Positions 1 to 32,000 of a DNA stretch of 32,000 nucleotides are shown here, in pieces. Both the position numbers and the translations under genes were made by a program. The stretch is from the NCBI RefSeq assembly GCF_000196355.1, contig NC_007614.1, positions 1,740,001 through 1,772,000 of the forward strand. Reading direction: 5' to 3'. Below the pieces are notes generated by a model. It had not been told where the DNA came from and made no database searches. It saw only the letters and a list, made by a program, of their open reading frames with translations. The DNA comes from Nitrosospira multiformis ATCC 25196 (lineage in GTDB: Bacteria > Pseudomonadota > Gammaproteobacteria > Burkholderiales > Nitrosomonadaceae). The number at the start of each line of letters is the position of its first letter. The stretch's first letter is position 1.

Positions 1-297
1 CACGACGTCTATCTTGACCTCCCGGTAGCCCCCTGGGAGGCGGCGTTAGGCGCAACGATAACTGTTCCCACTCCGGAAGGAATGGTTGACCTGAAAATAC
101 CTGCTGATTCCACTACCGGACGGAAGCTGCGACTCAAAGGACGCGGTATTCCCGGCAAAATACCGGGTGACTTCTATGTTGTATTGCGCATTGTGCCACC
201 GCCTGCCACCGATGAAAGTGATAAGGCCTTTTATCGCAGCATGGCGGAGCAATTCAAATCGTTCAACCCGCGGGCCAAACTGGGAGTGCAGGCATGA
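1..297 (+). CDS. cbpA: Curved-DNA-binding protein CbpA (DnaJ-like co-chaperone), C-terminal fragment; the 5' end lies outside the window
   Basis: Frame 1 is open from base 1 (HDVYLDLPVAPWEAALGATITVPTPEGMVDLKIP...GDFYVVLRIVPP...), which resembles the DnaJ/CbpA C-terminal domain. The stop overlaps the next start (ATGA at 294-297), the classical cbpA-cbpM junction. Confidence 0.8.
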   Translation, partial: HDVYLDLPVAPWEAALGATITVPTPEGMVDLKIPADSTTGRKLRLKGRGIPGKIPGDFYVVLRIVPPPATDESDKAFYRSMAEQFKSFNPRAKLGVQA

Positions 298-650
298 GTG
301 ACGAAAACGAATATCAAAAGGAAGCATCTTCGTTACAGCCAGGGCAGACAGTAACCATTATTGATGAACAGAACGCGTTGACACTGACAGAGATCAGCCA
401 CGCGTGTTCAGTACAAACGGGATATATCATCGAACTGGTGGATGAAGGGTTAATTACCCCGGAAATTGCGACAGAAGAACATGAACCCCATCGCTGGCGC
501 TTCTCAGGCGCGCAAATGCGGCGTGCCAGAACGGCCCTTCGACTGCAAAGCGATCTTGGTATCAACCTTGCGGGAGTTGCGCTTGCCCTGCAGTTACTGG
601 ATGAAATTGAGACCTTGCAAATGCGATTGAATGTACTGAATAACTGGTAG
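294..650 (+). CDS. cbpM: Chaperone modulatory protein CbpM (MerR-like fold)
   Basis: 118 aa, translationally coupled to cbpA. The core LTLTEISHACSVQTGYIIELVDEGLITPE...RWRFSGAQMRRARTALRLQSDLGINLAGVALALQLLDEIETL resembles the E. coli CbpM layout. Confidence 0.75.
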   Translation: MSDENEYQKEASSLQPGQTVTIIDEQNALTLTEISHACSVQTGYIIELVDEGLITPEIATEEHEPHRWRFSGAQMRRARTALRLQSDLGINLAGVALALQLLDEIETLQMRLNVLNNW

Positions 651-956
651 CTGTTACCTGCTTGCATCATTCTACCCCTCGAATCACGCGATGGGAGCTT
701 CCACTCCGATCTCCCGAAGCCCTGTTTTTACGCCCTCACCCCTAGCCCGCTCTCCTCATCCCGGTTCGTCCCCAGCGCTTCGCTCCCCCTGCACACAGCG
801 AGAGCGCTTCATCCCTCCATTATCGAGGCCTTGCCCTTTATGTACGAAAACGAACGGAACACGAAGCGGTAGCTCAGGCATTATCGCCCCTAGTAATAAG
901 CTCGGCCTTCCAGAACCGCCTCATCGCCCTCCTCATCTGCGGTTCAGGCGTGCCCA

Positions 957-1427
957 ATGAACGAGCTTAACAAGATGCTCCAGCAGACCGCGAGGCCGGA
1001 TGTCGAGTTATTTTTAAGGGCAAAGCAGCTTCTCAGGCATAGGGATAACTTTAAAATGGAAAAAGAACCGCTGATCAAATTACCCTGGCGCGGGAGGGAA
1101 ACGATTGAATCAATACCCCCGCTACTGGAAGGGGCGCAGCGAATAGAAATAACCCTCCCCTCCAACTATAACCACGCCCTGTTTGAAACGCTCCATCCCG
1201 GAGAACCCCCGGCTCAACTTGAAGAGATTGACGCAGCAGGTGGACCGGAATTGCTTGGCCGTATTGCAGCCGTCAGCGGTCTGGAAGAATTCAGTCGACT
1301 CACAGAACCTCTAACCGCTGCTCGTGCGAGAGTGCAAGTTTTAAGCCCTGCAAAAGTCTTTATCATACTTCCCGGTGCAAACCTTAAAAGCAATGAACGG
1401 ATCATCCATCCTGAAGCCGGGGAATAA
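957..1427 (+). CDS. Hypothetical protein (156 aa); overlaps the start of the downstream PLD gene
   Basis: ATG-initiated ORF with a non-repetitive, mixed-charge composition. I recognise no family. Its 3' end overlaps the predicted PLD start at 1393 by 35 nt, which suggests an operon. Confidence 0.4.
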   Translation: MNELNKMLQQTARPDVELFLRAKQLLRHRDNFKMEKEPLIKLPWRGRETIESIPPLLEGAQRIEITLPSNYNHALFETLHPGEPPAQLEEIDAAGGPELLGRIAAVSGLEEFSRLTEPLTAARARVQVLSPAKVFIILPGANLKSNERIIHPEAGE

Positions 1428-3546
1428 TTGCTGGCGCATCGAGCACGCGCACAAGGCTGCCTTTATCGTTGATGGAGCAGATTTTTTTCGTGCTTTCCGG
1501 GAAACGGTAAAACGCGCCCGCCGTTCCGTATTGATCATGGCCTGGGATATCGACAGCAGGCTGAAACTGGTACGGAATGAAGAACCCGATGGCTGGCCGA
1601 CCACCCTCGGGGATTTCCTCAACAGCCTCGTCAAACGTAACAGAAATCTCCATGTTCATGTCCTCGACTGGGATTTCGTCATGCTGTTTGCAGCTGACCG
1701 AGAATGGCTTCCTCTCTATAAACAACGATGGAATGGCCACCGACGCTTGCATTTTCATCTTGATGATCATCATCCCACCGGAGCCTCCCATCACCAGAAA
1801 GTCGTGGTAGTTGACGACCAGGTGGCATTTGTGGGAGGGCTGGACCTGACGCTGGGTCGCTGGGACACGACCGAGCACGCGGCGTGTGACGAGCGGCGCA
1901 GGGATTTGCTGACAGAACCCATACCGCAGCCTTACCACGATATCCAGATGATGGTTTCCGGCCCGATCGCCAGCGCACTGGGAGAATTGGCGCGTGAACG
2001 GTGGTTCCTTGCAACGGGACAGAAACTTTCTGCTCCCAGGGTCAGGAGAGAAACAGACTACTGGCCGGATTATCTTGCACCCGACGTTGAGAACATCGAG
2101 GTTGCGATCGCCCGCACTGTTCCCGAATATGAAAACCAGAAAGAAGTGCGCGAGGTGGAACGGCTGGTGCTGGACTTGATCGCTTCCGCACGCCACAGCA
2201 TCTACATAGAAGCGCAATATTTTACTTCCCACATCATAACGGATGCATTGGTTCGGCGGCTGGAAGAAGAAAGCGGTCCGGAGATCGTCGTGCTGCTGGC
2301 GGAACAAACAGTCGGTTGGTTATCGCAATACACCATGGATGTGCTGCGCGAGCGCTCGCTCAAGCGGTTGGTCACCGCAGATCGGTATCACCGCCTGGCC
2401 CTTTATGAGCCGTGCATCCCCGGCCTTGTCAACGAATGCGTGAACGTCCACTCCAAAATTATCATCATTGATAATGAGCGGTTGCGTATCGGATCAGCCA
2501 ATCTCAATAATCGCTCCATGGGACTGGATACCGAATGCGATCTTATGCTTGAAGCGAATGGCAGAGAGAATGTAAGCCGGGCAATAGCTGGTTTTAGGGC
2601 ACGCCTGCTTGCCGAACATTTAGGCATGCATGCCAGTATCATCGAAGAACGCATGGCGCGGGAAGGATCTTTGATCCGTACGATCGAAGCGTTGCGAGGT
2701 CATGGTCGTACCGTACGGCCGTGGCAGTTTCGAGTCGCCGCCGATGTGGATGCCCTGGTGCCGGACGAAGATATCGTGGACCCTGGCAAGCCGCTTGATG
2801 CGGGCTTGCTGATGGGGAAGCTTATTCCCGAGGGAGAACGCGCACCTGTACGAAGTCACATCGGTCTCATTGTATCGATACTGATCAGTGTATTGGCGCT
2901 CGCTGCCGCCTGGCGCTGGTCGCCTCTCAAGGAATGGATAGATGTCAGCACCCTGGTAACGCTTGCCGCCGAATTCGAGCGCGCTCCAGCTGCTCCATTC
3001 ATTACGCTCGCCATATTCCTTCTCGGCGGTTTGATTGCATTTCCACTCACTGTGCTTATCATGGTATGCGCTCTGGTATTTGGTCCCTGGTACGGTTTTC
3101 TCTATTCGATGGGGGGCGCGCTATTGAGTGCTGCCTCCAGCTACGGTATCGGCCACTTGGTAGGACGCCATACAGTTTGGCGCTTTGCCGGAAAAAAAAT
3201 CCGGGACCTGAACAAACGCCTGGCCCGACGCGGTCTGATGACAATCATCGCTCTCAGGATCATACCGCTCGCTCCCTTCACGGTCGTCAATCTCGTTGCA
3301 GGGGCGTCGCGGATTCGTTTCCGGGATTTCATGCTGGGAAGCTCAGTAGGCTTGCTGCCCGGGATAACCAGCATATCCGTCTTTACGGATCAGCTGGCTG
3401 CCACCATCCAGAAACCTGACCTGCCGGCGTTTGCAGCATTGGTTGCAGTTGCTGCGATCATAATCGTCATCGCATGGACATGCTGGAGATGGGCGAGCCG
3501 ACGGCGCGAGACGATGAACCTTTCACCAGTTACTCAATCTGACTGA
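1393..3546 (+). CDS. Phospholipase D-family protein (two HKD motifs) fused to a C-terminal VTT/DedA (TVP38/TMEM64) membrane domain
   Basis: HKD motif 1 is HHQKVVVVDDQVAFVGGLDLTLGRWD and motif 2 is VHSKIIIIDNERLRIGSANLNNRS. The last ~230 aa form multiple hydrophobic helices typical of VTT/DedA proteins. The start is taken at MNGSSILKPGNNCWR (1393) rather than the GTG at 1375. Confidence 0.85.
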   Translation: MNGSSILKPGNNCWRIEHAHKAAFIVDGADFFRAFRETVKRARRSVLIMAWDIDSRLKLVRNEEPDGWPTTLGDFLNSLVKRNRNLHVHVLDWDFVMLFAADREWLPLYKQRWNGHRRLHFHLDDHHPTGASHHQKVVVVDDQVAFVGGLDLTLGRWDTTEHAACDERRRDLLTEPIPQPYHDIQMMVSGPIASALGELARERWFLATGQKLSAPRVRRETDYWPDYLAPDVENIEVAIARTVPEYENQKEVREVERLVLDLIASARHSIYIEAQYFTSHIITDALVRRLEEESGPEIVVLLAEQTVGWLSQYTMDVLRERSLKRLVTADRYHRLALYEPCIPGLVNECVNVHSKIIIIDNERLRIGSANLNNRSMGLDTECDLMLEANGRENVSRAIAGFRARLLAEHLGMHASIIEERMAREGSLIRTIEALRGHGRTVRPWQFRVAADVDALVPDEDIVDPGKPLDAGLLMGKLIPEGERAPVRSHIGLIVSILISVLALAAAWRWSPLKEWIDVSTLVTLAAEFERAPAAPFITLAIFLLGGLIAFPLTVLIMVCALVFGPWYGFLYSMGGALLSAASSYGIGHLVGRHTVWRFAGKKIRDLNKRLARRGLMTIIALRIIPLAPFTVVNLVAGASRIRFRDFMLGSSVGLLPGITSISVFTDQLAATIQKPDLPAFAALVAVAAIIIVIAWTCWRWASRRRETMNLSPVTQSD

Positions 3547-3628
3547 AGCTCGCCGACTTTCTGCTTTCGGCCCGGCGGTTTTCAGTTTAAATGTCTGTCT
3601 TACAGAAAACCGGGATTCATGAAATTCT

Positions 3629-4315
3629 ATGCAAATGACACTGGCTACCTACAATATACACGGCTGTATCGGCGCCGACGGACGCTTTAAACCTGACCGT
3701 ATCATAGACGTTCTGCAGGAGATGAATGCGGATATAATTGCTCTGCAGGAAGTAGAGCATCACCAGGTTGAAGGGTATGACCTGCTGGATTATTTCGCCG
3801 TAAAGACCGGGTTCACCGCCATTGCCGGACCCACCCTGGTACGCCGCACACACCACTATGGAAACGCCCTGTTGACGAAGCTTCCGGTCCTGGCAGTAAA
3901 TCGGATAGATCTTACCCTGCCTGGCCGGGAGCCGCGCGGAGCGCTCGATGTCACTCTTGCCTGGAATGACCGGCGGGTGCACGTGGTTGCCACCCATCTC
4001 GGTCTGCGACCTTCGGAACGACGGCAACAGGTACGCCACTTGCTTAAGCTGTTTGAAATCCGTCTTACGGAGATATATGTATTAATGGGCGATCTCAATG
4101 AGTGGTTTCTGTGGGGACGCCCTCTTCGCTGGTTGCACGCTCACTTCAAGCGTCCTCCTCACTGCGCCACATTTCCCGCGCGGAAACCTTTCATGGCGCT
4201 GGACCGTCTATGGGTGCATCCGCGCCGTCGCCTGAAAAGCCTCGAAGCTCATAGCAGCAGCCTCGCAAGGATTGCATCGGATCACCTGCCCCTGAAAGCC
4301 ATAATAGAAATCTGA
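3629..4315 (+). CDS. Endonuclease/exonuclease/phosphatase (EEP) family protein
   Basis: 228 aa with the N-terminal TYNIHG...DIIALQEV and C-terminal SDHLPL signatures of the EEP fold. It lies 82 nt downstream of the PLD gene on the same strand. Confidence 0.85.
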   Translation: MQMTLATYNIHGCIGADGRFKPDRIIDVLQEMNADIIALQEVEHHQVEGYDLLDYFAVKTGFTAIAGPTLVRRTHHYGNALLTKLPVLAVNRIDLTLPGREPRGALDVTLAWNDRRVHVVATHLGLRPSERRQQVRHLLKLFEIRLTEIYVLMGDLNEWFLWGRPLRWLHAHFKRPPHCATFPARKPFMALDRLWVHPRRRLKSLEAHSSSLARIASDHLPLKAIIEI

Positions 4316-4404
4316 GCGGTTGATCCCTGATATCTGCGCAATCGGGATTTATGCCAGTTCATCCCCGTCCAGGAATTATCTTTCTACTCGGTTGCTTTGA
4401 CCCT

Positions 4405-4647
4405 TTATAGACAAGCAGCGTCCGGGGGAATGCACAACGTACACTTGCCGCTTTCACCCTGCTCGCAGCATTTATTCGGGAAACAGGTACCTCCGGCCGG
4501 AGGCCCTCCCCCGCCCCCACCGCTACCATTACCATTCCCGGCTATATCGATAAGACCCAGACAATCACGCAATAAGCGAACATCGAGCCCATGCAGGCCG
4601 CATAGCATGCAATCATAGCGGGAACTGACGGAAAAAATGCAGGGCAC
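4405..4647 (-). CDS. Candidate small Gly-rich/Cys-rich peptide (80 aa from GTG, 67 aa from the internal ATG); speculative
   Basis: The ORF ends ...IDIAGNGNGSGGGGGGPPAGGTCFPNKCCEQGESGKCTLCIPPDAACL, with 6 Cys in the last 27 aa after a Gly run. There is no convincing RBS and the start is non-ATG. Nothing else explains this 410-bp gap. Confidence 0.25.
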   Translation of the reverse strand: MPCIFSVSSRYDCMLCGLHGLDVRLLRDCLGLIDIAGNGNGSGGGGGGPPAGGTCFPNKCCEQGESGKCTLCIPPDAACL

Positions 4648-4728
4648 CCGATGCAGCCAAGAATCCAGCGGGGTGTCGAGGGATGCAGGCAGCCTCTGCA
4701 GTTTCTTGATTTACAGCTGTTAACCCTA

Positions 4729-4746
4729 GGCTCAGGACTCATTAAT
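4729..4746. repeat. IS terminal inverted repeat (transposase-distal end)
   Basis: GGCTCAGGACTCATTAAT compared with the reverse complement of 5554-5571 (GGTTCAGGACCTATTAAT) matches at 15/18. The transposase stop codon lies inside it. Confidence 0.8.
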
Positions 4747-5499
4747 TGAGATAGAAGATGACAGTTGCGGCGATACAGATGGCAGAGAAGAAGGTATGGG
4801 CACAGCGGTCGTAACGCATGGCGATCCTGCGCCAGTCCTTGAGCCGAGCGAACATGTTCTCGATCCTGTGCCTTTGCCTGTAGAGGGTCTTGTCGTATTT
4901 GATCTGGATTTTGCGATTCCTTTTTGTCGGTATGCAGGGCGTCATGCCTTTGGCACGCAACGCTGCCCGGAACCAGGCAGCGTCATAGCCGCGGTCTGCA
5001 ATCAGGGTTTTGGCTTTGGGCAATGACGGCAGCAGCACACGTGCTCCCTTGTAATCGCTCATCTGCCCTTCGGACAGGAGCATGGCCACAGGCTTGCCCT
5101 GACCGTCGCAGACCACATGAAGCTTCGAGTTCAGGCCGCCCTTTGTGCGACCGATACGGCGGGGAACATCCCCTTTTTTAGCAGGCTGGCTGCCGTGCGG
5201 TGGGCCTTCAGATGCGTGGCGTCGATCATCAGCCTCTCGGGCGTTTCCTCTTTACCGGTCAGTTCCACAAAGATGCGGTTGAACACGCCCAGTCGGCTCC
5301 AGCGCACGAAACGGTTATACAGTGTCTTGTGCGGCCCGTATTCCCTGGGGGCATCCTTCCATTGCAGGCCATTCCGAATGACGTAGATGATCCCGCTGAT
5401 CACCCGCAGATCATCAACACGGGGAACTCCGTGGGACAAGGGAAAATAAGGTTTTATACGGTTGAACTGTGTTTCCGACAGGTAAAACAAATCTCTCAT
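4742..5499 (-). CDS. IS5-family DDE transposase, made as an OrfA-OrfB fusion by a programmed -1 frameshift
   Basis: OrfA (5131-5499) ends ...HRTAASLLKKG. A -1 slip on A AAA AAG continues as GDVPRRIGRTKGGLNSKLHVVCDGQGKP... into OrfB (4742-5116). The DDE residues are plausible in IDATH, ADRGYD and RHRIENMF. Confidence 0.85.
5173..5179 (-). other. Programmed -1 ribosomal frameshift heptamer A AAA AAG
   Basis: The minus strand reads CTA AAA AAG GGG exactly where the two transposase frames overlap. Confidence 0.7.
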
Positions 5500-5553
5500 G
5501 GCAGCACCTCCGCCATAAGTGAATCACATTTGATCCTATTCGTGAATCATGAA

Positions 5554-5571
5554 ATTAATAGGTCCTGAACC
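5554..5571. repeat. IS terminal inverted repeat (transposase-proximal end)
   Basis: ATTAATAGGTCCTGAACC is the inverted partner of 4729-4746. Confidence 0.8.
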
Positions 5572-5858
5572 TAGTTCCGAAGGATGGGACGTAATCTTAC
5601 CGGTCCATCGTTACTCACGCTTACAGGATTTACTCAGCTGCGTGCGCCTCGTCCCTTAAATCCGCCCCCTTCGCGAGCGTGAAACAAGTGTTCCCCGTGA
5701 TGTCCGCGAAATTGCGATACGTGTCCAACCGCACAGAATTTCCGCCCGAAAAACCTATTATCGCGGGTATCAGCAAATAATTTTTCATAAAACCGAGAGG
5801 TTTCCTGTCTGGAAAATCCGGCACCGTGCGAATGAAATCAAGTCTGCAGGAGGTAAAA

Positions 5859-6404
5859 ATGCTACGAAGAATAGTGGCACTCGCCGCAGTTGCTGCAGGA
5901 GGGATGATGTTATCGAAAACATTCAGGAAATCGAGGGACTCCGGATACACATCGAGTGTGGAGAACTTTATCGAAGTCAATGTACCGGTTAGTACTGCAT
6001 ATAACCAATGGACCCAATTTGAAGAATTTCCCAGGTTCATGAAAGGTGTGCGCGAAGTACAACAGATCGATGATACCCACCTGCATTGGCGGGCAGAGAT
6101 TGCCGGCAAGGAAGAAGAATGGGATGCCGAGATTACGGAACAGGTTCCTGATCAGCGGATCGCATGGCACAGCACGAATGGTGCCAAAAATTCTGGTGTT
6201 GTGAGCTTCTACGGAATCTCCGACTCAAAAACCCGAGTGGTGCTGAAGATGGATTATGGACCGCGGACCTTCCTTGAAGGACTGGGGGACGCTTTGGGGG
6301 CAGTAAAGGCACGTACAAGCGAAGATCTCCGGTGCTTCAAGGAATTTCTCGAAAGCCGGGGAAAGGAAACCGGGGCGTGGCGCGGTTCGGTCGGACAGCA
6401 TTAG
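5859..6404 (+). CDS. SRPBCC (polyketide cyclase/dehydrase-like) family protein with an N-terminal membrane anchor
   Basis: AGGAGG lies 8 nt upstream of the ATG at 5859. The protein starts with MLRRIVALAAVAAGGMML, followed by EVNVPVSTAYNQWTQFEEFPRFMKGV...WRAEIAGKEEEWDAEITEQVPDQRIAW, typical of cyclase/dehydrase SRPBCC proteins. Confidence 0.75.
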   Translation: MLRRIVALAAVAAGGMMLSKTFRKSRDSGYTSSVENFIEVNVPVSTAYNQWTQFEEFPRFMKGVREVQQIDDTHLHWRAEIAGKEEEWDAEITEQVPDQRIAWHSTNGAKNSGVVSFYGISDSKTRVVLKMDYGPRTFLEGLGDALGAVKARTSEDLRCFKEFLESRGKETGAWRGSVGQH

Positions 6405-6816
6405 CACTTCTCAGACTCAAAGATCATACTAACTTCTCCCCTTGGTACGATCAAAGCACTCGGTCGCCTTTTGGCAGCCCGCTTTCTTCAAAGAAAATTC
6501 AAAAAGCTTCTCGATATAGAGAGACTCCTCTTTGGGACACTCGATCCACCGATCTTTTGCCGGCTTCTACGTAATCCCTGCTTCCACTACCCCTGCTGTT
6601 GTTTTTCCAGCCTATCTTCAGTACAGGAAATTCCTGAACAGTCCTGGCAGTCCTGAGCGAGCGAATTGCAGTTAAAATCGGTTGTCCCAAGGCATATGTC
6701 CGATCATCACCTCCTTTTCGGCAGCATTCCCGTATCCAGTTGCGCCAGTAAGTATCTGTTCAGGGCCCCTCATGTTATAGAAGAAATAAGGAAAACAAGA
6801 AGCAGGAAGATGAACA

Positions 6817-9714
6817 TTGCATACATCCGAACAAAATAAAAAAGACTCATATCAGCAATCCATTCAAGAACTGGTCTCCGCCTACGAAGCGGATACCCGG
6901 CTGGGCTTGAGCGAGACGGAAGCCTTGGCACGACTGGAGAGATACGGCAGAAATGAGCTGCCAGCCGGAAAAGTTATTCCCCGCTGGCAAAAATTTCTCG
7001 CTCAGTTCCAGAATGTACTGGTTATCCTTCTGCTGATTGCAACGGCAATTTCGGCAGGTCTGTGGCTTTATGAACGTGAATCCGCTTTACCTTACGAGGC
7101 AATCGCTATCTTTGCGGTGGTGCTGCTCAATGCGCTCATGGGTTACATTCAGGAATCCAGAGCGGAAGAAGCAGTCGCTGCCTTACGTCGGATGTCGGCA
7201 GCGCGTGCCAAGGTCGTCCGCGACGGTGTACAGCGTTCGGTTATTGCGGCAGAACTGGTGCCCGGCGATATCATTCTCGTTGAAGAAGGCGATACCATCC
7301 CTGCGGACGCACGGCTCATTCAAACCACCGCACTACAAACGTCTGAAGCGGCACTTACCGGCGAGAGTTTGCCTGTGTCCAAGGATACCGGGCTCATCAC
7401 GGAACCGTCGGAGCTTGGGGACCGCCATAATATGATCTTTAGTGGGACTACCGTTACTTTCGGCCGTGCGTATGCGCTGGTGGTGGCAATCGGTGCGCAA
7501 ACCCAGATGGGGCGTATCGCAGGAATGTTGGCAATGGTGCCGCCAGAGACAACGTTGTTGCAGAAAGAACTTGCGCATATCGGCAAGCTCCTGGGAATAA
7601 TCGTGATGGCAATCGCCATCATAATGATTACCACGATTATTCTCATAGGGAAGGTAAGCAGTCTGGCTGTACTTATGGATGTCCTCATACTGGGAGTAGC
7701 CCTCGCTGTTGCCGCCATACCCGAAGGCTTGCCTGCCGTGGTAACAGCCGTACTTGCCCTGGGCGTCCAACGCATGGCATGCAGAAATGCAATAGTACGT
7801 CATCTCCCTGCAGTCGAAACGCTGGGTTCCGCAACCATTATCGCTTCCGACAAAACAGGCACCCTGACAAAAAATGAGATGACAGTGCGGGTAGTCATTA
7901 CGGCAAGTGGACGCATCGAAATGACAGGTACCGGCTATTCACCCAAAGGCGAGGTGCGCAGCTGCAGCCCTGGGAATAATGACTATCCGGATAATTTCCC
8001 TCAAGCTGATCCAGGTGTCATGGAAGAAGATAAAGCGAGTGGGAGGATTGAAGGCGCGTTGCGACATGAGCTTGAATGGGCTCTGGCCATTGCCGACAGA
8101 GCCAGTAACGCTGTATTGCAGCATAATGCGGATGGATGGAGGGTAGAGGGTGATCCGACCGAAGGAGCGCTTATCGTCGCGGCGCGCAAGGCAGGACTGG
8201 AGGCTGATGCACTGGATGCACGATTCGAGCGTGTGGGCGAACTTCCCTTCACCTCGGAGCGTAAATTGATGACGACACTACATGCCAATAAAAAAAAACG
8301 CGAATGCCTGCTCGTCTTTACCAAGGGCGCGCCTGATGCATTGCTCACCCGCTGCTCCCTTGAACTGGTAGGGGAAGAAACCAGAGCGCTAACTCCGGAG
8401 CGACGCAGTGAGATCCTGAAGCTGAATGAGGAATTGGCAGCTGAGGCATTACGTTCTCTCGGTGTCGCGTTCCGATCCCTCCCTGCTGATGCGTTCGAAG
8501 CCGATAGAGCGGACGAAAGCATCGAGTACAACCTTGTATTCGTAGGGTTGATCGGCATGCTCGATCCTCCACGCGAGGAAGCCAAAAATGCCGTTAGTCG
8601 GGCAAAGGCCGCCGGTATCAGACCGATAATGATCACGGGCGATCATCCTGTAACTGCAACCGTTATTGCCGCTCAGTTGGGAATAGCTGAAGACAGGCGG
8701 GTTGTTACAGGTGCAAAACTCGAGCAACTCTCGGATGAGGAGCTTGATCGCACTGTAAAGGAAGTTTCCGTGTATGCGCGCGTAAACCCGGAGCATAAGC
8801 TTCGTATTGTCAAAGCGCTCCAGAGAGGGGGTGAAGTCACTGCAATGACGGGGGACGGCGTAAACGATGCGCCTGCCCTGAAAACTTCGGATATTGGAGT
8901 GGCCATGGGAATCACAGGGACGGATGTCTCCAGGGAAGCGGCTGACATGGTTCTCACGGACGACAATTTTGCGTCGATCGTGGCGGCGGTGGAAGAAGGC
9001 CGCACCATTTTTTCCAATATTCGAAAATTTTTACGCTATCTGCTCTCGTCCAATATAGGAGAAGTACTGGTGATGTTTTTCGGCGTACTGCTTGCAAATA
9101 TCATCGGATTGCAGACGGAGGATGGGCTTATTGTGCTGCCCCTGCTGGCAACGCAACTTCTGTGGATTAATTTCGTAACCGATGGAGCGCCTGCCCTCGC
9201 GCTGGGCGTCGATCCACCAGGTGCTCATGTGATGCGCAGACCTCCCCGGGCAAAGGGAGAACGTGTAATAACACCTGAAATGTGGTTCGGCATCGCCTTT
9301 GTAGGTGTAATCACGGCAATAGGAACGCTGCTGGTGATCGATGCCTGCCTTCCGCAAGGCCTTATAGAAGGCGCGGGCAGCATACCCTATGCGCAGACAA
9401 TGGCTTTCAATACCCTGGTATTGTTTTCCCTCTTTAATGTCCTGAATGCGCGTTCTGATAAACAGAGTGCATTCGTCGGTTTATTCTCCAATAAATGGCT
9501 ATGGAGCGCGATCCCGCTTTCGCTTCTGCTGCAGGTCGCTGTAATTTACGTGCCATTTCTACAGCACGCATTCTCTACCGTCAGCCTGAGTCTGCGCGAC
9601 TGGCTGCTTTGCGCAGGGGTAGCAAGTTCCGTGCTGTGGTTGCGTGAATTGAGCAAATTGATATACCGTGCAGCGAGCCAAGCCTCTCGTTCCCCAGTAG
9701 CTCAGCAGCCCTAG
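6817..9714 (+). CDS. P-type cation-transporting ATPase (P2/Ca2+-ATPase-like)
   Basis: The TGES, PEGLP, DKTGTLT and TGDGVNDAPAL motifs are all present, and the N-terminus reads LSETEALARLERYGRNELP. A TTG start at 6817 is preceded by AGGAAG; there is no in-frame ATG nearby. Confidence 0.9.
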   Translation: MHTSEQNKKDSYQQSIQELVSAYEADTRLGLSETEALARLERYGRNELPAGKVIPRWQKFLAQFQNVLVILLLIATAISAGLWLYERESALPYEAIAIFAVVLLNALMGYIQESRAEEAVAALRRMSAARAKVVRDGVQRSVIAAELVPGDIILVEEGDTIPADARLIQTTALQTSEAALTGESLPVSKDTGLITEPSELGDRHNMIFSGTTVTFGRAYALVVAIGAQTQMGRIAGMLAMVPPETTLLQKELAHIGKLLGIIVMAIAIIMITTIILIGKVSSLAVLMDVLILGVALAVAAIPEGLPAVVTAVLALGVQRMACRNAIVRHLPAVETLGSATIIASDKTGTLTKNEMTVRVVITASGRIEMTGTGYSPKGEVRSCSPGNNDYPDNFPQADPGVMEEDKASGRIEGALRHELEWALAIADRASNAVLQHNADGWRVEGDPTEGALIVAARKAGLEADALDARFERVGELPFTSERKLMTTLHANKKKRECLLVFTKGAPDALLTRCSLELVGEETRALTPERRSEILKLNEELAAEALRSLGVAFRSLPADAFEADRADESIEYNLVFVGLIGMLDPPREEAKNAVSRAKAAGIRPIMITGDHPVTATVIAAQLGIAEDRRVVTGAKLEQLSDEELDRTVKEVSVYARVNPEHKLRIVKALQRGGEVTAMTGDGVNDAPALKTSDIGVAMGITGTDVSREAADMVLTDDNFASIVAAVEEGRTIFSNIRKFLRYLLSSNIGEVLVMFFGVLLANIIGLQTEDGLIVLPLLATQLLWINFVTDGAPALALGVDPPGAHVMRRPPRAKGERVITPEMWFGIAFVGVITAIGTLLVIDACLPQGLIEGAGSIPYAQTMAFNTLVLFSLFNVLNARSDKQSAFVGLFSNKWLWSAIPLSLLLQVAVIYVPFLQHAFSTVSLSLRDWLLCAGVASSVLWLRELSKLIYRAASQASRSPVAQQP

Positions 9715-9792
9715 AGTACAGCGGCCGCACCAACTGCGGTTACTTCATGTTTTATTTTACGTCGCGGAAAGACAGCATTCTGCTGTTCGTTC

Positions 9793-10077
9793 TTAATTTC
9801 TGATAGATGGCTCGGTCCGCACACCTTCATCTGGCGTAGCCCACTTAGTCGCTGCTTTAATATTATTTTCAGCACGGCTCGCATTGACACAATCGGGCGT
9901 CGCATCCAGCATGCGCGGACTCGTCATGCAATCTTTTAGCTTTGCAGCTCGTTCCGTTGCATGCGATTCATACCAATCAACGGATCTGACGTCTTCCTGC
10001 TCGGGGCGGATATCGCATCCGGCAAGTATTGCTATCACGCATCCGCTCATTCCTACTGAAATAATAGTCTTTCTCAT
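9793..10077 (-). CDS. Small lipoprotein resembling TrbK/EexN-type entry-exclusion lipoproteins
   Basis: 94 aa with the lipobox ILAGC. The mature part, SVDWYESHATERAAKLKDCMTSPRMLDATPDCVNASRAE, matches my recollection of the conserved W-x-ER-x-L-x-C...TP-x-C-x-NA pattern of conjugative-element exclusion lipoproteins. Confidence 0.5.
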   Translation of the reverse strand: MRKTIISVGMSGCVIAILAGCDIRPEQEDVRSVDWYESHATERAAKLKDCMTSPRMLDATPDCVNASRAENNIKAATKWATPDEGVRTEPSIRN

Positions 10078-10412
10078 ATTTAAATTCTTCGGAGTAGATT
10101 ATCCGTGATACACCAGAGCGATAATCACGGTTATGTCCGTGTTCATACCGCTTGAGAATTGCATAAATCGGCGGGCTAATTCTGTGCGGTGGCGTACCAA
10201 GCCGAAGGAAGGCAGAATCGTTACAAAACTTCGTTCCGACGGTTCGAATCTTCCACAATACGCACTGTTGATGTGGCATAAGTGGAGGTTTAACCGGGAT
10301 AGGGTGGATTTTCACGATTCATGGGGTAGTGGGGCATGTCTTGAAGGAAGATTGCCCATGGAGCGAGCGAGTGCATAGGAAAGTTTTTAAAAGAAGTAAT
10401 CAACGCCACCGG

Positions 10413-10470
10413 CGAAAGCGAAAACCAGGATCGAGCCGGGGCAAGATGTCTACCGCACACCAGCTCGATC
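10413..10470 (-). terminator. Possible intrinsic terminator after the 174-aa regulator-like gene
   Basis: On the minus strand, GATCGAGC (25-nt loop) GCTCGATC is followed by CTGGTTTTCGCTTTCG. The large loop makes it only moderately convincing. Confidence 0.35.
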
Positions 10471-10489
10471 TTCTTCTGGTCTGGTCCAA

Positions 10490-11014
10490 TTAAGCCATTT
10501 CACTGGCCGCCGGGCTCCGCAGTAGGCCGCGGCTTTCCATCTCCCTCTGCAACATATCCATCGCCTGATCATGAATCAGATCGAGCGCGTCATAACCGCG
10601 ATTACGCAATGAGGCCGCCTTGAGCATTCCACAGGCCATCGTTTTCCTGATTTCACGCAATCCAATCTTTTGGCCACAGTAGGCGCGAATTATCTGCTCG
10701 ATACCCCTGCGATGATGAATTCCTGTCCCAAAATTTGCAGCAAGGTGCCGACTGAGCAGATCGAAGCCACTCGCTTCCCGGCCGAACTGAACATTTATGT
10801 AAGCCATATGCAGTTCAGATAATATGCGATTACATAAGCTTAGAATCAGCGCCGCTTGTGCGTGAAGATCGTGCGCAGTCAATTCACCATGTGCGCCACT
10901 CTCCCCTGCCCTGTCAGGGCCGCGCATCGCGTTAACCGATGAGATTCTCACGATTGGACGACTGGTGGTTTCATACGCCCAGCTCAATGCATGCTGCGGA
11001 TCATTAAATTTCAT
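10490..11014 (-). CDS. Hypothetical regulator-like protein (174 aa); faint resemblance to phage Q-type antiterminators or sigma region 4
   Basis: ATG start with a weak AAGGGA RBS. It has a helical composition and a C-terminal HTH-like stretch (IGLREIRKTMACGMLKAASLRNRGYDAL). The family assignment is a guess. Confidence 0.55.
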   Translation of the reverse strand: MKFNDPQHALSWAYETTSRPIVRISSVNAMRGPDRAGESGAHGELTAHDLHAQAALILSLCNRILSELHMAYINVQFGREASGFDLLSRHLAANFGTGIHHRRGIEQIIRAYCGQKIGLREIRKTMACGMLKAASLRNRGYDALDLIHDQAMDMLQREMESRGLLRSPAASEMA

Positions 11015-11450
11015 TTGTCATATTCCCTTTTTGAAAAAATGTACAACGAACGCCGTGTTTTTGCCCTTTTTCACAGAACTCCAGGTTATTCCACCCCATT
11101 CGGATTCGATTCATGCCGGCAGCCGTGGCATGATCGGGTTTGCCTGCGCTCTGCAACCGCTTCCGGATCTCCATACTCCCAATGCTCAAGAGGCAAGCGC
11201 ATATCGTTCTTCTTGGTGTCTGGTCTTCTGATACCTGTTCTCATTCGTTACGCTCCGGTTCCTTAAAATTTGCACTATGGTGTGGTTGTCCTTGTATGAA
11301 TGCCTGTGCCACAGGTGGGTGTTAATAGTTACCCGATACGTCTATAGTCATTCAGAGTGCAAAGCCATTTGCTTGACGGTAAATGGCTCTGCTTCATGAT
11401 TCCTTGGTGAAAGTGAACCTTTCTTGCTTGAAGATTTCCAATGAAGGATA

Positions 11451-11479
11451 TTATTACAAGTTTTACTTGTATATGTCAA
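11451..11479 (-). promoter_or_regulatory. Leftward sigma70-type promoter (P-left): TTGACA-N17-TAATAA
   Basis: The minus strand reads cacTTGACAtaTACAAGTaaaACTTGTAATAAt. The -35 is at 11474-11479 and the -10 at 11451-11456. Operator O1 fills the spacer. Confidence 0.6.
11455..11471. promoter_or_regulatory. Operator O1: 17-bp palindrome TACAAGT-ttt-ACTTGTA
   Basis: Perfect 7+7 inverted repeat, centred at 11463. Confidence 0.65.
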
Positions 11480-11491
11480 GTGAAACTTGTA
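11475..11491. promoter_or_regulatory. Operator O2: gtCAAGT-gaa-ACTTGTA
   Basis: The right half is 7/7 and the left half 5/7 against the consensus. Its centre at 11483 is 20 bp from O1. It overlaps the -35 of P-left. Confidence 0.55.
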
Positions 11492-11498
11492 AGCGGGA

Positions 11499-11515
11499 TG
11501 CAAGAATTGCTTGTA
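11499..11515. promoter_or_regulatory. Operator O3 (degenerate): TgCAAGa-att-gCTTGTA
   Basis: 5/7 plus 6/7 match to the consensus. Its centre at 11507 is 24 bp from O2. It overlaps the -10 of the rightward promoter. Confidence 0.45.
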
Positions 11516-11519
11516 TTAT
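11514..11519 (+). promoter_or_regulatory. -10 element TATTAT of the rightward promoter for the XRE gene; no recognisable -35
   Basis: The 12-mer CTTGTATTATG is shared with promoter P-B at 13049-13060. The ATG of the XRE gene starts 7 nt after the -10. Confidence 0.5.
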
Positions 11520-11525
11520 GATGGC

Positions 11526-12080
11526 ATGGACATAGCGCGGATAATTCGCGAGGGACGCGAAAAGCTTAAATTGAACCAGTCGGAGCTGGCCGAGCTTGTG
11601 GGCGTGTCTCCACAGGCGGTTCAGCAGTGGGAATCTGGCGCTACACAACCGCGCGGGAAAAGACTGAACAAGATCGCAGAAGTGCTCAAGCTGCCCCCGG
11701 CGATGATGCATTTCGGAATGTCACTGGAAGTTCCGGCTGCGCCTGATGCTGCAGTATCGCGTCAACCGGAGAATCCGGGACGTGGAACTCGAGGTACCTC
11801 TCCCCGCGTCACTGAGAAACCGGTTTCGGAGAACGATGCACTTATCAATCAGGTTGTCGAAGCAATGCGGCGCATGTCTAAAGAAGATGCAGCGCGACTG
11901 GTAACAATAAGCAAGGCGCTGGTAGGTGAAACAGTTACCGAAGTGGCTGAGGCGGTTCCTTCGGTAGATCTGAAACCTCTACCGGTACCGGATCTGCCTC
12001 CTCATCCCCCTCCAGCTTTTCCTCCGCGTCGGATGTCCGAGAGTAGAACGAAGGTCAGGGGAAAGACGGCAATCAGATAG
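11526..12080 (+). CDS. XRE-family (CI/Cro-type) HTH transcriptional regulator with a Pro-rich C-terminal tail and no S24 peptidase domain
   Basis: The N-terminus MDIARIIREGREKLKLNQSELAELVGVSPQAVQQWESGATQPRGKRLNKIAEVL is a textbook XRE HTH. The C-terminal 120 aa lack the Ala-Gly/GDSM LexA-type signatures and end with PLPVPDLPPHPPPAFPPRR. Confidence 0.8.
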   Translation: MDIARIIREGREKLKLNQSELAELVGVSPQAVQQWESGATQPRGKRLNKIAEVLKLPPAMMHFGMSLEVPAAPDAAVSRQPENPGRGTRGTSPRVTEKPVSENDALINQVVEAMRRMSKEDAARLVTISKALVGETVTEVAEAVPSVDLKPLPVPDLPPHPPPAFPPRRMSESRTKVRGKTAIR

Positions 12081-12291
12081 GCGGCACCTTTCCAGGCATG
12101 GAACGGATCGCCGCAAAAATGACAGACGCCGAAGCTGACGCTGTTGGAGTAGCATGTTTATAAAAAGAAAAGATACATAAGGAAATACAGAATATATTTG
12201 CGTCACCCACTCTGATTATCATCGGATAATAGAAGAGTTGGCGCCTTATAATAATCTGGACCAGAGATACGCCAGTAACACTCCTGCCCTC

Positions 12292-12513
12292 ATGAGACCA
12301 TTAGCAAATAGACTGCCGTATGACAGTACGGAGATGCTGCTCGCCTTTCATGTATCAGAAAAGGCACGTGCAAAACGTGACAGATACATCATGCAATTCC
12401 CCGAGGAGTCGCGGGAACTGGAAAAAAGGAGGTATACACTTGAGCAGGCAGTAAAGGAAGTGCTGGGTGAAGTAGCGGAAGTCGCATTGCTTATCCGGGA
12501 ACTGGAGAGCTGA
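12292..12513 (+). CDS. Hypothetical small protein (73 aa from ATG; 91 aa if the TTG at 12238 is used)
   Basis: The C-terminal half looks helical/coiled-coil (EESRELEKRRYTLEQAVKEVLGEVAEVALLIRELES). There is no clear RBS and the start is uncertain. Confidence 0.4.
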   Translation: MRPLANRLPYDSTEMLLAFHVSEKARAKRDRYIMQFPEESRELEKRRYTLEQAVKEVLGEVAEVALLIRELES

Positions 12514-12599
12514 TTCGAAGGCCGAAGTTCTGTACAAATAACCTATTGATTGGATTATATCTTTTTCCCTTTTCGCCTTTTTATCGATCAGGAATTCAT

Positions 12600-12926
12600 A
12601 TGAAATATCTTATGGTTGTCTTGCTCAGCATGTGGGTGCTCTCTTCGTGTGTTATCACGGGAAAAATGTCAGGTATCCGGGAAGGCATGACAAAAGAGCA
12701 AGTGATAAGCATCGCGGGTAATCCGGATGGCTATCAGCGCAGTGGCGATTATGAGGCGTTGCTTTATATCGATCGTCGGCACTCCTGGTCCTTGTTCGGT
12801 GGACCCTATCGGGATGCTGTTGATTATTCGGTCATCCTTCGTGATGATCAGGTGATGGAGTTCGGCCCAGGCAGAACGCATGAGCGCCAGGCTGAAGTTC
12901 CTTTCGTCAGGGTTCCGGGCCGTTAA
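12600..12926 (+). CDS. Lipoprotein with a BamE/SmpA-OmlA-like motif
   Basis: AGGA lies 7 nt upstream of the ATG. The signal peptide MKYLMVVLLSMWVLSSC carries the lipobox LSSC. GMTKEQVISIAGNPDG is the hallmark start of the SmpA_OmlA fold. Confidence 0.7.
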   Translation: MKYLMVVLLSMWVLSSCVITGKMSGIREGMTKEQVISIAGNPDGYQRSGDYEALLYIDRRHSWSLFGGPYRDAVDYSVILRDDQVMEFGPGRTHERQAEVPFVRVPGR

Positions 12927-13018
12927 CCTGCATTTATCCGTATTTCCCACGACTTCCAGCGATTGCCCGACCCCGATCCTTTCAAAACCCAGCCCCTTCC
13001 TTCCCTCCAATACTTGTT

Positions 13019-13035
13019 TACAAGTTTATCTTGAC
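13019..13035. promoter_or_regulatory. Operator OB1: TACAAGT-tta-tCTTGac, overlapping the -35 of P-B
   Basis: The left half is 7/7 and the right half 4/7, centred at 13027. An extra ACTTGT half-site at 13012-17 makes ACTTGTttACAAGT. Confidence 0.45.
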
Positions 13036-13059
13036 AATTACAAGTAATACTTGTATTAT
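13031..13059 (+). promoter_or_regulatory. Rightward consensus sigma70 promoter (P-B): TTGACA-N17-TATTAT
   Basis: The sequence reads atcTTGACAatTACAAGTaatACTTGTATTATg. It is near-identical in sequence and register to P-left (11451-11479, minus strand). Confidence 0.65.
13039..13055. promoter_or_regulatory. Operator OB2: perfect 17-bp palindrome TACAAGTA-a-TACTTGTA
   Basis: 8+8 perfect inverted repeat, centred at 13047 and 20 bp from OB1. It occupies the -35/-10 spacer of P-B. Confidence 0.65.
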
Positions 13060-13066
13060 GCTTTCC

Positions 13067-13108
13067 ATGTTGCAGCGCCACAGTTGATCGGTCCTGGTGT
13101 TGCAACAT
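13067..13108 (+). other. 14-bp stem-loop at the predicted 5' end of the P-B transcript
   Basis: ATGTTGCAGCGCCA (13067-13080) pairs with TGGTGTTGCAACAT (13095-13108): 12 Watson-Crick and 2 G-U pairs with a 14-nt loop. No U-tract follows, so it is not a terminator. Confidence 0.5.
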
Positions 13109-13286
13109 CCGTGAAACAGACGTGCAGCCTGCCTCAGGCATAGCCTCGATCGAGTAAGGCCCTCAGGGCGTCGAAAGACAAGCGGTCAGGGAAGGGAAAG
13201 GCACAAAGAAATATCCAGGCCGTGCCTGGCGCGGAAATTGAACCCGATCTGAAAGGGTAAACCAGGGTAGAGCAAGGGAGGGCGTG

Positions 13287-13541
13287 ATGGGAAACGGGGT
13301 GGGGCGATGGATGAACTGGATGGCAGCGTGGACCGAACATTGTCCCGCCCCCCTTGATCTCTCGGATAGCGAGATACTCGACTGGTTAAGCGAATACTGC
13401 GACCAGGCCGTCTATAATCATCCGACATCGCAATCCTGCGGCGGCTTCACTCTCTATTGCGATGAAATCAGAAGCAGCGCCTCCACATTGCGGGAAGCAG
13501 TTTGTCTCGCGGCGGCGAAGTGGAGGGAGGCAAATGATTAG
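13287..13541 (+). CDS. Hypothetical small protein (84 aa)
   Basis: GGGAGGG lies 8 nt upstream of the ATG at 13287. The protein is Trp/Cys-containing and non-repetitive; I recognise no family. Confidence 0.5.
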   Translation: MGNGVGRWMNWMAAWTEHCPAPLDLSDSEILDWLSEYCDQAVYNHPTSQSCGGFTLYCDEIRSSASTLREAVCLAAAKWREAND

Positions 13542-13612
13542 ACGTTTTCCGGTACTGCCACTATCTGCTCGCAATATCCAAAAACTTTAATACAGTCTTG
13601 TCAGACGAGCTG

Positions 13613-14836
13613 ATGGAACACGATGGGGAAAGTTCAACCATGGCCAAACCCTCTCCTGCACCTTCCTCAACTCCTCCACCCTATATTACTTCTGTCGATC
13701 TCATGCGTGGGCTGGTCATGGTTCTCATGGCCCTTGACCATGTGCGCGGATTCTTCACCAATGCCGATTTCAGCTCCACTGATCTTGCCCGCACTACTCC
13801 CGGCGTTTTCCTGACACGCTGGATCACTCACCTGTGCGCCCCCACCTTTGTGTTTCTGGCAGGCACCAGTGCTTATCTGTCTGCATCGCGGGGGATGGCC
13901 CACTCCCAGTTGGCGAAACGATTATTCCTGCGGGGGTTGTGGCTGGTATTTCTTGAACTGACGGTGGTGCGTTTTGCCTGGTTCTTCAATCTGGATTACA
14001 ACTTGATGGACCTGCAGGTGATCTGGGCGCTGGGGTGGTCCATGATTGTTCTCGCGGCGCTCGTCTATCTGCCGCTATGGGCGGTCGCCGGCGTTGGCAT
14101 CGGCATGATCCTGACTCACAATCTGCTCGACAGCATACGGCTTGAGGATTTTCAGGCAGCGGGCGGCTCGCTCACCTGGAAAGGGTGGCTGGTGAGCGTG
14201 CTCCACATCCCCCACTTTCCGGTGGTGTACCCTCTCATCCCCTGGATCGGAGTAATGGCCTCGGGTTATGCATTTGGTCCTCTCATGCTGCTGCCATCGA
14301 GGACAAGAATAAAGGTAGTATTTAAATGCGGCACGATTCTTGTCGCAGGCTTCCTCATTCTCCGCGGCCTGAATATTTATGGCGATCCGGATCCATGGGT
14401 TTTGCAGGAAACCCCCGTGTTCACACTACTTTCCTTCCTGAATACGACGAAATATCCACCGTCACTGCTCTATCTGCTGATGACACTCGGACTCATGTTC
14501 CTGCTGATATCTGCATTTGAATGGTGGCATGAGGCGCACGGGCCGCACGGTGTCGCAGGACGTTTTCTGATTACCTTTGGCCGCGTGCCCCTGTTTTTCT
14601 ATCTCATTCATCTGTATTTTATTCATGGCTTCACCCTGCTCATTGCGTTTGCAATGGGAGCGAATATTCGCTCCTTCCTGACCTCTTCCTGGGAATTCCC
14701 ATCCTGGTGGGGATTCAGCCTTCCAGTTGTTTACCTGGTATGGGTGGGAGTCACTACCACACTCTATCCCATCTGCCGCCGGTTCGCGGCATTAAAATCT
14801 CGCCACCGGGGCAGTTGGTGGACGCCCTATATCTAA
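13613..14836 (+). CDS. DUF1624 / heparan-alpha-glucosaminide N-acetyltransferase-like polytopic membrane protein
   Basis: It has the signature DLMRGLVMVLMALDHVRGFF and about 10 hydrophobic helices. The start is ambiguous: TTG 13598, ATG 13613, or ATG 13640, the last having the best RBS. Confidence 0.8.
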   Translation: MEHDGESSTMAKPSPAPSSTPPPYITSVDLMRGLVMVLMALDHVRGFFTNADFSSTDLARTTPGVFLTRWITHLCAPTFVFLAGTSAYLSASRGMAHSQLAKRLFLRGLWLVFLELTVVRFAWFFNLDYNLMDLQVIWALGWSMIVLAALVYLPLWAVAGVGIGMILTHNLLDSIRLEDFQAAGGSLTWKGWLVSVLHIPHFPVVYPLIPWIGVMASGYAFGPLMLLPSRTRIKVVFKCGTILVAGFLILRGLNIYGDPDPWVLQETPVFTLLSFLNTTKYPPSLLYLLMTLGLMFLLISAFEWWHEAHGPHGVAGRFLITFGRVPLFFYLIHLYFIHGFTLLIAFAMGANIRSFLTSSWEFPSWWGFSLPVVYLVWVGVTTTLYPICRRFAALKSRHRGSWWTPYI

Positions 14837-14984
14837 GGATGTCATAAGTCTGATGGGTAAATCCGGCGAAACGGGAAACCGGTGATGTTGCATGCCAAAT
14901 GTTCCTGTATGTGCGCTATCCAACGAAAAAGAATCGTTCCTTTTGCTAGGCTTCGGGTTTCAGAGAATGACAGGAGTTGCTGTA

Positions 14985-15251
14985 ATGGGTGACGATCTTT
15001 TTCAATTCCCAATCACGGGATGGGAAATAAAAACAGAACCTATTGATGGATTGCTGTCGGTCCGGTTTCCATTTTTATCCCACGAGCAGCAAAAGCTTGC
15101 CGAGGCAGATCCCGGCAGACCCTACGTGATGCAAGCTGAACAAGCTCGCGAGCTTCGCGACGCATTGTCGAGAGCAATCAAACGCCTTGAGGACCAAGAG
15201 CTTGCAACCCCCGTAGTGACGGAAACATACAAGCGATTTCTCATCTATTAA
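14985..15251 (+). CDS. Hypothetical protein (88 aa)
   Basis: AGGAG lies 9 nt upstream of the ATG at 14985 (MGDDLFQFPITGWEIK...). The longer ORF from 14892 lacks an RBS. Confidence 0.5.
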   Translation: MGDDLFQFPITGWEIKTEPIDGLLSVRFPFLSHEQQKLAEADPGRPYVMQAEQARELRDALSRAIKRLEDQELATPVVTETYKRFLIY

Positions 15252-15373
15252 GCGAAGCGCAGCATTTCGCTTCTCAATCCCAATTCATCCAGCGGGATAG
15301 TAGCAAAAAGCAGGAAACTTCCGGCGCGCCATTGCCAGGAGTGAGCGAATATATTTGATACGCTCGATCTCTG

Positions 15374-17248
15374 ATGAATCCTGAACTGCCACCCAATCAC
15401 CTCGATAAACCGGTCGATGATGCGTATGACCATACGTTGGGACCGGCTGATGCCGAAATTACCCTGGTCGAATACGGTAGTTATGCGGATGCGCCCTCAC
15501 GCTCGGCACATGAGCGCGTTGCCGAGTTGCGAAGCCGGTTCGGCAATCGAATGCGTTATGTATTTCGCCATCGCCCGTTGGCAGGAAGCAAAATTGCGCG
15601 GCGTGCGGCTGAGTTGGTGGAATCACACAACAATTCCGGTCGATTCTGGGATCTGCATGTCGCACTGATGAGCCGCTCTGACAAGCTGAGCGCAGACGAT
15701 CTGTGCACCATTATTTCTGATTTGAAGCTGGAGGGGAATAAAGAAGCCGGACAGGAAGAAACAGCAGAAAGAGCAAGAGATCGCGTAGAAGCGGATATAG
15801 CCAGCGCAAACGCGAGCGGTGTCATCGTCACCCCGACATTCTTCATCAACGGCCGTCGTTACGATGGCCCTTGGGATGTGCGTTCACTCTCTGAGGCAAT
15901 GCTTGGCTCGCTTGGCCACGTTGTGCATGCTGCCGCACTGGATTTTGCCAAATGGGCGCCTTCGACCGGAATCATGCTGTTGCTTGCGACCGCGCTCGCA
16001 GTTGTTCTGAGCAACTCTGCGCTTGGCCCGGATTTCAACGAAATGTGGGAGCAGCGTCTGGGGATTACGTTCCAGCATAGCGCTTTTGAACTTTCATTGC
16101 GTCATTGGATAAATGACGGATTGCTGGTGATCTTTTTCCTGGTTGTCGGCCTCGAAATCAAGCGCGAGTTTACCGTGGGGCATCTTGCTGAGCGGCAATC
16201 CGCCATGTTGCCAATCGCCGCAGCGATTGGAGGCATGGCTGTCCCCGCCTTGCTTTACCTGATTCTGGTGCCGCCAGGACCGCCAATGGCTCCGGGATCG
16301 GACGGAACCGATGGTGCATGGTCATATGGGTGGGGTGTCCCGATGGCAACGGATACGGCGTTCGCAATTGCGCTGATCGCCATGATGGGTAAACGCGTTC
16401 CTGTCGAGCTACGTGTCTTTCTTACCGCGGCTGCCATTGTCGATGATATTGGAGCAATCATTGTCGTTGCAATTTTTTATTCGGGTGAACTGCATATCGC
16501 TTATCTGGGCAGCGCGGTCGCGATTGCGGGCTTACTGGCGCTGCTCAATAAGGGCGGCGTGTATCGGGCATCTCCATATGTGATTCTCGGAATCGTCCTG
16601 TGGGTTTTCGTGTATGCCAGCGGGATACATGCCACGCTTGCAGGCATCATTCTCGCCTTGTTCATTCCTACGCGCCCGCCGCCTAATCTTCGCGCACTCA
16701 TGCTGCAAGCGGATGCCATTCTGACCGCCGAAACCCGGCGCGGGAGGGAGGTCATGCATTACGGCCCTTCCGAACCCGCACTGGAGGCACTGGATGCCAT
16801 TCATGACCGCTTGGAATCTCCCGCTGCTCGCATGCTCCGGCATCTGGCGCCAAGATCGAGCTTTCTGGTATTGCCGGTGTTTGCGCTTGCGAATGCAGGA
16901 GTGGTTGTAGAGACAAGCGTATTCGGCGAGCACATACCGTTAATGCTCGGCACCGCTACGGCCTTGGTCATCGGCAAGCCCCTCGGGTTTATCACTGCCA
17001 CCGTAACCGCTGTTCGACTGGGCTTTGCCACCAAGCCAGATGCCTACTCCTGGCGACAGCTCGGTGGAGCGGGGGCGCTCGCCGGAATCGGTTTTACCAT
17101 GTCACTTTTCATAGCCAGTCAGGCCTTCCCCGAGGTAAGCGATTATGCGGCCGCCAAAATCGCAATTTTCGGTGGATCAATCCTATCGGCAATTATCGGC
17201 GTCGCGATACTTTGGAATGCACAGGCAGAAGAAGAAAAAAATCCATGA
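15374..17248 (+). CDS. nhaA: Na+/H+ antiporter NhaA with an N-terminal DsbA-like thioredoxin-fold domain that lacks the CxxC motif
   Basis: Residues ~190-624 carry NhaA signatures (GVPMATDTAFAIAL, AAAIVDDIGAIIVVAIFY). Residues ~14-185 look like the DSBA-type thioredoxin fold (LVEYGSY...RYVFRHRPL...GRFWDLH...GVIVTPTFFINGRRYDG). Confidence 0.9.
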   Translation: MNPELPPNHLDKPVDDAYDHTLGPADAEITLVEYGSYADAPSRSAHERVAELRSRFGNRMRYVFRHRPLAGSKIARRAAELVESHNNSGRFWDLHVALMSRSDKLSADDLCTIISDLKLEGNKEAGQEETAERARDRVEADIASANASGVIVTPTFFINGRRYDGPWDVRSLSEAMLGSLGHVVHAAALDFAKWAPSTGIMLLLATALAVVLSNSALGPDFNEMWEQRLGITFQHSAFELSLRHWINDGLLVIFFLVVGLEIKREFTVGHLAERQSAMLPIAAAIGGMAVPALLYLILVPPGPPMAPGSDGTDGAWSYGWGVPMATDTAFAIALIAMMGKRVPVELRVFLTAAAIVDDIGAIIVVAIFYSGELHIAYLGSAVAIAGLLALLNKGGVYRASPYVILGIVLWVFVYASGIHATLAGIILALFIPTRPPPNLRALMLQADAILTAETRRGREVMHYGPSEPALEALDAIHDRLESPAARMLRHLAPRSSFLVLPVFALANAGVVVETSVFGEHIPLMLGTATALVIGKPLGFITATVTAVRLGFATKPDAYSWRQLGGAGALAGIGFTMSLFIASQAFPEVSDYAAAKIAIFGGSILSAIIGVAILWNAQAEEEKNP

Positions 17249-17410
17249 GCGTGAATAAAAACGCTCCCGGCGGAAATAGCAGGGAAACGCGGTGGCAGCG
17301 AAGCGAAGGTAAAAATGAAGCAGATGATGGAATTATTTTCCGAAACACTTGTTGCTAATCAAGCTATACGGGCAGAAGTAAACGATAACTTTTCCACATG
17401 AGGAGGGAAT

Positions 17411-17839
17411 ATGACTATAAAGAAGGCGTGGGCAGTTTGGAAAGGTGGAATCAAGGACGGGGGTGGAACGATTTCCACCGAAACAGGTGTACTGAGCGAA
17501 GCACCCTACGGTTTCAAATCGAGATTTGAAAATGGCAAGGGCACCAATCCGGAAGAACTCATCGGTGCCGGGCACGCAGGCTGTTTTTCGATGGCACTCT
17601 CCCTGATGCTTGGAGAAGCTGGCTTGACGCCGGAGAAGATCGAGACGCATACAGCCGTCACGCTCGATAAAGTTGGAGAAGGCTTCGAGATCACCACTAT
17701 CCACCTTGACGTTGCCGCCAGAATACCGGGGGCAGACCAGGCAAAATTCGAAGAGATTGCCAACAAGGCAAAGGAAGGTTGTCCCGTCTCCAAACTATTC
17801 AAGGCAAAAATAACAATGGAAGCAAGACTGGAAACGTAG
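17411..17839 (+). CDS. osmC: OsmC-family peroxiredoxin
   Basis: GAGGAGG RBS. The two conserved Cys contexts GAGHAGCFSMAL and EGCPVSK are present, and the 142-aa length is typical. Confidence 0.9.
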   Translation: MTIKKAWAVWKGGIKDGGGTISTETGVLSEAPYGFKSRFENGKGTNPEELIGAGHAGCFSMALSLMLGEAGLTPEKIETHTAVTLDKVGEGFEITTIHLDVAARIPGADQAKFEEIANKAKEGCPVSKLFKAKITMEARLET

Positions 17840-18105
17840 TTATTGTCCGATACGAGAGCGGAGCGCCATTCGCCAACGTATTACATAACGGATAATTCGA
17901 ATTTACCCGAAACCTGTCTGATAGCTTGAAGAAAGCCTATCACCTTCGCCCCAAGATAATGGCGGCAGTACCAATAGTAAGTACTGCTGGATCTTGGAGC
18001 GAAGCACGATACTTCAATGCATGTGGTTCGCTGCAATTCTCATATGGCTGGACACACCGGCACGAATCGGACGTACAGCCATACGGCAATAGCAACCGGG
18101 GTTGA

Positions 18106-19230
18106 TTACTTCAACTGCTCATACAGCAATTTCAATATACGCTTTGCGTCACTGGAATCCTCCGCCACCCCATCCTTGTTCAACACGGTGACGTCGGTAT
18201 TGGTCCCCGCTTCGCTTAGCTGGATGCGGTATTGACCCGGCTTATCGCTATCCTCGTCCCGCCAGAATGCAAGCTTCGAAAGCAAACCGGTCCCTGCACC
18301 GTTTTCTGCCTCCGGATTTACATAGCGCACAAAGTAAACACCCTGAGAGCGGTTTCGGTCTTCAACGGTAAATCCGATACGATCCAACGCCAGTCCGACG
18401 CGCCGCCACGATCGGTCAAATGCTTCGGTTACGGTCAGTATCCCGCCTTTTTCACCATTGAGGCGTGCACGCTCCTGAACGCCTGTGCTCGCCACTGCGC
18501 TTCTGGCGCGCTCCTCCGTCACGCCAAAGCGCATCATCAAACGGGAAAGCATCTCCGCTTCCAGATCAGGATCAGAGGGACGAGGCTGCCATACAGTGCG
18601 TACGTTGGCGCCCTCGATCACTTCATCCATGCCGCGATGGCTGATATAGATCTCCGTAGTGCCATTTTCACCGCGCTCCAGCCGCGTGCGAAACTTGTCA
18701 CGCTCGCCCGTTGAATACAAGCTGTCCAGAAGCTTGCCGAGCGTATTCCGAAGAATATCTTCGGGAATTTTGGCGCGGTTTTCCGCCCAGTCCGTTTCCA
18801 TCACGCCCGCTTCCGGCATTTCGATCTTGATGAGAAAGCCCAGTTCCTGCCAGAAATCCCTGACGATCGGCCATATTTCCTCCGGTTCGCCATTTACAAC
18901 CAGCCAGCGCTGGGTCCCGGAACGTTCCATCCGTACCCCGGCCTCATCCATCGAGGGCAGGATGGGAGTTCCCCCGGCGGTGATACCTGCCGTCTTGCTG
19001 CGCTCCTTGTTGTAAGCGGAAAAAGTCGCAACCCCGGTGGGACTGATATCCGGAACATGATAACGCTCATCCGAACCCGGCGCGGTCAGATCAGGTGGAA
19101 TTTCCAGAGGTGGAAGTTTGCCCGCCGATTTATAATTGATCTTTTTAGCTTCCGGCAAAATCTCCGAGAAAACACTACATCCTGCAACGGCCGCTGCCAG
19201 GCACAGCGCAGCCATTATCTGCGATCTCAT
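18106..19230 (-). CDS. bamC: Outer-membrane protein assembly factor BamC (NlpB) lipoprotein
   Basis: The start is taken at MRSQIMAALCLAAAVAGCS (lipobox) rather than the 437-aa ORF start. It lies immediately downstream of dapA, the conserved dapA-bamC arrangement. Confidence 0.8.
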   Translation of the reverse strand: MRSQIMAALCLAAAVAGCSVFSEILPEAKKINYKSAGKLPPLEIPPDLTAPGSDERYHVPDISPTGVATFSAYNKERSKTAGITAGGTPILPSMDEAGVRMERSGTQRWLVVNGEPEEIWPIVRDFWQELGFLIKIEMPEAGVMETDWAENRAKIPEDILRNTLGKLLDSLYSTGERDKFRTRLERGENGTTEIYISHRGMDEVIEGANVRTVWQPRPSDPDLEAEMLSRLMMRFGVTEERARSAVASTGVQERARLNGEKGGILTVTEAFDRSWRRVGLALDRIGFTVEDRNRSQGVYFVRYVNPEAENGAGTGLLSKLAFWRDEDSDKPGQYRIQLSEAGTNTDVTVLNKDGVAEDSSDAKRILKLLYEQLK

Positions 19231-19286
19231 GTGTAATACTTGATTCCTGAAAATCCTGCTCCCGGCTCTCGAATTCGGGCAGTCAT

Positions 19287-20189
19287 TTAAACAGATATCG
19301 CCAAATCGATTCCCGCCTCGCTCATCGCTTCCCTGAGAGTCTGATGATATCGATTCGACAACGGTGTGAGTGGCAACCGCAACCCCTCGCCTATCAATCC
19401 CATTTGCGCAACCGCCCATTTCACAGGAATAGGATTGGCCTCTATGAATAAATCCAGATGCAATCTCAAAAGCTTTCTGTTTGCAGCGCGGGCAGCAGCC
19501 AGGTCACCGGCAAATGCCGCAATGCACATCTCATGCATGAGCTTCGGCGCCACGTTGGCGGTGACGGAAATAACGCCATGCCCGCCGAGCAGCAACAAAG
19601 CCAGGGCACTGGCATCATCGCCGCTATAGATTGCAAAATCTTCGGGAGCACGGCACAACAGATCGAATCCGCGACCGATATCACCCGTTGCATCCTTGAT
19701 TCCGACAATGTTGGGAATTTGCGCAAGACGAAGGACCGTATCGTTGGCAATATCTGCCACCGTCCTGCCGGGCACGTTGTATAGTATCTGCGGTATATCC
19801 ACAGCCTCCGCCACCGCTCTGAAATGCTGGTATAAACCCTCCTGCGTGGGCTTGTTGTAATACGGTACAACCGACAGGCTTGCATCCGCTCCCGCATTCT
19901 TCGCATAGATGGAAAGGTCAATTGCCTCGCGCGTGGAATTGGCTCCGGTTCCCGCAATTACCGGTACCCGCCCTGCCGCCTGCTCCACTGCGGTTTTGAT
20001 CAACAGATGGTGCTCTTCGAAATCCACGGTCGGTGATTCGCCGGTGGTTCCTACCACCACGATACCATCGGTCCCTTCCGTCACATGAAAGTCGATCAAG
20101 GATTGGAAGCGCTCCAGATCCAGTTCGCCATTTTCATGCATCGGGGTGACAATGGCGACCAGACTGCCTTTTATTGCGACGTTATCCAT
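19287..20189 (-). CDS. dapA: 4-hydroxy-tetrahydrodipicolinate synthase
   Basis: [20 protein letters not shown] and the catalytic-Lys context VGIKDATG are present. The 300-aa length is typical. Confidence 0.95.
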
Positions 20190-20427
20190 GACGCGACTCG
20201 AAAAAAACTCCTATTTTACCTGAATCCGGCACCCGCAAAGTATATTCGCGACGGTACAGGTCGCGTTGTCAGACAGCGCCGGGAGAAGCGGGTTCCCGAC
20301 ACCTTGGATGAATCCGATGAGAGTCGGACGATGGTACTGTAAAGCTGCTCCCTTCCCTCTCCCTCTCCCACTGGCTAAACAGGCGGGAGAGGATCGGGAA
20401 GAAAGTCTTTGGTTGCCGGAAATCGCC

Positions 20428-23037
20428 TCAAGCCGGTACGGATTCCCTTGCCTTCGAGAAAGTGATCACGCCATTTTTCGCATCGACTGTGATGGTATCC
20501 TTCGCAGCGAAGTGACCTTCGAGAATTTCCTTTGCCAAGGGGTTCTCGATCTGGCCCTGTATCGCGCGCTTGAGAGGCCGGGCACCGAACACTGGATCGA
20601 ATCCCGCCTGGGCCACTTCTGCAAGTGCAGCATCCGTCACCTTAAGATGCATCTCAAGTTTTGCCAGGCGCCTTTCCAGTTGCTGCAGCTGTATCCGCGC
20701 GATGGATTTGATATGCTTCTCATCCAGCGCATGGAACACCACCACCTCGTCAATCCGGTTAATGAATTCCGGGCGGAAATATGCCTTCACCTCGCCCATG
20801 ACCGCCAGCTTGATGACCTGGTAATCATCTCCTGCCATCTGCTGGATCATTTGCGAACCGAGGTTTGAAGTCATGACGATAACGGTGTTCTTGAAGTCCA
20901 CCGTGCGTCCCTGCCCGTCTGTCATGCGGCCGTCATCCAGCACCTGCAACAAGACGTTGAATACGTCGGGATGCGCCTTCTCCACTTCATCCAGCAGAAT
21001 AACCGCGTAGGGTTTTCGTCGTACGGCTTCCGTCAGATAGCCGCCTTCCTCGTAGCCCACATACCCCGGCGGAGCGCCAATAAGCCGCGCAACCGAATGT
21101 TTTTCCATGAACTCCGACATGTCGATGCGGATCATGTGCTCTTCCGAATCGAACAGAAATCCTGCCAGCGCCCTGCATAACTCGGTCTTACCCACCCCTG
21201 TCGGCCCCAGGAACAGAAAAGAGCCATAAGGGCGGTTCGGATCAGCCAGACCTGCGCGCGACCGGCGAATGGCATCCGACACCAGCCGTACCGCTTCATC
21301 CTGCCCCACTACGCGCTCGTGCAGCTTCTCCTCCATGTGCAGCAGTTTCTCTCGTTCACCCTGCATCATCTTGGAAACAGGGATGCCGGTAGCGCGCGAA
21401 ACCACTTCTGCGATTTCTTCCGCCCCAACCTGGGTTCGAAGCAGCTTCGGCTTGTTTTGCTCCACGGTCTCCTTCTCAGCCTGCCGATCCTGCATCTGAA
21501 GTTGCGCCTCCAGTTGCGGAAGGCGCCCATATTGCAACTCCGAAACTTTCTGCCAATCTCCTTTGCGCGTCGCCGCCTCGATTTCGAGCTTGACCTTTTC
21601 CATCTCTTCCTTGATATGCTGCGTACCCTGCACCTGGGATTTTTCGGCTTTCCAGATTTCTTCCAGGTCGGCGTATTCGCGCTCGAGTTTGGCTATCTCG
21701 TCTTCCAGTAATGCAAGACGTTTCTGGGACGCCTCATCCTTTTCCTTCTTCACCGCCTCGCGCTCGATCTTGAGTTGTATCAGGCGACGGTCGAGCCTGT
21801 CCATTGCCTCCGGCTTGGAATCGATTTCCATCCGGATGCGGGCTGCGGCTTCATCGATCAGATCAATGGCCTTATCGGGCAGAAAGCGGTCGGTAATATA
21901 ACGATGCGACAGTTCGGCTGCTGCAACAATGGCGGGGTCGGTTATATCCACGCCATGATGCAGCTCGTATCGTTCCTGCAAGCCGCGCAGGATGGCGATG
22001 GTCGCCTCGACCGTCGGCTCTTCCACGAACACTTTCTGGAAACGCCGCTCCAGCGCGGCGTCTTTCTCAATGTATTTGCGGTATTCGTCCAGGGTGGTGG
22101 CACCCACGCAATGCAATTCGCCGCGCGCCAGCGCGGGTTTGAGCATGTTGCCCGCATCGATCGCGCCCTCGGCCTTGCCGGCCCCTACCATGGTATGAAG
22201 CTCGTCTATGAAGACAATAACGCTGCCCCCGGCCTGTGCGATCTCCTTTAGGACAGACTTGAGGCGCTCCTCGAATTCACCCCGGTATTTGGCTCCCGCG
22301 AGCAGCGCGGCCATATCCAGCGAAAGTACTTTCTTGTCCTTGAGGGTTTCCGGCACTTCGCCATTGACGATGCGCTGAGCCAAACCCTCGACAATAGCAG
22401 TCTTGCCCACACCCGGTTCGCCGATCAGCACGGGATTGTTCTTGGTACGGCGTTGCAATACCTGAACAGTACGCCGAATTTCATCATCGCGCCCGATAAC
22501 TGGATCAAGCTTTCCCGCGCGCGCCCGTTCCGTCAGATCGAGCGTGTATTTCTTCAATGCTTCCCGACTGGCTTCGGCCTCAGGATTGCTTACATTCTCG
22601 CCACCGCGCACCTCGTTGATCGCTTGTTCGAGCGCATTGCGACTGGCCCCATTCTGCCTTAGCAGGTTGCCGGTCTCCCCTTTGTCCTGAAGCGCCGCCA
22701 CCAGGAACATCTCCGAAGCAATGAATTGATCACCCCGTTTTTGCGCCTCCTTGTCGGCCAGATTGAGCAGGTTACCCAGATCACGCGAAACGTTGATCTC
22801 TCCACCCGTACCCTCTACTTTAGGAAGGCGTTCAATCGATTTTTTCAGTGCCTCGCGCAGGGGGGGCACATTCGCCCCTGCGCGCTGCAACAACGAAACC
22901 GTGCCTGCGTCTTGCTGTTGCAAAAGTGCGAGCAGTAAATGCTGCGGTTCAATATAAGGGTTGTCCTGACCCACAGCAATGCTCTGCGCATCGGACAACG
23001 CCTGCTGGAATTTTGTAGTTAATTTGTCGAAACGCAT
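20428..23037 (-). CDS. clpB: ATP-dependent chaperone (disaggregase) ClpB
   Basis: 869 aa with two AAA+ modules (GEPGVGKT and GPTGVGKT Walker A motifs), a coiled-coil middle domain and a Clp N-domain. Confidence 0.97.
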
Positions 23038-23062
23038 GAGAAGCCCTTTATGGGTAGTGAAT

Positions 23063-23089
23063 GATTCTTATATATATGGGATACGGTAG
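23063..23089 (-). promoter_or_regulatory. Putative sigma32 (heat-shock) promoter of clpB
   Basis: The minus strand reads CTTGAAAattctaccgtatCCCATATAt, compared with the consensus CTTGAAA-N11-14-CCCCATnT. It lies about 30-50 nt upstream of the clpB ATG. Confidence 0.55.
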
Positions 23090-23176
23090 AATTTTCAAGA
23101 TATCCCCTCACGCGTCCAAATCCTCCGGGAAGATGGAGGATGCAATAAGCAAGCCATAGCTGTATCGCATGCGATG

Positions 23177-24658
23177 TCAAAGCGAAGGTATTTCCGGATA
23201 AGGGTACAAAATGTTGAGAGCCACGCTTTTGCCCGCCGTTTCCACGATGCGCACATGCTCGCGCTTCAATTGGCGGGCGTGGCGCAAGCCGCAGGAGTAG
23301 GCAATCATATCGATTTCCCTGTTCATGTTTCTGGCATAATTGGCAACACGCAGGTATTTCTCCTGCACCACCAGACCCCGCTGCAAACGCCGATTATGGG
23401 TGGTGATACCAGTAGGGCAGGTATTCGTGTGACATCGCATGGCCTGGATACAGCCGAGTGAAAACATGAACCCGCGCGCGGTGTTGACAAAATCCGCGCC
23501 CGCACACAACGCCCACGCCGCCCGTGCCGCTGTCACCAGCTTACCTGCCGCAACCACACGTATGCGGTCTCTCAAGCCGGATTCCAGTAACGCATCCACC
23601 ACTCGTGGTAATGCTTCCGCAATGGGCAGGCTCATATGATCGAACAGCGTCTGGGGGGCGGCCCCGCTGCCCCCTTCGCCGCCATCAATAGTAAGAAAAT
23701 CCGGCGCATATTCGGAACCCCGGCGATTTACTGCGTCGCACAGTTCGTTAATAAAGTGCCATCCCCCGATGGCAGCCTTGACACCCACGGGCCGCCCGGT
23801 GAGATCGCGGATATGAGCAATCTTGTCGAGCAGTTCATCCACATTCCCGATGTCGCGATGACGATCGGGGCTGATTGAATCACGATGAGCAGGAATACCG
23901 CGGATAGCCGAAATTTCATTGGTTACCTTGGTTGCAGGAAGCAATCCTCCCTTACCCGGCTTCGCTCCCTGAGAGAGTTTTATTTCAAATGCCTTGACCA
24001 CCTTCGCAAGTTCCTTTGCCCGCTCCGGTGAAAAATTACCTTCCTGGTCGCGAATACCATACTTTGCAGTACCGATTTGCATGACAATATCGCCACCCCC
24101 TTCCAGATGATAAGGTGAGAGCCCACCTTCCCCTGTGTTCAGCCAGCATCCCGCCTCCGCCGCTCCCAGCGACAACGCGCGGACCGCGGGGGCTGAGATC
24201 GCGCCGTAACTCATTCCACTGATATTGATAATGGATTGCGCATTGAAAGGGTGCTCGCAATAGTCCTCGCCAATCACCAAGGGCGGAGTGGGCAACCGGT
24301 CGCTCTCCAATACGGGGAAAGCGACATTGACGAAAAAAATAGAGCCTGGCTCCCGCAAATCATTGGTCGAACCAAAACCGACGATACCCCCCTCATTCTT
24401 TGCATTCCTGTACACCCATGAGCGGGTAGCGCGATTAAAGGGCATTTCGCCCCGATCACTGGAAAAAAAGTATTGCCGGAAATACTCTCCCTGTTTCTCC
24501 AGGAAAAATCGCAGGCGTCCGATTACTGGATAGTTACGCAGGATGGAATGCTTCTTCTGTGTTACATCCTGAATGAACCAGAATATGACTATGCCTATCA
24601 CGATCAGACCGGCAATCGTGCCGAAACCGTATGAGATTACTTTCAATGCATCAGACAT
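23177..24658 (-). CDS. FMN-binding glutamate synthase family protein (GltB domain-2-like), N-terminally membrane anchored
   Basis: It has an N-terminal TM helix followed by RNYPVIGRLRFFLEKQGEYFRQYF, an FMN/substrate region ending IDGGEGGSGAAP, and an Fe-S-like Cys cluster CHTNTCPTG. Confidence 0.85.
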   Translation of the reverse strand: MSDALKVISYGFGTIAGLIVIGIVIFWFIQDVTQKKHSILRNYPVIGRLRFFLEKQGEYFRQYFFSSDRGEMPFNRATRSWVYRNAKNEGGIVGFGSTNDLREPGSIFFVNVAFPVLESDRLPTPPLVIGEDYCEHPFNAQSIINISGMSYGAISAPAVRALSLGAAEAGCWLNTGEGGLSPYHLEGGGDIVMQIGTAKYGIRDQEGNFSPERAKELAKVVKAFEIKLSQGAKPGKGGLLPATKVTNEISAIRGIPAHRDSISPDRHRDIGNVDELLDKIAHIRDLTGRPVGVKAAIGGWHFINELCDAVNRRGSEYAPDFLTIDGGEGGSGAAPQTLFDHMSLPIAEALPRVVDALLESGLRDRIRVVAAGKLVTAARAAWALCAGADFVNTARGFMFSLGCIQAMRCHTNTCPTGITTHNRRLQRGLVVQEKYLRVANYARNMNREIDMIAYSCGLRHARQLKREHVRIVETAGKSVALNILYPYPEIPSL

Positions 24659-24717
24659 GATGCCTCCGTATCACATTCAGCTAAAATACTCCATTCGTTC
24701 CGGTGAACATAATAAAA

Positions 24718-25587
24718 ATGTTTTACGATCATTTCACGTATCTGGAAACCGAAGTCAAGAATAACGTCAGCCAGGCGCTGCTCGAAGATGTGGGTGCAGG
24801 TGATCTCACCGCCAGCCTTGTTCCCTGTGACGAAACTGCGACCGCTACTGTGATCAGTCGTAAAGAGGCTGTGATGTGTGGAAGCCGCTGGTTTGAGGAA
24901 TGTTTTCGGCAACTGGAACCGCATGTCGAAGTGCGCTGGCATACGCGGGACGGCGAAACAGTCGGTGCCGGGCAGAAACTTTGTGCAGTGAAGGGTACTG
25001 CCAGGGCACTGCTGACAGGTGAACGGACAGCTCTCAATTTTCTGCAACTGCTTTCGGCTGTCTCCACCCAGACCCGGAGTTACGTGAATGCAATATCCGG
25101 AACGGGTGCAGTCATCGTCGATACCCGCAAGACCTTGCCGGGATTACGGCTGGCGCAAAAATATGCGGTTAAATGCGGGGGGGGAACAAACCACCGGATC
25201 GGTTTATATGATGGCATTCTGATCAAGGAAAACCATATCATGGCTGCCGGCGGTATTGAACCGGCACTGCGTGCAGCAAGGAGAATTGCCGCCCGGGGAA
25301 TATTCATTCAGATCGAAGTGGAAACACTTCAAGACCTTCGTACCGCCTTGGATGCCGGAGCGACGTTGATACTGCTGGATAACTTCGACCTGGAAGAACT
25401 GAGGGAAGCAGTAGTATTGAACGCGCGGCTAACCAATAAAGGCGCAGTGCTGGAAGCCTCCGGCGGAATCACGCTCGACAATGTCCGCGCAGTAGCCAGA
25501 ACCGGTGTGGACCGCATCTCCATCGGCGGCCTTACCAAGGATATAAAGGCCATAGACCTGTCGATGCGGTTTTCTTCCCGTAGTTGA
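24718..25587 (+). CDS. nadC: Nicotinate-nucleotide pyrophosphorylase (quinolinate phosphoribosyltransferase)
   Basis: LLEDVGAGDLTA, TGERTALNFLQ, DTRKT.PGLR and ILIKENH are all NadC hallmarks. The ATG at 24718 is preferred to the GTG at 24703. Confidence 0.9.
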   Translation: MFYDHFTYLETEVKNNVSQALLEDVGAGDLTASLVPCDETATATVISRKEAVMCGSRWFEECFRQLEPHVEVRWHTRDGETVGAGQKLCAVKGTARALLTGERTALNFLQLLSAVSTQTRSYVNAISGTGAVIVDTRKTLPGLRLAQKYAVKCGGGTNHRIGLYDGILIKENHIMAAGGIEPALRAARRIAARGIFIQIEVETLQDLRTALDAGATLILLDNFDLEELREAVVLNARLTNKGAVLEASGGITLDNVRAVARTGVDRISIGGLTKDIKAIDLSMRFSSRS

Positions 25588-25622
25588 CATGACCCCGCGA
25601 CAGGCGCAGTAGTCGCCTAATC

Positions 25623-25686
25623 AACCCATGGGTGAAAGAAAATAGCGAAAGGGGAGGAAATCCCATGTCTCTTTCATGGGTTTTTG
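25623..25686 (+). terminator. Rho-independent terminator downstream of nadC (possibly bidirectional)
   Basis: AACCCATG (25623-30) pairs with CATGGGTT (25675-82) and is extended by AAAGA/TCTTT after a 4-nt bulge. The run TTTTTG follows directly. Confidence 0.5.
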
Positions 25687-25714
25687 AGGGGCTTGAGAGT
25701 CTCCGAGCGGGAGA

Positions 25715-26878
25715 TTAGCCGGCACTCCCGCCCAATTCGTCGTGAACAATTGCCTTTCGCGGTTTTTGTGGTAACAGCAACTTTGACAACCATCGCTGGC
25801 GCTTCGCCATCTCCCACAGGAGCAAAGACATCCCGATACTCCATGCAAGACTCACAATGCTGTTTAGATACATATAAGGACTGATATGGCGCAGCGCGAC
25901 AAACGCCCGGGTTTGCAGGAAGCCATGAAAGATCAGGATAAAAAGTGTCCCCGATCCCAGATATGCCAGCGGTTTTCTGAAGAATGAAAAATTTTGCAGT
26001 AAGGAAGCGATACTGAACGTTATATATATTCCTGTCGCCGCCTCCATGGTCGATACAATCGCACTATCGTATACCCTTTCATTAAGATCAATGGTGTCAT
26101 CAAAATAAAAGTGCAGAGCAACAAACACCCCAGCAGATATAAATAAGCCGGGCAAGCTGAATTTCATCGATTTCGCGGGCTCGGCGAGCAGATATCCGAA
26201 GATAATGAAGGAAGATGTTATCGGAATAAGATCGGCGCCCCAGGGAAGTCCCAGGAATCGTCCTGGTCCCATAAGGCTGGCGGCTATTGCCGTAGGGTGA
26301 TGATAGGCATCGATAGAACTTATGCCCACCCCTAAGAGCAGAAGAGCAACTGACACTATCCATACCTTGTTGTCCGTGCAGGCTTCAATTGTCCTCAAAA
26401 TGATGAGGGATGCGATCAACGAAATAAAAAGATGCGGTAAAAACCATAGGGCAATCCACTCGATCGTATCCCCGGTCCCATAAAGCAGGCCTATAAAATA
26501 ACTGATGCCGCTCATCCCAGCTTCGCCGCCTCCACCTAGTTCGGCCCTCAGCATCTTGAGTACACCCAGGGCTGTCAGGACAACGAAATAGGGTTTCAGT
26601 AAGGATCCTGCCCGGCCTATTGCGAAACGCAGGATTCCGTCCGGTGCTCTCAAGAATATTCCTGCCAGGAAGAAAAACAAAGGCATGTGAAATGAGAAAA
26701 TAACTATATGGAGTTCGTTTTTCTCATGGGTTGACAGCCAATTATGTCCGAGTACGACAAAAAATATGCCGATTCCTTTTGCCACGTCGATTGTGCTATT
26801 GCGGGTCGTCATAACAAATAGCCGTCTGGAATAATGTGCATCGGTGGGAAATAGTTCCGGCAGGGCGGGGTAACGCAT
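25715..26878 (-). CDS. Acyltransferase family 3 (OafA/NolL-like) integral membrane protein
   Basis: It has the motif IDVAKGIGIFFVVLGHNW and about 10 TM helices. The start is uncertain: TTG 26908, ATG 26878, or ATG 26812, the last giving the most typical N-terminus. Confidence 0.75.
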   Translation of the reverse strand: MRYPALPELFPTDAHYSRRLFVMTTRNSTIDVAKGIGIFFVVLGHNWLSTHEKNELHIVIFSFHMPLFFFLAGIFLRAPDGILRFAIGRAGSLLKPYFVVLTALGVLKMLRAELGGGGEAGMSGISYFIGLLYGTGDTIEWIALWFLPHLFISLIASLIILRTIEACTDNKVWIVSVALLLLGVGISSIDAYHHPTAIAASLMGPGRFLGLPWGADLIPITSSFIIFGYLLAEPAKSMKFSLPGLFISAGVFVALHFYFDDTIDLNERVYDSAIVSTMEAATGIYITFSIASLLQNFSFFRKPLAYLGSGTLFILIFHGFLQTRAFVALRHISPYMYLNSIVSLAWSIGMSLLLWEMAKRQRWLSKLLLPQKPRKAIVHDELGGSAG

Positions 26879-26996
26879 TGCCCCTGAATCGCTATTGCTT
26901 TTAGACAAGAACTGCGGGATCAGATTCGAGATTGAAATATGTCAGCAACTGTTGAAAACTTTAGCGCTGATCACAGCAAGTCCGAAATCAATAGGA

Positions 26997-27068
26997 TCAG
27001 AGTCAATTGATCTTAAATGAGGTGATCGATCATTCTTTTTCTAATGATCAATCGAGTCTGACCTCATT
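26997..27068. repeat. Nested, mutually exclusive inverted repeats rich in GATC, between the PLAT gene and the acyltransferase gene
   Basis: TCAGAGTCAATTGATC (26997-27012) pairs with GATCAATCGAGTCTGA (27046-27061) at 14/16. AATGAGGTGATCGATCATT (27016-27034) pairs with AATGATCAATC...ACCTCATT (27043-27068) at 18/19 with a 7-nt bulge. Confidence 0.7.
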
Positions 27069-27081
27069 AAAATCCATATTA

Positions 27082-27987
27082 TTAAAGCAAGATAATATTG
27101 TCCAGCAGGGGCAACACAACTGATTCCTGCCCTTCTCCAGTATCGGTGCTCAAGGCACCAAGGGGCCACTTGGGAAGATGCACCAGAGGTACGACAAATT
27201 CAGGAGGTTGGCCGCCTTCAGGCTCGCTGAGACCGAACAGAAACAGGCGTGCGGGCGCCCAGGCGTCGTTACCCTTGATACTTAACCTGATCGAGTCAGC
27301 GTTCAGCTCAGCCCTTGTAAAAGGAATATCGACCGAGGCGAAATAAAAATTTGCCTGGGCCTGTTCCAGGTCATCCTGAGAAGTATCAGGAAAAACATGA
27401 TCTACGGCCACACGGCCATCAGCGGTGGTAATCCGAAGCGCGATATCGTCGTCGGTGCCGGCATTATCTACATCAGCGGTCGTCAAGAGTATGAGCAATC
27501 GTCGAATAACTACCGTTTGGTCTCCCAGTTGAACGCGTGCAGGAGCAAAGGAAAGCTTGCCTTCACCAGAGTCCGTGCTGAGGGCCACACCCACCAACTG
27601 ACCCGCAATTCCCGCATCCCCTTGCAACTCGGTATTCAGGGCAAGGGGAACGATCAATCCATCTTTTTGTTCCCCCCAGATGAATACACTTTTGGGACGC
27701 CACATGTCGTTGCCCCGGATACCGATGCGTATGGAGGAAGCATTCAGGTCCTGAGGATCGACCGTAGAACCGACAAAGGGCTGCGGCTCGAAGTCATCTT
27801 CTGTTATTTCATAGAGATTCGCTTGTCCTTGTTCCTGGTCGTTCTGCTCTGTATCAGGAAATGTGCGGTGCAAGACATCGAATCTGCCGCCTCTTACATT
27901 GATAATTAACACGATGGAACTGTCGGTACCGGAATCATCCGAATCGTCAGTCAGCATTCCGAACCATACGGTTTTAAGATCTGACAT
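27082..27987 (-). CDS. Tandem PLAT/LH2-like beta-sandwich domain protein (two ~150-aa internal repeats), no signal peptide
   Basis: GAGGAG RBS. The repeats share T-D-D-x-x-GTD...I-L-I...FPDT-Q-D-EQ-QAN-Y...SIR-I-GND-W-P...LSTD-GEG. The GTD...GND-W pattern is PLAT-like. Confidence 0.65.
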   Translation of the reverse strand: MSDLKTVWFGMLTDDSDDSGTDSSIVLIINVRGGRFDVLHRTFPDTEQNDQEQGQANLYEITEDDFEPQPFVGSTVDPQDLNASSIRIGIRGNDMWRPKSVFIWGEQKDGLIVPLALNTELQGDAGIAGQLVGVALSTDSGEGKLSFAPARVQLGDQTVVIRRLLILLTTADVDNAGTDDDIALRITTADGRVAVDHVFPDTSQDDLEQAQANFYFASVDIPFTRAELNADSIRLSIKGNDAWAPARLFLFGLSEPEGGQPPEFVVPLVHLPKWPLGALSTDTGEGQESVVLPLLDNIILL

Positions 27988-28094
27988 GATTGCTCCTCGC
28001 TTTATATATGAATATCAAGATCTGTTTTAAATATAGCGCCTCAGTTCATCTTGAGAAGCTTGAATCCAAACCTAGATTCTTGCCTTATGGCCGG

Positions 28095-31000
28095 CTAATG
28101 GGTGGATGATCCATTGAAATCAAGTCCCATCAAGCCAGGATTGCCGCCAGCAGCAGTGGTATTCACGCTAACCACCCGCTCAGCCGTCAGCCGATATAAA
28201 GGGAAGTCAGTGCCGGAGGCTGTAATGAATGCGACTAGAGCGCCTTCGCGTCCCGCCAGCTCGTTTCGGAGCCGGTACGCCTCATCTTCAGGGCCTGAAT
28301 AGAGCACCGCAGAAACGGGTGCGTGGATCCACTCCCGCTCGATGCGCAATCGATTCCGCACTTGCGACGGCAGCTTATCCAGCAACGCGCGCAAAGGCGG
28401 GTTATCAGCCAAGATAATCTGGTTGCCGGTTGCCAGTGCCGCCGCCATCTGCTCAAGCAATGCATCTTCGTCTACGGCAATACAAGCTACCGCTCTCCGT
28501 GGGGCGAATTTTAATGTATTGCTCTCGCCTGTCGGTCCCGGTAATGGAATGCTGAATGCAAAGGGTGTGCGCATCGCGTAATCCTCGCACAACGAGGCGA
28601 GTACGTCCCGTCCCGCTTGCCGAGCCCACGCGGCAAGCACTTGCAACTCAACTGGTGGACTGTTCACCCGCAGTCCGCCGTTATCCGCCAGCAAGAGGGG
28701 CGTCTGAGGCATCAGCCGATGCAGGTAGAGCGGCCCTCCGGCCTTGGGCCCGGTACCCGATTTGCCCTCCCCGCCAAAGGGTTGCACGCCGACCACGGCC
28801 CCGATCATATTGCGATTGACATAGATGTTGCCGGCATGCACACGCTTGGTAATGAAATCGATGGTCTCATCGACCCGACTGTGAATGCCATGCGTCAGAC
28901 CGTAGCCAGTCGCGTTGATCTGGCCAACAAGCTCGTCCACCCGTTCGCGGGCAAAACGCACGACATGCAGCACCGGCCCGAACACCTCACGCTCTAGCTC
29001 ATCTATATGATCAATCTCGATCAAGGTTGGTGCAACGAAAGTGCCGTTTGCGCAAACCGACGGTAGTGCCGCTTGGAACACGGTATGACCTGCCGCGCGC
29101 ATTTTTTCGATATGATCGAGCAGCGCGTGCTGAGCATCTGCATCAATTACCGGGCCGACATCGGTAGCGAGCTCCCGGGGATCCCCCACCGTGAGTTCTC
29201 CCATTGCCCCTCTCAGAACCTCCAGCACCTGTTCAGCGATATCTTCCTGCAAGCACAATACCCGCAGCGCCGAGCAACGCTGTCCCGCGCTATCGAACGC
29301 CGACGTCAGCGCATCCTGCACCACCTGCTCGATACGAGCGGATGAATCGACGATCATCGCATTCTGGCCTCCGGTCTCGGCGATGAAGAGGATTTCGCTT
29401 TTCTGCGCACGAAGGGCGAGTGTACGGCAAATGAGTTGCGCCACTTCGGTAGAGCCAGTGAAAATAACTCCACGCACCCGGACATCTTTGACAAGCTGCT
29501 CTCCAACCCTCTCGCCCTGTCCCGGCAAAAGCTGCAATGCTGCCCGTGGAATACCTGCCGCGTGCAGCAGCCTGACGGCAACGGCGGCAATCAAGGGCGT
29601 CTGCTCGGCTGGCTTCGCGAGTACGGGATTGCCGGCAGCAAGTGCGGCACTTACCTGGCCAATGAATATTGCCAGCGGGAAATTCCAGGGGCTGATACAG
29701 ACGACAGGGCCGAGCGCTGAAGACGGACTCATGTTGGGCCAGTCGCGTATCTGTTGCCCGTAATAACGGCAAAAATCAACCGCTTCACGCACTTCCGCGA
29801 CTGCATCCGGTAATGACTTGCCGGCTTCGCGTATCGCAAGTCCCATCAGTTCCGTGCGGTGCGCTTCCAGTGCATCCGCTGCCCGCTCAAGCATCGCGGC
29901 TCTGGCTTCATGCGATACACTTTGCCATTCGGCTACGAACGCGTGCGCGACAGCGATTGCATCTTCGACATCATGCTCGGTCGCCTCTACCACCGTGCCG
30001 GCGGAATCATTGCGATCAGCAGGATTGAGAACCCGTGAACCCGCATTTCCGGCATTCCCCCCCGCTGCCAGCACAGGCCTGGCTCTCCATTCACGCCTTT
30101 CCATTTCAGTCAATTCAGCAGACAGCGCAGCCAGCGCTTGCTCGTCGCTGAAATCAAGGCCTGCGGAATTCCTGCGCTTGTGGCCGTACAAATCGCCGGG
30201 TAAGGGAATCGCCGGATGAGGATGCACCCCCTCCTGTTCGATCTGACTGACTGGATCCGCAACCAGCTCTTCTACAACGATATCATCGTCGAGAATGCGG
30301 TTGACGAATGACGAATTTGCGCCATTCTCAAGCAGGCGGCGCGCGAGGTAAGCAAGCAGCGTCTCATAGCTGCCTACAGGCGCATAAATGCGGCACGGCT
30401 TTACGAACCGGTCCTCTTTCAGAAGTTCGACCTGGTCATACAGCGTCTCGCCCATCCCGTGCAGGTACTGGAACTCGTAATCTTCGATATCCGCATCCTG
30501 TGCTATTTGGTATACGGCTGACAATGTGTGTGCATTATGAGTGGCGAACTGGGGAAAGACCGCTTCCGCAGCGCGAAGAAGTTTCTGCGCGCAAACCATA
30601 TAGCATATGTCGGTGTGAATCTTGCGCGTGTAAACGGGATAGCCATCCAGCCCCTCTACCTGTGCACGCTTGATTTCCCCATCCCAGTATGCGCCCTTCA
30701 CAAGCCGAACCATGAGGCGATGACCGCTGCGCCGCGCAAGATCGATGAGCCAATCGACAACGAACGGGCATCGCTTCTGATAGGCCTGGACGACAAAGCC
30801 GATGCCATCCCAACCCGCAAGATCCGGGTCGAACACGAGCGCTTCCAGGAGATCGAGCGAGAGATCGAGCCGATCGGCTTCCTCCGCATCCATGTTGAAG
30901 CCCATGTCATAGTGCTTGGCAAGCAGCAGCAGTGATTTAAGACGTGGCAACAGCTCAGACATCACTCGCTCGCGCTGGGAGCGCACATAGCGGGGATGCA

Positions 31001-31760
31001 GTGCGGAAAGCTTTACTGAAATTCCTGGTCCCCTATAAATACCGCTCTTAATACCACCCTTGCCGCGCGACTTGCCGATAGCATGGATAGCCGAGGCGTA
31101 GGAAGTCCAGTAGCGCTGGGCGTCAGCCTCCGTTATTGCCGCTTCCCCCAGCATATCGTATGAATAACGATATCCCCGCATCTCGCGCTCACGGCTACGC
31201 TCCAGCGCTTCCTCGATGGTTTCGCCAATCACGAACTGGTGGCCCAGCATACGCATTGCCAGATCCATTCCTTTTCGAATCAGCGGCTCGCCCCCCTTTT
31301 CCATCAATCCGGATAATGCGGCTGACAGTCCATCTTCTCTGTGGGTCGAAACCAGCTTGCGAGAGATCAGAAGGCCCCAGGCCGCCGCATTTACGAAAAG
31401 CGAAGGGCTGTGTCCCACATGTACGCGCCAGTCACCCTTGCTGATCTTGTCCCGTATGAGACGATCTGCAGTCTCCCGATCCGGGATGCGCAGCAGCGCC
31501 TCGGCCAGGCACATCAGAGCTACACCCTCTTGACTCGACAGGGAAAATTCGTGCATCAAGGCATCCACGCCGCCCCTATGACTGTATTTGCCTCGCATCG
31601 AAGTCACCAGCTTACGGGCGAGTTCCTCAGCTCGGGCACGACTGCATGGCGGCCAATCGATCTGCCTCAACAAGCCATTCACGCTTTCAGTCTCATTGTG
31701 CCGATACGCGTGGGTAATTGCAGAGCGCAAGAAGCGAGGACAGGCGGCCGTTTTTCCCAC
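28095..31760 (-). CDS. putA: Bifunctional proline dehydrogenase / L-glutamate-gamma-semialdehyde dehydrogenase PutA, without an N-terminal RHH domain
   Basis: 1221 aa with a PRODH barrel region, an ALDH domain containing FTGSTEVA and the catalytic Cys in GQRCSA, and a C-terminal ALDH-like domain. The GTG start is preceded by TAAGGAAAAAC. Confidence 0.95.
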   Translation of the reverse strand: MGKTAACPRFLRSAITHAYRHNETESVNGLLRQIDWPPCSRARAEELARKLVTSMRGKYSHRGGVDALMHEFSLSSQEGVALMCLAEALLRIPDRETADRLIRDKISKGDWRVHVGHSPSLFVNAAAWGLLISRKLVSTHREDGLSAALSGLMEKGGEPLIRKGMDLAMRMLGHQFVIGETIEEALERSREREMRGYRYSYDMLGEAAITEADAQRYWTSYASAIHAIGKSRGKGGIKSGIYRGPGISVKLSALHPRYVRSQRERVMSELLPRLKSLLLLAKHYDMGFNMDAEEADRLDLSLDLLEALVFDPDLAGWDGIGFVVQAYQKRCPFVVDWLIDLARRSGHRLMVRLVKGAYWDGEIKRAQVEGLDGYPVYTRKIHTDICYMVCAQKLLRAAEAVFPQFATHNAHTLSAVYQIAQDADIEDYEFQYLHGMGETLYDQVELLKEDRFVKPCRIYAPVGSYETLLAYLARRLLENGANSSFVNRILDDDIVVEELVADPVSQIEQEGVHPHPAIPLPGDLYGHKRRNSAGLDFSDEQALAALSAELTEMERREWRARPVLAAGGNAGNAGSRVLNPADRNDSAGTVVEATEHDVEDAIAVAHAFVAEWQSVSHEARAAMLERAADALEAHRTELMGLAIREAGKSLPDAVAEVREAVDFCRYYGQQIRDWPNMSPSSALGPVVCISPWNFPLAIFIGQVSAALAAGNPVLAKPAEQTPLIAAVAVRLLHAAGIPRAALQLLPGQGERVGEQLVKDVRVRGVIFTGSTEVAQLICRTLALRAQKSEILFIAETGGQNAMIVDSSARIEQVVQDALTSAFDSAGQRCSALRVLCLQEDIAEQVLEVLRGAMGELTVGDPRELATDVGPVIDADAQHALLDHIEKMRAAGHTVFQAALPSVCANGTFVAPTLIEIDHIDELEREVFGPVLHVVRFARERVDELVGQINATGYGLTHGIHSRVDETIDFITKRVHAGNIYVNRNMIGAVVGVQPFGGEGKSGTGPKAGGPLYLHRLMPQTPLLLADNGGLRVNSPPVELQVLAAWARQAGRDVLASLCEDYAMRTPFAFSIPLPGPTGESNTLKFAPRRAVACIAVDEDALLEQMAAALATGNQIILADNPPLRALLDKLPSQVRNRLRIEREWIHAPVSAVLYSGPEDEAYRLRNELAGREGALVAFITASGTDFPLYRLTAERVVSVNTTAAGGNPGLMGLDFNGSSTH

Positions 31761-32000
31761 GTTTTTCCTTATGAGCGAAGCGATGATTCCTGATGGGAAG
31801 CTGATTACGGCAAAAAGTTATAAAAGCAGTGCAGAACGTTCTAGATTTTCGAATCGCTTTTTAGAGCTCCTCGGAAATCCTCCCTTTTCTGCCCCTATGC
31901 TAGCGGAAGAAGGGCTTGAAAAGCATAGAACGCTTAATCCAAGCCTGTCTGTTCGGCCCCTCACATATCCCCGATTGCTGCGCAGACTGAAAACTCCGTG

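What the first reader, a model, noticed from the sequence alone, without database searches (positions are those of the whole stretch)
11444..11528. Lambda-OR-like tripartite operator with back-to-back promoters in front of the XRE repressor gene
Three 17-bp sites fit TACAAGT-N3-ACTTGTA: O1 (11455-71, perfect), O2 (11475-91) and O3 (11499-515, weakest). Their centre spacings are 20 and 24 bp. On the minus strand a near-consensus promoter (TTGACA-N17-TAATAA) has O1 in its spacer and O2 over its -35. On the plus strand the XRE gene's promoter has a good -10 (TATTAT) overlapped by O3 and no -35. O2 is centred near -43 of the predicted start. The two predicted start points are about 80 bp apart. 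This matches the geometry of phage lambda PR/PRM with OR1/OR2/OR3: strong sites repress the outward promoter, the middle site activates the repressor's own weak promoter, and the weak site autorepresses. The graded site quality (perfect, good, poor) also fits that logic. The switch function is inferred; the sites and promoters are read directly from the sequence.
Basis: partly seen in the sequence, partly recalled or inferred. Interest (0 to 1): 0.72.

Follow-up and report, generated by a model that had tools for sequence, protein, structure and literature searches.

The report
Phage-type repressor switch kept in Nitrosospira
The three palindromes are real, conserved binding sites for a phage-type repressor. 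They form the control region of a stripped-down prophage remnant that the whole genus Nitrosospira has kept, so this is a familiar kind of switch in an unusual, domesticated setting.

Summary
O1, O2 and O3 sit exactly where described.

- **Conservation:** in 27 aligned Nitrosospira/Nitrosovibrio loci all 24 core half-site bases (CAAG/CTTG) are invariant, although synonymous sites are saturated.
- **Second cluster:** two sites at 13019-13055 lie inside a near-consensus rightward promoter. The repressor operon therefore sits between two outward, operator-controlled promoters, as in lambda.
- **Repressor promoter:** its -10 lies 6-7 nt from the ATG in 37 of 43 loci, which predicts a leaderless mRNA as for lambda cI.
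- **Phage ancestry:** in relatives the leftward promoter drives phage replication genes. It also drives an AlpA-type (Q-like) antiterminator.

The differences from lambda are clear. The repressor has no LexA-like cleavage domain. There is no Cro gene, and there are no structural or lysis genes. The module is under purifying selection across the genus.

Activation from O2 and the graded site affinities remain inference. This is a new member of a known kind. The rightward promoter also drives an unclassified, strongly conserved structured RNA of about 155 nt.

The parts
11455..11471 (.). O1. Perfect 17-bp palindrome TACAAGT-N3-ACTTGTA. It lies in the spacer of the leftward promoter, centred about -20.
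   Evidence: The core is invariant in 27 loci.
11475..11491 (.). O2, GTCAAGTGAAACTTGTA. Its left half overlaps the -35 of the leftward promoter, where it is centred about -40. It is centred at -43 of the predicted repressor-gene start.
   Evidence: Its distance to O3 and to the -10 is fixed at 24 bp in 43 of 43 loci.
11499..11515 (.). O3, TGCAAGAATTGCTTGTA. It lies in the spacer of the repressor-gene promoter, centred at -19, and shares 2 bp with the -10. Its departures from the consensus (position 2, and G at position 11) are themselves conserved.
11450..11479 (-). Leftward early promoter, the PR analogue. TTGACA at 11479-11474, then AATAAT at 11455-11450 (18-nt spacer, TG-extended), or TAATAA at 11456-11451 (17-nt spacer). 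The start is predicted near 11443.
   Evidence: 11 of 12 matches. ATTATTAC and GTCAA are invariant or nearly so in 27 loci.
11514..11526 (+). Repressor-gene promoter, the PRM analogue. The -10 is TATTAT at 11514-11519, with no -35. The predicted start is the A of the ATG at 11526, giving a leaderless mRNA.
   Evidence: The -10 is TAnnAT in 43 of 43 loci, and the -10 to ATG distance is 6-7 nt in 37 of 43. The start site itself is inferred, not mapped.
11526..12080 (+). Repressor gene, 184 aa. It has a Cro/C1-type HTH (aa 1-64, nearly invariant), a disordered linker, a two-helix hairpin (aa 102-134) and a conserved proline/arginine-rich tail. There is no S24 domain.
   Evidence: dN/dS is 0.18.
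12238..12926 (+). Two conserved genes downstream of the repressor gene, inside the immunity region. They are an unknown 91-aa ORF (12238-12513) and a 108-aa lipoprotein (12600-12926).
   Evidence: present in 30-31 of 32 loci. dN/dS is 0.12-0.13. Co-transcription with the repressor gene is inferred.
13019..13059 (+). Second operator pair inside the rightward early promoter, the OL/PL analogue. One site at 13019-13035 (3 mismatches) lies over the -35. A perfect site at 13039-13055 lies in the spacer. The promoter is TTGACA (13031-13036), 17 nt, TATTAT (13054-13059), with a predicted start near 13066.
   Evidence: 11 of 12 matches. Conserved in all 29 loci whose contig reaches that far and in the metagenome contigs that reach that far (24 of 27).
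13107..13262 (+). Conserved structured RNA core of about 155 nt in the leader of the rightward transcript. It precedes an 84-aa gene at 13287-13541.
   Evidence: 37 predicted pairs, 8 with compensatory changes. No Rfam match. It is always found with this module.
10490..11244 (-). Genes downstream of the leftward promoter in this window. The first is a small Cys/His-rich ORF (11244-11031), which is frameshifted here. The second is a 174-aa AlpA-family (Q-like) antiterminator (11014-10490).
   Evidence: AlpA: profile E-value 7.7e-4, and fold TM-score 0.68/0.75 with no other hit below E about 1. It occupies the Q position in an intact P22-like prophage.
9793..10198 (-). Likely target of the antiterminator. 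A conserved promoter-like motif at 10198-10158 (GGTACGCCACCGCACAGA-N16-ATGCAAT here) is followed by an EexN-family entry-exclusion lipoprotein gene at 10077-9793.
   Evidence: motif conserved in 13 loci. (NF033894, 60 bits against a cut-off of 33). The link to the antiterminator is inferred.

Best explanation
The region is the OR-type control region of a lambdoid (P22-like) prophage remnant that has been kept across the genus Nitrosospira/Nitrosovibrio.

**Repressor and sites.** The 184-aa HTH protein encoded at 11526-12080 most likely binds as a dimer to five 17-bp palindromes with core ACAAG-N5-CTTGT. The dimer would form through its C-terminal two-helix hairpin. Three sites lie here and two lie 1.58 kb downstream.

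**Repression of the outward promoters.** At each of the two strong outward promoters, one site fills the spacer and abuts the -10, and a second covers the -35. Bound repressor therefore excludes RNA polymerase.
- This shuts off the leftward operon. In most species that operon carries phage replication genes, a small Cys/His-rich protein and an AlpA-type antiterminator. In this window the replication genes are deleted.
- It also shuts off the rightward transcript, which carries a conserved structured RNA and an 84-aa protein.

**The repressor's own promoter.** It has only a -10 and starts at, or within a base of, the ATG, so the mRNA is leaderless.
- O3 occupies its spacer, the same position as the repressing sites in the other two promoters. 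Occupancy of O3 should therefore autorepress.
- O2 sits 4 bp further upstream than in the strong promoters (-43 instead of -39/-40), next to the empty -35 region. This is the position from which lambdoid repressors activate PRM.

**Shown and inferred.**
- Shown: the sites, the promoter-like hexamers, their conservation and the phage ancestry.
- Inferred: that this protein binds the sites, the transcription start points, repression, autorepression and, least securely, activation.
For: **Sites and promoters**
-.

**Phylogenetic footprint**
- 24 of 24 core positions are invariant in 27 loci, against 0 of 34 leader positions. Synonymous divergence of the flanking genes is 1.2-2.2.
- Sites occur only in the two clusters across 362 kb.
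- The same layout appears in the metagenome contigs long enough to show it.

**Assignment of the binder**
- The HTH is nearly invariant.
- Nine distant loci, in other bacterial groups, share the recognition helix PQAVQQW. At least four of their proteins show cI-type C-terminal sequence. All nine carry 1-4 CAAG-N5-CTTG-like sites within 220 bp upstream, about a 10-20-fold enrichment.
- The closest solved domains are P22 C2 and 434 cI.

**Lambda-like topology and ancestry**
- Replication genes DUF1376 and DUF6475 lie downstream of the leftward promoter in relatives.
- The antiterminator is AlpA-like and sits at the Q position of an intact prophage.

**Geometry**
- O2-O3 spacing is fixed at 24 bp in 43 of 43 loci. 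The -10 to ATG distance is 6-7 nt in 37 of 43, and the ATG is invariant.

**Published precedent**
- Lambda cI is translated from a leaderless PRM transcript (PMC10491246).
- Repression of PR, then activation and then repression of PRM, is common to the lambdoid repressors studied (PMC5977221).

**Dimerisation element**
- The model shows a confident helical hairpin at aa 102-134.
Against: - There is no binding, transcription-start or expression data for any member.
- The repressor lacks the S24 domain through which lambdoid repressors oligomerise and are inactivated. Cooperativity, looping and induction therefore have no known basis here.
- No cro-like gene is present.
- The residue that aligns with lambda cI Asp38 in the activation patch is Glu in most homologues, but Ala or Arg in some (the alignment to lambda is from my own knowledge).
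- Six of 43 loci carry a 43-53-nt leader between the -10 and the ATG, so a leaderless mRNA is not obligatory.
- The affinity order of the sites cannot be read from sequence, because the core is identical in all three.
Confidence: 0.75

Rival explanations
1. The components are the same, but the logic is purely negative. The protein represses both outward promoters and its own gene. The repressor promoter is a weak constitutive -10-only promoter, and O2 has no activating role.
For: - There is no S24 or other known oligomerisation and activation surface.
- The residue at the putative activation-patch position varies among homologues.
- O3 occupies the same spacer position as the clearly repressive sites.
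- The fixed 24-bp O2-O3 spacing could reflect pairwise cooperativity rather than contact with polymerase.
Against: - The promoter has no -35 at all and no TG extension. Such promoters usually need help.
- O2 is displaced by exactly 4 bp relative to the repressive arrangement, to the position used by lambdoid repressors for activation (PMC5977221; lambda coordinates are from textbook knowledge).
Confidence: 0.3
2. It is the immunity region of a live mobile element, such as an inducible prophage or a phage satellite, rather than a fixed domesticated remnant.
For: - The relatives carry phage replication genes.
- The module includes an entry-exclusion lipoprotein.
- The flanking genes differ between species.
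Against: - There is no integrase, no tRNA and no structural, packaging or lysis genes within the 32-kb window.
- The block is found in 32 species representatives with the same gene order, and dN/dS is 0.12-0.18.
- There are no close relatives in the viral, phage or plasmid collections.
Confidence: 0.05
3. The palindromes are bound by a different protein, either a host factor or another product of the module, and the adjacent HTH protein is only a neighbour. One variant is that it acts as a toxin-antitoxin antitoxin.
For: - No binding data exist.
- Weak sub-threshold HTH matches to antitoxin families appear in the scans.
Against: - The half-site travels with the recognition helix in distant taxa.
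- The sites flank and overlap this gene's own promoter.
- No toxin family partner was detected.
- All antitoxin matches fall below the curated cut-offs.
Confidence: 0.05

Closest known systems
Phage lambda, 434 and P22 immunity regions (cI/C2, OR1-3 with PR/PRM, OL with PL)
   Same: - A Cro/C1-type HTH repressor, with P22 C2 and 434 cI as the best solved matches.
- Three 17-bp palindromes between divergent promoters whose starts are about 83 bp apart.
- The middle site is near -43 and the proximal site near -19 of the repressor promoter.
- A -35-less repressor promoter with a predicted leaderless mRNA (lambda: PMC10491246).
- A second operator cluster at an outward promoter on the far side of the repressor operon, 1.58 kb away here and 2.3 kb in lambda (PMC2685085).
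- The PR-side operon carries replication genes and a Q-type antiterminator.
   Different: - The repressor has no S24 autocleavage and oligomerisation domain.
- There is no Cro.
- The OL-like cluster has two sites, not three. A degenerate third half-site appears in some species.
- O1-O2 spacing is 19-20 bp rather than 24 bp.
- No N-like gene is recognisable; a structured RNA follows the PL-like promoter instead.
- There are no lysis or structural genes.
- The block is fixed in a genus rather than carried by a virus.
Pseudomonas aeruginosa AlpR-AlpA-alpBCDE (PMC7969949, PMC9371919)
   Same: - A chromosomal, prophage-derived circuit in which an HTH repressor holds down an AlpA-family antiterminator.
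- The antiterminator then acts at a specific promoter carrying a binding element.
- The 174-aa protein here matches AlpA by profile (E-value 7.7e-4) and by fold (TM-score 0.68/0.75).
   Different: - AlpR is a LexA-like self-cleaving repressor induced by DNA damage. The repressor here has no such domain, and no LexA box is present.
- The apparent downstream cargo here is an entry-exclusion lipoprotein, not a lysis cassette.
- The AlpA binding element GGGACG-N5-GGTA is not seen. A different conserved motif occupies the candidate target promoter.
Cryptic-prophage repressors RacR (Rac) and DicA (Qin) of E. coli (PMC5700373, PMC5917428)
   Same: - An immunity-region repressor retained in a defective prophage.
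- It sits divergent from an operon that in Rac includes YdaU, the founding DUF1376 protein.
- DicA is the best NCBIfam match of the HTH.
   Different: - The DicA match scores 55.8 bits against a cut-off of 101, so the protein is not a member of that subfamily.
- Rac and Qin keep cro/cII-like genes (ydaS/ydaT, dicC) next to the repressor gene; none is present here.
- Rac and Qin are strain-variable islands, whereas this block is genus-wide.
Gifsy-type prophage repressors that lack a cleavage domain and are inactivated by antirepressors (from my own knowledge, Lemire et al. 2011; not checked here)
   Same: A lambdoid-type immunity repressor with no LexA-like C-terminal domain.
   Different: No antirepressor or LexA-controlled gene was identified in or near this module. 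Homology was not tested.

Membership tests
Lambdoid phage immunity region (cI-OR-PR/PRM plus OL-PL) | Cro/C1-type HTH repressor gene transcribed divergently from an early promoter | tested here: met
   HTH_3 E-value 1.5e-16. P22 C2 and 434 cI are the top solved matches. A divergent near-consensus promoter is present.
Lambdoid phage immunity region (cI-OR-PR/PRM plus OL-PL) | Three tandem palindromic operators between the divergent promoters, overlapping both | tested here: met
   Every one of 33 loci has exactly three cores upstream.
Lambdoid phage immunity region (cI-OR-PR/PRM plus OL-PL) | Second operator cluster controlling a second outward early promoter beyond the repressor operon | tested here: met
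   Sites at 13019-13055 lie inside TTGACA-17-TATTAT. Conserved in 29 of 29 informative loci. There are two sites rather than three.
Lambdoid phage immunity region (cI-OR-PR/PRM plus OL-PL) | Repressor C-terminal LexA-like (S24) self-cleavage and oligomerisation domain | tested here: not met
   No Peptidase_S24 match. The model shows only a two-helix hairpin and disordered segments after the HTH.
Lambdoid phage immunity region (cI-OR-PR/PRM plus OL-PL) | Cro-like second repressor as first gene of the PR-side operon | tested here: not met
   In L005 (N. briensis) a leader of about 62 nt runs straight into the DUF1376 gene. In the window the leader holds only a 22-codon ORF. Its sequence is not conserved even in the closest relatives.
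Lambdoid phage immunity region (cI-OR-PR/PRM plus OL-PL) | PR-side operon carries replication genes and a late-gene antiterminator | tested here: met
   DUF1376 (primosomal phrogs) and DUF6475/phrog_10105 are present in relatives. They are deleted in this window. The AlpA-like protein is present.
Lambdoid phage immunity region (cI-OR-PR/PRM plus OL-PL) | Repressor bound at the middle site activates its own promoter; the weak proximal site autorepresses | not testable with these tools
   Only the geometry (-43 and -19) and its invariance could be checked.
Lambdoid phage immunity region (cI-OR-PR/PRM plus OL-PL) | Part of a complete or inducible prophage (integrase, lysis and morphogenesis genes) | tested here: not met
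   The window neighbours are ordinary chromosomal genes. There is no tRNA. No relatives were found in viral collections.
AlpR/AlpA-type prophage-derived circuit | AlpA-family processive antiterminator | tested here: met
   Profile against PDB 7xya_G gives E-value 7.7e-4. Foldseek gives TM-score 0.68/0.75 and probability 1.0, with the next hit at E about 1. Antitermination activity itself was not tested.
AlpR/AlpA-type prophage-derived circuit | Self-cleaving LexA-like repressor and a lysis cassette as output | tested here: not met
   There is no S24 domain. The downstream gene is an EexN-family lipoprotein.
DicA subfamily (NCBIfam NF007257) | Whole-protein score above the curated cut-off | tested here: not met
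   55.8 bits against a cut-off of 101. The match covers the HTH only.
XRE-type antitoxin of a toxin-antitoxin pair (HipB, MqsA, HigA) | Score above the family cut-off and an adjacent toxin gene | tested here: not met
   All matches are below their cut-offs. No toxin or defence family was found among the neighbours.

The most novel reading that the evidence does not exclude
An ancestor of Nitrosospira captured the regulatory backbone of a P22-like phage and has kept it for host purposes. That backbone is a repressor, OR/OL-type operators, replication genes and a Q/AlpA-type antiterminator. In this reading the cleavage-domain-less repressor responds to a still unknown signal, perhaps through its conserved C-terminal tail. 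It then releases an antiterminator-driven surface lipoprotein and a new class of structured RNA of about 155 nt. The result would be a host-level switch in ammonia-oxidising bacteria built from phage parts, with the RNA as an unrecognised effector.
Probability: 0.35. Interest if true: 0.65.

Novelty: new member of a known kind. Interest (0 to 1): 0.45.

Why it matters
The operator itself is textbook in kind. Its value is as a very clean, comparative-genomics-defined example. It offers five sites, three promoters and an unambiguous half-site, which makes it ready for direct testing in an organism with almost no characterised transcription factors.

The setting is the more interesting part. The immunity, replication and antiterminator backbone of a prophage has been retained under purifying selection in every sampled Nitrosospira/Nitrosovibrio species. 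It lacks Cro, lysis genes and a cleavable repressor. This suggests that soil ammonia oxidisers have co-opted a phage switch.

The module also points to two testable unknowns:
- what inactivates a repressor that has no LexA-like domain;
- what the tightly conserved, repressor-controlled RNA does.

Tried and rejected
- **Rfam:** the whole window at gathering thresholds, and 10900-13700 at E up to 5. Nothing credible was found, so the leader RNA is unclassified.
- **Viral contigs, by DNA pattern:** the promoter-operator pattern gave one unrelated contig (L043) with no homologous proteins. The RNA pattern gave none.
- **Viral contigs, by protein:** only HTH-domain-level matches of 54% identity or less were found.
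- **Phage and plasmid records:** no match for the 174-aa protein in either. No match for the 84-aa protein in phage records. Only HTH-level matches for the repressor.
- **LexA box:** CTGT-N8-ACAG occurs at chance level, and none lies at a promoter of the module. SOS control was therefore dropped.
- **Defence-system models (PADLOC):** only generic HTH matches.
- **Toxin-antitoxin reading:** rejected, because all matches are below cut-offs and there is no toxin partner.
- **My first core pattern:** CAAG-N7-CTTG was a miscount and found nothing. The correct core is CAAG-N5-CTTG.
- **A -35 for the repressor promoter:** TTGTAA in O2 would give a 21-bp spacer, and TTGCAA in O3 would give about 10 bp. 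Neither is usable.
- **C-terminal homology to the Nsp11 prophage repressor (Nitrosospira sp. Nsp11):** only weak (hhalign E about 1e-3, probability 22%), so it is not relied on.
- **One context look-up** (P0231) returned nothing.
Full report
**1. The observation**

Reading the sequence confirms the three sites.
- O1, 11455-11471, is TACAAGTTTTACTTGTA and is a perfect palindrome.
- O2, 11475-11491, is GTCAAGTGAAACTTGTA, with 2 mismatches.
- O3, 11499-11515, is TGCAAGAATTGCTTGTA, with 3 mismatches.
- Their centres are 20 and 24 bp apart.

With up to 3 mismatches the 17-mer occurs 5 times in the 32-kb window. The expectation is 0.46, and none of 100 shuffles reached 5.

The promoter scan finds the minus-strand promoter at 11 of 12 matches. 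It reads TTGACA (11479-11474), an 18-nt spacer and a TG-extended AATAAT.

On the plus strand TATTAT lies at 11514-11519 and shares its first two bases with O3. No usable -35 lies upstream.

**2.

The two other hits are a 3-mismatch site at 13019-13035 and a second perfect site at 13039-13055. They are 20 bp apart. They sit inside a plus-strand promoter, TTGACA (13031-13036), 17 nt, TATTAT (13054-13059), which also scores 11 of 12.

Read in the direction of transcription, this unit and the leftward promoter are the same module of about 45 bp:
- TTACAAGTTT.CTTGACA..TACAAG-N5-CTTGTA(A/T)TA(A/T)T.

One site fills the spacer and abuts the -10. The other covers the -35, because the half-site CTTG(AC) and the hexamer TTGACA overlap.

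The repressor gene and two downstream genes therefore lie between two outward-facing, operator-controlled promoters. This is the topology of the lambda immunity region. The clusters are 1.58 kb apart here. In lambda the separation is 2.3 kb (PMC2685085).

**3. Conservation**

*Distribution of the protein.* The protein has full-length homologues at 54-96% identity. All of those that carry a taxon name are Nitrosospira, Nitrosovibrio or unclassified Pseudomonadota. The window is closest to N. multiformis (95% to strain Nl7). I fetched 32 genomic loci, one per species.

*The upstream cluster.*
- All 32 loci keep the three sites.
- In an alignment of 27 loci, the 24 core positions (CAAG/CTTG in three sites) are all invariant.
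- By comparison, 0 of 34 leader positions, 2 of 10 inter-site spacer positions and 2 of 9 central positions are invariant.

*Background divergence.* Synonymous divergence of the flanking genes is 1.2-2.2, so unconstrained bases should be randomised.

*Specificity.*
- In 361,781 nt from the 33 loci, all 69 matches with 2 or fewer mismatches lie in the two clusters.
- The bare core CAAG-N5-CTTG occurs exactly three times upstream of the gene in every locus.
- It occurs 45 times in the downstream cluster and twice elsewhere.

*The downstream cluster.*
- It is present in all 29 loci whose contig reaches that far.
- 27 further metagenome contigs were found through an unrelated pattern. Those long enough to include these regions show the same arrangement.

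*Spacing.* Across 43 loci, O2-O3 spacing is always 24 bp and O1-O2 is 19 or 20 bp.

**4. Who binds the sites**

The HTH (aa 1-64) is nearly invariant across the genus, including the recognition helix SPQAVQQWE. Its closest solved relatives are the P22 C2 and 434 cI DNA-binding domains.

The genome scan also returned nine distant loci that share the helix PQAVQQW. They come from Motiliproteus, Acinetobacter, Aquitalea, Neptuniibacter and others. At least four encode proteins with a cI-type C-terminal sequence of the Ala-Gly cleavage-site kind.

In all nine, the 220 bp upstream of the gene holds 1-4 CAAG-N5-CTTG-like sites, about a 10-20-fold enrichment over the rest of the locus. In several, the proximal site again abuts a -10 that lies 6-7 nt from the ATG.

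The half-site therefore travels with the recognition helix. This is the best available computational evidence that this protein is the binder. It remains an inference.

**5. The repressor's own promoter**

The -10 is TATTAT in 31 loci, TATCAT in 8, TATGAT in 3 and TACTAT in 1. It is followed by 6 nt (35 loci) or 7 nt (2 loci) and then an invariant ATG. There is no room for a Shine-Dalgarno sequence.

With the usual distance from the -10 to the start, +1 is the A of the ATG at 11526. The mRNA is therefore predicted to be leaderless, as lambda cI is from PRM (PMC10491246).

On that numbering O3 is centred at -19. This is the same spacer position as O1 in the leftward promoter and as the perfect site in the rightward promoter. 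O2 is centred at -43.

In the two strong promoters the upstream site is centred at -39/-40 and overlaps the -35 hexamer. In the repressor promoter it is 4 bp further away and the -35 is absent. From textbook knowledge, lambda OR2 and OR3 lie at about -42 and -19 of PRM, and the PR and PRM starts are 82 bp apart. Here the starts are 83 bp apart.

Repression of PR, with activation and then repression of PRM, is described as common to the lambdoid repressors studied (PMC5977221). Nothing I could compute tests activation itself.

Two cautions apply.
- Six of 43 loci carry a 43-53-nt insert between the -10 and the ATG. It looks like a partial duplication of the gene's 5' end.
- The residue that aligns with lambda Asp38 is not strictly conserved.

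**6. What the switch controls**

*Leftward operon in most species.* For example in N. briensis (L005), the leftward promoter leads after about 62 nt, with no cro-like ORF, into these genes:
- a DUF1376 gene (phage primosomal protein families; Rac YdaU is the founding member);
- a DUF6475/phrog_10105 gene (weak helicase-loader similarity);
- a small Cys/His-rich ORF;
- a 174-aa protein.

*Leftward operon in N. multiformis and this window.* The two replication genes are deleted. The small ORF carries a frameshift that is specific to this window.

*The 174-aa protein.* It matches P. aeruginosa AlpA by profile (E-value 7.7e-4). It also matches by predicted fold (pLDDT 84; TM-score 0.68/0.75 to 7xya_G; next hit at E about 1).

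A 69%-identical paralogue lies in an intact P22-like prophage of Nitrosospira sp. Nsp11. There it sits after RusA and YbcO and before the terminase and portal genes, which is the Q position.

AlpA is a Q-like processive antiterminator. It is loaded at a promoter-embedded element and is itself held down by a repressor (PMC7969949, PMC9371919).

*Candidate target of the antiterminator.* Downstream of the 174-aa gene is a conserved promoter-like motif. It is followed by an EexN-family entry-exclusion lipoprotein gene.

*Rightward transcript.* The second promoter drives a 220-nt leader.
- Its 155-nt core is more conserved than the neighbouring proteins.
- It has a consensus fold, with compensatory changes in 8 of 37 predicted pairs.
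- It has no Rfam match.
- It is found only in this context.
- It is followed by an 84-aa protein of unknown function.

**7. How it differs from a phage switch**

- The repressor has no S24 domain. After the HTH the model shows a disordered linker, a confident two-helix hairpin (aa 102-134) and a conserved proline/arginine-rich tail.
- There is no Cro.
- No LexA box lies at the module's promoters.
- No antirepressor was recognised.
- There is no integrase, no tRNA and no lysis or structural genes.
- All five conserved genes tested have dN/dS of 0.12-0.18.
- The block keeps its gene order in 32 species, while the genes outside it vary.
- No close relatives exist in viral, phage or plasmid collections.

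The simplest reading is a prophage regulatory backbone that was fixed in an ancestor of the genus and has been maintained by selection.

**8. Verdict**

The interpretation as a lambda-OR-like operator is supported in architecture and ancestry. It is unproven in its functional details, namely activation, the affinity gradient and the existence of a true bistable switch.

In kind it is a new member of a well-known class. It is comparable to the Rac (RacR) and Qin (DicA) cryptic-prophage immunity regions and to the AlpR/AlpA circuit, but it differs from each in defined ways.

Interest is moderate. Most of it comes from the genus-wide domestication, the cleavage-domain-less repressor and the unclassified repressor-controlled RNA, not from the operator itself.

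Noticed in passing
window 13107-13262 (+), within the leader 13066-13286: A structured RNA core of about 155 nt directly downstream of the operator-controlled rightward promoter. It is more conserved than the flanking proteins. It has a closing stem CCGYG/CGCGG, a long bulged hairpin, an invariant CCAGGC-NGU-GCCUGG hairpin and a 3' GCCCG/GGGC hairpin. Eight of 37 predicted pairs show compensatory changes. There is no Rfam match. All 27 metagenome hits are in this same module. Its function is unknown; it could be a put-like antiterminator RNA, an sRNA or a leader.
   Followed up: partly
window 10490-11014 (-): The 174-aa 'hypothetical' protein is an AlpA-family (Q-like) antiterminator by profile and by predicted fold. 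A 69%-identical paralogue sits at the Q position of an intact P22-like prophage in Nitrosospira sp. Nsp11 (L124 10001-10498).
   Followed up: yes
window 10158-10198 (-): A conserved promoter-like element lies between the antiterminator gene and the lipoprotein gene. Its consensus is GGTWCGCYRSCGCACAGA-N14-RTGYAAT, and it is present in 13 aligned loci. It is a candidate late promoter and antiterminator loading site.
   Followed up: partly
window 9793-10077 (-): The 94-aa lipoprotein at the end of the leftward arm belongs to the EexN entry-exclusion family (60 bits against a cut-off of 33). It is found in 17 of 32 loci.
   Followed up: partly
window 11031-11244 (-): The small Cys/His-rich ORF (CHGC...C...HG..C) upstream of the antiterminator gene is split by a frameshift in this window. 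It is intact in four other N. multiformis genomes (L001, L002, L003 and L012). This is either a strain-specific pseudogene or a sequencing error.
   Followed up: partly
window 11245-11443 compared with L005 4178-5855: N. multiformis-type genomes, including the window, have lost the DUF1376 and DUF6475 replication genes. In most other species these genes lie between the leftward promoter and the small ORF. About 50 nt of the original leader remain.
   Followed up: partly
L021, L022, L026, L027, L030 and L031, between the -10 and the ATG of the repressor gene: One clade carries a 43-53-nt insert that resembles a partial duplication of the gene's 5' end, in some cases with a small hairpin and a T-run. 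In this clade the repressor mRNA would have a leader, but no obvious Shine-Dalgarno sequence.
   Followed up: partly
window 11970-12080 (aa 149-184 of the repressor): The C-terminal tail, DLKPLPVPDL.PHPPPAFPPRRM...TK.RGKTAIR, is strongly conserved although predicted to be extended. It could be a partner-binding or degradation signal, and so a handle for inactivating a repressor that lacks a cleavage domain.
   Followed up: no
L124 595-1371 (Nitrosospira sp. Nsp11 prophage): An intact P22-like prophage carries a 171-aa repressor of similar build (HTH, then a helix resembling LINQVVEAMRRMS). It has a divergent P22_Cro gene but different operators, with repeats of the CTTAGT type. The similarity to the repressor studied here is only weak (E about 1e-3).
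   Followed up: partly
L043 1795-1820 (IMG/VR contig 3300009494_000022): A single viral contig has CTTGACAGATACAAGTGAGGCTTGTATTAT, the same arrangement of a promoter with an operator in its spacer. It has no homologues of any module protein. This may be a chance match or a distant analogue.
   Followed up: no
window 13000-13016, and L003 7454-7470: Some species have a third, degenerate site or a lone ACTTGT half-site upstream of the rightward promoter pair. L003 has a full third site. The OL-like cluster may therefore once have had three sites.
   Followed up: no

What the first reader, a model, noticed from the sequence alone, without database searches (positions are those of the whole stretch)
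13012..13062. Second copy of the promoter-operator module 1.58 kb away in inverted orientation (an OL-like partner)
P-B (atcTTGACAatTACAAGTaatACTTGTATTATg) matches the minus-strand P-left (cacTTGACAtaTACAAGTaaaACTTGTAATAAt) almost base for base. The upstream second site also matches (ttTACAAGTttaTCTTGACA versus cttACAAGTttcACTTGACA). Two homologous repressible promoters therefore point outward from a 1.5-kb segment holding the repressor gene, a small ORF and a lipoprotein gene. In lambda, OL and OR flank cI-rexAB, and CI bound at both clusters loops the DNA. Two clusters of the same operator at kb distance make cooperative looping a testable possibility here. The XRE promoter core (GCTTGTATTATG) looks like a third, -35-less derivative of the same module.
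Basis: partly seen in the sequence, partly recalled or inferred. Interest (0 to 1): 0.62.

Follow-up and report, generated by a model that had tools for sequence, protein, structure and literature searches.

The report
Second repressor-controlled promoter beside a phage-type switch
A strong promoter with the same built-in repressor-binding palindrome as the one beside the repressor gene lies 1.6 kb away and faces outward; this is the familiar "left operator/promoter" layout of lambda-like phages, kept here in every Nitrosospira species examined as a stripped-down remnant that drives a conserved structured RNA and a small protein.

Summary
P-B (-35 13031-36, -10 13054-59) and the minus-strand P-left (11479-11451) share 37 of 49 bases. 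Of the 32 core positions outside the two hexamers, 25 are identical. Each promoter has a perfect 15-bp palindrome ACAAGT-N3-ACTTGT in a 17-bp spacer and a weaker copy 20 bp upstream. In the 3.23-Mb genome, palindromes with at most 1 mismatch occur only here.

The module is a conserved island in otherwise unconserved intergenic DNA. It is present in all 30 distinct Nitrosospira/Nitrosovibrio P-B regions recovered, always in the order XRE, small ORF, lipoprotein, P-B, p85.

The repressor's HTH is closest to the phage P22 C2 repressor, and its recognition helix is essentially invariant. In more distant species P-left drives phage replication-type genes. P-B is therefore best read as a PL/OL analogue in a domesticated prophage immunity remnant, repressed by promoter occlusion.

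Looping remains untested. The repressor lacks the CI-type C-terminal domain. The second P-B site is degenerate or missing in several species. The distance between the clusters is not conserved.

The scan has met OL/OR layouts before on other DNA, and the OR side of this locus was already followed up. The new point is P-B's cargo: a roughly 150-nt covarying RNA with no Rfam family, followed by an 84-aa protein.

The parts
13031..13059 (+). Promoter P-B: -35 TTGACA (13031-13036), 17-bp spacer, -10 TATTAT (13054-13059). Predicted start is near 13066.
   Evidence: Sequence. Promoter scan gives 11/12 to consensus. TTGACAATTACAAG-N5-CTTGTA is invariant and the -10 keeps TAnnnT in 30 distinct genus regions.
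13039..13055 (.). Operator OB1: perfect 17-bp dyad TACAAGT-AAT-ACTTGTA. It fills the promoter spacer and touches the -10.
   Evidence: 0 mismatches. Present with <=2 mismatches in 30/30 regions.
13020..13034 (.). Operator OB2: weaker dyad ACAAGT-TTA-TCTTGA overlapping the -35. Its centre is 20 bp from OB1.
   Evidence: 2 mismatches. A full site at this position is found in roughly half of the 30 regions. The left half TACAAGT is present in about 24/30, with spacing to the -35 varying by 1-3 bp.
13012..13017 (.). Isolated half-site ACTTGT, probably the remnant of a third operator (OB3).
   Evidence: A close relative (L021) has a full 1-mismatch site at the equivalent position, 17 bp upstream of OB2.
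11451..11479 (-). Promoter P-left: -35 TTGACA (11479-11474), 17-bp spacer, -10 TAATAA (11456-11451). It is the partner module.
   Evidence: Conserved in all species examined.
11456..11514 (.). OR-like cluster: O1 11456-11470 (0 mismatches), O2 11476-11490 (1 mismatch), O3 11500-11514 (3 mismatches). Centre spacings are 20 and 24 bp.
11514..11519 (+). -10 TATTAT of the XRE gene's own promoter. It has no -35, and the ATG lies 7 nt downstream.
   Evidence: O3 plus this -10 matches OB1 plus its -10 at 17/20 (D5).
11526..12080 (+). XRE-family repressor, 184 aa: HTH 1-60, disordered linker, two-helix hairpin 102-133, conserved Pro-rich basic tail.
   Evidence: Pfam HTH_3, E 1.5e-16. P22 C2 N-terminal domain is the best PDB match by sequence and by fold, TM 0.82-0.85. 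AF2 model. Recognition helix (S/T)PQAVQQWE is unchanged in 25 orthologues apart from Ser/Thr at its first position.
12238..12513 (+). Small conserved ORF (p91). Only 12326-12505 is conserved, so the true start is probably later than 12238.
   Evidence: tblastn synteny. Conservation profile. No family hit.
12600..12926 (+). Lipoprotein gene with an LSSC lipobox and a weak BamE-like match.
   Evidence: BamE E 0.0019, below cut-off. Syntenic in all loci.
13067..13108 (+). 5'-terminal hairpin of the P-B transcript. The sequence varies between species.
   Evidence: Sequence. Alignment: the sequence differs between species; whether pairing is kept was judged by eye only, since RNAalifold placed no pairs here.
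13105..13258 (+). Conserved structured RNA domain in the P-B leader. Closing stem 13109-13113 with 13230-13234, an invariant hairpin 13215-13229, and a small 3' hairpin 13243-13257.
   Evidence: Conservation 0.77-0.91 in bins from 13106 to 13255 against 0.18-0.20 in neighbouring intergenic DNA. Of 35 pairs, 97.9% of cells are paired, 7 pairs show compensatory changes, and 0/500 shuffles reach this. Many G-U pairs fit only the + strand. No Rfam family. Single copy in the genome.
13287..13541 (+). p85 (84 aa from ATG 13287), the only protein gene always found behind P-B.
   Evidence: Syntenic in all loci that reach that far. Start supported by orthologues. Conservation stops right after its stop codon. 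AF2 pLDDT 71.5, alpha-alpha-beta3-alpha. No significant PDB fold match.

Best explanation
P-B is the second repressor-controlled early promoter (the PL/OL analogue) of a domesticated phage-type immunity region kept in every Nitrosospira/Nitrosovibrio species examined.

A dimer of the XRE-family repressor (11526-12080) binds the 17-bp dyad OB1, which fills the spacer between a consensus -35 and the -10. Binding there excludes RNA polymerase. The weaker site OB2, over the -35 and two helical turns upstream, adds affinity in most species.

When the repressor is lost or inactivated, P-B fires rightward. It makes a transcript that begins with a hairpin, continues through a conserved structured RNA of about 150 nt, and encodes the 84-aa protein p85. 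At the same time P-left fires leftward. In this genome P-left reaches only the small p52 ORF and the 174-aa protein. In more distant species it also drives phage replication-type genes.

What is shown:
- the sequence architecture
- its uniqueness in the genome
- its conservation as a footprint
- the synteny
- the P22-C2-like HTH
- the RNA covariation

What is inferred:
- that the XRE protein is the binder
- that binding represses
- the transcription start
- the phage ancestry

The two clusters may act independently. Long-range looping is possible but is not needed to explain the data.
For: - Module similarity is 37/49 overall and 25/32 outside the hexamers, with a 41-nt inverted repeat.
- The two sites are the top promoter matches in the region.
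- The operator is unique to this locus in 3.23 Mb.
- Pattern scan of 185,579 species genomes gave 46 loci. 38 are Nitrosospira, Nitrosovibrio or MAGs labelled only beta-proteobacterium/Pseudomonadota, and all 38 carry genes of this block in the same order. The 8 other bacterial hits and 5 viral hits lack those genes.
- P-B is present in 14/14 extended loci and 30/30 distinct regions.
- Footprint: 0.18-0.20 conservation at 12926-12985 against 0.82 at 13016-13045.
- XRE is found in 23/24 sampled genomes of the genus.
- XRE is the only recognisable DNA-binding protein in the block.
- P22 C2 and 434 are the closest solved relatives.
- The recognition helix is unchanged apart from one Ser/Thr position and the half-sites CAAG/CTTG are invariant.
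- In L022, P-left drives DUF1376 (phage primosomal PHROGs, E 1e-29 to 1e-36) and DUF6475 (phrog_10105, E 2e-68).
- The leader RNA is on the P-B strand and covaries.
Against: - There is no experimental binding, footprint or transcript data.
- The invariant helix and invariant operator give no covariation test of who binds what.
- No Cro-like second repressor, integrase or structural genes are present, so phage ancestry rests on a few gene families and on layout.
- No terminator was found between the lipoprotein gene and P-B. p85 may therefore also be reached by read-through from the repressor operon.
- The P-B -10 varies between species (TATTAT, TAATAT, TAGACT, TAAACT and others), so promoter strength may differ.
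Confidence: 0.72

Rival explanations
1. Repressor bound at the OR-like cluster and at the P-B cluster interacts across about 1.6 kb. The DNA loops and repression becomes cooperative, with an effect on the repressor's own promoter, as lambda CI does between OL and OR.
For: - Each cluster has at least two dyads on the same helical face, 20 bp apart.
- A close relative has three sites at P-B.
- The 1.4-1.9 kb spacing is in the range where CI loops. The wild-type lambda distance is 2317 bp (PMC2685085).
- XRE-type repressors without an S24 domain can loop as tetramers, for example RcoLS20 of pLS20 (PMC4207663).
- The AF2 model has a confident C-terminal two-helix hairpin, and Foldseek aligns the whole protein to SinR (1b0n).
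Against: - There is no CI/LexA-type C-terminal domain.
- The oligomeric state is unknown.
- OB2 is degenerate. Its spacing varies by 1-3 bp and it is unrecognisable in about 6/30 species.
- The distance between clusters is not conserved. It ranges from 1415 to 1932 bp, and is 3083 bp in one species.
- Nothing in the sequence requires looping.
Confidence: 0.2
2. The two modules are terminal inverted repeats of a mobile or invertible DNA segment (a transposon-like element or a recombinase-flipped cassette) rather than operators.
For: Two 41-nt inverted repeats flank a 1.5-kb segment.
Against: - No transposase or invertase gene lies in or beside the segment.
- The segment has the same orientation relative to p174 and p85 in all of roughly 40 loci.
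- The repeats are made of internally dyad-symmetric 15-17-bp sites placed exactly within consensus -35/-10 frames, with a third site at the repressor's own promoter.
- This pattern is typical of HTH operators and not of recombination ends.
Confidence: 0.03
3. The dyads are real operators, but they are bound by another protein of the block (p174, p91 or p85) or by a host factor. The XRE protein would then regulate only its own promoter or nothing here.
For: - There is no direct binding evidence for XRE.
- p174, p91 and p85 have no assigned function.
Against: - XRE is the only protein with a detectable HTH.
- Three dyads sit on its own promoter in the classic autoregulatory layout.
- The dyad geometry (CAAG-N5-CTTG, 15-17 bp) suits a P22 C2/434-type HTH dimer.
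- The operator is unique to this locus, which argues against a global host factor.
Confidence: 0.05

Closest known systems
Phage lambda immunity region (OL/PL, cI-rexAB, PRM/OR/PR) with CI-mediated OL-OR looping (PMC2685085)
   Same: - The repressor gene plus accessory genes is bracketed by two operator clusters.
- Each cluster lies on a strong outward-facing promoter.
- Three sites sit at the repressor-proximal cluster, next to a weak divergent repressor promoter that lacks a -35.
- A leaderless repressor mRNA is predicted in this genome.
- The clusters are separated by kilobases.
   Different: - The repressor has no S24/LexA-type C-terminal domain.
- There is no Cro.
- No N/nut system is recognisable.
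- The P-B cluster has one strong and one weak site.
- The element has no integrase, lysis or structural genes and is fixed across a genus.
- Looping has not been demonstrated.
Phage P22 C2 repressor / immC and phage 434 repressor
   Same: - These are the closest solved relatives of the DNA-binding domain: P22 C2 N-terminal domain E 5e-8, 37% identity, TM 0.82-0.85, and 434 Cro/CI.
- The operators are short dyads with AAG...CTT cores. This comparison is from memory of the 3JXB/2R1J operators.
   Different: - Operator spacing differs: CAAG-N5-CTTG here, against N4 in P22 from memory.
- The C-terminal domain is unrelated.
- The family as a whole is restricted to Nitrosospira in a search of 5.8 billion proteins.
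Rac cryptic prophage RacR-ydaS/T/U region of E. coli K-12 (PMC5700373)
   Same: - It is a defective prophage remnant in which a repressor is retained to silence adjacent early genes.
- The early operon includes a DUF1376 (YdaU-type) replication protein, as in the more distant Nitrosospira loci.
- Earlier notes of this scan describe dual operator clusters around racR.
   Different: - Rac is strain- or species-level and still recognisably a prophage. This block was found in 23 of 24 sampled genomes of a whole genus and is far more reduced.
- The repressor and the operator sequence are different.
- The cargo of the left promoter here is a structured RNA plus a small protein.
RcoLS20 switch of plasmid pLS20 (PMC4207663) and SinR of Bacillus subtilis
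   Same: - Both are XRE-type HTH repressors without a peptidase domain that oligomerise through a small helical C-terminal module.
- In RcoLS20 the repressor loops DNA between two operators while controlling overlapping divergent promoters.
- Foldseek aligns the whole XRE model to SinR 1b0n.
   Different: - In pLS20 the operators are close together rather than 1.6 kb apart. The section heading says the second one lies more than 85 bp downstream of Pc.
- There is no sequence homology in the C-terminal part.
- The oligomeric state here is unknown.

Membership tests
Lambda-type dual operator (OL/OR) immunity region | Repressor gene flanked by two clusters of the same operator | tested here: met
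   O1-O3 at 11456-11514 and OB1-OB2 at 13020-13054. They are unique in the genome.
Lambda-type dual operator (OL/OR) immunity region | Each cluster overlaps an outward-facing early promoter | tested here: met
   Consensus-like promoters, each 11/12, with the operator in the spacer. Conserved in 30/30 regions. Promoter activity itself was not measured.
Lambda-type dual operator (OL/OR) immunity region | Three adjacent operators in each cluster | tested here: inconclusive
   The OR side has three in all species. The P-B side has one strong site, one weak site and a half-site remnant. Three full sites appear in only a few relatives.
Lambda-type dual operator (OL/OR) immunity region | CI/LexA-type repressor with an S24 peptidase C-terminal domain (cooperativity, RecA-stimulated cleavage) | tested here: not met
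   Pfam finds HTH families only. AF2 shows a linker, a two-helix hairpin and a Pro-rich tail. The alignment has no Ala-Gly/Ser-Lys signature.
Lambda-type dual operator (OL/OR) immunity region | Cro-like second repressor as the first gene of the repressor-proximal lytic promoter | tested here: not met
   No HTH ORF follows P-left in the window. In L022 the first gene is DUF1376.
Lambda-type dual operator (OL/OR) immunity region | Long-range OL-OR looping by repressor oligomers | not testable with these tools
   This needs biochemistry or in vivo loop assays.
Lambda-type dual operator (OL/OR) immunity region | Resides in a (pro)phage genome | tested here: inconclusive
   Phage-type replication genes lie behind P-left in more distant species. 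There is no integrase, lysis or structural gene, no match in viral contigs, and the block was found in 23 of 24 sampled genomes of the genus.
Rfam RNA families (for the P-B leader) | Match to a curated covariance model | tested here: not met
   No hit at gathering thresholds in the window. Only chance-level hits at E up to 10.

The most novel reading that the evidence does not exclude
The block is a host-domesticated, phage-derived bistable switch fixed in the genus Nitrosospira. A non-CI-type XRE repressor tetramerises through its helical hairpin and loops the 1.6 kb between the OR-like and P-B clusters. The left arm of the switch has been kept because it controls a previously undescribed structured RNA together with a small, possibly RNA-binding, protein.
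Probability: 0.15. Interest if true: 0.7.

Novelty: new variant of a known kind. Interest (0 to 1): 0.42.

Why it matters
On its own, a second operator-promoter module next to a phage-type repressor gene is textbook, and this scan has met it repeatedly in prophages. Three things make this case worth noting:

- The whole switch, both arms, is conserved in every Nitrosospira/Nitrosovibrio genome examined. These are soil ammonia oxidisers, and the phage body of the element is gone. The regulatory circuit itself has therefore been kept by selection.
- The repressor is not CI-like in its C-terminal half, so induction and any cooperativity must work differently from lambda.
- The conserved product of P-B is a covarying structured RNA of about 150 nt with no Rfam family, plus an 84-aa protein of unknown function.

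If the RNA proves functional, P-B is its promoter and the XRE protein is its regulator. That gives a direct experimental handle.

Tried and rejected
- Rfam at gathering threshold on the window, and at E<=10 on 12950-13350, gave no family for the leader.
- Single-sequence folding of the leader is not better than shuffles, z = -0.04. Only the comparative analysis shows structure.
- Pfam, PHROGs, NCBIfam and PADLOC gave nothing for p85, p91, p174 or p52.
- Foldseek of p85 against the PDB gave no significant match. The best E is 0.13, and the top weak hits are dsRBD domains.
- The viral-contig pattern scan gave 5 hits, none with the locus genes, so they are chance matches.
- The search for XRE homologues outside the genus found named hits only in Nitrosospira and Nitrosovibrio.
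- A covariance model of the leader RNA found no match in 150 other genomes of the order.
- The literature search for Nitrosospira + prophage + repressor found nothing on this locus.
- No plus-strand terminator was found between the lipoprotein gene and P-B, or after p85.
- The transposon/invertible-segment reading was rejected. There is no recombinase and the orientation is constant in about 40 loci.
- A covariation test between recognition helix and operator is impossible, because both are essentially invariant.

Full report

P-B has a consensus -35 (TTGACA, 13031-13036), a 17-bp spacer and the -10 TATTAT (13054-13059). P-left on the minus strand has TTGACA (11479-11474), a 17-bp spacer and TAATAA (11456-11451).

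In register, rc(11447-11495) and 13015-13063 share 37 of 49 bases. The 44-nt core shares 35 of 44. Of the 32 core positions outside the two hexamers, 25 are identical. The refutation criterion "similarity limited to the generic hexamers" is therefore not met.

The repeat finder lists the pair as a 41-nt inverted repeat, 85% complementary. The simple promoter scan ranks these two sites first in 9500-14000, each 11/12 to consensus.

The shared non-hexamer bases are dyad-symmetric sites. ACAAGT-N3-ACTTGT with at most 2 mismatches occurs four times in the window against 0.48 expected, and 0 of 100 shuffles reach four. The four sites are:
- O1, 11456-11470, 0 mismatches
- O2, 11476-11490, 1 mismatch
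- OB2, 13020-13034, 2 mismatches
- OB1, 13040-13054, 0 mismatches

Centre spacing is 20 bp within each cluster. A third, weaker site O3 (GCAAGAattGCTTGT, 11500-14) abuts the -10 TATTAT of the repressor gene. O3 plus that -10 matches OB1 plus its -10 at 17/20 (D5), and there is no -35 at the equivalent place. The "-35-less third derivative" remark is therefore also correct.

In the whole 3.23-Mb genome the composite promoter-operator pattern occurs exactly twice. Dyads with at most 1 mismatch occur three times, all here. The next-best 49-nt match to P-B is 31/49.

**Organism and distribution.** The pattern TTGACA-N2-TACAAG-N5-CTTGTA was scanned across one genome for each of 185,579 species. It hit 46 stretches.
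- 38 stretches are Nitrosospira, Nitrosovibrio or MAGs labelled only beta-proteobacterium/Pseudomonadota. All 38 carry genes of this block in the same order.
- The other 8 bacterial or archaeal hits and all 5 viral-contig hits carry none of these genes, so they are chance matches.

The replicon sizes of the window's genome fit N. multiformis ATCC 25196. That identification is from memory.

The XRE gene is found in 23 of 24 sampled genomes of the genus. The one exception is 65% complete. It is found in none of the sampled other families beyond weak HTH-only matches. A search of 5.8 billion proteins found named homologues only in Nitrosospira and Nitrosovibrio.

**Comparative anatomy.** In 14 extended loci the order is constant: (EexN lipoprotein) - p174 - (p52) - P-left/O1-O3 - XRE - p91 - lipoprotein - P-B - p85. 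All 14 have P-B.

Across 30 distinct P-B regions, TTGACAATTACAAG-N5-CTTGTA is essentially invariant and the -10 keeps TAnnnT.

A conservation profile against 11 distant species shows a clear footprint:

| Window region | Feature | Conservation |
|---|---|---|
| 12926-12985 | intergenic DNA | 0.18-0.20 |
| 13016-13045 | P-B module | 0.82 |
| 13106-13255 | leader RNA | 0.77-0.91 |
| 13286-13525 | p85 | 0.66-0.90 |

Conservation ends just after the p85 stop codon. What follows p85 differs between species (DUF1624, BssS and NhaA here; other genes elsewhere). The selected cargo of P-B is therefore the leader plus p85.

OB2 is less constant. A full N3-spaced site is present in about half of the regions. 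The left half TACAAGT is near the -35 in about 24 of 30, with spacing that varies by 1-3 bp. About 6 regions lack it. The isolated ACTTGT at 13012-17 corresponds to a full third site in a close relative (L021). An ancestral three-site cluster is therefore plausible.

The distance from the XRE ATG to the P-B -35 ranges from 1415 to 1932 bp, and is 3083 bp in one species with an insertion.

**The repressor.** Pfam finds only HTH families (HTH_3, E 1.5e-16). The closest solved structures are the DNA-binding domain of phage P22 C2 repressor (E 5e-8 by sequence; 37% identity and TM 0.82-0.85 by fold), then 434 Cro and repressor.

The recognition helix (S/T)PQAVQQWE is unchanged in 25 orthologues apart from Ser/Thr at its first position, matching the invariant CAAG/CTTG half-sites. 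This is consistent with XRE being the binder. It gives no covariation test.

AF2 (mean pLDDT 71.5) gives a confident HTH (1-60), a disordered linker (65-97), a confident two-helix hairpin (102-133) and a conserved Pro-rich basic tail. There is no S24 peptidase domain. Foldseek also aligns the whole model to SinR (1b0n), an HTH repressor that oligomerises through a helical C-terminal module. This is a lead, not a test.

**Phage ancestry.** In this genome P-left is followed by a 430-nt gap, the small p52 ORF and p174. In more distant species the same promoter drives, in order:
- a DUF1376 protein (phage primosomal PHROGs, E 1e-29 to 1e-36)
- a DUF6475 protein (phrog_10105, E 2e-68)
- a 227-aa ORF
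- p174

This is the content of a lambdoid early-right operon, and DUF1376 is the YdaU family of the Rac prophage. P-left is thus the PR-like arm. P-B lies downstream of the repressor operon and points away from it, so it is topologically the PL-like arm.

No Cro-like gene, integrase, lysis or structural gene is present, and the block was found in 23 of 24 sampled genomes of the genus. It is therefore a domesticated remnant rather than a prophage. Retention of a repressor to silence neighbouring prophage genes has a precedent in RacR (PMC5700373).

**What P-B makes.** The predicted start near 13066 is followed by a hairpin (13067-13108) whose sequence differs between species. By eye the stem looks preserved, but RNAalifold placed no pairs there, so this is not tested.

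Next comes a domain (13105-13258) that is among the most conserved DNA of the locus. On 33 distinct sequences RNAalifold predicts 35 pairs. Counting gives:
- 97.9% of cells paired, against 29-39% when partners are slid
- 7 pairs with compensatory changes, against 2.3 +/- 1.0 in shuffles, with 0 of 500 shuffles reaching 7

The many G-U pairs would be A-C mismatches on the other strand, so the RNA is on the P-B strand. It matches no Rfam 15 family. It is single-copy in this genome. It was not found in 150 other genomes of the order.

p85 (ATG 13287, supported by orthologues) folds as alpha-alpha-beta3-alpha with moderate confidence. It has no significant PDB match. The weak top hits are dsRNA-binding domains, which is only a hint.

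**Mechanism.** The best-supported reading is promoter occlusion. A repressor dimer on OB1 occupies the spacer and the upstream edge of the -10, and OB2 covers the -35. The same protein at O1/O2 shuts P-left.

The layout at the repressor's own promoter parallels lambda PRM. O2 is centred near -43 and O3 near -19 relative to an ATG-proximal start. The lambda geometry used for this comparison is from my own knowledge.

The steps shown are the sequence, uniqueness, conservation, synteny, fold relations and RNA covariation. The steps inferred are binder identity, repression, start sites and ancestry.

**Looping.** Lambda CI loops OL to OR over 2317 bp through octamer and tetramer contacts (PMC2685085). 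An XRE-type repressor without a peptidase domain (RcoLS20) loops as a tetramer (PMC4207663). Looping here is therefore physically plausible.

Nothing in the data requires it, however. The CI-type cooperativity domain is absent, OB2 is weak and variable, and the distance is not conserved. I put it at about 0.2.

**Rivals rejected.**
- A transposon or invertible segment bounded by the inverted repeats. There is no recombinase, the orientation is constant in about 40 loci, and the repeats coincide with promoter frames and internal dyads.
- A different binder. XRE is the only HTH protein, and the sites sit on its own promoter.

**Limits.** No binding or activity data exist, and no paper on this locus was found.

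**Relation to earlier notes of the scan.** The OR side of this locus was already followed up (e1-2607923) and read as a phage-type switch kept in Nitrosospira. My independent checks agree. OL/OR layouts in other genomes were judged ordinary (e1-486012, e1-372986 and the RacR series). That verdict also applies to the core of this finding.

**Verdict.** The OL/PL-like reading is supported by comparative evidence, and looping is untested. The module itself is an ordinary kind of thing in an unusual setting: fixed across the genus, with a non-CI-type repressor and an RNA cargo. Interest 0.42.

Noticed in passing
window 13105-13258 (+): A conserved, covarying structured RNA domain of about 150 nt lies in the P-B leader. 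It has 35 pairs, 7 with compensatory changes, and G-U pairs that fit only the + strand. It has no Rfam 15 family, is single-copy in this genome, and was not found in 150 other genomes of the order. It is among the most conserved DNA of the locus.
   Followed up: partly
window 13287-13541 (+): p85 is an 84-aa protein always found behind P-B and restricted to the genus. AF2 gives alpha-alpha-beta3-alpha (pLDDT 71.5). The only, non-significant, fold neighbours are dsRNA-binding domains. It may act together with the upstream RNA.
   Followed up: partly
window 11015-11444; L022 3145-6258 (-): The 430-nt gene-poor gap behind P-left in this genome corresponds, in more distant Nitrosospira species, to 2-3 kb. 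That stretch holds DUF1376 (YdaU-like, phage primosomal PHROGs), DUF6475 (phrog_10105) and a 227-aa ORF ahead of p174. These genes were lost in the N. multiformis lineage.
   Followed up: yes
L027, L034, L040, L046, L069, L071 (upstream of the XRE ATG): In one clade of species the XRE start codon lies about 55 nt downstream of the conserved O3/-10 instead of 7 nt. The predicted leaderless repressor mRNA is therefore not universal in the genus.
   Followed up: no
window 11970-12080 (XRE residues ~150-184): The repressor ends in a strongly conserved Pro-rich, basic tail (KPLPvPDLaPHPPPAFPPRR...K.RGKTAIR) with moderate AF2 confidence. It has no family match. It may be a partner-binding or degradation motif relevant to induction.
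   Followed up: no
window 9793-10077 (-): An EexN-family entry-exclusion lipoprotein (NCBIfam NF033894, E 1.3e-16) lies at the left edge of the conserved block. It is a plasmid/ICE-type gene next to phage-type regulation. One relative (L032) has two copies.
   Followed up: no
L025 (G008) between p91 and the lipoprotein gene: A roughly 1.4-kb insertion separates p91 from the lipoprotein gene. It stretches the distance between the operator clusters to about 3.1 kb without loss of either module.
   Followed up: no
window 13215-13229 (-): The invariant hairpin CCAGGC-nnn-GCCTGG inside the leader RNA reads as a terminator-like site on the minus strand, with the tail ATATTTCTTT. The G-U pattern favours a plus-strand RNA, but an antisense transcript ending here was not excluded.
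   Followed up: no
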